A stretch of 40,763 bases of DNA from an uncultured Thermus sp. (GTDB taxonomy: Bacteria; Deinococcota; Deinococci; Deinococcales; Thermaceae), in the NCBI GenBank assembly GCA_947085095.1, contig CAMTVD010000034.1:1-40763 (forward strand), in the 5' to 3' direction. The position numbers and the translations under genes are program-made. Below the pieces are notes generated by a model. The model was not told the DNA's origin. It did not search any database and saw only the letters and a list, made by a program, of their open reading frames with translations. Positions 1-40,763 of this stretch are shown here, in pieces. The number at the start of each line of letters is the position of its first letter. Position 1 is the first letter of the stretch.

Positions 1-594
1 GCCGATGCGGTGATCTCCAAAAAGGCCAGCGAGCGCGTTGGACGGGTAGCCCTCAAGATAGCGGAAAGCCGGTCCAGGAAAACCCTCCACATCGCCCACA
101 AGGCCAACGTCCTCCCGGTAACCCAAGGGCTCTTCCTGGACACGGTGAAGGAGGCGGCCCGGGATTTCCCCTTGGTCAACGTGCAGGACATCATCGTGGA
201 TAACTGCGCCATGCAGCTCGTGATGCGTCCCGAGCGCTTTGACGTCATCGTCACCACCAATCTCCTGGGGGACATCCTCTCCGACCTCACCGCCGGGTTG
301 GTGGGAGGCCTAGGCCTCGCTCCTTCCGCCAACATCGGGGACACCACCGCCGTCTTTGAGCCGGTGCACGGCTCGGCCCCGGACATCGCCGGTAAGGGGA
401 TCGCCAACCCCACGGCCACCATCCTCTCCGCCGCCATGATGCTGGAATACCTGGGGGAGAAGGAGGCGGCCAAGAGGGTGGAGCAGGCGGTGGACCTGGT
501 CCTGGAAAAGGGCCCCCGCACCCCGGACCTGGGGGGCACCGCTACCACCGAGGCCTTCACCCAAAAGGTGGTGGAGGCTCTGCAAACTCTCTAA
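1..594 (+). CDS. Homoisocitrate dehydrogenase (isocitrate/isopropylmalate dehydrogenase family), 5'-truncated by window edge
   Basis: [23 protein letters not shown] and [19 protein letters not shown] motifs of beta-decarboxylating dehydrogenases; closely resembles Thermus HICDH; frame is open from position 1. Confidence 0.85.
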
Positions 595-602
595 ACCCTG
601 GG

Positions 603-642
603 AGACCCCCCCCTTTAGGCCTAGGGAGGGGGTCTGTCTTTG
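603..642 (+). terminator. Probable intrinsic terminator after dehydrogenase gene
   Basis: Hairpin agaccccc...gggggtct followed by gtcttt, just downstream of the stop at 594. Confidence 0.55.
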
Positions 643-710
643 CCTAAGGCTCCCGGGCCAACCCGGAACCGGGAGGACGGACTCCTCTCCCTCTTTCCGA
701 AGAAGCGGTA

Positions 711-773
711 TATACTGTAGCCAGGTTCGTTATGACCCAGGGCCCCGTTAGACCGCGCCAGGAATAAGGAGGT
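711..773 (+). promoter_or_regulatory. -10 box (TATACT 711-716) and Shine-Dalgarno (AAGGAGGT 766-773) of pil operon
   Basis: TANNNT hexamer in the intergenic gap; strong SD just before GTG 777. Confidence 0.5.
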
Positions 774-776
774 GCC

Positions 777-1910
777 GTGCTCTCAGGTTTTAGCAGGTTA
801 TTCAAACCCCGGGTAGAGGCCTTGGGGCTGGAGATCGGTGCCAGCAGCCTGAAGCTGGTGGAACTCTCCGGTTATCCCCCCTCCTTGAGGGCCCTGGCCA
901 CCCGCCCCGTGGCCCCGGGAACCCTGGTGGAGGGGGTGGTGGCGGAACCCGCCAGCCTGGCCCAGGAGATCCGGGAACTCCTGGCCGAGGCCCGCACAAG
1001 GAAGCGCTACGTGGTGAGCGCCATCCCCAACCCCAGCGTGATCCTGCGCACCCTTCAGGTGCCCAAGATGCCCCCCAAGGAGATGGAGGAGGCCGTGCGC
1101 TGGGAGGCGGAGCGCTACATCCCCTTCCCCATTGACGAGGTGGTCCTGGACTTCGCCCCCCTGGACCCCCTGGCGGAGGTGCCGGAAGGGGAGCAGGTGG
1201 AGGTCATGGTGGCCGCCGCCCGGCAGGAGGCGGTGGCCTCCCTCATAGAGGCCCTGCGGAGCGCAGGCCTCATCCCCGTGGTGCTGGACATCAAACCCTT
1301 CGCTGGCCTCTACCCCCTGGAAGCCGAGCTCACCAAGGACCCGGAGGCGGTGGCCGTGGCCGTGGAGATCGGGGCCGAGAGCACCAGCCTGGTCCTCACC
1401 AAGGGGGACCGCCCCTTGGCCGTGCGGGTCCTTCCCCTCTCGGGAAAGGACTTCACCGAGGCCATTGGCAAGAGCTTCGGCCTGGACTTCCTCACCGCCG
1501 AGGAGGTGAAGCGCACCTACGGCCTGGCCACCATCCCCACGGAAGACGAGGACCTCCTCCTGGACTTTGACGTGGAGCGGGAGCGCTACAGCCCCGCCCG
1601 CATTTACGATGCCATCCGCCCCGTCCTGGTGGAACTCACCCAGGAGATCCGCAGGAGCCTGGAGTTTTTCCGGGTACAGCTGGGGGAGGTGCAGCCGGAG
1701 GTGGGCTACCTGTACGGCGGGGGAAGCCGCCTCAGGGGCCTCGCCACCCTCCTCACCGACACCCTGGGGGTGAACTTCGCCACTCCTGACCCGTGGCAGG
1801 GGATCCAGGTGGACCCCAGGCGCTTTGACCTGGAAAAGCTCAGGGAGATGGGCCCTGAACTCCTGGTGCCCGTGGGCCTGGCCCTAAGGGGGGTGAGTCC
1901 CCTTGATTAG
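777..1910 (+). CDS. pilM: Type IV pilus/competence ATP-binding protein PilM
   Basis: Actin/FtsA-like GLEIGASSLKLVEL, EAERYIPF, EIRRSLEFF, GGGSRLRGL motifs; first gene of pilMNOWQ. Confidence 0.95.
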   Translation: MLSGFSRLFKPRVEALGLEIGASSLKLVELSGYPPSLRALATRPVAPGTLVEGVVAEPASLAQEIRELLAEARTRKRYVVSAIPNPSVILRTLQVPKMPPKEMEEAVRWEAERYIPFPIDEVVLDFAPLDPLAEVPEGEQVEVMVAAARQEAVASLIEALRSAGLIPVVLDIKPFAGLYPLEAELTKDPEAVAVAVEIGAESTSLVLTKGDRPLAVRVLPLSGKDFTEAIGKSFGLDFLTAEEVKRTYGLATIPTEDEDLLLDFDVERERYSPARIYDAIRPVLVELTQEIRRSLEFFRVQLGEVQPEVGYLYGGGSRLRGLATLLTDTLGVNFATPDPWQGIQVDPRRFDLEKLREMGPELLVPVGLALRGVSPLD

Positions 1911-2523
1911 GCTCAACCTCCTCCCCAAAAACCTCCGCCGCCGGGTGGAGCCCGGCTGGTGGCGGCTTTCCGCCCTCCTCTTCGCCCTGGTGGTCCTGGG
2001 TACCCTGGGGATCCTTCACTACACCGCTTACACGGAACTCTCCCTGGCCAAGGGGGAGCGGGATGCCCTGAGGGCGGAGGTGGAGGCCCTAAAACCCTTT
2101 ATTCAGGAGCAAGACCGACTGCAGCAAGAAAGGAGGGCCCTCGAGGCCCTCCTCGCCATCCGCGAGGGCCTGCGCAAGGGCTTCGTCCCCTGGTCGGAGT
2201 ACCTGGCCGCCTTCATCGGGCAGATCCCCCGGGAGGGCGGGCGCTTCCCCGTGGCCTTGCGCTCCGTGAGCACCCGGGCCTTCTCCGAGGAAGAGGCGGC
2301 CCAGCAGGCCCAGGGAGGGGCCTTTGACGGGAAGAAGGTGCGGGTGGAGTTCAACGTCCAAGGAGAGGCCCTGAACCAGAACGCCCTGGTGCGCTTCGTC
2401 CAGGCCTTTGAAACCTCCCCTCGGTTCGGCATAGAGTTTCAGGGGGCTTCCCTGGACGAAAGGGGGCTTTACACCTTTAGCGCCCGCATCGGCGCAGTAG
2501 GGGGTGAGCAAGGTGCTCGCTAG
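1903..2523 (+). CDS. pilN: Type IV pilus assembly protein PilN
   Basis: N-terminal LNLLP PilM-binding motif, one TM helix, coiled coil; overlaps pilM stop. Confidence 0.92.
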   Translation: MIRLNLLPKNLRRRVEPGWWRLSALLFALVVLGTLGILHYTAYTELSLAKGERDALRAEVEALKPFIQEQDRLQQERRALEALLAIREGLRKGFVPWSEYLAAFIGQIPREGGRFPVALRSVSTRAFSEEEAAQQAQGGAFDGKKVRVEFNVQGEALNQNALVRFVQAFETSPRFGIEFQGASLDERGLYTFSARIGAVGGEQGAR

Positions 2524-3094
2524 ACTGGGACAGCGGGAGTGGGCCTTGATCGCCATGGTCCTCACCCTACTGGTGGCCCTCCTCTGGTACTTTCTCCTCA
2601 TCGTCCCCCTGCAACAGGAGACCGCCCTGGTGCGCCAGGAGATACAAAGCCTCATCCCCGAGCGGGACAAGGGCCGCCGGGCGCAGAGGGCCCTGCCCGA
2701 ACTCCGGGCGGCCATCGCCACCCTGCAGGCGGAAAGGCAGGCCTTCCTTAGGGCCCTCCCCCGGGAGGAGCGCCTATCCCAGGTGCTCTCGGAGATCCTG
2801 GGTGAGGCCAATCGGAGCGGGGTGGTGGTGCGTTCCTTCACCCGCTCCCCCACCTCGGCCCCGGTGCCGGAGGTGCGGGCGGTCAACCTGGCCCTCTCCC
2901 TGGAAGGCCCCTTCCCGGAAACCTTCGCCTACCTGAGGCGGCTGGAAGGCCTCTCCCGCTTCAGCTCCCTCTCCGGCCTCAACCTGAGCGTGCAGAGCCA
3001 GGAGCTCAACCCCAGGCTCTCCACCAGCCTGACCCTCACCCTCTACATGCTGGCCAAGGACCTGGAAGCCCAGGCCCAAGGAGGTGAGCGGTGA
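2513..3094 (+). CDS. pilO: Type IV pilus assembly protein PilO
   Basis: TM helix + coiled coil + LP...L..LL..I domain; operon position; GTG 2513 preferred (SD GGGGGTGA upstream). Confidence 0.9.
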   Translation: MLARLGQREWALIAMVLTLLVALLWYFLLIVPLQQETALVRQEIQSLIPERDKGRRAQRALPELRAAIATLQAERQAFLRALPREERLSQVLSEILGEANRSGVVVRSFTRSPTSAPVPEVRAVNLALSLEGPFPETFAYLRRLEGLSRFSSLSGLNLSVQSQELNPRLSTSLTLTLYMLAKDLEAQAQGGER

Positions 3095-4044
3095 AAGAAG
3101 CTTTGGCCCGTCTGAGCGCCGCCTGGGCCAACCTCCCTCAGTCCACCAAGCTCCTCCTGGCGGGGCTTCTTTTGGTTTCCGCCGTGAGCCTGTGGTACGT
3201 GGGCTTCTACCTGCCCGCCCAGGTCCCCGCTACCGGGGCGCCAGTACCCCCCCCGGCCGCCCAGGAAACCCCCCAGGCCCTCGAGGCCCCCCCCATCCCC
3301 CCCTTGAGCGAACCCACCCAGCCGCAAAAGGTGGAACCCGCTCCCCCGAAAGAGGCAACCCCTGCCCCAGCGCCTCAAGCCCAACCCGCCCCCCTCCCCC
3401 TGCCCCAGGCCAGGCAGGAGGGCCCGCCCCCCAACCCCTTCGTTCCCCTCTTCGTGGCGGTAGAGGGGGCCCCGGAAGCCCCTCCCGCGCCCTTACCCAC
3501 GCCCGCCGTCCGCCCCACCCCCGTCCCCCCAGGGGCCCCGGTGCGGGTGAGCCCAGGAACCCCCTTGGCCACCCCCAGCCTTCCCACCGCCCCCAGGCCC
3601 CTTCCCGGCACCGCCGGGGCCCTGCCAGCCCCCAAGGTCCTACGGCCCGCCCCCAAGGCGGAGGTGCCCCAGGCCCGGGTGGAACCCCCCGTGGAAGTGG
3701 CCCCACCCCCGGGGTTGGTGGAAGTCCCTTTACCCGCAGCGCAGGTAGATGAGGGGGCTCCTGCCCCGGAGGCCCCTCCCGTCATCCCCCCTCCGCCCCC
3801 CAAAAGTCCTCTGGCTGCCCTGGTGGAGGAAAAGGGGCTTAGGCTTTCCGGCACCCTCCTGGGGCCGGTTAGCGTGGCCATTCTGGAGAGCAAGGAAGGC
3901 TACCTGGTCCTCCCGGTGGGGAGCCCCATCCCGGGAAGCGAGGCGGTTATCCGGCGCATAGAAGGCGACCGCGTGGTGCTTTTCCTGAAAGAGGAAACCC
4001 TAGAGATTCCCCTAGCAGACTCCCAAGCAGGAGGTGAACGGTGA
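3091..4044 (+). CDS. pilW: Pro-rich competence protein PilW (Thermus/Deinococcus type, occupies the PilP position)
   Basis: N-terminal TM, long Pro/Ala-rich linker with PNPFVPL motif, C-terminal small beta domain; lies between pilO and pilQ. Confidence 0.85.
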   Translation: MKEALARLSAAWANLPQSTKLLLAGLLLVSAVSLWYVGFYLPAQVPATGAPVPPPAAQETPQALEAPPIPPLSEPTQPQKVEPAPPKEATPAPAPQAQPAPLPLPQARQEGPPPNPFVPLFVAVEGAPEAPPAPLPTPAVRPTPVPPGAPVRVSPGTPLATPSLPTAPRPLPGTAGALPAPKVLRPAPKAEVPQARVEPPVEVAPPPGLVEVPLPAAQVDEGAPAPEAPPVIPPPPPKSPLAALVEEKGLRLSGTLLGPVSVAILESKEGYLVLPVGSPIPGSEAVIRRIEGDRVVLFLKEETLEIPLADSQAGGER

Positions 4045-6314
4045 AAAGAAGTCTTATGAAGCCCCTTATCCTGGCCCTCGCCGCCCTGGGCACGGGTGCC
4101 CTGGCCGGGAGCTTTCCAGACGAACCCCGCTTCCAGGCCAAGGTGGAGCTGAAGGTCTCGGAAAGCCAGGTAAGGGCCGGGCTCACCCTGCCCCTGGACG
4201 TGGTCCTGGAAGCCCTGGCCAGGAGCGTGGGCCTCCAGCCCCTCATCTACCGGGCCTACGACCCCTCGGGAGACCCCGCCAAGGCCCAGCCCCCCCTACC
4301 CAACGTGAGGCTGGACTTCCAGGGCAGGCCCTTCCGGGAGGTGTGGGACCTCCTCTTCGCCACCTACGGGACCCAGTTCGGGTTGGGCTACCTCTTCCTG
4401 CCCCCCGATGTGGTGGTGGTGGCGCCTACCCAGGTGATCACCGCCCTGGTGGATGCCCCAAGCCGCGTGGGGGCGGCGGAGAGGCGGCCCTACATCGTGG
4501 GCATCCCCGAGATCGCCTACCGGCGCACGGAAACCGACGCCCAGGGGCAGGCCCGCACCGTGGTCAACATAGACGGGGCCAAGGCCTGGGTGCAGAACGA
4601 CCTCCTCCCCTTCCTCTCCCGGGAGGCGGCGGGGATGGGCGTGAACTGGATCGTGGTGGAGGAGGGGGGCAGGCTCAAGGCCATCCTCTCCGTCCTGGCC
4701 ACCCCCGAGCAGCACACCCGCTTCTCCGACCTCCTGAGGCGGGCGGGCATAGACTTCCGGCCCCTTCCCGCTTTGGCCGAGCCCAAACCCCGGGTGGAGA
4801 GGACCCACGCCCTCACCCACGCCACCTTCCCCGAGCTTCTCGCCTTCCTCCAGGCCCGCTTGCCTGGGGTCCAGGTGAGCGTGGTGCCCACGGACCCCAA
4901 GAGGGCCATCGTCCTGGCCACGGAGGAGGACCACGCCCGCCTGGCGGAGCTCCTCAAGGCCGCCGACATCCCCAAGACCCTGCGCCGGGTCTACGCCCTG
5001 CAGAACCTCACCTTTGAAGAGGCCAGGGCCCGCCTCCAGCCCCTTTTGGAAAAGGAGCTCAAGGGGGCCCGCCTGGAAAGCATCCCCGGAAACGCTCAGG
5101 CCCTCCTCCTGGAGGCCACCGAGGCCGACCACGCCCTCTTCGCCGAACTCCTCAAGTCCGCCGACGTGGCCACCCCACCGCCCCCACCCCGAGAGGAGGC
5201 CACCCTCCGCCGCCTCTACCCCTTGCGCTTCGCCGACGCCGAGAAGGTGGCCCCCTTCCTGGCCCGGGAGGTGCCGGGGATCGTGGTGCAGACGGTGCCC
5301 GGACAACCCCTCCTCTCCGTGCGGGGCACGCAAAGACAGCTGGCCGAGGTGGAAAGCCTCCTCGCCCAGATTGACCAAGCCCCAAAGCAGGGCCTCCCGG
5401 TCTTCCAGCGCTCCTACCAACTCTCCAACGCCAAGGCCAGCGAGCTGGCCAAGGTGTTGCAGGAGGCCCTGCAGGCGCAAAGGCCTGGGGTCCAGGAGGG
5501 GCAGACCCCGGCGCAACCCCAGGCCCGCCAGGCCACCGTGGTGGCCGACGAGCGCACCAACACCCTGATCGTCACCGGCACCGCCGAGGACCTGGCCCTG
5601 GTGGAGAGCCTCATCCCCAAACTGGACCAGGCGGTGCCCCAGGTGAACCTCAGGGTGCGCATCCAGGAGGTCCAGTCCAACCTCACCCGCAACCTGGGCC
5701 TCAAGTGGAACACCATCGCCGGGGGGAACCTGGTGGCCAGCATCCTGGACTCGGGGCTCTCCCTGATCTTTGACTCCACCAGGAGCCTCGCCGCCCTGAA
5801 CATCGTGGCCACCCTGGATGCCCTCCAGCGCCAGGGGCTTTCCCGGGCCCTTAGGGACGTGAACCAGACCGTCCTCAACAACCAGACCGCCCGCCTCCAG
5901 TCCGGGGAGACCTTCCTCATCCGCCGGGTGGTGGGGGACCGGGTGGAGCGGGTCCCCTTTGACATCGGCATCATCGTGGAGGTCACCCCCCAGATCACCG
6001 CCGACGGGCAGATCCTCCTCAACATCAAGGCCGAGGTTTCCGGCAACGTCCAGCGCAACCCCGTGGACGGGGACGTGGACCGCTTCACCAAGCAGGTGGT
6101 GACCACCACCTTAAGGGTGCGGGACGGCCAGACCGTGGTCCTGGGGGGCCTCACCTCCCAGGAGAACACCCAGACCCAGCAGGGGGTGCCCCTCCTCATG
6201 GACATCCCCCTGATCGGGGAGCTCTTCAAGCAACGCACCAACGAGACCACCGACCGGGAGCTTCTGGTGGTCATCACCGCCGACATCCTGAAGGAAACCG
6301 CAACCAGGCCCTGA
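4041..6314 (+). CDS. pilQ: Secretin PilQ (DNA translocator/type IV pilus)
   Basis: Signal peptide, repeated N domains, ADERTNTLIV, C-terminal secretin domain GQTVVLGGL...VPLLMDIPLIGELFK. Confidence 0.95.
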   Translation: MKRSLMKPLILALAALGTGALAGSFPDEPRFQAKVELKVSESQVRAGLTLPLDVVLEALARSVGLQPLIYRAYDPSGDPAKAQPPLPNVRLDFQGRPFREVWDLLFATYGTQFGLGYLFLPPDVVVVAPTQVITALVDAPSRVGAAERRPYIVGIPEIAYRRTETDAQGQARTVVNIDGAKAWVQNDLLPFLSREAAGMGVNWIVVEEGGRLKAILSVLATPEQHTRFSDLLRRAGIDFRPLPALAEPKPRVERTHALTHATFPELLAFLQARLPGVQVSVVPTDPKRAIVLATEEDHARLAELLKAADIPKTLRRVYALQNLTFEEARARLQPLLEKELKGARLESIPGNAQALLLEATEADHALFAELLKSADVATPPPPPREEATLRRLYPLRFADAEKVAPFLAREVPGIVVQTVPGQPLLSVRGTQRQLAEVESLLAQIDQAPKQGLPVFQRSYQLSNAKASELAKVLQEALQAQRPGVQEGQTPAQPQARQATVVADERTNTLIVTGTAEDLALVESLIPKLDQAVPQVNLRVRIQEVQSNLTRNLGLKWNTIAGGNLVASILDSGLSLIFDSTRSLAALNIVATLDALQRQGLSRALRDVNQTVLNNQTARLQSGETFLIRRVVGDRVERVPFDIGIIVEVTPQITADGQILLNIKAEVSGNVQRNPVDGDVDRFTKQVVTTTLRVRDGQTVVLGGLTSQENTQTQQGVPLLMDIPLIGELFKQRTNETTDRELLVVITADILKETATRP

Positions 6315-6332
6315 GCTGGGCCCGGGCGAGGG

Positions 6333-6362
6333 GGCCGGGGGTGGTCTTACCCCGGCCTCTTC
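6333..6362 (+). terminator. Hairpin after pilQ (possible terminator)
   Basis: ggccgggg...ccccggcc stem followed by tctt. Confidence 0.35.
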
Positions 6363-6376
6363 CCTACAATGTCCCC

Positions 6377-7528
6377 ATGAGGTTCCTCACCGCAGGCGAG
6401 TCCCACGGCCCCGAGCTCCTCGCCATCATTGAGGGGCTGCCCGCCGGGCTTCCCCTCACCGAGGAGGACATCAACCCCTGGCTGGAAAAGAGGCAGGGGG
6501 GCTACGGCCGGGGGCGGCGCATGGTCATAGAGAAGGACCGGGTGGAGTTCCGCGCCGGGGTGAGGGCCGGGCGCACCACCGGGGCCCCGGTGGCCCTGGC
6601 CATAAGGAACGCCGACTTCAAGAACTGGACGGAGATCATGGACCCCGCCCCCGGGAACGAGCCCCGCAAAAGGGCCCTCACCGCCCCCCGTCCCGGGCAT
6701 GCCGACCTTCCCGGGGGCCTCAAGTACGGGCACAAGGACCTGAGGGACGTGCTGGAGAGGGCCAGCGCCCGGGAGACCGCCATGCGGGTGGCCGTGGGGG
6801 CGGTGGCCCTGAAGCTCCTCGGCCTCCTGGGGGTGGAGGGGGCGGGGTACGTGCCGGGGATGGCCGGGGTGTGGAGCCAGGTCCCCTTCTCCTGGGACCT
6901 CCTGCCCCGGATTGAGGAAAGCCCCCTAAGGATGACCGACCCCGAGGCGGAGGCCGAGGTGATCCGCCGCATAGACCAGGCCAGGGCCGAGGGGGACACC
7001 CTGGGGGGGGTCCTCGAGGCCCGCTTCCGGGGCCTGGTGCCGGGCCTGGGGAGCCATGTGCACTGGGACCGGAAGCTGGACGGGCGGCTGGCCCAGATGG
7101 CCATGTCCATCCCTGCGGTCAAGGGAGTGGAGATCGGCCCGGCCTTTGAGAACGCCATGAAGCGGGGCTCCGAGGTCCACGACCCCATCTACTGGAGCCC
7201 GGAGAGGGGGTTTTACCGCCAGACCAACCGGGCCGGGGGGCTGGAGGGGGGGATGACCACCGGGGAGGAGCTGGTCATCCGGGCCGCCCTGAAGCCCATC
7301 GCCACCCTGATGCGGCCCCTCCCCACCGTGGACGTGGTGAGCCACGAGCCCGCTGACGCCGCCCGGGAGCGAAGCGACACCACGGCGGTTCCCGCCGCCA
7401 GCGTGATCCTCTTGGCCCTTTCCGCCATCGTCCTGGCCCAGGCCTACCTGGAGAAGTTCGGGGGGGACACCCTCGAGGAGCTCCAGGAACGGGTGGCCCG
7501 CTACAAGGAGCGGGTGCGCACCTACTGA
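6377..7528 (+). CDS. aroC: Chorismate synthase
   Basis: MRFLTAGESHG, RPGHAD, RASARETA, AGGLEGGMTTG, KPIATL, ERSD motifs; ATG 6377 lies 6 nt after TACAAT. Confidence 0.97.
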   Translation: MRFLTAGESHGPELLAIIEGLPAGLPLTEEDINPWLEKRQGGYGRGRRMVIEKDRVEFRAGVRAGRTTGAPVALAIRNADFKNWTEIMDPAPGNEPRKRALTAPRPGHADLPGGLKYGHKDLRDVLERASARETAMRVAVGAVALKLLGLLGVEGAGYVPGMAGVWSQVPFSWDLLPRIEESPLRMTDPEAEAEVIRRIDQARAEGDTLGGVLEARFRGLVPGLGSHVHWDRKLDGRLAQMAMSIPAVKGVEIGPAFENAMKRGSEVHDPIYWSPERGFYRQTNRAGGLEGGMTTGEELVIRAALKPIATLMRPLPTVDVVSHEPADAARERSDTTAVPAASVILLALSAIVLAQAYLEKFGGDTLEELQERVARYKERVRTY

Positions 7529-7545
7529 AGGCGTAGGATAACCCT

Positions 7546-8100
7546 GTGGCCCGCATAGAGGTGCCCCGCCCCGCCACCTTCGTGAGCCTCACCGGCTTCA
7601 TGGGGGTGGGAAAAAGCCGCATCGGCCGGGAACTGGCCCGGGCCCTCCTCCTCCACTTCATTGACCTGGACCGCTACATTGAGCGCTACACGGGGATCTC
7701 CATCCCCGACATCTTCCGCCACCTGGGGGAGGAGGCCTTCCGCAGGATGGAAAAGGAGGCGGTGGGGGAGCTCATCAGGAAGGACTACCTGGTCCTCTCC
7801 CTGGGCGGGGGCACCTTCCTGGACCCGGAAAACCGAAAGGCCCTCCTTTCCAGGGGACCGGTGGTGGCCCTCTGGGCGAGCCCCGAGACCATCCTGGAAA
7901 GGGCCACGAGGAAGCCGGGGGAGAGACCCCTTCTGCAGGTGGAAAACCCCCTGGAGCGCATCCGGTCCCTCCTCCAGGCCCGCACCCCCATCTATCAGGA
8001 GGCCCACATCCACGTCTCCACCGACGGGAGGCGGGTGGAGGAGGTGGTGGAGGAGATCGTGACCAAGCTTTGGGCGTATGCGAAGGATAGAGGTCCGTAA
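7546..8100 (+). CDS. aroK: Shikimate kinase
   Basis: GFMGVGKS P-loop, DLD, GEEAFRRME, SLGGG, RPLL. Confidence 0.96.
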   Translation: MARIEVPRPATFVSLTGFMGVGKSRIGRELARALLLHFIDLDRYIERYTGISIPDIFRHLGEEAFRRMEKEAVGELIRKDYLVLSLGGGTFLDPENRKALLSRGPVVALWASPETILERATRKPGERPLLQVENPLERIRSLLQARTPIYQEAHIHVSTDGRRVEEVVEEIVTKLWAYAKDRGP

Positions 8101-9133
8101 ACCCTCCCCCTACCCCATCGTCATCGGGGAGGGGGTGCTGAAGGAGGTCCCCCCGCCCCAGGGCCCCACCGCCCTCCTCTACGACCAAAACGTGGCGGGT
8201 TTCGCCCAAAAGGTGGCGGAGGCCCTGGGGGTGCCCCACCTCCTCGGCCTCAGGGGGGGCGAGGGGGCCAAGACCCTGGAGGTCTACGGAAAGGTGCTCT
8301 CCTGGCTGGCCCAAAGGGGGCTTCCCCGGAACACCACCCTCCTCGTGGTGGGGGGCGGGACCCTCACCGACCTGGGGGGGTTCGTGGCCGCCACCTACCT
8401 GCGGGGCATCCCCTACCTGGCCTTCCCCACCACCACCCTGGCCGTGGTGGACGCCAGCGTGGGGGGCAAGACGGGGATCAACCTCCCCGAGGGGAAGAAC
8501 CTGGTGGGGGCCTTCCACTTCCCTAAAGGGGTCTACGCCGAGCTTGGGGCCCTCAGGACCCTCTCCCCCTTCACCTTCAAAGAGGGCCTGGTGGAGGCCT
8601 TCAAGCACGGGCTCATCGCCGGGGACAGGGCCCTTCTCCAGGTGGAGGGCCTTTCCCCGGAACACCCCTCCCTGGCGGACTACCTGGCCCGGGCGGTGGC
8701 GGTGAAGGTGGCCGTCACCGAGGAGGACCCCCTGGAAAAGGGGAAGAGGCGGCTTCTCAACCTGGGCCACACCCTGGGGCACGCCCTCGAGGCCCATAGC
8801 CACCACGCCCTCCCCCACGGGGCCGCCGTGGCCTACGGCCTCCTCTACGCCGCCCTTCTGGGAAGGGCCCTGGGCGGGGAGAACCTCGTGCCCCTGGTAA
8901 GGCGCCTCCTCCACTGGCTCTCCCCTCCCAGGCTCCCTCCCCTCACCTGGGAAGACCTCCTCCCCTACCTCCTCCGGGACAAGAAGAAGGTCTCGGAAAG
9001 CCTCCACTGGGTGGTCCCCCTGGCCCTGGGCCGCCTCGAGGTCCGCCCCCTGCCCGAGGCGCTCCTTCAGGAGGCCTTCGCCCTCTGGCAGGGGGAGCTG
9101 GCCCGCCTTGCGCTCCTTGGCTCCGAGGGTTAG
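8078..9133 (+). CDS. aroB: 3-dehydroquinate synthase
   Basis: GGGTLTDLGGFVAATYLRG, PTTTLAVVDASVGGKTGIN, LNLGHTLGHALE, HGAAVA. Confidence 0.96.
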   Translation: MRRIEVRKPSPYPIVIGEGVLKEVPPPQGPTALLYDQNVAGFAQKVAEALGVPHLLGLRGGEGAKTLEVYGKVLSWLAQRGLPRNTTLLVVGGGTLTDLGGFVAATYLRGIPYLAFPTTTLAVVDASVGGKTGINLPEGKNLVGAFHFPKGVYAELGALRTLSPFTFKEGLVEAFKHGLIAGDRALLQVEGLSPEHPSLADYLARAVAVKVAVTEEDPLEKGKRRLLNLGHTLGHALEAHSHHALPHGAAVAYGLLYAALLGRALGGENLVPLVRRLLHWLSPPRLPPLTWEDLLPYLLRDKKKVSESLHWVVPLALGRLEVRPLPEALLQEAFALWQGELARLALLGSEG

Positions 9134-9136
9134 CCT
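9108..9136 (+). promoter_or_regulatory. sigma70-type promoter of TA operon (TTGCGC-N17-TAGCCT)
   Basis: -35 at 9108-9113, -10 at 9131-9136, 6 nt before ATG 9143. Confidence 0.45.
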
Positions 9137-9142
9137 GGAGGT

Positions 9143-9373
9143 ATGCGCACTGTAAGCCTTTCCGAGGCCAAAGCCCGCCTCTCGGAACTGCTGGCGGCCG
9201 TGGAACGGGGCGAGGAAGTGGTCATCACCCGGCACGGCCGCCCTTGGGCCCGCCTGGCTCCGGTGGGAGAAACCGTTCGCCTAGGAACTTTTCGGAGCCT
9301 GGGTCCCTTGGACTGGGAGGCCTTCAACGCCCCTCTCCCCGAGGAGGAGCTTTCCGCATGGGGCGGGAACTAA
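9143..9373 (+). CDS. Phd/YefM-family antitoxin
   Basis: VSLSEAKARLSELLAAVERGEEVVITRHGRPWARL is the Phd/YefM signature. Confidence 0.92.
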   Translation: MRTVSLSEAKARLSELLAAVERGEEVVITRHGRPWARLAPVGETVRLGTFRSLGPLDWEAFNAPLPEEELSAWGGN

Positions 9374-9756
9374 AGCTGCTTCTGGACACCCATGCCCTCC
9401 TTTACGCCCTCGTAGAACCCGAACGCCTTTCTCCTCAGGCCAGGGAGCTCCTCCTTAATCCGAGAAACCAGCGTTTGGTAAGCGTAGCCTCCTTGTGGGA
9501 AATCGCCATCAAGCACCAGCTGGGCCGCTTACCCCAAGGGGGTCTCATATTGGCAGGCTATTCAGGATGGCTCCAGGACCTCAGAGCTCAGGAACTCCCG
9601 ATCCTCGGGCCCCACGCCATCCTAGCCCCTCGTCTCCCTGGCGCCCACCGGGACCCCTTTGATCGCATGCTGGCAGCCCAAAGCCTTTTGGAAGGGGCCC
9701 TTCTACTCTCCCACGACCCCGCCTTGAAAGCCCTGGGCGCCGATACCTTCTGGTAG
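9358..9756 (+). CDS. vapC: VapC-type PIN-domain toxin
   Basis: LLLDTHALL, SVASLWEIAIK, HRDPFDRMLAAQ, LLSHD; ATG 9358 preceded by GAGGAGGAG. Confidence 0.92.
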   Translation: MGRELKLLLDTHALLYALVEPERLSPQARELLLNPRNQRLVSVASLWEIAIKHQLGRLPQGGLILAGYSGWLQDLRAQELPILGPHAILAPRLPGAHRDPFDRMLAAQSLLEGALLLSHDPALKALGADTFW

Positions 9757-9757
9757 C

Positions 9758-11134
<1,377 letters not shown>

Positions 11135-11177
11135 TTAGCACGGCAAAGGAAGGGCCCTCAAGGGCTAGGATGGGGGC

Positions 11178-11573
11178 ATGGTGGGGACGGGCCTTCCCCT
11201 GATCCTGGCCCTGGGCGCCGACCTGGTGGAGGTCGCCCGGGTGAGGCGGCTCCTCGCCCGCCACGGGGAAAGGGCCCTGAAGCGCCTCTTCCACGAGGAG
11301 GAGCTGGCCCACGCCCTGGCGCGCCAGGACCCCGCCCCAAGCCTCGCCGCCCGCCTGGCGGCCAAGGAGGCCTTCCAGAAGTGCTGGCCGGAAAGCCTCT
11401 CCTGGAAATCGGTCTGGGTGGGGATGGAGGGGAAGAAGCCCTTTTTGCGCTTCGCCCCGGACCTCGAGGCCGCCATGCGGGAGCAGGGCCTCCTGGCCCA
11501 CCTCACCCTGAGCCACGAGCGCACCCACGCCCTGGCGGTGGTGGTCCTGGTCAGGGCACCAGGCGCAGGATGA
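11178..11573 (+). CDS. acpS: Holo-ACP synthase (4'-phosphopantetheinyl transferase)
   Basis: GADLVEVAR, LAARLAAKEAFQK, LTLSHE motifs. Confidence 0.9.
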   Translation: MVGTGLPLILALGADLVEVARVRRLLARHGERALKRLFHEEELAHALARQDPAPSLAARLAAKEAFQKCWPESLSWKSVWVGMEGKKPFLRFAPDLEAAMREQGLLAHLTLSHERTHALAVVVLVRAPGAG

Positions 11574-11913
11574 GGGCGTAGCGGTAGAACTCCCCCCGGC
11601 CCGCCGCCAGGGCCCCCATCACCATGTTCCAAAGCACCAGGACTAGGAGGGCCAAGCCCAAGGGAACCGCCACCACTATGCCTACCACGGTGAGGGCCAG
11701 AAACAGAAGAGCCAGGCCGTAAAGGGTATAGCTGATCTGCCCGTTCAAGGACTCCTTGGCGTGGGCCTGGAGGAAGGAGCCCTTGGGCCCCCAGAGCAGG
11801 ATGGCTAGGGGCAGAAGGATCTGCCCGATGACGAAGAAGTACCCCACCAAAGGGGCCAGGTGGGCCACAGCCGCCCAGGTACGCTCCGAATCCGTCTGGA
11901 GATTGTGGTTCAT
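11551..11913 (-). CDS. DUF4870-like membrane protein
   Basis: ERTWAAVAHL ... HAKESLNGQIS ... AGRGEFYRY pattern; 3 TM segments. Confidence 0.8.
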   Translation of the reverse strand: MNHNLQTDSERTWAAVAHLAPLVGYFFVIGQILLPLAILLWGPKGSFLQAHAKESLNGQISYTLYGLALLFLALTVVGIVVAVPLGLALLVLVLWNMVMGALAAGRGEFYRYALILRLVP

Positions 11914-11931
11914 GGGCCCATTCTACCCTGC

Positions 11932-12504
11932 TTACGCTTCCTCCACAACCTCCTCCCGGATGCGGATGGGGCCCTGCTTCTCCGGCCTCAGGCCCGCCTT
12001 GTCCTGGTAAAACTCCCGGATGAGGGCAAAGTCCTTGCGGATGTCCCCCGTGGGGTAGAGGTAGCCCCCGATCCCCACCTCCTTGCGGCGGAAGTCGGCG
12101 TAGCCCAGGGCAATGGGCACCCCCGCCTTCAGGGCCATGTAGTAAAAGCCGGTGCGCCAGTAGGGGGCCTTGCCCCGGGTGCCCTCCGGGGTGATGAGGA
12201 TGGCGATCTCCTCCTCCCTCGCAAAGATCTCCGCCACCTGGTCCACCAGGTTGCTCCTCTGGGAGCGGTCCACCGGGATGCCCCCCAGGGCCCGCATGAG
12301 GAAGCCCAGGGGCGGCTTGAAAAGCTCCTTCTTCCCCAAAAAGCGGGCGCGGATCCGCCCCCCCCAAAGGGCCAGAATCCCCACCACGAAATCCCAGTTG
12401 GAGGTGTGGGGGGCCCCGATCAGCACGTACTTCTTGCTGGGCGGGGGCGCTATGTTCAGGGTCCAACCGAAGGCCTTGAGCAGGAAAAGGGCTAGTTTCT
12501 GCAT
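11932..12504 (-). CDS. Lysophospholipid acyltransferase (PlsC-like)
   Basis: PHTSNWD (HX4D), GGIPVDR, PEGTR motifs. Confidence 0.9.
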   Translation of the reverse strand: MQKLALFLLKAFGWTLNIAPPPSKKYVLIGAPHTSNWDFVVGILALWGGRIRARFLGKKELFKPPLGFLMRALGGIPVDRSQRSNLVDQVAEIFAREEEIAILITPEGTRGKAPYWRTGFYYMALKAGVPIALGYADFRRKEVGIGGYLYPTGDIRKDFALIREFYQDKAGLRPEKQGPIRIREEVVEEA

Positions 12505-12543
12505 GCCTCTTGGGAGTATACCCGGTGTGCTACACTATGGCTA

Positions 12544-12582
12544 GTGCGGGCGGGGGCCTCCCCGCCCCTTTTCCTGGGGTGA
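12544..12582 (+). promoter_or_regulatory. Putative leaderless 12-codon uORF (MRAGASPPLFLG) containing a terminator-like hairpin, upstream of der
   Basis: Extended -10 TGcTACACT (12528-12536), GTG 7 nt later; hairpin 12548-12567 followed by CTTTT; TGA 12580-12582 overlaps der ATG. Confidence 0.35.
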
Positions 12583-13883
12583 TGATGCACAAGGTCGTGA
12601 TCGTGGGTAGGCCCAACGTGGGCAAGTCCAGCCTCTTCAACCGCCTCCTGGGCAGAAGGAGCGCGGTGGTGGCCGACGTGCCCGGGGTCACCCGTGACCT
12701 CAAAGAGGGCGTGGTGGAAACCGAGCAGGGCCGCTTTCTCCTGGTGGACACCGGGGGGCTCTGGTCCGGGGACCGCTGGGAGAAGAAGATCCAGGAGAAG
12801 GTGGACCAGGCCCTGGAGGAGGCCGAGCTCGTCCTCTTCACCGTGGACGGGCGCTCGGACCTGACCCCCGCCGACTATGAGGTGGCCGAGTACCTGAGGA
12901 AGAAGGGCAAGCCCGTGATCCTGGTGGCCACCAAGGTGGATAGCCCCGGCCACGAGGCCTACCTGGGCCCCCTCTACGCCCTGGGCTTCGGCGACCCCAT
13001 CCCCACCTCCAGCGAGCACAAAAGGGGCTTGGAGGAGCTTTTGGAGGCCATCTGGCAGAGGCTCCCCGTGCGTCAGATTGAGTCCGAGCCGGAGGTGGCG
13101 GGCATCCGCCTGGCCATCGTGGGCCGGCCCAACGCGGGGAAGTCCAGCCTCCTAAACGCCATCCTGGGAGAAGAACGGGTCATCGTCTCCGAGGAGCCCG
13201 GCACCACCCGGGACACCATTGACGTGGAGGTCTACAGGGGGGGGAACCGCTTCGTCCTCCTGGACACCGCAGGCATCCGCAAGCGCCCCGAGACCTTGGT
13301 GGAGGAGCTGGCCATCAAGCGGAGCCTCCGGGCCATAGAGGAGGCGGACGTGGTCCTTTTGGTGGTGGACCCCTTCCAGGTGGGGGACCGGGAGCTGAAG
13401 CTGGCGAACCACGCCATGGAGAAGGGCAAGCCCGTCCTCCTGGTCATCACCAAGTGGGACCTGGTGACGAAAGAGGAGGCGCCCAGGGTGCGGCGGGAGC
13501 TCCGGGAAAAGCTGGCCCATCTAGAGCACCTTCCCCGGGTCTACACCTCCGCCTTTACCAAGCAGAACCTGGACAAGATCTTCAGCGAGGCGGTGCGCCT
13601 TCACGAGCTGAACCACACCCGCGTACCCACTGCGGAGCTCAACCGCTGGCTTTCGCTGTGGACGGGCAAGGTCCAGCTCCCCAACTTCCGGGGCAAGCCC
13701 CTGAAAATCCTCTACGCCACGCAAGCCCAGGTGGCCCCGCCCACCTTCGTCTTCTTCGTGAACCACCCCGAGTTCGTCACCCGGGCCTTTGAGAACTACC
13801 TGAAAAACCGCATCGGCGAGGACCTGGGCCTAAGGGAGGTCCCTTTCCGCCTGGTCTTCCGGGGCAGGCGGGAGGAGGGCTAG
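12582..13883 (+). CDS. der: Ribosome biogenesis GTPase Der (EngA)
   Basis: Tandem G domains GRPNVGKS/DTGG/TKVD and GRPNAGKS/DTAG/TKWD plus KH-like C-terminus; start 12582 or 12585. Confidence 0.97.
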   Translation: MMHKVVIVGRPNVGKSSLFNRLLGRRSAVVADVPGVTRDLKEGVVETEQGRFLLVDTGGLWSGDRWEKKIQEKVDQALEEAELVLFTVDGRSDLTPADYEVAEYLRKKGKPVILVATKVDSPGHEAYLGPLYALGFGDPIPTSSEHKRGLEELLEAIWQRLPVRQIESEPEVAGIRLAIVGRPNAGKSSLLNAILGEERVIVSEEPGTTRDTIDVEVYRGGNRFVLLDTAGIRKRPETLVEELAIKRSLRAIEEADVVLLVVDPFQVGDRELKLANHAMEKGKPVLLVITKWDLVTKEEAPRVRRELREKLAHLEHLPRVYTSAFTKQNLDKIFSEAVRLHELNHTRVPTAELNRWLSLWTGKVQLPNFRGKPLKILYATQAQVAPPTFVFFVNHPEFVTRAFENYLKNRIGEDLGLREVPFRLVFRGRREEG

Positions 13884-14413
13884 GCCCGCCTCCGAGCGAA
13901 AAGGGCAAAAAGGCCCGCGTCTTCCAAGAACTCCTGCACCACGCCGAAGAAGCGGCGGCCGTCCAGCAAAAGGACCACCAAGACCCATACCAGCGCCTCC
14001 CGGAAGGCCTCGAGGGCAAGGCTTTGGGCCAGGAAAAAGGGGGCGAAGGTGGGCGGGACCTGCAGGGCCATGGAAAGGCTCTTCTTAGGGCGGCGGAGGA
14101 GGAGCACCAAGGCCAAAACCGCCCACCCCCAGGCAACGCCGGGGGCAAGGAGCCCCGCCCCCGCCAAATAGGCCCAGCCCGCCCAGGCCAGGCCCGCGTC
14201 CAGGGGGTAGTCCCAGGCAGCCAGCGGCGAGGGCCTCCCGGAGGCCCGGGCCAGGATCCCGTCCAGGATGTCCAGGCTCCAGCCCAGGAGGAGGAGGCGG
14301 ACCACCTGCCCCAGGGCCTCGGGGCCCTCCCCCACCTGGAGGAGGACCCACCCTACCACCCCAGCCCGTGCCAGGGTAGCGAGGTCCGCAAGGCACCGGA
14401 AAAAGCCGCTCAT
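13880..14413 (-). CDS. CDP-alcohol phosphatidyltransferase-like membrane protein
   Basis: D-x-x-D-G-x-x-A-R...D-x-x-x-D motif (DILDGILAR...WDYPLD); hydrophobic; stop overlaps der stop. Confidence 0.7.
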   Translation of the reverse strand: MSGFFRCLADLATLARAGVVGWVLLQVGEGPEALGQVVRLLLLGWSLDILDGILARASGRPSPLAAWDYPLDAGLAWAGWAYLAGAGLLAPGVAWGWAVLALVLLLRRPKKSLSMALQVPPTFAPFFLAQSLALEAFREALVWVLVVLLLDGRRFFGVVQEFLEDAGLFALFARRRA

Positions 14414-15144
14414 AGCCCTTCCAGAAGGACCGCCATCCCCTCCACCGCCCCCATGCGCAAGGAGAGGTGGGCCAAGGGGGTGAGGGGGGTGGGTTCGGGG
14501 TTCACCTCCAGCAAATAGGCCCCCGAGGCGTAGGCGATGCGCCCCAAGGAGGCGGCGGGCTCCACCTCGGCGCTGGTGCCGATGACGAGGGCGAGGTCAG
14601 CTTCGGCAAAAGCCCTTTCCGCCCGCTCAAAGGCCCCTTCCGGCAGGAACTCCCCAAACCAGACCACGTCAGGCCGGGCCCGGTGGGCGCACCGGGGGCA
14701 ACGGGGAGGTGGGGTGAAGGCCTCGGGAAGGGGGAAGCGGTGGCCGCAGGCCTCGCAACGGGCCCTCAGGATGTTGCCGTGAAGCTCCACCAGGTTCTGG
14801 CTTCCCGCCCTGGCGTGGAGGCCGTCCACGTTCTGGGTTACCAAGAGGAAGCTCCCTCCCCTCTCCAGAACCCGCCTTTCCAGCTCCGCCAGGGCATAGT
14901 GGGCGGGGTTGGGCTCGGCCTCCCGCACCTTGGCGATGCGCCAGGCGTACCAGGTCCAGACCCTCTCGGGATCCCGGGCGTAGGCCTCGGGGGTGGCGTA
15001 GTCTAGGGGGTTGAACTCCTTCCAAAGGCCCTCGGCGTCCCGAAAGGTGGGGATCCCCGAGGGCTTGGAGATACCCGCCCCGGTGAGGACGGCCACCTTG
15101 CGGGCCTCCTGAAGCCGCTTTCTCGCCTCTTCCAAGCTGCCCAT
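14410..15144 (-). CDS. cobB: NAD-dependent protein deacylase (sirtuin)
   Basis: TGAGIS..SGIPTFR, TQNVDGLH, ELHG, CxxC..CxxC zinc site, RPDVVWFGE, GTSAEVEPA; ATG 15144 lies 6 nt after TAGGAT. Confidence 0.95.
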   Translation of the reverse strand: MGSLEEARKRLQEARKVAVLTGAGISKPSGIPTFRDAEGLWKEFNPLDYATPEAYARDPERVWTWYAWRIAKVREAEPNPAHYALAELERRVLERGGSFLLVTQNVDGLHARAGSQNLVELHGNILRARCEACGHRFPLPEAFTPPPRCPRCAHRARPDVVWFGEFLPEGAFERAERAFAEADLALVIGTSAEVEPAASLGRIAYASGAYLLEVNPEPTPLTPLAHLSLRMGAVEGMAVLLEGL

Positions 15145-15183
15145 GCCCACATCCTAGACGATGGGCCGGGATATCCTGAAGGC

Positions 15184-16632
15184 GTGCGCGTGTTCAGCCC
15201 TGAGGCCATGCGGGAAGCGGACGAGAAGGCGGCGGCCCTGGGCTACCCCAGCCTCCTCCTCATGGAGTGGGCGGGGATGAAGGCGGCCCGGGCCTACCGG
15301 AAGCTCTTCGGCGAGCGCCCAGCCCTGGTCCTGGCGGGCAAAGGAAACAACGGCGGGGACGGCCTGGTCCTGGCCCGGCACCTCCTCCTGGAGGGGGTGA
15401 GGGTGCGGGTCTACGCCGCCCAAGGCCAGACGGGGGATGCCCTCCTCGCCCGGAACGCCCTCGTGGCTCACGGGGTGGCCATCCACCCCCTCGAGGAGGC
15501 CGCCTTCGCCGAGGGCGAAGTGGTGGTGGATGCCCTCTTCGGCACCGGACTGAAGGGACCCCTGGAGGGCTTTTACGCCGGGCTCGTGGACCGGGTGAAC
15601 GCTTCCTCCCTCCCCGTCTTGGCCCTGGACCTCCCCTCGGGCCTCCCCTACAGTCCCCACATCCGGGCCACGGCCACCGTGGCCTTCGCCGCCCTCAAGA
15701 CCCCCCACCTCCTAGAGCGGGAGGCCTGCGGAAGCCTTTACCTGGCGGAAATCGGCCTCCCCAAGGCCCTCCTAGAGCGGGAGGACCTCCCCGAGGTGGC
15801 CACCCCGGAGGCCCTGAGGCCCCTCCTCCCCAGGCGCCCCCTCACCGCCCACAAGGGGAGCGTGGGCCGGGTGGGGGTTTTGGGAGGGTTTCGCGGGGAT
15901 GGCCTCCGCTACGCCGGGGCACCGGTCCTGGCCGCCCTGGGGGCCTACCGCATGGGGGCCGGCCTCGTCCACCTCGTGGTCCCCGAGGGAACGCCCCTGG
16001 AACCCCTCGAGGCCGTCTTCCACCCCGTCCCCGCCCCCAGCCTTCCCCCCATGCGGGTGGAGGCTCTGGCGGTGGGCATGGGGGGAGGCTCCTGGGGGCC
16101 CCTATGGGCCATGCGGGCCCTCGAGGCGGGCCTCCCCACGGTCCTGGACGCGGATGCCCTCCATCCGGAGGTGGTGGCCGCCTACCGCCGGGCTGGGGTG
16201 AAGGCCGTCCTCACCCCCCACGCCGGGGAGGCGGGAAGGCTTCTGGGAAGGCCGCCCGAGGAGGTGAGCAGGGACCCCCTGGAGGCCGCCCGAACCCTGG
16301 CCCGGGAAACGGGGCTCACCGTGGTCCTAAAAGGGAACCCCACGGTGGTGGCGGAAGGCGGGCGGCTTTCCCTGAACCCCACGGGAAACCCCGCCCTGGC
16401 CACGGGGGGGACGGGGGACGTGCTCTCGGGGGCCATCGCCGCCCTGCTGGCCGCCGGGCTCCCCCCCTTTGAGGCCGCCCGGCTTGGGGTCTATCTCCAC
16501 GGCCTGGCCGGGGACCTCCTGGCCGAGGAGAAGGGGCTGGGCCTCCTGGCCCGGGAGGTGGCAGAGGCCCTACCCCAGGCAAGAAAGTTCCTCCAGGAGG
16601 GCCAGATTCCCCCCTCCTTTTTCCTGCGGTAA
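15184..16632 (+). CDS. nnr: Bifunctional NAD(P)H-hydrate epimerase/dehydratase
   Basis: YjeF N domain (LMEWAG, GKGNNGGDG, DALFGTG, DLPSG) and carbohydrate-kinase domain (HKG, LDADAL, TPHAGEA, LATGGTGDVLSG). Confidence 0.95.
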   Translation: MRVFSPEAMREADEKAAALGYPSLLLMEWAGMKAARAYRKLFGERPALVLAGKGNNGGDGLVLARHLLLEGVRVRVYAAQGQTGDALLARNALVAHGVAIHPLEEAAFAEGEVVVDALFGTGLKGPLEGFYAGLVDRVNASSLPVLALDLPSGLPYSPHIRATATVAFAALKTPHLLEREACGSLYLAEIGLPKALLEREDLPEVATPEALRPLLPRRPLTAHKGSVGRVGVLGGFRGDGLRYAGAPVLAALGAYRMGAGLVHLVVPEGTPLEPLEAVFHPVPAPSLPPMRVEALAVGMGGGSWGPLWAMRALEAGLPTVLDADALHPEVVAAYRRAGVKAVLTPHAGEAGRLLGRPPEEVSRDPLEAARTLARETGLTVVLKGNPTVVAEGGRLSLNPTGNPALATGGTGDVLSGAIAALLAAGLPPFEAARLGVYLHGLAGDLLAEEKGLGLLAREVAEALPQARKFLQEGQIPPSFFLR

Positions 16633-16679
16633 CCTCCAAGGAAGGCGAGGAAGAGAACTTTACCCGCCCCCGGGTCTCC

Positions 16680-17075
16680 TCATAAACCGAGATGGGCTCC
16701 TTGCCCCCCTGGCCCCTGGCGCATCCCAGGCCGGCGTACCGGCCTCAGAAGGAGGAAGCCCAACAGAACCCCCACAAAGAAGGGCTCCTTAGCCAGGGAG
16801 TCCAAGCGATGGGTCAAGGTCCCAGGAAAAACAAAGTCCAAAGCAAGGTAGAAAAGGACTATGGCAGGAAGAGAAAAGGCCCAGACCTTGAGCAGGTTAA
16901 AGGCCACACCGCCATCCCAGAAGAAGTAGAAGGCAAGTACGGACCCCAAGCCCAAAAGGAGCGGGACCCCGCTCCAGATGCCCTGTCGCTCCAGGAAGGA
17001 GCCAAGGATCACAGATGCCACAAAGATACCAAGCCAGAAAAGCCTTTTCGCAAGCTTTCCATCAAACTGGAGCAT
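16680..17075 (-). CDS. Hypothetical ~4-TM membrane protein (candidate immunity protein 2)
   Basis: ATG 17075 after SD AGGGGGG; 131 aa with four hydrophobic stretches; lower-GC codon usage. Confidence 0.65.
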   Translation of the reverse strand: MLQFDGKLAKRLFWLGIFVASVILGSFLERQGIWSGVPLLLGLGSVLAFYFFWDGGVAFNLLKVWAFSLPAIVLFYLALDFVFPGTLTHRLDSLAKEPFFVGVLLGFLLLRPVRRPGMRQGPGGQGAHLGL

Positions 17076-17089
17076 TTTGCCATCCCCCC

Positions 17090-17245
17090 TTACCGGCATT
17101 GTTGCTCGCACACCTAACGGCACTCATTATAGACGACAACGCTGCAAGCAGGTTGCCAAAGAGGAGGAGCGTAAGTGCAAACAAGGTGCTGGACAGCAAG
17201 GCATACAAGGTAGCAAAGGATAGGACCGATTAGGGTGGGTACCAC
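17090..17245 (-). pseudogene. Unannotated Cys-rich peptide with internal amber stop (orphan toxin-like cassette)
   Basis: Manual translation: VVPTLIGPILCYLVCLAVQHLVCTYAPPLWQPACSVVVYNECR*VCEQQCR*; TAG at 17114-17116, TAA at 17090-17092 abutting the next SD. Confidence 0.55.
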
Positions 17246-17276
17246 CTACACCACCCCCTTTGAAGGTAGCTTTCTA

Positions 17277-17543
17277 TCAGCGCTGGGACTGAAAATAGGC
17301 GGCCCAGATGATTCCGAGAAGAGCGCTGGCATAAGGTAGGCCTATGCGCCCATAGGCAAACCAGAGGGCCAAAAGGAGGGCAAACACCACGAAAACGTCC
17401 CCAGTTTCAAGCCTCCCATTACGAAAATAGCTATCAAAAACGGACAACCATAGCTTAAATTGCAGAACTATCAAGGAAGAGTAAAAGGCGGTATCTATCA
17501 AAGTCACAAGAACCCTGTTCAGCGAACGCAATACGTTTGGCAT
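17277..17543 (-). CDS. Hypothetical small ~3-TM membrane protein (candidate immunity protein 1)
   Basis: ATG 17543 after SD GGAGG (17551-17555), overlapping the 3' end of the upstream Cys-rich gene; 88 aa, hydrophobic. Confidence 0.7.
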   Translation of the reverse strand: MPNVLRSLNRVLVTLIDTAFYSSLIVLQFKLWLSVFDSYFRNGRLETGDVFVVFALLLALWFAYGRIGLPYASALLGIIWAAYFQSQR

Positions 17544-17917
17544 CTTTGCTCCTCCCTTGGGGTGCAAACTTGCTGCCAGTCATAGCCAGTACACACAAAC
17601 GCCGTTGCTGCGCAAACCGCCCTTCCCCTGGGATCTACGGTCCAGTAAACACATGCTGCAGCAAAACTTGCGCAAACCCAGCGCCACACGCAATCGTTAA
17701 CCGTTATAGTCTCACACCTCGTGAAACAATTATAACTCCCGCACACCGCCGAGCCGCCATTTCCTGGGTCTAAGCACTGATTGTCCAGAGTCTTCACCAT
17801 CTCGTCGTCTAGTAGGAGACACGAGCGTCCCTCCCGGGGAGGGGATACCTCCTGGCCTACGGCTAGTGGCAAAGCCAAAAACACAACCATAAGAACTCCC
17901 AGGATGGTCAGCTTCAT
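17519..17917 (-). CDS. Secreted 13-cysteine protein, candidate disulfide-ladder bacteriocin/toxin precursor
   Basis: Sec-type signal peptide (MKLTILGVLMVVFLALPLAVG|Q), SD GGAGGT, own promoter; 13 Cys with near-palindromic spacing. Confidence 0.75.
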   Translation of the reverse strand: MKLTILGVLMVVFLALPLAVGQEVSPPREGRSCLLLDDEMVKTLDNQCLDPGNGGSAVCGSYNCFTRCETITVNDCVWRWVCASFAAACVYWTVDPRGRAVCAATAFVCTGYDWQQVCTPREEQRCQTYCVR

Positions 17918-17935
17918 TGTACCACCTCCACCCCT

Positions 17936-17964
17936 AAGATAGGGCTTCTTCTTCTTCTTGTCAA
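17936..17964 (-). promoter_or_regulatory. sigma70 promoter TTGACA-N17-TATCTT driving the Cys-rich islet; spacer contains a trinucleotide repeat
   Basis: -35 at 17964-17959, -10 at 17941-17936, exact 17-nt spacer; plus-strand (CTT)5 at 17945-17959. Confidence 0.75.
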
Positions 17965-18002
17965 GACCCCAGGGAAAGTCCTGGTATGCTGGGACAGGAC
18001 TT

Positions 18003-18881
18003 ATGGAGCCCCTTCCCCGCCTCTACGTCCCCGCCACCCTGGCCAACCTGGGCTCGGGCTTTGACGCCTTGGGGGTGGCCCTGGACCTCTACCTCGAGGT
18101 GGAGGCCGCCCCCGCCCCGGAGGACACCTTTCTTTACGAAGGAGAGGGCCACGTGGAGGGGACGGACAACCTCATCCACGAGGGGTACCGGGCCGGGATG
18201 CGGGCCCTCGGGCTAAAGCCCCCACCCCTAAGGGTCCAGGCCTTCAACCCCATCCCCCTGGCCCGGGGGATGGGGAGCTCCTCGGCCGCCCTGGTGGCGG
18301 GGGTGGCCCTGGCAGACCGCCTTTCCGGGGGAAGGCTCGGGCGGGACGGCGTCTTCCGGGTGGCGGCCAGGCTGGAGGGCCACCCCGACAACGTGGCCCC
18401 CGCAGTCTTTGGGGGCTTCGTGGCCGCCCTGAGCGCCCCCCCCCTGGCCATCCCCCTGCCGAGGCCCGAAGGCCTCCGCTTCGTCCTGGCCATCCCCCCC
18501 TACGAGGTGCCCACCCCCCTGGCCCGGGAGGCTTTGCCGGAGAGGGTACCCCTAAGGGACGCCGTCTACAACCTGGCCCGGAGCGCCCTCTGGCCCGCGG
18601 CCCTCTGCTCGGGGAAGCTGGAGGCCCTAAGGGAGGCCTGCCGCGACCGCCTCCACCAGCCCCACCGGGCCCACCTGATGCCCGGGGTCCTGGAAACCCT
18701 AGAGGGGGCCCTGGAGGCCGGGGCCCTGGCCGCCTTCGTGGGGGGAGCGGGGCCCGCGGTGGCCGCTTTGACCCAGGAGGGGGAGGAGGCCCCGGTCATC
18801 GCCGCCCTGGAGGCCTACCGGGGAGAGGGGCGTATCCTGGTCTTGGGACTTGGGGAGGGATACTGGTGGAAGGAAACCTAA
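18003..18881 (+). CDS. thrB: Homoserine kinase
   Basis: VPATLANLGSGFDALG, IPLARGMGSSSA (GHMP), EGHPDNVAPA, DRLHQPHR, GAGP. Confidence 0.95.
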   Translation: MEPLPRLYVPATLANLGSGFDALGVALDLYLEVEAAPAPEDTFLYEGEGHVEGTDNLIHEGYRAGMRALGLKPPPLRVQAFNPIPLARGMGSSSAALVAGVALADRLSGGRLGRDGVFRVAARLEGHPDNVAPAVFGGFVAALSAPPLAIPLPRPEGLRFVLAIPPYEVPTPLAREALPERVPLRDAVYNLARSALWPAALCSGKLEALREACRDRLHQPHRAHLMPGVLETLEGALEAGALAAFVGGAGPAVAALTQEGEEAPVIAALEAYRGEGRILVLGLGEGYWWKET

Positions 18882-19606
18882 ACGTGATCCCCTTGACCGA
18901 GGTGCTGGAGCTCATCCACGGCCACCAACGCTCTGGGGTTTTGGAGGTGAGTACCGGCTTTCTGCCCCTCACCCTGCGCTTCGCCGCCGGGGAGGTGGTG
19001 GGGGCCAGCATCCTGGACTGGGAGGGCCTCGAGGCCCTCTTCACCTTCCCCCTGCACCCCGAGGAGGGCTCCTTTCGCTTCCACACGGGTTCCGCAACCC
19101 CGGAAAAGCCCCTCATCCCCTTTCCCATGCTTTTGGGGGAGTGGGCCCGGGTCAACGACGAGTGGGATCGGTTCCGCACCCTTATAGACTCCCCCAGCCG
19201 GGTCCTGGAGGCCATCCGGCCCAAAGCTCCCTTGGAAGCGTTCCAGGGGGGGAAGAGCGTCCGCGCCGCCGCCAAAGCCTGGGGGGTCCCCCTCCTCATC
19301 GCCATGGAGCGGGCCTACATGGGGGTAAGGGAAGGGGACCTCTACCCCCTGCGCCGCTACGCCTGGTACGCCCTGAGGATCCGCTACCAGGGGAAAAGGG
19401 GCAAGACCCTGGAGGAGTTCGGCCAGCTTCAGGGCCTCCTGGATGGCACCCGCAACCTGGGCGAGGTGATCGCCAGCGGGGTACCCGAGGGGCTGGTGCG
19501 CCGCTACCTGGTCCAGGCCCTGTCCTCAGGCGAGCTCTCACCCCCGGGACGGGGATGGCTCCTCCGGGACCTCACCTGGGAGATGGAAAAGGAAACGAGG
19601 GCCTAG
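18866..19606 (+). CDS. DUF4388 (PatA-N-like) domain protein
   Basis: N-terminal GNLNVIPLTEVLELI...RSGVLEV...FAAGEVVGA...EGSFRF; C-terminal LLDGTRNLGEVI. Confidence 0.75.
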   Translation: MEGNLNVIPLTEVLELIHGHQRSGVLEVSTGFLPLTLRFAAGEVVGASILDWEGLEALFTFPLHPEEGSFRFHTGSATPEKPLIPFPMLLGEWARVNDEWDRFRTLIDSPSRVLEAIRPKAPLEAFQGGKSVRAAAKAWGVPLLIAMERAYMGVREGDLYPLRRYAWYALRIRYQGKRGKTLEEFGQLQGLLDGTRNLGEVIASGVPEGLVRRYLVQALSSGELSPPGRGWLLRDLTWEMEKETRA

Positions 19607-19635
19607 CTCCCCAGGCCCCTTTAGGGAAAAGCGCC

Positions 19636-19719
19636 TTACTTCTTCTTGCGGGGGCGGTATTTGCCGTAGGTGCCCCGCCAGATCTTGCCCCTGCGGGTGC
19701 GACGGTCACCCTTTCCCAT
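19636..19719 (-). CDS. thx: 30S ribosomal protein Thx (bTHX), 27 aa
   Basis: Manual translation [35 protein letters not shown]; directly downstream of rpsT. Confidence 0.95.
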
Positions 19720-19729
19720 ACCCTCCTCC

Positions 19730-20023
19730 TTAAGCGCTCACCGCGGAAAGGAGCTTCTGCACCTTGCGCGTGAGCCTGGACTTCCTGCGAGCGGCGGCGT
19801 TCTTGTGCAGGGTGGAGCCCTTGGCCGCCTTGTCAATGAGGCTTTCCGCCTTGCGCAGGATCTTGATGGCCTCCTCCGCCTTGCCTTCCTGGGCCAGGAG
19901 GACCGCCTTCTTGCTCAGGGTCTTGATGGCCGACTTCTTGGCCTTGTTGCGAAGCCGGCGCTTCAGGGACTGCCGGTGCCGCTTCAGAGCGGATAGGTTC
20001 CTCTTGGGCTTCTTCGTGGCCAT
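19730..20023 (-). CDS. rpsT: 30S ribosomal protein S20
   Basis: [17 protein letters not shown]...[22 protein letters not shown]. Confidence 0.97.
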
Positions 20024-20063
20024 TTCTCTCCCCTTCGTGCCCCCTAGGGGCAAGCCAGGCTTA

Positions 20064-20081
20064 AGTGTAGCACACCCCGCC

Positions 20082-20092
<11 letters not shown>
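20064..20092 (-). promoter_or_regulatory. rpsT-thx promoter TTGCCC-N17-TACACT with extended TG
   Basis: -35 at 20092-20087, -10 at 20069-20064. Confidence 0.55.
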
Positions 20093-21783
<1,691 letters not shown>

Positions 21784-21808
21784 GAAGGAATCCCTTTGCC
21801 CCTCCTTG

Positions 21809-21837
21809 TTGCGAATGGAGGCAAACTAGGCTAGTCT
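21809..21837 (+). promoter_or_regulatory. Promoter TTGCGA-N17-TAGTCT for the secreted hypothetical gene
   Basis: 17-nt spacing; SD AGGAGG upstream of ATG 21853. Confidence 0.45.
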
Positions 21838-21852
21838 GGGAAGGAGGCGATC

Positions 21853-22689
21853 ATGCACAAGTTTCTAGGGCTCTTGCTCCTTGGCCTGTTTTGGGCCACG
21901 GGAAGAGCGGAGACCCCGCCTTGGACCTGGGTCACCCAGGGCTTCGCTTACCGGGAGTGGGCAGGGGGCGTGGCCTTCCTCATCCAACCCCCCAGGCTCA
22001 CCCCGGAAGGGCTCCGCCAGGTGGAAGCGGTCTGCCAAGAGGTCCGCGCCAGGGCCGCTTCTAGCCTTATGGCCTGGATGGAGGCTTGCGATTTCGCCCG
22101 GGAACACGGCAGGCTCTGGCAGGACACCGGGCTCGTCCTGCGGGCCTGGGAAGGGGTTGTGGCGAAGCTCTTCGGCCAAGGGATCGTGGACCCCCACCGG
22201 GAGAGGGTGCGGAACCACCTCCTGGAAGCCTTGGAGGCCCTGCGCCAAGGCGAGGAAGGCCCTCCCGAGGACCCCTGGACGCGCCTACCCCCCAGCCTAA
22301 GGAGCCCGGACGGGGGCCTCATGGTGGGGGTGGACACCTTCCCCCTGCTCCTGGAAACCTTTGGACCAAAGGGGCTTTTCCCCAGCTGCCGCCTGGCCGC
22401 CTCCGCCATGCCCTTAGCCTCCCAGCCCGGGGCCAAGGCCTACGCCACGGCCCATTGCTCAGTTGGGGCCTTGATCTGGGGACTCGTGGAAACGGGCACC
22501 TACGCCTACGCCTCCGGCCGAGGGGATCGCCGTTTTGACCGGGGATGGCCCTCCTCGCAGAGCAGGAGTCTGGCCCAGGGGAAGGGGCCCTGCCAAAGCA
22601 AGGCCTGGGCCGCCTCCACTTACCGCTGGGAAGGCCCCCGCCTTTACGCAGAGCAACGCCTGGCCTACTCTTGGCGCTGCCTTCCCTAA
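21853..22689 (+). CDS. Hypothetical secreted protein with 6 Cys
   Basis: Signal peptide MHKFLGLLLLGLFWATGRA; strong SD; no family recognised. Confidence 0.7.
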   Translation: MHKFLGLLLLGLFWATGRAETPPWTWVTQGFAYREWAGGVAFLIQPPRLTPEGLRQVEAVCQEVRARAASSLMAWMEACDFAREHGRLWQDTGLVLRAWEGVVAKLFGQGIVDPHRERVRNHLLEALEALRQGEEGPPEDPWTRLPPSLRSPDGGLMVGVDTFPLLLETFGPKGLFPSCRLAASAMPLASQPGAKAYATAHCSVGALIWGLVETGTYAYASGRGDRRFDRGWPSSQSRSLAQGKGPCQSKAWAASTYRWEGPRLYAEQRLAYSWRCLP

Positions 22690-23240
22690 GTCCCCTCCAT
22701 GGGCCGCAAGGGAACCTCGTGCCCGGTGGCATAGAGGTCCTCCCCCTCCGCCTCGAGCCTCAGCCGAGGCAGGGGGTAGCGGGGCGGGCCGTAGACCGCC
22801 TTCCCCCCAAGGAGGGGGTCAAAGGCCCCGAAGTGGCAGGGGCACCCCAGAAAGGGCCTCTCGTAGCGGAAGTTGTAGAGGATGGAGGCGGCCTCGGGGT
22901 CGGGGACGTAGTTCAGGGTGCAGGCCTGGTGGGTGCAGATGCGGCTAAAGGCGATGTAGTGCTCCTCCCCCAGGGATAGCCCCCCGGGGGCGGGCTCGGG
23001 CAGGCGGAGGAGGAGGGCCGGCAGGGAGCCCAGGGGAAGGGGATAGGTGAAGGGCTTGACCTGCCAAACCCCAAGCTCACCCCTCCTGGCCACTCCCACC
23101 CTGGGACCCTCCTTCCAGAGGGGCTCCCCCGCCTCGGGCCGGGGGCGGAAGCGGAGGTTGTAGGCCCGCAGGCCCAACCAGGCGAAAAACCCCCCCGCCA
23201 CCGCCACGGGGACGTAGAAGAAGAGGTCGCGCCGCTTCAT
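22686..23240 (-). CDS. Rieske [2Fe-2S] protein
   Basis: CTHQAC and CPCHFG boxes, GPP..PL; KRRDLF Tat-like anchor. Confidence 0.9.
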   Translation of the reverse strand: MKRRDLFFYVPVAVAGGFFAWLGLRAYNLRFRPRPEAGEPLWKEGPRVGVARRGELGVWQVKPFTYPLPLGSLPALLLRLPEPAPGGLSLGEEHYIAFSRICTHQACTLNYVPDPEAASILYNFRYERPFLGCPCHFGAFDPLLGGKAVYGPPRYPLPRLRLEAEGEDLYATGHEVPLRPMEGT

Positions 23241-23242
23241 GG

Positions 23243-24223
23243 TTACAGGCTATCCAGATAGTCCAGGAGGGCCTTCAGCTCCTCCGGGGCAAGGGGCACG
23301 GCGGGCATGGTTCCCCGCCCCTGCAAGACGATCTCCCGCACCGCCTCCCTCGCCTTCAGGATGGGGTTCCCCTTGAGCCTGGGCCCCACGCCCCCTTCCC
23401 CCGTGGCCCCGTGACAGGCGGCGCAACGGGCCTCGTAAACGCTCCTCCCGTCCTTCCCCCCTTGGGCCTGGGCCTGGGCCATGGCGATGAGGCCCTCCAC
23501 CCTCTCCCTGGCCTCCCCGCCCGCCTCCAGGTACCGCTCCCAGGCGGCGATGGCCTCCCGGTACCTCCCCTCCTGGAAGTGGAGGTTTCCCAGGAAGAGC
23601 CAGCCTTCGGCCGCCTTGGGGTCGGCGTGCTGGGCGATCTCCAGGAAGAGGCGGGCCTCCTCGAGGCGGCCCGAGAGGAAGAGGATAATCCCCACCCGCC
23701 TGACCGCCTCCACGTTCCTGGGATCCTTCTTCAGGACCTCCAGGTAGGCCTCCGCCGCCTGCTCGTAGACCGCGAGCTCGTAGGCCCTCCGGCCCCAGGC
23801 CAGAAGGTCCGCCACCTCCCCCGTCCTCTTGGCCTTTTCCGAAAGAGCCTTGAGCTCCCGGGCCTCGGCCCGCTGGGTCACCGTGGTCTCTCCGGGCAGG
23901 CGGGGCAGGGTGTAGCGCCAAAGCCCCACCCCCAGGAGGGCCACCACCCCCAAGACCAAAACCGCAGGCAGGGGGTTGAAGGGCCTAGGCTCGGGGGGGC
24001 GGTAGCCCTCCAGGGCCCTTTCCAGCTCCACCATCCGGGCCAGGGCCAGCTTCTTCTCCTCCCCCTCGAGGGCCCCCGCCTCTTCCCGGAGAACCTCCAG
24101 CTCCTTCAGGAGCTCCTCCCTACGGGGAGGCTCAGGGAAGGGCTCCTTGGGAGCGAAAAGGGGCCTCAAGGCCAGGAAGAGGCCCAGGAGGAAGAGGAGG
24201 AGGAAGATCAGGGTGGCCGTCAT
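23243..24223 (-). CDS. ccmI: CcmI/CycH-like TPR protein with C-terminal c-type cytochrome domain
   Basis: Two TM helices, TPR repeats, CAACH heme motif plus distal GTMP Met ligand; follows ccmH. Confidence 0.75.
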   Translation of the reverse strand: MTATLIFLLLFLLGLFLALRPLFAPKEPFPEPPRREELLKELEVLREEAGALEGEEKKLALARMVELERALEGYRPPEPRPFNPLPAVLVLGVVALLGVGLWRYTLPRLPGETTVTQRAEARELKALSEKAKRTGEVADLLAWGRRAYELAVYEQAAEAYLEVLKKDPRNVEAVRRVGIILFLSGRLEEARLFLEIAQHADPKAAEGWLFLGNLHFQEGRYREAIAAWERYLEAGGEARERVEGLIAMAQAQAQGGKDGRSVYEARCAACHGATGEGGVGPRLKGNPILKAREAVREIVLQGRGTMPAVPLAPEELKALLDYLDSL

Positions 24224-24642
24224 GCCGGGGGCTCCTTCAGGCGGCGCTCCGCCTCCTCCAGAAGCTCCTTGGGAAGGGGCCTCCTGGGCCGGAAGTAGGC
24301 GAAAAGCCCCAGGCCCAACACGAGAAGCCCCGCCACGGGAAGCACCCAGACCCAGAGGGTCACCCCCCGCCGGGGAGGCTCATAGAGGATCCAGTCCCCG
24401 TACCGCTCCACGAAGAAGGCCTTGATCTCCGCCTCGGTCTTGCCTTCCTGGAGCATCTCGGCGATGATCCGGCGCATCTCCACCGCCACCCCCGAGTTGC
24501 TCTCCGCCGCCGACTCCCCCTGGCACACGGGGCAGCGGAGCTCCCGGGCGATGCTAAAGACCTCGGGAGAAAGGTCGGGCGGAGGCCCCTCTTGGGCTAG
24601 GGCGGTCAGGCTCAGGGCCAAAAGCAGCAAAAGAAGCCTCAT
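24220..24642 (-). CDS. ccmH: Cytochrome c maturation protein CcmH/CcmL
   Basis: LRCPVCQ, ERYGDWILYEPP, C-terminal TM. Confidence 0.93.
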   Translation of the reverse strand: MRLLLLLLALSLTALAQEGPPPDLSPEVFSIARELRCPVCQGESAAESNSGVAVEMRRIIAEMLQEGKTEAEIKAFFVERYGDWILYEPPRRGVTLWVWVLPVAGLLVLGLGLFAYFRPRRPLPKELLEEAERRLKEPPA

Positions 24643-25175
24643 GGGAGCATCTCCTTCAGGTACTTCTCCAGGGTGGCCTCGTCTACGGCCCCCGCGTGCC
24701 GGGCCATGACCCGGCCCTCCCCGTCAATGAAATAGGTTTCCGGAACCCCGTACATCCCGTAGTCCACCGCCACCCGTCCCCTGGGGTCAAAGACCTGGGG
24801 GAAGGTGAGGCCAAACTGGGCGATGAACCTCAAGGCCTCCGGCTCCTTGTCCTGGGTGTTCACCCCCAGGAAGAGGACCCTTTCCCGGTGCCTCCGCCAG
24901 GCGGCCTCCAGGACGGGGGCCTCCTCGTAGCAGGCGGGGTAGCACCAGCTGGCCCAGAAGTTGAGGACGATGGGCTTTTTCCCCAGGTGGTCCTCCAAGC
25001 GGAAGGCCTCCCCCCACTCGGCCCGGTAAGGGGGAAGGAGGGGCAGGGTGAAGCCGGGGGCGGGGCGCCGCTCCTTGGCCAGGACTGAGGGAAGCTCCCT
25101 AGGGTTCCTTTGCATCCCCCACCAGAAGAGGCCCGCCAAAAAGGCCACCAAGAGGAGCCAGAACCACCCCTTCAC
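24639..25175 (-). CDS. ccmG: CcmG/DsbE/TlpA-type thiol-disulfide oxidoreductase
   Basis: TM anchor, VLNFWASWC, YGMYGVPETYFID; GTG 25175 overlaps ccmF stop. Confidence 0.85.
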   Translation of the reverse strand: MKGWFWLLLVAFLAGLFWWGMQRNPRELPSVLAKERRPAPGFTLPLLPPYRAEWGEAFRLEDHLGKKPIVLNFWASWCYPACYEEAPVLEAAWRRHRERVLFLGVNTQDKEPEALRFIAQFGLTFPQVFDPRGRVAVDYGMYGVPETYFIDGEGRVMARHAGAVDEATLEKYLKEMLP

Positions 25176-27103
25176 GCCGGACTCACCCCCCTTGTCTCCT
25201 CCCGCCTCGAGGCGGGCCAGAGGATGTACAGGGTCCCCAGGGCCATGAGCCCCCCCGCCACCCAGATCCAGAGGACCATGGGGGTGACGATGAGGCGCAA
25301 GGAGGCCCACTCCCCCTTCTCCCGGTCAAAGTCCATGAGGAGGAAGTAGTAGTCGTTCCCCGGGGTGTAGATCACCCTGGGGGCGGGAAGGGGGGATTGC
25401 ATCTGCGGGTAGAAGTGGAGCCTGGGGCGGACCTCCCCGAAGCGGTCCGTGGAGAGGAGGGCCTCCACGGCGAAGCGCCGCCCCTCGTCCAGGGCCCGCA
25501 CCCCCTGAAAGGCCATCCGCACCCCCGCCACCTCCCAGGCCTGGCCCCGGTAGAGGGTCTTCTCCACCTCGAGGCGGTAGGTCTGGCTGAAGGCGATGCC
25601 CAGGGCCATGAGGGCCACGGCGAAGTGGACGATGAGGCTCCCCACCCGCTTGCGGTTTTCCATGAAGCTCAAGGGGCTAAGCCCCGCCATACGCCTCGCC
25701 CGCATCCCCTCGGCGAAGAGGAGGCCCACCGCCAGGGTGTTGTAGAGGAAGAGGCCCACGGCCAGGGAAGCCCCCAGGGTGTACCCCCTGAGGAGGGCGA
25801 GCAGGGTCCCCAGGAGCAGGGCGGAAAGGAGGAGGTACAGGTTCCGGAAGATCTCCCTTCTAGGCCTGCGCCAGGGGAGGAGGGGCCCCACCCCCATGAG
25901 GAGGAGGATCCCCACCCCGATGGGGGCCGAGACCTGGTTGAAGAAGGGAGCCCCCACGCTCACCTTGGCCCCGCTGAAGGCCTCCACCAAGAGGGGGTAG
26001 AAGGTGCCCAGGACCACCACCAGGGCCCAGCCCGAAAAGAAGAAGGCCCCGAGGAGCAAAGCCCCCTCCCGGGCAAAGGGGTGGAAGAGGGCCACGTCCC
26101 GCACCTCCCGGGAAACCCGGGAGAGGAGGCCCAGGCCCAAGGCGGTGGCGAAGAGGAAGAAGCCCAAAAAGGCCGGTCCCACCGGCCCCTCGGCGAAGGC
26201 GTGCACGGACTGGATGATGCCGCTTCGGGTGAGGAAGGTGCCCAAAACCGTGGCCGCGAAGGCCAGGGTCACGAAGGCGAAGTTCCAGGTCTTGAAGGCC
26301 CCCCGGGTCTGCTGCACGTAAGCGGTGTGGAGGAAGGCGGTGGCGAGGAGCCAGGGGATGAAGCTGGCGTTCTCCACCGGGTCCCAGGCCCAGTATCCGC
26401 CCCAGCCCAGGACCTCGTAGCTCCACCACATGCCCGCCACCTTCCCGGCGGTGAGGAAGCCCCAGGCGATCAGGGTCCACCACCGCGTCTCCTCCACCCA
26501 GGTCTGGTAGCTCCTCGTGGCCATGGCGGCCACGGCGTAGGCGTAGGGCACGGAAAGCCCCACGAAGCCCAGGTACATGAGCACCGGGTGGACGGCCATC
26601 ATCCAGTGGTTTTGCAGGAGGGGGTTAGGGCCCGTGCCGTCGGCGGGGGGGTTGGGAAGGGTGGCGAAAGGGCTCGCGATGGTGGCCATGACCCCGAAGA
26701 AGAAGACCTGGACGCCGAAGAGGACCGCGAGGACCAAGGAGGCCCGCCAGGGGTCCAGGGGCTTGCGGCTGGCCAGAAGGGTGTAAAGGGTCTGGAGGAG
26801 GCCCCAGAGGAGGATGCTCCCCTCGAGGGCCGCCCAAGGCGTGACCAGGGTCACCCACAGGGGGTCCTTGACCGAGTGGTTTTTGGCCACGTAGGCCAGG
26901 CTGAAGTCGTGGGTGAGGAGGGCCCATTCCAGGGCGATAAAGGCGGCCACGGCCCCCAAGACGGCGAGGGGGACCAGGGTCCTAGCCCCCTTCAGGAAAC
27001 GCCCATCCCCCTGGAGGTAGGCGAGAAGGGAAAGGGCCAGGCCCAAAAGGCTGAAGGCCAAGGCCAGGCTTACCCCCAGGTTGCCCAAAAGGGCCGGCGT
27101 CAT
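25172..27103 (-). CDS. ccmF: Heme lyase CcmF
   Basis: WAALEGSILLW, NPLLQN..MAVHP, WGGYWAWDPVENAS, FLTRSGIIQSVHAF. Confidence 0.97.
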   Translation of the reverse strand: MTPALLGNLGVSLALAFSLLGLALSLLAYLQGDGRFLKGARTLVPLAVLGAVAAFIALEWALLTHDFSLAYVAKNHSVKDPLWVTLVTPWAALEGSILLWGLLQTLYTLLASRKPLDPWRASLVLAVLFGVQVFFFGVMATIASPFATLPNPPADGTGPNPLLQNHWMMAVHPVLMYLGFVGLSVPYAYAVAAMATRSYQTWVEETRWWTLIAWGFLTAGKVAGMWWSYEVLGWGGYWAWDPVENASFIPWLLATAFLHTAYVQQTRGAFKTWNFAFVTLAFAATVLGTFLTRSGIIQSVHAFAEGPVGPAFLGFFLFATALGLGLLSRVSREVRDVALFHPFAREGALLLGAFFFSGWALVVVLGTFYPLLVEAFSGAKVSVGAPFFNQVSAPIGVGILLLMGVGPLLPWRRPRREIFRNLYLLLSALLLGTLLALLRGYTLGASLAVGLFLYNTLAVGLLFAEGMRARRMAGLSPLSFMENRKRVGSLIVHFAVALMALGIAFSQTYRLEVEKTLYRGQAWEVAGVRMAFQGVRALDEGRRFAVEALLSTDRFGEVRPRLHFYPQMQSPLPAPRVIYTPGNDYYFLLMDFDREKGEWASLRLIVTPMVLWIWVAGGLMALGTLYILWPASRREETRGVSPA

Positions 27104-27528
27104 TTGGCCTCCTCAATGAGCTTGCGCACCTCTTCCGGGGTCCAGCCCTCCTTGGGGGGCTGGTAGGTTTCCGAGTGCTTCACCAGGAGGTTTCCCCCCT
27201 GGAAGACTCCCTCCCGGAAGCGCCCCTCCACCACCACCCCCTGCCCCTCCTTGAACATGCCGGGGGGCGTGCCCTTGTGGAAGACGGGCACCTCGGCCAC
27301 CCCGTCGGTGAGGACGAAGCGGAGCTCCAGGCGGTCCTTGTCGTACTGGACGGTGCCCTCCTTGACCAGGCCCCCCAGGCGCACGGGGCGGTTCTGGTAC
27401 TTGTCCTGGGCCTGGAGGTACTCCGAAGGGGTGAGGAAGTAGACCAGGTTCTGGCCCAGACCGCCGAAGATCATGTAAGCGAGGGCCCCCAGGATGACCA
27501 GGATGCCCAAAAGGTACTTGCCCCTCAT
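27100..27528 (-). CDS. ccmE: Heme chaperone CcmE
   Basis: YFLTPSE, RLGGLV, PGMFKEGQGVVVEG, KHSETY (HxxxY). Confidence 0.95.
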   Translation of the reverse strand: MRGKYLLGILVILGALAYMIFGGLGQNLVYFLTPSEYLQAQDKYQNRPVRLGGLVKEGTVQYDKDRLELRFVLTDGVAEVPVFHKGTPPGMFKEGQGVVVEGRFREGVFQGGNLLVKHSETYQPPKEGWTPEEVRKLIEEAK

Positions 27529-27623
27529 CTCGCCCTCCTATAGCGCCAAAAGAGGTAGGCCAGGTAGCCGAAGACCGTGAGGTAGGTGAGGGTGTAGACC
27601 CAGGTGACGAACACCTCGTTCAT
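27525..27623 (-). CDS. ccmD: Heme exporter protein CcmD (32 aa)
   Basis: Manual translation MNEVFVTWVYTLTYLTVFGYLAYLFWRYRRAR; ATGA overlaps with ccmC and ccmE; single TM + basic tail. Confidence 0.85.
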   Translation of the reverse strand: MNEVFVTWVYTLTYLTVFGYLAYLFWRYRRAR

Positions 27624-28306
27624 GCTTCCTCCTTCCGGGCCTCGAGCAGGGCCACAAACCCCCGCAGGCGCACAAAGGCCAGGTAGAGCAGGGTGAAGAC
27701 CAAGAGGTTGAAGAGCAGGGCCTGGAGCATCTCCGGGGCCATGTGGATCTTGCCGGTGGTCAGGTCAATGGACTGGGTCTGGTGCAGGCTCCGCCACCAC
27801 TTCACCGACATGTAGCTGATGGGCACGTTGATGAAGCCCAAAACGCCCACCGCCGCCGCCGCCTTCCGCCTCAGCTCCGGGTCCTCTATGGCCCCCCTGA
27901 GGAGAAAGTAGCCCACGTAGACGGCGAAGAGGATGGCGGTGGTGGTAAGCCTGGGCTCCCAGGTCCAGTAGACCCCCCAGGTGGGCCGGGCCCAGAGCAT
28001 CCCCGTGACCAGGGCCAGGCCCATGAACACGAGGCCGATCTCGGCGCTCGCCATGGCCACCCGGTCGTGCCTGGGGTCCTGGCGGAAGAGGTAGAGGAGG
28101 GAGTAAAGGAAGGTGACGAAGAAGGCCAGGTAGCCCAGCCAAGCGGTGGGGACGTGCAGGTACATGATGCGGGCCAGATAACCCTGGTTGGCATCCGGGG
28201 GGGCGGAAAGGGCCACGTATAGGCCCACGGGGAGCAGGAGCAAACCCAGGACCAAGAAGACCCAGGTCAAGAGGTCGGGGCGGTCAGGACTGGCTGCCTT
28301 CAGCAT
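27620..28306 (-). CDS. ccmC: Heme exporter protein CcmC
   Basis: RIMYLHVP, WARPTWGVYWTWEPRLT (WWD domain), WWRSLHQ. Confidence 0.96.
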   Translation of the reverse strand: MLKAASPDRPDLLTWVFLVLGLLLLPVGLYVALSAPPDANQGYLARIMYLHVPTAWLGYLAFFVTFLYSLLYLFRQDPRHDRVAMASAEIGLVFMGLALVTGMLWARPTWGVYWTWEPRLTTTAILFAVYVGYFLLRGAIEDPELRRKAAAAVGVLGFINVPISYMSVKWWRSLHQTQSIDLTTGKIHMAPEMLQALLFNLLVFTLLYLAFVRLRGFVALLEARKEEA

Positions 28307-28362
28307 CTCGTTCCTCCATCCTTATCCAGCATAGGGCCTTTGCGGCCCAAAAGTCTGTGGGT

Positions 28363-29037
28363 CTACCCGTCTATGACCAAGGGGAAAAGAAGGGCGCTGG
28401 CCGTCACGTAGACCACGTCAAAGACCAAAAGGAGCTGCCACCAGCTGGCCACCTCGCCCCAGGGAAGCCCCTCCAAAAGGCCCGTCGTGGCCCGCACCGA
28501 GGCCAGCACCACGGGAACCACCAGGGAGAAGAGGAGGAGGGGGAGAAGGGCCTCCCGCCCCCTTAGCCGGGCCAGAAGCCCCGCGTAAAAGGTGGCCACG
28601 CTGGCGTAGCCCAACACCCCCAGGACCAGGGTGAGGAAGAGGGGCAACCCTTGCTCCAGGGGCAGGTAGAAGAGGCCCGCCGCCATGAACAGGGCCAGAA
28701 GGCTCAGGGGAAGGAGGAGGAGGACCTGGAAGAGGAGCTTGCCGAAGTAAATCCACTCCTTTCCCCCCGGGGTGAGGAGCAAGTCGTCCAGGGTGCCGTC
28801 CTCCACCTCCAGGGCGAAGGCCCGGGTGGAAAGCAGGGTGCTCATAAAGGCCAGGGCCACCCAAAGCACCCCCGGGGCCGCCCGGCGCAGGGGGCCCTCC
28901 TCCGGCCCCAGGGCCAGGGCCATGACGAAGAGCATGACCGCAAAGAAGGCCAGGAGGGAAAGGAGGCCCGAGCGGTCCCGCACCTCCAGGCGGAGGTCCC
29001 GCAGGGCCAGAAGCCACACCCGCCCCAGGGGCCTCAT
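28363..29037 (-). CDS. ccmB: Heme exporter protein CcmB
   Basis: RDLRLEVR, PGVLWVAL, EVEDGTLDDLLL, LLPLLLFSLVVPV; ATG 29037 overlaps ccmA stop. Confidence 0.93.
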   Translation of the reverse strand: MRPLGRVWLLALRDLRLEVRDRSGLLSLLAFFAVMLFVMALALGPEEGPLRRAAPGVLWVALAFMSTLLSTRAFALEVEDGTLDDLLLTPGGKEWIYFGKLLFQVLLLLPLSLLALFMAAGLFYLPLEQGLPLFLTLVLGVLGYASVATFYAGLLARLRGREALLPLLLFSLVVPVVLASVRATTGLLEGLPWGEVASWWQLLLVFDVVYVTASALLFPLVIDG

Positions 29038-29603
29038 GCTCCCCCCAGCTCGAGGCTGCGGTCCGCCACCCGTTCCGCCAAGGCCCGGTCGTGGGTGGCC
29101 AGGACCACCCCGGCCTCCCGGCGGGCCTCCTGTAGAACATCCAGGAGAAGCGCCCGCCCCTCGGCATCCAGGGCCGTTTCCGGCTCGTCCAAAAGCCAAA
29201 GGTGGGGCCTCAGCAAAGTGAGGCGGGCCAGGGCCAGGCGCTTTTTCATCCCGCTGGAAAAGGCCAAAAGGGGTAGATCGGCCGGGAGGCCAAAGCGCCC
29301 CAAGGCTCCCCGCCAGTCCCCGCCCTTGCCGTGAAAGGCCAGGTCGTAGAGGAGGTGCTCCCGGGCGGTGAGGTGGCGGTGGAAAGCGGGGGGGTTGGGG
29401 AGAAAGAGGGCCTCCCCCTTTCGCTCCACCCGCCCCCGGGTGGGCTTCAGAAGCCCAGCCAGGAGCCTAAGGAGGGTGGTCTTACCCGAGCCGTTGGGGC
29501 CCAGGAGGGCCACCACCTCCCCCTTCTCCAGGGAGAAGCTCAGGTCCCTCAAGACCCAGTCGCGGCCGAAACGCTTGGAAACGTCCGCAAGGCGCAAGAG
29601 CAT
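29034..29603 (-). CDS. ccmA: Heme exporter ATP-binding protein CcmA
   Basis: GPNGSGKT, FSSGMKKRLALAR, LWLLDEP; upstream of ccmB. Confidence 0.92.
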   Translation of the reverse strand: MLLRLADVSKRFGRDWVLRDLSFSLEKGEVVALLGPNGSGKTTLLRLLAGLLKPTRGRVERKGEALFLPNPPAFHRHLTAREHLLYDLAFHGKGGDWRGALGRFGLPADLPLLAFSSGMKKRLALARLTLLRPHLWLLDEPETALDAEGRALLLDVLQEARREAGVVLATHDRALAERVADRSLELGGA

Positions 29604-29643
29604 GCCTACACCAGTTTAGAGGTCCTAAGCCGGGACGAAGGTC

Positions 29644-30312
29644 CTAGAGATACTTCTGCAGCCACTCCGGGGTAAGGCGCAGGAAGAAGGTGTTGAGGAC
29701 GGTGAAGGAGCCAGTAAGGAGGAGAAGCCCCACCAAAACCAGGACCACCCCTGCGAAGCGCTCCACGTGGTGGGCAAACCGCCCCGCCCGCCTGAGCCAC
29801 CCCTTGAGCCGGTCGGCGAAAAGGGCCACCAGAAGGAAGGGTAGGGCCAGGCCGAGGATGTAGGCCAGGAGGAATCCTACCCCACCCCCCACGGCGGTGA
29901 GGGTGAGGACGGCCCCCAGGATGGGGCCGATGCAAGGGGTCCAGCCCAGGGCCAGGGTAGCCCCCAGGAGGAAGGCCCCCAGGGGGCGGCCGGTCTCCCC
30001 TTCGTAGCGGAGGTTTACTCCCCACCTGGGCCTCAGGCCCAGCATGTACAGGCCAAAGAGGATCAGGACCCCTCCCCCCACCCGGGCCAGGGTCTGGCGG
30101 TGCTCAAAGAGGAGGCCCCCAAGGAGGGTGAAGGGGAGGCCCAGGAGGAAGAAGACCGCCCCGAAGCCCAGGATGAAGAAGAGGGCGTTGAAAAGGGGGC
30201 GCCCCCGCTCTCCCCCCAGGTAGAAGAGGTAGGTGGGCACCAGGGGAAGGACACAGGGGGAGAGGAAGGAGAGCACCCCCGCCAAAAAGGCCGCGCTCAG
30301 GGAAAGGGTCAT
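29644..30312 (-). CDS. ccdA: CcdA/SoxV-type transmembrane disulfide reductase
   Basis: SFLSPCVLPLVP and GWTPCIGPILG. Confidence 0.92.
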   Translation of the reverse strand: MTLSLSAAFLAGVLSFLSPCVLPLVPTYLFYLGGERGRPLFNALFFILGFGAVFFLLGLPFTLLGGLLFEHRQTLARVGGGVLILFGLYMLGLRPRWGVNLRYEGETGRPLGAFLLGATLALGWTPCIGPILGAVLTLTAVGGGVGFLLAYILGLALPFLLVALFADRLKGWLRRAGRFAHHVERFAGVVLVLVGLLLLTGSFTVLNTFFLRLTPEWLQKYL

Positions 30313-30321
30313 GCCTTCATC

Positions 30322-30870
30322 CTAGGGCAAGGTGAGCCAGGGGAAGCGGCGCTGGGTCTCGGGGTCCAGGTCCAAAAGCTCCCGGGCGGGCATCCGGACC
30401 TGGGGCAGGGTCTTCTGGTTGATGGGGGTGTCCGCCTCGGTGATGCCGTTCATGTAGAGGAGGAAGGCCATCAGGTGGTAGACCTCCTCGTCGCTGAGGG
30501 TGCCCGCCGCCCCGAAGGGCATGGCCCGGCGGATGTAGTCAAAGAGGGTGGTGGCGTACTGCCAGTAGTTGCCAATGGCGTACTCCACCGGCTCGGTGTC
30601 CGGGGTGATGGGGAAGGGTTCCGCCACCAGGCGGTTGAAGGGGTACCCCTCTCCCCGGGCCCCGTGGCAGGAGGCGCACTTCTCCGCGTAGATGCGCTCC
30701 CCCTCCTCCACCCTCCCCTCTCCCGGGGGAAGCCCCCGGCCATCGGGCAGGACCACGGGCCTGAGGTCGTACTGGGCGGCAAGCTCCTCGCTGATGGGGG
30801 TGCCCAGCTGGTACCGGGCCCCCAGGGCCAAGCCCAAAAGGGCCGAAAGCAAGAGGACGCGCCTAACCAT
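30322..30870 (-). CDS. soxD: SoxD-like c-type cytochrome (single heme motif)
   Basis: PDGRGLPPGEG, CASCHG, IGNYWQYATTLFDYIRRAMP; follows soxC. Confidence 0.88.
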   Translation of the reverse strand: MVRRVLLLSALLGLALGARYQLGTPISEELAAQYDLRPVVLPDGRGLPPGEGRVEEGERIYAEKCASCHGARGEGYPFNRLVAEPFPITPDTEPVEYAIGNYWQYATTLFDYIRRAMPFGAAGTLSDEEVYHLMAFLLYMNGITEADTPINQKTLPQVRMPARELLDLDPETQRRFPWLTLP

Positions 30871-32146
30871 CAAACACCTCCCCACCGCACCCCCCAGCGG
30901 GGCCCCTCGCCTGGGTGCCCAGGGGGCGGTCCCCGTTCACCACCCGGCCATCGGGCAGGATGCGCCAGGCCTGGATGGCGTTGTAGTGGTAGCGGTTGTT
31001 CTTCCCCCACCTCTTGAAGAACTCCTCCCGGGTGGGCTGGGTGTTCCCCTTCTCGTCCCAGGCCCGGCTCCAGAGGACCACCTCCTTGCCGTCCCAGTAC
31101 CAGGACATCTTGAAGCGCACGAAGGCGTACCGCTCCACGGGGGGCTCGAGGGTGGCCTTTCGCCAGGTCTTCCCCTCGTCCAAGGAGATCTCCACCTTGG
31201 TAATCCGCCCATACCCGCTCCAGGCCAGGCCGCGGATCTCCTGGAAGCCTCGGTTGATCTGCTGCAACCCCGAGGGTTGGGTGATGATGGACTGGGGTTC
31301 CATGACCCAGGTGAAGGCCAGGACCCGGCCATCCGCCATCACGTCGGTGTACTCGCTGGTCTCGTCCTTGGTCATGGCGGGGAGGTCGGTGACCAGGATG
31401 CGCCTCAGCCACTTCACCTGGATGCTCCCCTCCCAGCCCGGGACCACCAGGCGCACGGGGTAGCCCTGCTCCGGGCGAAGGGCCTCCCCGTTTTGGGCGT
31501 AGGCCACCAGGACGTCCTCCATGGCCTTCTCCAGGGGCAGGGAGCGGGTGTACATGGCGGCGTCCATGCCCTCGGGGATGAGCCACCTGGCCCCGGGCTT
31601 CACCCCCGCCTCCTTGAGGAGGATGGAAAGAGGCACCCCGGTCCAGCTGGCGTTGGAGGCCAGGCCCCGGCTGCGGGTGGCGGTGAGGCCCGGGTCCGGG
31701 GGGTTGCGGTAGCCGTTTTGCCCGTTGCCGGCGCACTCAATGAAGTAGGTGCGGGTCACGGAGGGGAAGCGCTTGAGGTCCTCGAGGGTGAAGACCAGGG
31801 GGCGCTCCACCATCCCGTGGATCACCAGGCGGTAACCCTTGGGGTCCACCTGGGGCACCCCAGCGTGGTGGCGCTCAAAAAAGAGACCGTTGGGGGTGAT
31901 GACCCCCTCCAGCTTCTCCAGGGGGGCGAAGTCGGCCCCCGAGTGGCGGGTGCGCAGGTTGGGGGAGATGTAGCGCACCACTTCCTCCTCAAAGGGACTC
32001 CGGGTCCCGTACTCGGTAAGGGGAGCCCCCAGGGTCCGAAGGGTTGCAAAGGCCCGCTCATCCCAAGGAGCCCCCTGGGCCCGCCCCTTAAGGAGGGAGA
32101 AGAGCCCACCCGCGCCCAGAAGCCGGAAGAACTTCCTTCGGTCCAT
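30863..32146 (-). CDS. soxC: Sulfane dehydrogenase molybdoprotein SoxC
   Basis: Tat signal RRKFF, GVITPNGLFFERHH, FIECAGN, NGEALRPEQGYPVRL, YHYNAIQAW. Confidence 0.93.
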   Translation of the reverse strand: MDRRKFFRLLGAGGLFSLLKGRAQGAPWDERAFATLRTLGAPLTEYGTRSPFEEEVVRYISPNLRTRHSGADFAPLEKLEGVITPNGLFFERHHAGVPQVDPKGYRLVIHGMVERPLVFTLEDLKRFPSVTRTYFIECAGNGQNGYRNPPDPGLTATRSRGLASNASWTGVPLSILLKEAGVKPGARWLIPEGMDAAMYTRSLPLEKAMEDVLVAYAQNGEALRPEQGYPVRLVVPGWEGSIQVKWLRRILVTDLPAMTKDETSEYTDVMADGRVLAFTWVMEPQSIITQPSGLQQINRGFQEIRGLAWSGYGRITKVEISLDEGKTWRKATLEPPVERYAFVRFKMSWYWDGKEVVLWSRAWDEKGNTQPTREEFFKRWGKNNRYHYNAIQAWRILPDGRVVNGDRPLGTQARGPAGGCGGEVFDG

Positions 32147-32163
32147 ATACCCTCCCAGTGTAT
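32147..32163. promoter_or_regulatory. Putative CsoR/CstR-type operator ATAC-N9-GTAT over soxC RBS
   Basis: Minus strand reads ATACACTGGGAGGGTAT; same pattern as 40501-40517; contains TACACT -10-like hexamer. Confidence 0.5.
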
Positions 32164-32181
32164 CTTGCGTGCGGAAGAGAA

Positions 32182-32198
32182 TCCCGCCCCCAGCGGGA
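32182..32198 (-). terminator. Hairpin between soxF and soxC
   Basis: tcccgc-N5-gcggga followed on the minus strand by ttctt. Confidence 0.35.
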
Positions 32199-32214
32199 GC
32201 GGGACCCTAGGCCC

Positions 32215-33498
32215 TCAAGCGGGGCCAAACATGTCGTTCCAGATGCCCAAGGCCCAGCCGTAGGCCGCCTGGCCGCTGGCCGCGGAGCGCTGGTTGTCCA
32301 CGGTGGCCTGCTGGACCACCCGGCGGGCGGCCGCGTCCCAGCTATGCTGGTGGGCCACCCAGATGGCCTCCTCGGAGTTCACGAAGGAGTAGCAGATGTT
32401 GGTGGGAAGCTCGGGGGGGATCTCCGCCAGGGGCTTGCCCTTGAGGCGCTCGGCGATCTGCCGGGCCACGATGGTGCCGGAAACGTAGGCCACCATGCCG
32501 CTCTTGGGGTAGGGAGCGTTGCCCACGATGTCGCCCAGGAGGTAGACCCGGTCGTCCTTCTCGGAGAAGAAGTAAGGGAGGCGGATGTTGGCCCACCGCT
32601 CCCCCAGGCCCGCCTGGCGCACGATGTCCGCGGCCTTCATGGGGGGGATGAGGTTGGCCAAGGTGAAGGGAATATCCCCAAGCTCCGTCTTCACCAGCTT
32701 CTTCTCGTAGTCCAGGCCGGTGATGCGGGTGTTGGGCACGTACTCCAGGTAGTCCTTGTAGAGGTCGTTGTAGGCGGCCAGGAACCCGGGGGCCTTGGAG
32801 ATGGGCTGGGGGTTGGCGTCCAGGACGATGAGCTTGCCCTTGACCCCCTTGTTCTTGAGCCGCCAGGCCAGCACAGCCGCCCGCTCGTAGGGGCCCGGGG
32901 GGCAGCGGTAAGGGGGGTTGGGGATGTACATGACGAACTCCCCACCCTCCTCCTCAAACTGGTCAATCTGCCGACGGAGGGCGATGTGCTCAAAGGGCCG
33001 GAAGCCCACGGGGAGGAAGTCCTTGGCCTCCGGGTAGCCGGGGATGGCCTCGTACATGTAGGCGATCCCCGGGGAGAGGACCAGGAGGTCATAGGAGAGG
33101 TAACCCCCCGTGGTGCGGATGAGGCGGCGGTCGCGGTTGATCTCCAAGACCCGCTCCTGGACGAAGACCACCCCGTCCCGGATCACGTTGCTGTAGTCAA
33201 AGACCAGGAACTCCAGGGGCTGCACCCCCGCCAGGAAGAGGTTAGACATGGGGCAGGACATGAAGTAGCCCCGCTGCTCCACCAGGACCACCTCGGCCTC
33301 GGGCACCGCCTGCTTCAGCTTGCGGGCCGCGGTGGTCCCGCCCCAGCCCCCCCCCACCACCACTACCCGGGGGGCCCGGGTGCGGGGAAGCAAAGTGGGG
33401 GGCTTGGCGTAGAACTCCTGAGCGAAGCCCTGGCCCAGGGCCCCGGCCGCCGCTAGGGCAGCCCCCGTCTTGATCACCTGACGCCGGTTCACCTTCAT
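32215..33498 (-). CDS. soxF: Flavocytochrome c sulfide dehydrogenase flavoprotein (SoxF/FccB)
   Basis: Tat signal RRQVIK, GGGWGG, SCPMSN, PYRCPPGPYER, GD..PKSG, NICYS. Confidence 0.9.
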   Translation of the reverse strand: MKVNRRQVIKTGAALAAAGALGQGFAQEFYAKPPTLLPRTRAPRVVVVGGGWGGTTAARKLKQAVPEAEVVLVEQRGYFMSCPMSNLFLAGVQPLEFLVFDYSNVIRDGVVFVQERVLEINRDRRLIRTTGGYLSYDLLVLSPGIAYMYEAIPGYPEAKDFLPVGFRPFEHIALRRQIDQFEEEGGEFVMYIPNPPYRCPPGPYERAAVLAWRLKNKGVKGKLIVLDANPQPISKAPGFLAAYNDLYKDYLEYVPNTRITGLDYEKKLVKTELGDIPFTLANLIPPMKAADIVRQAGLGERWANIRLPYFFSEKDDRVYLLGDIVGNAPYPKSGMVAYVSGTIVARQIAERLKGKPLAEIPPELPTNICYSFVNSEEAIWVAHQHSWDAAARRVVQQATVDNQRSAASGQAAYGWALGIWNDMFGPA

Positions 33499-33510
33499 CT
33501 TCTCCCTCCT

Positions 33511-34362
33511 CTATTGACCAGGGCGGTACGGCACCCCGCCCACGGCCTCCAAAACGGCGCCCATAACCTGCCGGGCCTCCTGGAGCATGGGCACCGCGGG
33601 TGTGCCCATCACCCCCGGCATGATGGTCATCAGCATGGGCTCAATGGCCCCCACCAGCACGTCCGGGCCCATCTGCAGGGCGAAGAAGCGGCAGGGTGCG
33701 GCAAAGCCTCCGGCGGGCTGGGTGAGGAACATTATACGGGCCCACTCGCTCTTGCAGGGCATGATCACGGTCACCGGGCCCACCTGGACGTTGGGGAGGA
33801 GGTTCATCCCCAGGGAGGTAAGCTCGGTCTCCACCATGAGGACCACGTCCTCCACCTGGGCCGAGGGCACCCGGTAGAGGAGGGCGGGCATCAGGCCGCT
33901 CCTGGGGTCGGGCATAAGGGCGGGGGGAAGGCGCTTCACAAGGCCCACGCGCCAAAGGGCCCCCTCGAGGCGCCAGGTAAGCCGCTCCACCTCGCCCCCG
34001 TAGACCCCCAGCATGCCAAAGAGGAGCCGCCCGTCAAAGGTGCCCACCAGGTACTTCCCCCCTTCCCCGGTGATGAAGAGGGTGGGGGGCAGAACGATGG
34101 CCGCCATGGGGTTCTTGGAGACGGCGGCCAGGCTCCCCTTCTCCGGCTTCAGGACGATGAGGCGGTACTCGGGGAAGCCCGGACCCGTCACCTGGCGCAC
34201 CTGCTCTCCCAGGTTCAGGACCCGGTCGGGCTCGAGGCCCACGCTCTTCAGGGCCTGGATGGTCCTGGCCTCCACCTCTTCCAGGGAGCCCTTAACCTCC
34301 ACCACTAGGGACTGGGCCAGGGCCAGACCCAAAACCGCTAAAAGGGCCAAAAGCTTTTTCAT
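33511..34362 (-). CDS. Exported protein with tandem DUF302-like domains
   Basis: Signal peptide; two similar halves; second half has IMPCK...FAAPCR Cys pair. Confidence 0.6.
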   Translation of the reverse strand: MKKLLALLAVLGLALAQSLVVEVKGSLEEVEARTIQALKSVGLEPDRVLNLGEQVRQVTGPGFPEYRLIVLKPEKGSLAAVSKNPMAAIVLPPTLFITGEGGKYLVGTFDGRLLFGMLGVYGGEVERLTWRLEGALWRVGLVKRLPPALMPDPRSGLMPALLYRVPSAQVEDVVLMVETELTSLGMNLLPNVQVGPVTVIMPCKSEWARIMFLTQPAGGFAAPCRFFALQMGPDVLVGAIEPMLMTIMPGVMGTPAVPMLQEARQVMGAVLEAVGGVPYRPGQ

Positions 34363-34796
34363 TGTTCCACCTCCACCTCAAGACCAGCATCCAGCCAGCC
34401 CTTGAATCCGTGAGCGATGTTCTTGGCGTTCTTGTATCCCAGCGCCTGCAGATAGGCGGCGATCACCATGGAAACGCTCCCTGAGCTGCAGTAGACCAGG
34501 ATCAAGGCTTCCTTGTCCTTGGGGAGCTCGCCAAGCCGCTTGGGAACCTCCCCCGCATAGATGTGGACCGAGCCCGGGATGTACCCCCGCTTCCGCTCCT
34601 CCAGGGTGCGCACGTCCAGGACCAAAGGCTCAAAGAGGAGGAGGTCCCTGGCCTCCGTGGGGTAGACCAGGTAGCTGGCGGGAGGCACCCTCTGGATGAA
34701 GGCCCCGAAGGCCTCCGTCCAGTTTGCAGCCCCCTCCCCCTGGCCCCGGGCCAGGGCCAGGAAGGGAAAGGCAAGGAGGAGGTCCCGGCGGCGCAT
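34359..34796 (-). CDS. Exported rhodanese-domain sulfurtransferase
   Basis: RRRDLL Tat-like signal, LDVRT..E...GYIPGS, YCSSGSVS active loop, GFKGW. Confidence 0.88.
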   Translation of the reverse strand: MRRRDLLLAFPFLALARGQGEGAANWTEAFGAFIQRVPPASYLVYPTEARDLLLFEPLVLDVRTLEERKRGYIPGSVHIYAGEVPKRLGELPKDKEALILVYCSSGSVSMVIAAYLQALGYKNAKNIAHGFKGWLDAGLEVEVEQ

Positions 34797-34798
34797 AC

Positions 34799-35593
34799 CT
34801 ACCTCGTGAAGAAGGGCAACTCTTCAAAGGAGCGCCCGGCCTTGCTGGCCTCGGCCAGCATGTAAAGGGTCAGGGCGACGTAGGGCTCGGAGTAGTAAGC
34901 GGGTTTAGGGATACCGATGGACTCGTAGCAAAAGTCAATGCGGTCCTGCATGGTGTAGAGCTTGTCCGCCTCAAACCGGTAGGCGGGCCACTCGCTACCC
35001 AGGCCCTGGCTGGGGCTACGCAAGGGGGAAAGGCGGACCCGCCTGCCCGCATAGCGATCGTGGCAAGCGGCGCAGTTCATGTCCCGGTTGCCCGCCCGCC
35101 AGTACCATAGCTCCCGCCCCAGGTTGTAGAGGGCAAGCTCCTGGGGATGTTTGGGCACCACCTGCATCCTGGCCTTGGAGGAGAAGCTGGCCACGTAGGC
35201 GGTGATGGCCCGCACCTCGTCCCGCTTGATCTCCTGGGGCTTATAGCCCTGGACCTTCTGCATGCAGGTGTAAATCCGGGTCTCCAGGTCCTCCACCCGC
35301 TTGGAGTCGGGGAAGTACTTGGGGAGCTGGGCGTAGGCCCCCTCCAGGACCCCAGGTCCCTTGCCGAAGTCGCAGGCCTCGAGGGTCTTCCCGGAAGGCC
35401 CTTTGCGGTAGAAGAGCTCCTTCCCCTCCTCCACGTAAAGCTCCCCGGGCAGAATCCCGAAGGTCTCCAGGTACATCTGCCGCTGGCGCATGGCCTCTTC
35501 AAAGGGGTCCAAGGGTTTCTGGGCCTGGGTGTAGGCGAAAAGGGCGCCCAATGCGGTAAGGGCCACGCCTAAAACAAGGGATGTCCGCTTCAT
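34799..35593 (-). CDS. soxA: SoxA (copy 2)
   Basis: DLETRIYTCM, CAACH, WPAYR, MQDRIDFC. Confidence 0.9.
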   Translation of the reverse strand: MKRTSLVLGVALTALGALFAYTQAQKPLDPFEEAMRQRQMYLETFGILPGELYVEEGKELFYRKGPSGKTLEACDFGKGPGVLEGAYAQLPKYFPDSKRVEDLETRIYTCMQKVQGYKPQEIKRDEVRAITAYVASFSSKARMQVVPKHPQELALYNLGRELWYWRAGNRDMNCAACHDRYAGRRVRLSPLRSPSQGLGSEWPAYRFEADKLYTMQDRIDFCYESIGIPKPAYYSEPYVALTLYMLAEASKAGRSFEELPFFTR

Positions 35594-35595
35594 CC

Positions 35596-36159
35596 TCACC
35601 TCCGGTTCACAGGGGACCCGGGGTCCAAGAGGAAGGCCACGATGTGGGCGGCCTCCTCCGGGGTAAAGTGGCCCTGGACCCCGCCCCGGTACATGAGGGA
35701 GCAGGGGAAGTAGGCCCAGGCGTTGTAGACCACCTCGTAGACGTATTTCTGGACGGCCTCCCCTTGGCCCCGCAAGGCCCCATACCCCCTAAGGTCAGGC
35801 CCAATGGTGCCAAAGGCCACTTCAGCGGGGTCCCCGGAGTGGCAGGCGTAGCAGTTCCCCCTCTTGGGGTCGGTGAAGATCTCCTGCCCTTTCCTCCAGT
35901 CCCCCATGAGCTTGCCGTCAGCGGGGTACTTGATGAGGGCCCGCTGCTCGGCCAGAAAGGCGGGGAGGAGGTTGGCGGGGAGCCTGTCCCGGTGCTGGGA
36001 GCAGAGGGCCTGGGCTTTGTCTTGGGCCAGCATCACCCTGGCGAACTCCGTCCCCCCGTCCCGGACGGCCGCTTCCAGGCGGGCCCGGAAGGGCCCCACC
36101 TGGGAAAGCCCCAGGCCGAGAAGCAATAGGCCCACGACCCAAATCCCTTTTCGCTTCAT
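35596..36159 (-). CDS. soxX: SoxX (copy 2)
   Basis: GDWRKG, GNCYACH, GTIGPDL, PCSLM. Confidence 0.9.
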   Translation of the reverse strand: MKRKGIWVVGLLLLGLGLSQVGPFRARLEAAVRDGGTEFARVMLAQDKAQALCSQHRDRLPANLLPAFLAEQRALIKYPADGKLMGDWRKGQEIFTDPKRGNCYACHSGDPAEVAFGTIGPDLRGYGALRGQGEAVQKYVYEVVYNAWAYFPCSLMYRGGVQGHFTPEEAAHIVAFLLDPGSPVNRR

Positions 36160-37877
36160 CCCCTCACCTCCGGCATGCGGTAGTTGCGCCCCAGAACCTT
36201 CACGTTGGGCTCGGGCAGGAGGCGCACCCGGCCCACGGACTTGAGATAGCTGGCCAGCACCTCGTAGATGGGCCTGGGCTCGTGCCCCGGCTTGGCCTCT
36301 CCTGCCCGCTGGAGCCTTCCCCCGTACGAGGCCACCAGGTAGCGGCGGCCCGGGTCCAGGGGCTTGCCGTTCACCTCCAGCTCCCGGATGCGGCTTCCCG
36401 TGGGGGCATCGGGGTCCAGGGCGTAGCGGAGGCCCACGGCCCGGCTCACATCCCCCCCCTGCTGGTAGAAGGGGTCCGGGGTGAAGACGTTGCTGGCGAT
36501 ATCCTCCAGGACGCTCCGGATCTGCTCCCCCCGCAGGTAGAAAAGATAGAGCTCGGGGTAGGTGAAGCCCAAGTAGGCGTAAAGGTGGTCCCAGGTGATG
36601 GCCTCTCCCGGCAAAACCGTGGTGCCCCAGCGCACCGCCGGGCTGAAGACCACCTCCACCTCGGGGTAGAGGGCCTTGACCGCCTCCCCCACCAGCTGGT
36701 CAAAGGTGGAGTAGAGGGTGTCCCGTTTGTAGAGGAGGGTTTCCGTGACCGCCAGGGGCGCAAAGAGGTGCTGGCGGTGGGGGGCAATCTGGGCCTCGAG
36801 GAAGGCCTCCACGTCCTCGGCCTTGGGCAGGTGCTGGGCCAAAACGGGAAGGACCCGCACCCGGAGGTTGGCGATCCCCCCTTTGCGGAGCTTGAGGTCC
36901 ACCCGCATGAGGGCCTTGCCCGCGGCGCTTCCCGCCACAATCCAGGTCTTCCCCACCCGCCAGGGCAGGGGGGTGAGGTCGTGGGTGTGGCCGGAGAGGA
37001 TGAGGTCAATCCCCTCCACCCGCTCCGCCAAGGCGGCGTCCAGCTGCAGGCCGTTGTGGGAGAGGAGGACCACGGCGTCCGCCCCCTCGGCCCGGGCCCT
37101 TTGCACCGCCTCCCTTAGCCTCCTCTCGTCCAGGGCAAAGGAGAGGCCCTCAGTGAACTCCTCGGGGTGGGAGACCTTCACGTAGGGGTAGCTGGCCCCC
37201 ACCACGGCCAGGGCGTAGGCTCCCGCCCGGTGGATGCGGTAGGCGGGAAAGAGGGGATCGCCGAAGAGCTCGTCCACGATGTTGTAGGAGAGAAGCTCCC
37301 CCTGGAAGCCCTGGAGGAGTTCCTCCACCCTCTCCCGCCCCAGGGTCCACTCCCAGTGGGAAACCATGTGGTCCACGCCCACCCGGTTCTGCCAGTCCAC
37401 GATGGCCTTTCCCTGGGTGAGGAGGGAAAGCCCCGAGTTGGTCCAGGTATCCCCCCCGTCCAGGAGCAGAACCTTGGCCCCTCCGGCCTCTGCCTGGGCC
37501 CTTTGCTGGCGGATGAGGGCGGTCAGCGGGCTAAGCCCTCCGATGGGGCCAAAGGCGCGGGCCAGCTCCACGAAGTCCAGGTGGGAGAGGAGGTAGGCCA
37601 AGGGAGTCTTCCGCGCCACCCCGTAGCGGCGGAGGATGGCCTCCCCCGTGAGGTACCCGGGACGGCCCATGAGGGGCTTGGGGGCGATGAGGTTAGGGGG
37701 CTCCATGAAGTAGTGGGGGAAGGCCTGGGCGTGGAGGTCGGAAAAGTAGAGGAGGGTGGCCTCCCCGTAAGGAGGGAGGTCGTAGAGGCGCTTGGGGTCC
37801 TCCAGTACCTGGGCCAGGGCCCGGGGGGAGAGGCCCGCCAGGGTGGAAAGGAGGAAGAGGAGCTCCCTGCGGTTCAT
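36156..37877 (-). CDS. soxB: Sulfate thiohydrolase SoxB
   Basis: Tat signal, SDLHAQ, DGGDTW, SHWEW, LSHNG, SGHTHD, RWGT, DPFYQQGGD. Confidence 0.95.
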   Translation of the reverse strand: MNRRELLFLLSTLAGLSPRALAQVLEDPKRLYDLPPYGEATLLYFSDLHAQAFPHYFMEPPNLIAPKPLMGRPGYLTGEAILRRYGVARKTPLAYLLSHLDFVELARAFGPIGGLSPLTALIRQQRAQAEAGGAKVLLLDGGDTWTNSGLSLLTQGKAIVDWQNRVGVDHMVSHWEWTLGRERVEELLQGFQGELLSYNIVDELFGDPLFPAYRIHRAGAYALAVVGASYPYVKVSHPEEFTEGLSFALDERRLREAVQRARAEGADAVVLLSHNGLQLDAALAERVEGIDLILSGHTHDLTPLPWRVGKTWIVAGSAAGKALMRVDLKLRKGGIANLRVRVLPVLAQHLPKAEDVEAFLEAQIAPHRQHLFAPLAVTETLLYKRDTLYSTFDQLVGEAVKALYPEVEVVFSPAVRWGTTVLPGEAITWDHLYAYLGFTYPELYLFYLRGEQIRSVLEDIASNVFTPDPFYQQGGDVSRAVGLRYALDPDAPTGSRIRELEVNGKPLDPGRRYLVASYGGRLQRAGEAKPGHEPRPIYEVLASYLKSVGRVRLLPEPNVKVLGRNYRMPEVRG

Positions 37878-38449
37878 TTAGACCCCACCGCGGGCTTGGT
37901 GTTGAAGTCGGACGCCGGGTCCAGGAGGTAGGCCACCACGTGGGCGATCTCCTCCGGGGTGAGCCCCCCCAAGGCCCCGAAGCGGTACATCACCGAGCAG
38001 GGGAAGTAGGCCCAGGGATTGTAGATGACCTCGTAAGTGTAGCGCTGGATGGCCTCCGACTGGCCCCGGTTCAGGCCGTACTTCTCCAGGTTGGGCCCCA
38101 CGTCCCCGCCCAGGTGGACGGGGGAGCCAAAGTGGCAGGAGAAGCAGTTCGCCTTGCGAAGGTCGTTGAAGATCTCCCCGCCCCTCCGCCAGTCCCCCAT
38201 GAGCTTCCCGTCGGCGGGGTATTTGATCAGGGCCCGTTGCTCCTCTAGGAACTGGGGCAGGAGGTCGGCGGGGAGGCGGTTTCTGTGGATGGAGCAGAGG
38301 GCCTGGTCGGGGCGCTGGCCCGTAAAGGCCTCCGCATAGGTCCTGCCCCCTGCCTGGATGAGCTTAAGCTCCTCCTCGGTAAAGTAGCGCTGGGCCAAGG
38401 CCAAGGCTAAGATCAGCAAGGCCAAAAGGAAGAGGAAAGTTTGCCTCAT
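37874..38449 (-). CDS. soxX: SoxX (copy 1)
   Basis: GDWRRG, NCFSCH, GDVGPNL, PCSVM. Confidence 0.9.
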   Translation of the reverse strand: MRQTFLFLLALLILALALAQRYFTEEELKLIQAGGRTYAEAFTGQRPDQALCSIHRNRLPADLLPQFLEEQRALIKYPADGKLMGDWRRGGEIFNDLRKANCFSCHFGSPVHLGGDVGPNLEKYGLNRGQSEAIQRYTYEVIYNPWAYFPCSVMYRFGALGGLTPEEIAHVVAYLLDPASDFNTKPAVGSK

Positions 38450-38458
38450 ACACCCTCC

Positions 38459-39238
38459 TCACCGCACGAAGGCGGGCCACTCCTCCACCACCGCCCCATT
38501 GGCTTGATAGGCCATGAAAAGTTGCAGGGCCAAAACGGGAAGGGAGTAGAGCTCAGGACCAGGATGGCCCACCACGGTATAGCAGGCCCGGATGCGGTCC
38601 TGCATGGTCCAAGCCTGGTCGTTGGAGTAGCGGTAGGCGGGCCAGTTGGTCCAGGACTTGTCCTTGCCCAGAACATCGGCGTAACGGAGTACCCCCGCCC
38701 GCCTTTCCACGTAGGTCACGTGGCAGGTGGCGCAGCCAAAGTCCCGCCGACCGCTCCGGGCGTAGAAGAGCTTCTCCCCCAGGGCGTAGAGCTCCCGTTC
38801 CTGGGGGAAGAGGAGGCGCACCTGGATCCTGTGCCCGGTGGACTTGCTGGCGATGTAGAAGGCGATGGCCACCACCTCGGAGCGCCTGATCTGCTCCGGC
38901 TTGAAGCCCTGAACCCGGGTCATGCAGGTGAGGATGCGGCTGTCCAGGTCCTCCACCTTGCCCGTATCCAGGAAGTAGCGGGGAAGCCGGGCGGCGGCGC
39001 CCTCCAGGACCCCCTTGCCCAGACCGAAGTCGCACTCAGCCATGGTCTTGCCCGAGGGACCCTTGCGGTTAAAAAGCTCCTCCCCCTGGGCCACCACCAG
39101 CTCCGTGGGCAGGATCCCCGCCGTTTGCAGGAGAAGCTCCTTTTGCCTTTTCGCCTCCTCCCGAGGGTCCACTTCCCCTTGGGCCAGCCCTATCCCTAAA
39201 AGGAGAAACATCAGGCCTACCTGCCACCCTTTGCCCAT
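38459..39238 (-). CDS. soxA: SoxA (copy 1)
   Basis: DLDSRILTCM, CATCH, WPAYR, MQDRIRAC. Confidence 0.9.
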   Translation of the reverse strand: MGKGWQVGLMFLLLGIGLAQGEVDPREEAKRQKELLLQTAGILPTELVVAQGEELFNRKGPSGKTMAECDFGLGKGVLEGAAARLPRYFLDTGKVEDLDSRILTCMTRVQGFKPEQIRRSEVVAIAFYIASKSTGHRIQVRLLFPQERELYALGEKLFYARSGRRDFGCATCHVTYVERRAGVLRYADVLGKDKSWTNWPAYRYSNDQAWTMQDRIRACYTVVGHPGPELYSLPVLALQLFMAYQANGAVVEEWPAFVR

Positions 39239-39254
39239 AGGCCACCTCCATAAA

Positions 39255-39276
39255 GGCGCCCGGTCTCCCGGGCGCC
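39255..39276 (-). terminator. GC hairpin after soxZ (partial terminator or mRNA stabiliser)
   Basis: Perfect 9-bp stem ggcgcccgg/ccgggcgcc with 4-nt loop, followed by TTTAT on the minus strand. Confidence 0.55.
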
Positions 39277-39281
39277 CACGC

Positions 39282-39608
39282 TTACGCCAGCTCCAGCTTG
39301 ACCGTGCCTTCCCCTGTAGCCCCGCTTGTGTCCCTCAGCCTCACGGTGAAGGTGCCCGGCTTCTCCGCCTTGAACTTGAAGCCGTAGAGAGGGTTGGCGC
39401 TGGTGGAGGGGCCGGGGCGGGCCTCCGCCACCTTCGCCCCTTCAAAAAAGACCTCCACCTGGTTGATGTAGTTGGCGGGGATCAGGTTGCCCCGCTCGTC
39501 CCGGCGGGTGCCGGGCTCGTTGGGGTGCTGGGCCACCGCCTGCAGCCGGAACTCCTCGCCCGCCTTGGGCTTGGCCGGGGTCAGCCGTACGATCACGCGA
39601 ATGCTCAT
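39282..39608 (-). CDS. soxZ: Sulfur carrier subunit SoxZ
   Basis: QHPNEPGTRRD...IPANYI, STSANPLYGF. Confidence 0.93.
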   Translation of the reverse strand: MSIRVIVRLTPAKPKAGEEFRLQAVAQHPNEPGTRRDERGNLIPANYINQVEVFFEGAKVAEARPGPSTSANPLYGFKFKAEKPGTFTVRLRDTSGATGEGTVKLELA

Positions 39609-39620
39609 GGTCTACCTCCC

Positions 39621-40073
39621 TTAACCGCACCCGCCCACGGTAACCCGGGTGCTGGCCGAGGCCAAAAGGAACTTGCCGTCCGCCGTCTCCACCACCGCCC
39701 GGATGGCGCTGGTCTCCGCCAGGCGGACCCGGGTGGCGTAGTAGGGTAGGGCCTGCATGGGCATCAGGCTGGCCAGGCGGGGGGTGGGATTCTTGTCGGC
39801 GAAGAGGTGTATGGCCTTCACCTGGGCGGAGGGCAGGTTCACCTCTACCTCGGCGGGGACGTTGGCCCCGCTCTCGGCGATGGCGGGCATGGTGAGCTTA
39901 ACCAGATTAGAGGGGGTGAGGTCCTTGAAGCCCTTGCCCAAGGATTCCTGCAGGGCCTTCTCCAGGTTGGCCAGATCCTCGCCCTCGAGGGCCTGCGCCT
40001 TCACAGGAAGGCCAGAGAGGGCTACAGCCCCCAGGGCCATGCCGGTAGCCTTTAGAAACGCTCGCCTATCCAC
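39621..40073 (-). CDS. soxY: Sulfur carrier subunit SoxY
   Basis: Tat signal RRAFLK, PAIAESGANVP, DKNPTP, TRVRL, C-terminal VTVGGCG swinging arm; GTG 40073 after SD GGAGGT. Confidence 0.95.
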   Translation of the reverse strand: MDRRAFLKATGMALGAVALSGLPVKAQALEGEDLANLEKALQESLGKGFKDLTPSNLVKLTMPAIAESGANVPAEVEVNLPSAQVKAIHLFADKNPTPRLASLMPMQALPYYATRVRLAETSAIRAVVETADGKFLLASASTRVTVGGCG

Positions 40074-40488
40074 ACGCACCTCCTTTGGCGCACATCTGGC
40101 GCAGCTCCTCCAGGAACTGCGCCCGGGGCCGGCTGCCAAAAAACCGGCCCACCTCCTCCCACGCCCCCTTGCGGAAGGCGAGGAAGACAAAGCTGGGAAC
40201 GCCCGGCACCCGGAAGCGCCGGGCTAGGTCCTGCCCCTCGGGAGTAGCGGTGCTCACGGAGGCCACCACGTAGCGGCCCCGCAACAAGGCGTCCACCTGG
40301 GGGTCGGAAAGGACGAAGGTGTTCATCTGGTCGCAGTAGGGGCAGGCAGGGCTATGGAAGTAGACCAAAAGAAGCCGTCCGTGGGCCTGGGCCAGGGTCT
40401 GGGCCTCGGAGAGAGGGTACCAGCGCCCGAAGTCGGGGGAGGCCAAGGCGAAGCCCAGAAGCATCAGAAGGGCGACCGTTTTGCGCAT
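40066..40488 (-). CDS. soxW: Exported thioredoxin-fold protein (SoxW-like)
   Basis: Signal peptide, CPYC, FRVPGVPSFVF; first gene of the sox cluster; exact start uncertain (40488/40494). Confidence 0.8.
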   Translation of the reverse strand: MRKTVALLMLLGFALASPDFGRWYPLSEAQTLAQAHGRLLLVYFHSPACPYCDQMNTFVLSDPQVDALLRGRYVVASVSTATPEGQDLARRFRVPGVPSFVFLAFRKGAWEEVGRFFGSRPRAQFLEELRQMCAKGGACG

Positions 40489-40500
40489 GGACATCACCGC

Positions 40501-40517
40501 ATACACCGCCCGGGTAC
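40501..40517. promoter_or_regulatory. Putative CsoR/CstR-type operator ATAC-N9-GTAC in sox leader
   Basis: ATACACCGCCCGGGTAC between the -10 box and the soxW start. Confidence 0.5.
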
Positions 40518-40533
40518 ACCCGAGGACATTTGT

Positions 40534-40563
40534 ACCTTACCAAAGCAGTCAGGGAAATGTCAA
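40534..40563 (-). promoter_or_regulatory. sox operon promoter TTGACA-N18-TAAGGT with extended TG
   Basis: -35 at 40563-40558, -10 at 40539-40534. Confidence 0.65.
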
Positions 40564-40623
40564 GGCAAAGTGTCGCTCAGAACACCTTTTGTGAAGCCCT
40601 TCCCGAGGGCTTTGGCCCCTCGC

Positions 40624-40763
40624 GGTCGTGTAAGGATTTATGTGTAAGGGTCCGTGTTTAATAGGGGGGCACACCTTAGCACGAGGAGGTGCCCCGTGGA
40701 CCAGGATACCTTGCGAATCTTGCTGAGGGAAGCGGTGCGGGAGACGGTGGCCGAGGTTTTGCA
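40624..40763 (+). mobile_element. Left end of IS256-family insertion sequence (ISTth4-like), truncated by window edge
   Basis: Terminal repeat-like GGTCGTGTAAGGATTTATGTGTAAG (40624-40648), abrupt AT shift, then a transposase N-terminus. Confidence 0.8.
40696..40763 (+). CDS. IS256-family transposase, N-terminal fragment
   Basis: SD AGGAGGT, GTG; MDQDTLRILLREAVRETVAEVL matches my recollection of Thermus IS256 transposases. Confidence 0.78.
   Translation, partial: MDQDTLRILLREAVRETVAEVL

Follow-up and report, generated by a model that had tools for sequence, protein, structure and literature searches.

The 40,763-nt stretch of uncultured Thermus sp. DNA analysed here (the window) carries a block of four coding features, A-B-C-D, on the minus strand between an nnr-like gene (15184..16632, plus strand) and a thrB-like gene (18003..18881 from its ATG, plus strand), the downstream and upstream homology arms, respectively, of the nnr-thrB slot. 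Gene A (17519..17917, minus strand) is preceded by a GGAGGT ribosome-binding site (17924..17929, minus strand) and translates as a 132-aa precursor with signal, pro region, CLDPG motif and Cys ladder; gene B (17277..17543, minus strand) encodes an 88-aa membrane protein, the putative immunity partner of the A1 tip. C (17090..17245, minus strand) is a leaderless C-clan ladder tip remnant, and gene D (16680..17075, minus strand; 131 aa from its ATG) is an orphan putative immunity gene for a four-helix D-clan membrane protein. The start of B sits 25 nt inside A, and the identical 25-nt overlap recurs in 9/9 intact A-clan modules. A preliminary description of the window had noted an AT-richer minus-strand islet at this place and proposed a bacteriocin-immunity array. 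The composition bears out the islet: GC is 0.53, compared with 0.676 (sd 0.028) on average over the genome, with equally low values in 14 of 4068 genome windows, and GC3 is 0.51-0.66 in the block genes versus 0.89-0.90 in the flanks. Coding constraint acts on the genes, dN/dS being 0.07-0.15 in the A1 tip and 0.26-0.49 in B1. On the thrB side, TGGTATGCT (17982..17990, plus strand) is a candidate extended -10 of thrB, and a related motif occurs at every thrB-side slot end examined, filled or empty.

The gene A product contains 13 Cys and has a hydrophobic N-terminus, and from its hydropathy and an invariant Q22 we infer that residues ~1-21 are a Sec-type signal. A pro region, the CLDPG junction (residues 48-52) and a 10-Cys ladder (residues 64-130; 17528..17728, minus strand) follow. 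The ladder Cys are mirror-spaced as pairs 64/130, 68/126, 76/118, 82/109 and 89/102 (register sums 194, 194, 194, 191 and 191), and permutation tests of the mirror spacing gave p = 0.0095 for A1 and p = 0.029 for C1. AF2, run on a 12-row alignment, folded A into a long beta-hairpin with strands at residues 63-94 and 100-131 (pLDDT 72-95 there, 66.7 overall; remaining models 54-57) and, again from 12 rows, the C-clan peptide P0013 into a helical hairpin (pLDDT ~75). A mirror-spaced even set of Cys, an export signal and oxidase genes are all present, as expected of a disulfide ladder, and the Cys of A probably pair across the hairpin as disulfide rungs, a connectivity that the spacing suggests.

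The preliminary description had read the block as four open reading frames. The coordinates of A, B and D stand, but C is not a single open frame in the window, where an in-frame TAG (17116-17114) leaves a 43-aa ORF and puts the last 7 residues beyond the stop. Contigs of sequencing runs X5 and X7 have CAG instead of TAG, and C is a full 51 aa in metagenome loci L077 and L078, so the 17245-17090 span corresponds to an intact C allele. Compared with C-clan tips, C has 7/8 ladder Cys and lacks both leader and CLDPG junction.

The same description had placed a promoter ahead of the secreted Cys-rich gene, and a predicted sigma-70-type promoter is indeed found there (17936..17964, minus strand), with -35 TTGACA (17964-17959), a 17-bp spacer and -10 TATCTT (17941-17936), matching the hexamers at 10/12 positions. 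Its spacer carries an (AAG)5 tract (17945..17959, minus strand), a candidate slipped-strand ON/OFF switch. Across loci the array promoter takes the form TTGACA-(AAG)n-ccc-TATCTT, so that n = 5 gives a 17-bp spacer, and both hexamers are kept at every tract length. In the 2.08-Mb assembly G000, (AAG)5 occurs once, four-unit tracts twice and three-unit tracts 62 times. Among 20 promoters from GTDB genomes, n was 2 in one, 3 in four, 4 in five, 5 in four, 6 in three, 8 in one and 9 in two; among 24 metagenome loci, which were fetched by the promoter pattern with n of at least 3, it was 3 in seven, 4 in thirteen, 6 in three, 8 in one and never 5. A 17-bp spacer is thus present in 4/44 assembled promoters (L060 counted once in both tallies). 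Tract length also varies within the species: n is 6 in runs X2 and X3, 4 in X5, and both 4 (depth 9.8) and 3 (depth 2.9, a single low-depth contig) in X7. Apart from n = 6, the X2 and X3 contigs are identical to the window over the covered part; as X2 is possibly the source sample and X3 belongs to the same study, this points to near-clonal variation or assembly choice rather than independent occurrence. The same precursor stands behind n = 6 in L077 and n = 4 in L078.

Repeat-mediated phase-variable promoters are marked by a tract set between -35 and -10 that differs in length among members of one species, and we regard the (AAG)n spacer as a candidate phase-variation switch of the array, with n = 5 as the presumed ON state on the basis of the sigma-70 consensus. 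Repeats between -10 and -35 alter sigma docking in the cases covered in the available part of PMC4081817. In the corresponding part of PMC6258824, vlhA is controlled by GAA repeats placed ~40 nt ahead of its start site, outside the spacer; the GAA unit itself is shared with the Thermus (AAG)n tract. As far as these excerpts go, both cases concern surface antigens of host-associated bacteria, whereas the Thermus tract belongs to a candidate antagonism locus of a free-living thermophile. A scan of 17 precursor genes turned up no internal promoter. A promoter-like site inside B (9/12) was set aside as being at chance level; by eye it is not conserved in G030. Were transcription shut down completely at all other tract lengths, the putative immunity genes would fall silent as well. 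The model therefore requires some leaky transcription, and immunity at non-17-bp spacers would have to come from this leak or from another, unseen source. Neither the (AAG)n spacer nor the thioredoxin-linked Deinococcota family treated below figured in the preliminary description.

Peptide or membrane-gene matches occur in 17/32 Thermus genomes (G000 and 31 others), either in the nnr-thrB slot or, in fragmented assemblies, on short contigs of uncertain place (G020:C17, G027:C6). Only ~40-150 bp separate the nnr match from the thrB match in 13 genomes, marking an empty or remnant slot (two of these near-empty slots hold remnants recognised by eye, a promoter in G004 and a gene end in G011), and the G001 and G028 assemblies break at the slot. 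Invariant conservation across Thermus, which would have spoken against a polymorphic system, is therefore absent. A sister-genus genome (G033) has one cassette, and 24 more metagenome loci, several of them near-duplicates, were retrieved with the promoter pattern; six loci from other Thermaceae genera (L053-L058) were left out of the analysis. Profile and word searches of large protein sets returned 9, 9, 16 and 18 relatives, all unnamed or hypothetical. The B-clan profile had no match outside the genus Thermus, and outside Thermus the C-clan profile matched G033 and G064 only. Eleven non-Thermus-type genomes gave weak A3 matches (E 3e-5 to 1e-3) inside frames of 300+ aa; these were treated as generic membrane matches, and a G058 match was dropped, as no cassette stands at that locus.

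All full precursors (116-147 aa) share a hydrophobic N-terminus, a pro region, a CL-D/G-P/H-G junction and then a Gly-rich linker. The same type of leader, ending in CLDPG, is joined to three different tip clans with 8-11 mirror-spaced Cys: A (ladder spacing 4-8-6-7-(11 or 13)-7-9-8-4), C (4-4-8-(9 or 11)-8-4-4) and E (10 Cys, lower symmetry). Profiles of A and C align over residues 1-58 alone, and their mature parts are unalignable. Each tip type has its own membrane partner: B-clan proteins (86-91 aa) stand behind A tips, and D-clan or F proteins (118-150 aa, with three or four helices) behind C and E tips. The B and D profiles cannot be aligned with each other; F resembles D, as judged by eye only. 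Homologues of the membrane proteins are annotated as Thermus hypothetical proteins, among them BDG21782.1 of T. thermophilus, a D2-cluster member.

The expectation that a common signal/pro region would be joined to Cys-rich C-termini of several kinds, with a separate membrane gene for each, was confirmed. An intact membrane gene stands directly behind 21/21 intact precursors (11 from GTDB genomes and 10 from metagenome loci), and in all 21 its type matches the tip type. In a comparison of 15 distinct modules (105 pairs), seven pairs had leaders at least 90% alike with tips under 60%, and four had tips at least 80% alike with leaders under 60%. Leaders sharing 98% identity are joined to tips that share only 32-33%, and a single tip (88-89%) occurs on leaders with 42-50% identity. 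A mismatch between tip and partner, one similar and the other dissimilar, was found in 0/105 pairs. Mantel correlations were 0.52 for tip and partner, 0.31 for leader and tip and 0.38 for leader and partner. Adjacency explains part of the tip/partner covariation, but the leader, which is equally adjacent, uncouples more often. In A-clan modules, covariation of A and B is also expected from their overlapping frames.

Type-matched pairs of this kind could also serve non-lethal self/non-self recognition or signalling, with the peptide as a tag or pheromone, the membrane protein as its type-specific receptor and orphan membrane proteins reading other types. Covariation, mosaicism and transfer fit such a role too, the tips are near neutral, a LuxR-type HTH gene lies upstream of the Deinococcota loci L091 and L092, and a non-17-bp promoter state would be harmless. 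We nevertheless consider it unlikely: the B and D proteins (86-131 aa) are almost entirely membrane helix and have no signal-output domain, intact peptides without a partner number 0/21 although signalling has no such requirement, and at least two unrelated partner clans exist, as expected for immunity.

Peptides and membrane genes differ in how often they survive. In a hand tally of GTDB genomes, 11/30 peptide loci and 31/39 membrane genes are intact (two remnants were added by eye, and G021, cut by a contig end, was excluded), a difference with a Fisher p of 4.5e-4 that is overstated because kin are not independent. Intact membrane genes without an intact peptide alongside make up 20 of the 31, and orphan tips are mostly truncated or interrupted: older membrane genes accumulate downstream of the head gene as the tips belonging to them decay. 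The preliminary description had envisaged a full module followed by orphan tip and immunity modules; retention of the membrane genes agrees with this, but the mostly decaying tips do not look like a clean reservoir. Tip dN/dS is 0.07-0.15 in 8/9 computable same-type pairs and 0.79 in the remaining one, and partner dN/dS is mostly 0.2-0.5, with three orphan pairs that appear unconstrained (0.77, 0.98 and, for D of the window versus L078, 1.63).

This retention bears on the idea that the peptide builds a phase-variable surface or periplasmic structure, such as an adhesin, phage decoy or exclusion factor, with a membrane protein that anchors, folds or exports it or blocks entry of phage or DNA. 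Repeat-driven phase variation is typical for surface proteins (PMC9147433, PMC4081817 and PMC6258824, as far as their available parts cover it), a long stapled hairpin could polymerise, and most genomes appear switched off. An anchor or chaperone would, however, be useless without its peptide, yet two-thirds of the intact GTDB membrane genes are in just that situation; moreover, eight proteins searched against PADLOC and PHROGs had no match, and A had none among plasmids and phages. Such a structure seems to us quite improbable.

Modules move between genomes. The C2+D2 module shows 99.3-100% identity among five genomes, including one from another genus, and the nnr ends of these genomes show 82.5-90.3%; by sequence comparison, modules pass between species within the nnr-thrB slot. 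Two genomes (G024 and G013) hold two cassettes with a fused nnr-end/thrB-start piece between them, as expected from integration via the flanks; uptake of modules probably proceeds through natural transformation. IS insertions, many broken copies, remnants and empty slots occur among the loci, which, together with the mostly non-17-bp spacers, would suit a selfish addiction cassette that harms cells losing the pair, or decaying, near-neutral cargo spread by transformation via the flanks. The purifying selection on tips and the maintenance of three tip clans on one leader speak against such a cassette or cargo, and frequent clean loss against strong addiction; this account strikes us as very improbable.

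Relatives of the family exist beyond Thermus. The A profile matches G156, a genome from another family of the order (E 5e-14 and 6e-6), and both G156 loci have, in this order, a LuxR-type HTH gene, a secreted double thioredoxin, a ladder precursor and small membrane genes. Later modules of L091 are preceded by a repeated 101-nt stretch from the 3' end of the thioredoxin gene. Thioredoxin relatives of the G156 type are present in 10/364 genomes of the phylum and 0/31 Thermus genomes, and the named close relatives of the double thioredoxin come from Deinococcus species. A ladder peptide follows the secreted double thioredoxin in 9/10 Deinococcota genomes having one (the G158 locus showed no peptide behind the thioredoxin under the filter used), and among nine further thioredoxin loci a signal-bearing Cys-rich peptide stands directly behind in eight, L113 being the exception. 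An FtsX permease and an ABC ATPase come next in three loci, with weak matches to TIGR01654 and TIGR03608 below the cut-off. The L110 and L111 peptides have C-clan Cys spacing, and the C profile independently matches the G064 peptide (E 7e-4); a sequence link to the Thermus family holds for the G156 and G064 peptides only, the others being assigned by context and Cys pattern.

In G000 itself, DsbA- and DsbB-like genes lie outside the slot, and these genes and the linked thioredoxin support disulfides over thioether or metal chemistry. A metal-binding or radical-SAM-modified (thioether) peptide is the reading to which we give the least credence: the CxxxC repeats would suit it, and the relative L114 weakly matches the radical-SAM target family TIGR04117, which is of CxxxC type (E 0.013; 15.5 bits versus a cut-off of 50), but signal peptides, mirror-symmetric even Cys sets and the secreted thioredoxin of the relatives point the other way, the slot contains no radical-SAM gene, and metal storage does not need type-matched partners.

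The preliminary description had recognised no family for any of the four ORFs, and none emerged: the cassette proteins had nothing above cut-off in Pfam, NCBIfam, PADLOC or PHROGs. Family and protein searches turned up no homologue of known function, and also no recognisable toxin domain in a tip or immunity family in a partner, although unrecognised does not mean non-toxic. ESM Atlas gave nothing usable for A and, for the D-clan protein P0054, only leads under 0.9. Foldseek found no significant match (best E 0.38, TM at most 0.22), and the long pore stems among its listed results are not used as evidence. With VIA, the best Z was 2.7 for A; the C-clan hairpin, whose arrangement is a common one, reached 6.5. 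A predicted complex between the A tip and B scored 0.00, which has no weight either way. A metagenome scan started from alignment A1 with a chosen Gly-rich pattern found nothing, and a search of the openly available literature found no description of the locus. These are unclassified peptide and membrane-protein families whose members are all annotated as hypothetical.

In organisation, the array resembles polymorphic toxin loci: it has a constant N-terminal trafficking part with interchangeable C-termini, a covarying downstream partner, orphan tip cassettes and strings of orphan putative immunity genes. The available part of PMC3482391 describes toxin-then-immunity order, tip replacement together with the cognate partner and strings of left-over immunity genes for such loci. 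With CDI/Rhs systems, as far as they are covered there, the Thermus array shares the constant 5' body, swapped tips and left-over immunity strings; in contrast, Thermus precursors are peptide-sized, without repeats, stalk or catalytic domain, leaders are exchanged too, and whole cassettes are apparently replaced or stacked via flanking core genes. MafB/MafI of Neisseria, in the sections of PMC4287609 at hand, combines a Sec signal in a diderm, a conserved N-terminal part, a variable C-terminus and toxin-then-immunity order with further tip cassettes downstream, which may have or lack a start codon, and identical tips have identical partners; the Thermus array resembles it in these features, and vesicles are proposed there for the outer-membrane step. 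Unlike MafB loci, the Thermus array has no MafA (mafA is not in the slot, and no DUF1020/MafB domain was matched in Pfam), its tips are non-enzymatic Cys ladders on a precursor of 116-147 aa, its partners are integral membrane proteins, and its repeat sits in the promoter spacer. By analogy, the Thermus locus would work like a peptide-sized MafB-type polymorphic toxin locus without being a member of that family.

Peptide bacteriocins offer a second set of parallels. Halocin C8 has a Cys-rich mature part. Sublancin (with BdbA/B), lactococcin 972 and laterosporulin are disulfide bacteriocins that come with linked thiol-disulfide oxidoreductases or use Sec export; the Thermus array resembles them in its putatively stapled secreted peptide and small membrane gene for putative immunity, and its relatives in their thioredoxin and FtsX/ABC pair, but it has no sequence match to them, and it differs in its 4-5 rung ladder, polymorphic arrays and diderm thermophilic host. 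In the accessible portion of 10.64898/2026.07.27.741052, the halocin C8 precursor (TIGR04449) is secreted by Tat export, its C-terminal peptide is cleaved off, its immunity domain is fused at the N-terminus, and regulator or ABC genes lie near some loci; a secreted precursor with a releasable C-terminal peptide and regulator or ABC neighbours at some loci are points of likeness, but in Thermus putative immunity is a separate downstream gene, and TIGR04449 gave no NCBIfam match for A, C or E tips (E up to 0.5-1). S8-linked toxins (ABPs), according to the part of PMC13460014 available, are Sec-exported, diffusible, polymorphic and processed, as is proposed for the Thermus system; the need for a co-secreted protease, enzymatic tips, cytoplasmic immunity and Gram-positive hosts are, within that same part, features that set ABPs apart. 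Membership among radical-SAM sacti/ranthipeptides was rejected, the slot having no maturase and the precursors a Sec-type signal. By the tests applied, the Thermus array lies outside the MafB, halocin C8, ABP and radical-SAM peptide families.

We therefore favour, with a probability of roughly two in three, a phase-variable polymorphic bacteriocin-immunity array, a reading built from sequence comparison. The precursor would be exported through Sec, its mirror-spaced Cys would be oxidised by DsbA/DsbB (in Deinococcota relatives, by the linked double thioredoxin) into a heat-stable ladder, and the pro region would be cleaved near CLDPG. The ladder hairpin would then get to neighbouring Thermus cells and damage the envelope or inner membrane, while the cognate membrane protein would neutralise its own tip type; slippage of (AAG)n to n = 5 would give high expression in a fraction of the population, and other lengths low or none. 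No outer-membrane exporter lies in the Thermus slot, and exit of the ladder across the outer membrane is presumed. Tips have a net charge of -2 to +3 (+7 in a single case) and are thus near neutral, which suggests that they act through a receptor or by assembly and not by charge-driven lysis.

Several observations weigh against a bacteriocin. Near-neutral tips are unlike cationic membrane-lytic peptides, 17-bp spacers are few, and family or fold links to a known toxin are lacking. Adjacency, too, predicts covariation of tips and membrane genes, and the AF2 folds of A and the C-clan differ. The lack of an outer-membrane exporter in the slot, the three seemingly unconstrained orphan membrane-gene pairs and the need for leaky transcription weigh in the same direction.

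The bacteriocin-immunity reading can be carried further, though in its full extent we hold it only tentatively and think it rather doubtful. Sec-exported cystine-ladder weapons would then be Deinococcota-wide; the A-clan hairpin, at ~32 residues per strand, could form a long pore; the Thermus spacer switch would restrict production to a minority of cells; and transformation would swap weapon-antidote pairs at one slot across species, amounting to phase-variable kin discrimination and killing.

What is new here is the candidate promoter-spacer repeat switch and the unclassified peptide family. If the bacteriocin-immunity reading is true, the locus would provide a concrete candidate mechanism for competition among Thermus strains in hot-spring mats, with a candidate switch one step from ON in the promoter of a free-living thermophile. 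It would also put on offer heat-stable ladder scaffolds with their natural partners; T. thermophilus is naturally transformable, and genomes with an empty slot exist as possible targets.

Within the window cassette, the precursor gene A and the gene for its membrane partner, B, share positions 17519-17543, where the final eight codons of A and the opening codons of B are read from the same DNA; an overlap of this type, 25 nt long, is invariant across all intact A-clan modules. Directly ahead of the leaderless tip remnant C, a G-rich stretch of 14 nt (17239-17252) matches the ribosome-binding region of A (17919-17932) at 13 of 14 positions and also resembles Gly-linker codons. This stretch is a possible microhomology for leader deletion. 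In both sequencing runs with near-clonal contigs, the contigs end within gene B (window 17321-17350 for X2, 17323-17778 for X3); these breaks may mean that the population includes another variant of the cassette, gaps alone being no proof.

Two complete cassettes, separated by a fused nnr-3'/thrB-5' piece (L029:6890-7200 and L030), occur in each of the genomes G024 and G013, and each cassette has its own (AAG)n promoter, with differing lengths. Arrays are also interrupted by insertion sequences, one Mutator-type (L069:1533-2692; Pfam, above cut-off) and one DDE-like by a match below cut-off (L027:7100-7960, G020), and a putative insertion-sequence piece in G028 (L048:1-120) is too short for type assignment. 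In the flank, thrB of the sister-genus genome G033 (C39:35725-36750) has an apparent internal duplication of ~53 residues, which may be an assembly artefact.

P0015 is an unnamed 141-aa singleton with the junction motif and an A-type ladder (29% identity). Outside Thermus, G156, from another family of the same order, carries twice an array of LuxR-HTH, secreted double-thioredoxin and ladder-peptide genes (L091:2900-6920 and L092:2900-6710); in L091 both precursors contain TGA, and a thioredoxin 3'-end fragment is repeated ahead of later modules. Three further clusters (L110:2773-5618, L111:2517-5305 and L114:3820-6470) combine thioredoxin, an FtsX permease, an ABC ATPase and a CxxxC ladder peptide with several unnamed relatives (P0079-P0086). 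After the ladder module, two genomes encode a signal-bearing protein of 463-464 aa (L092:5317-6708 and L106:4234-5622) for which no family match was found, and which could act in processing or delivery.
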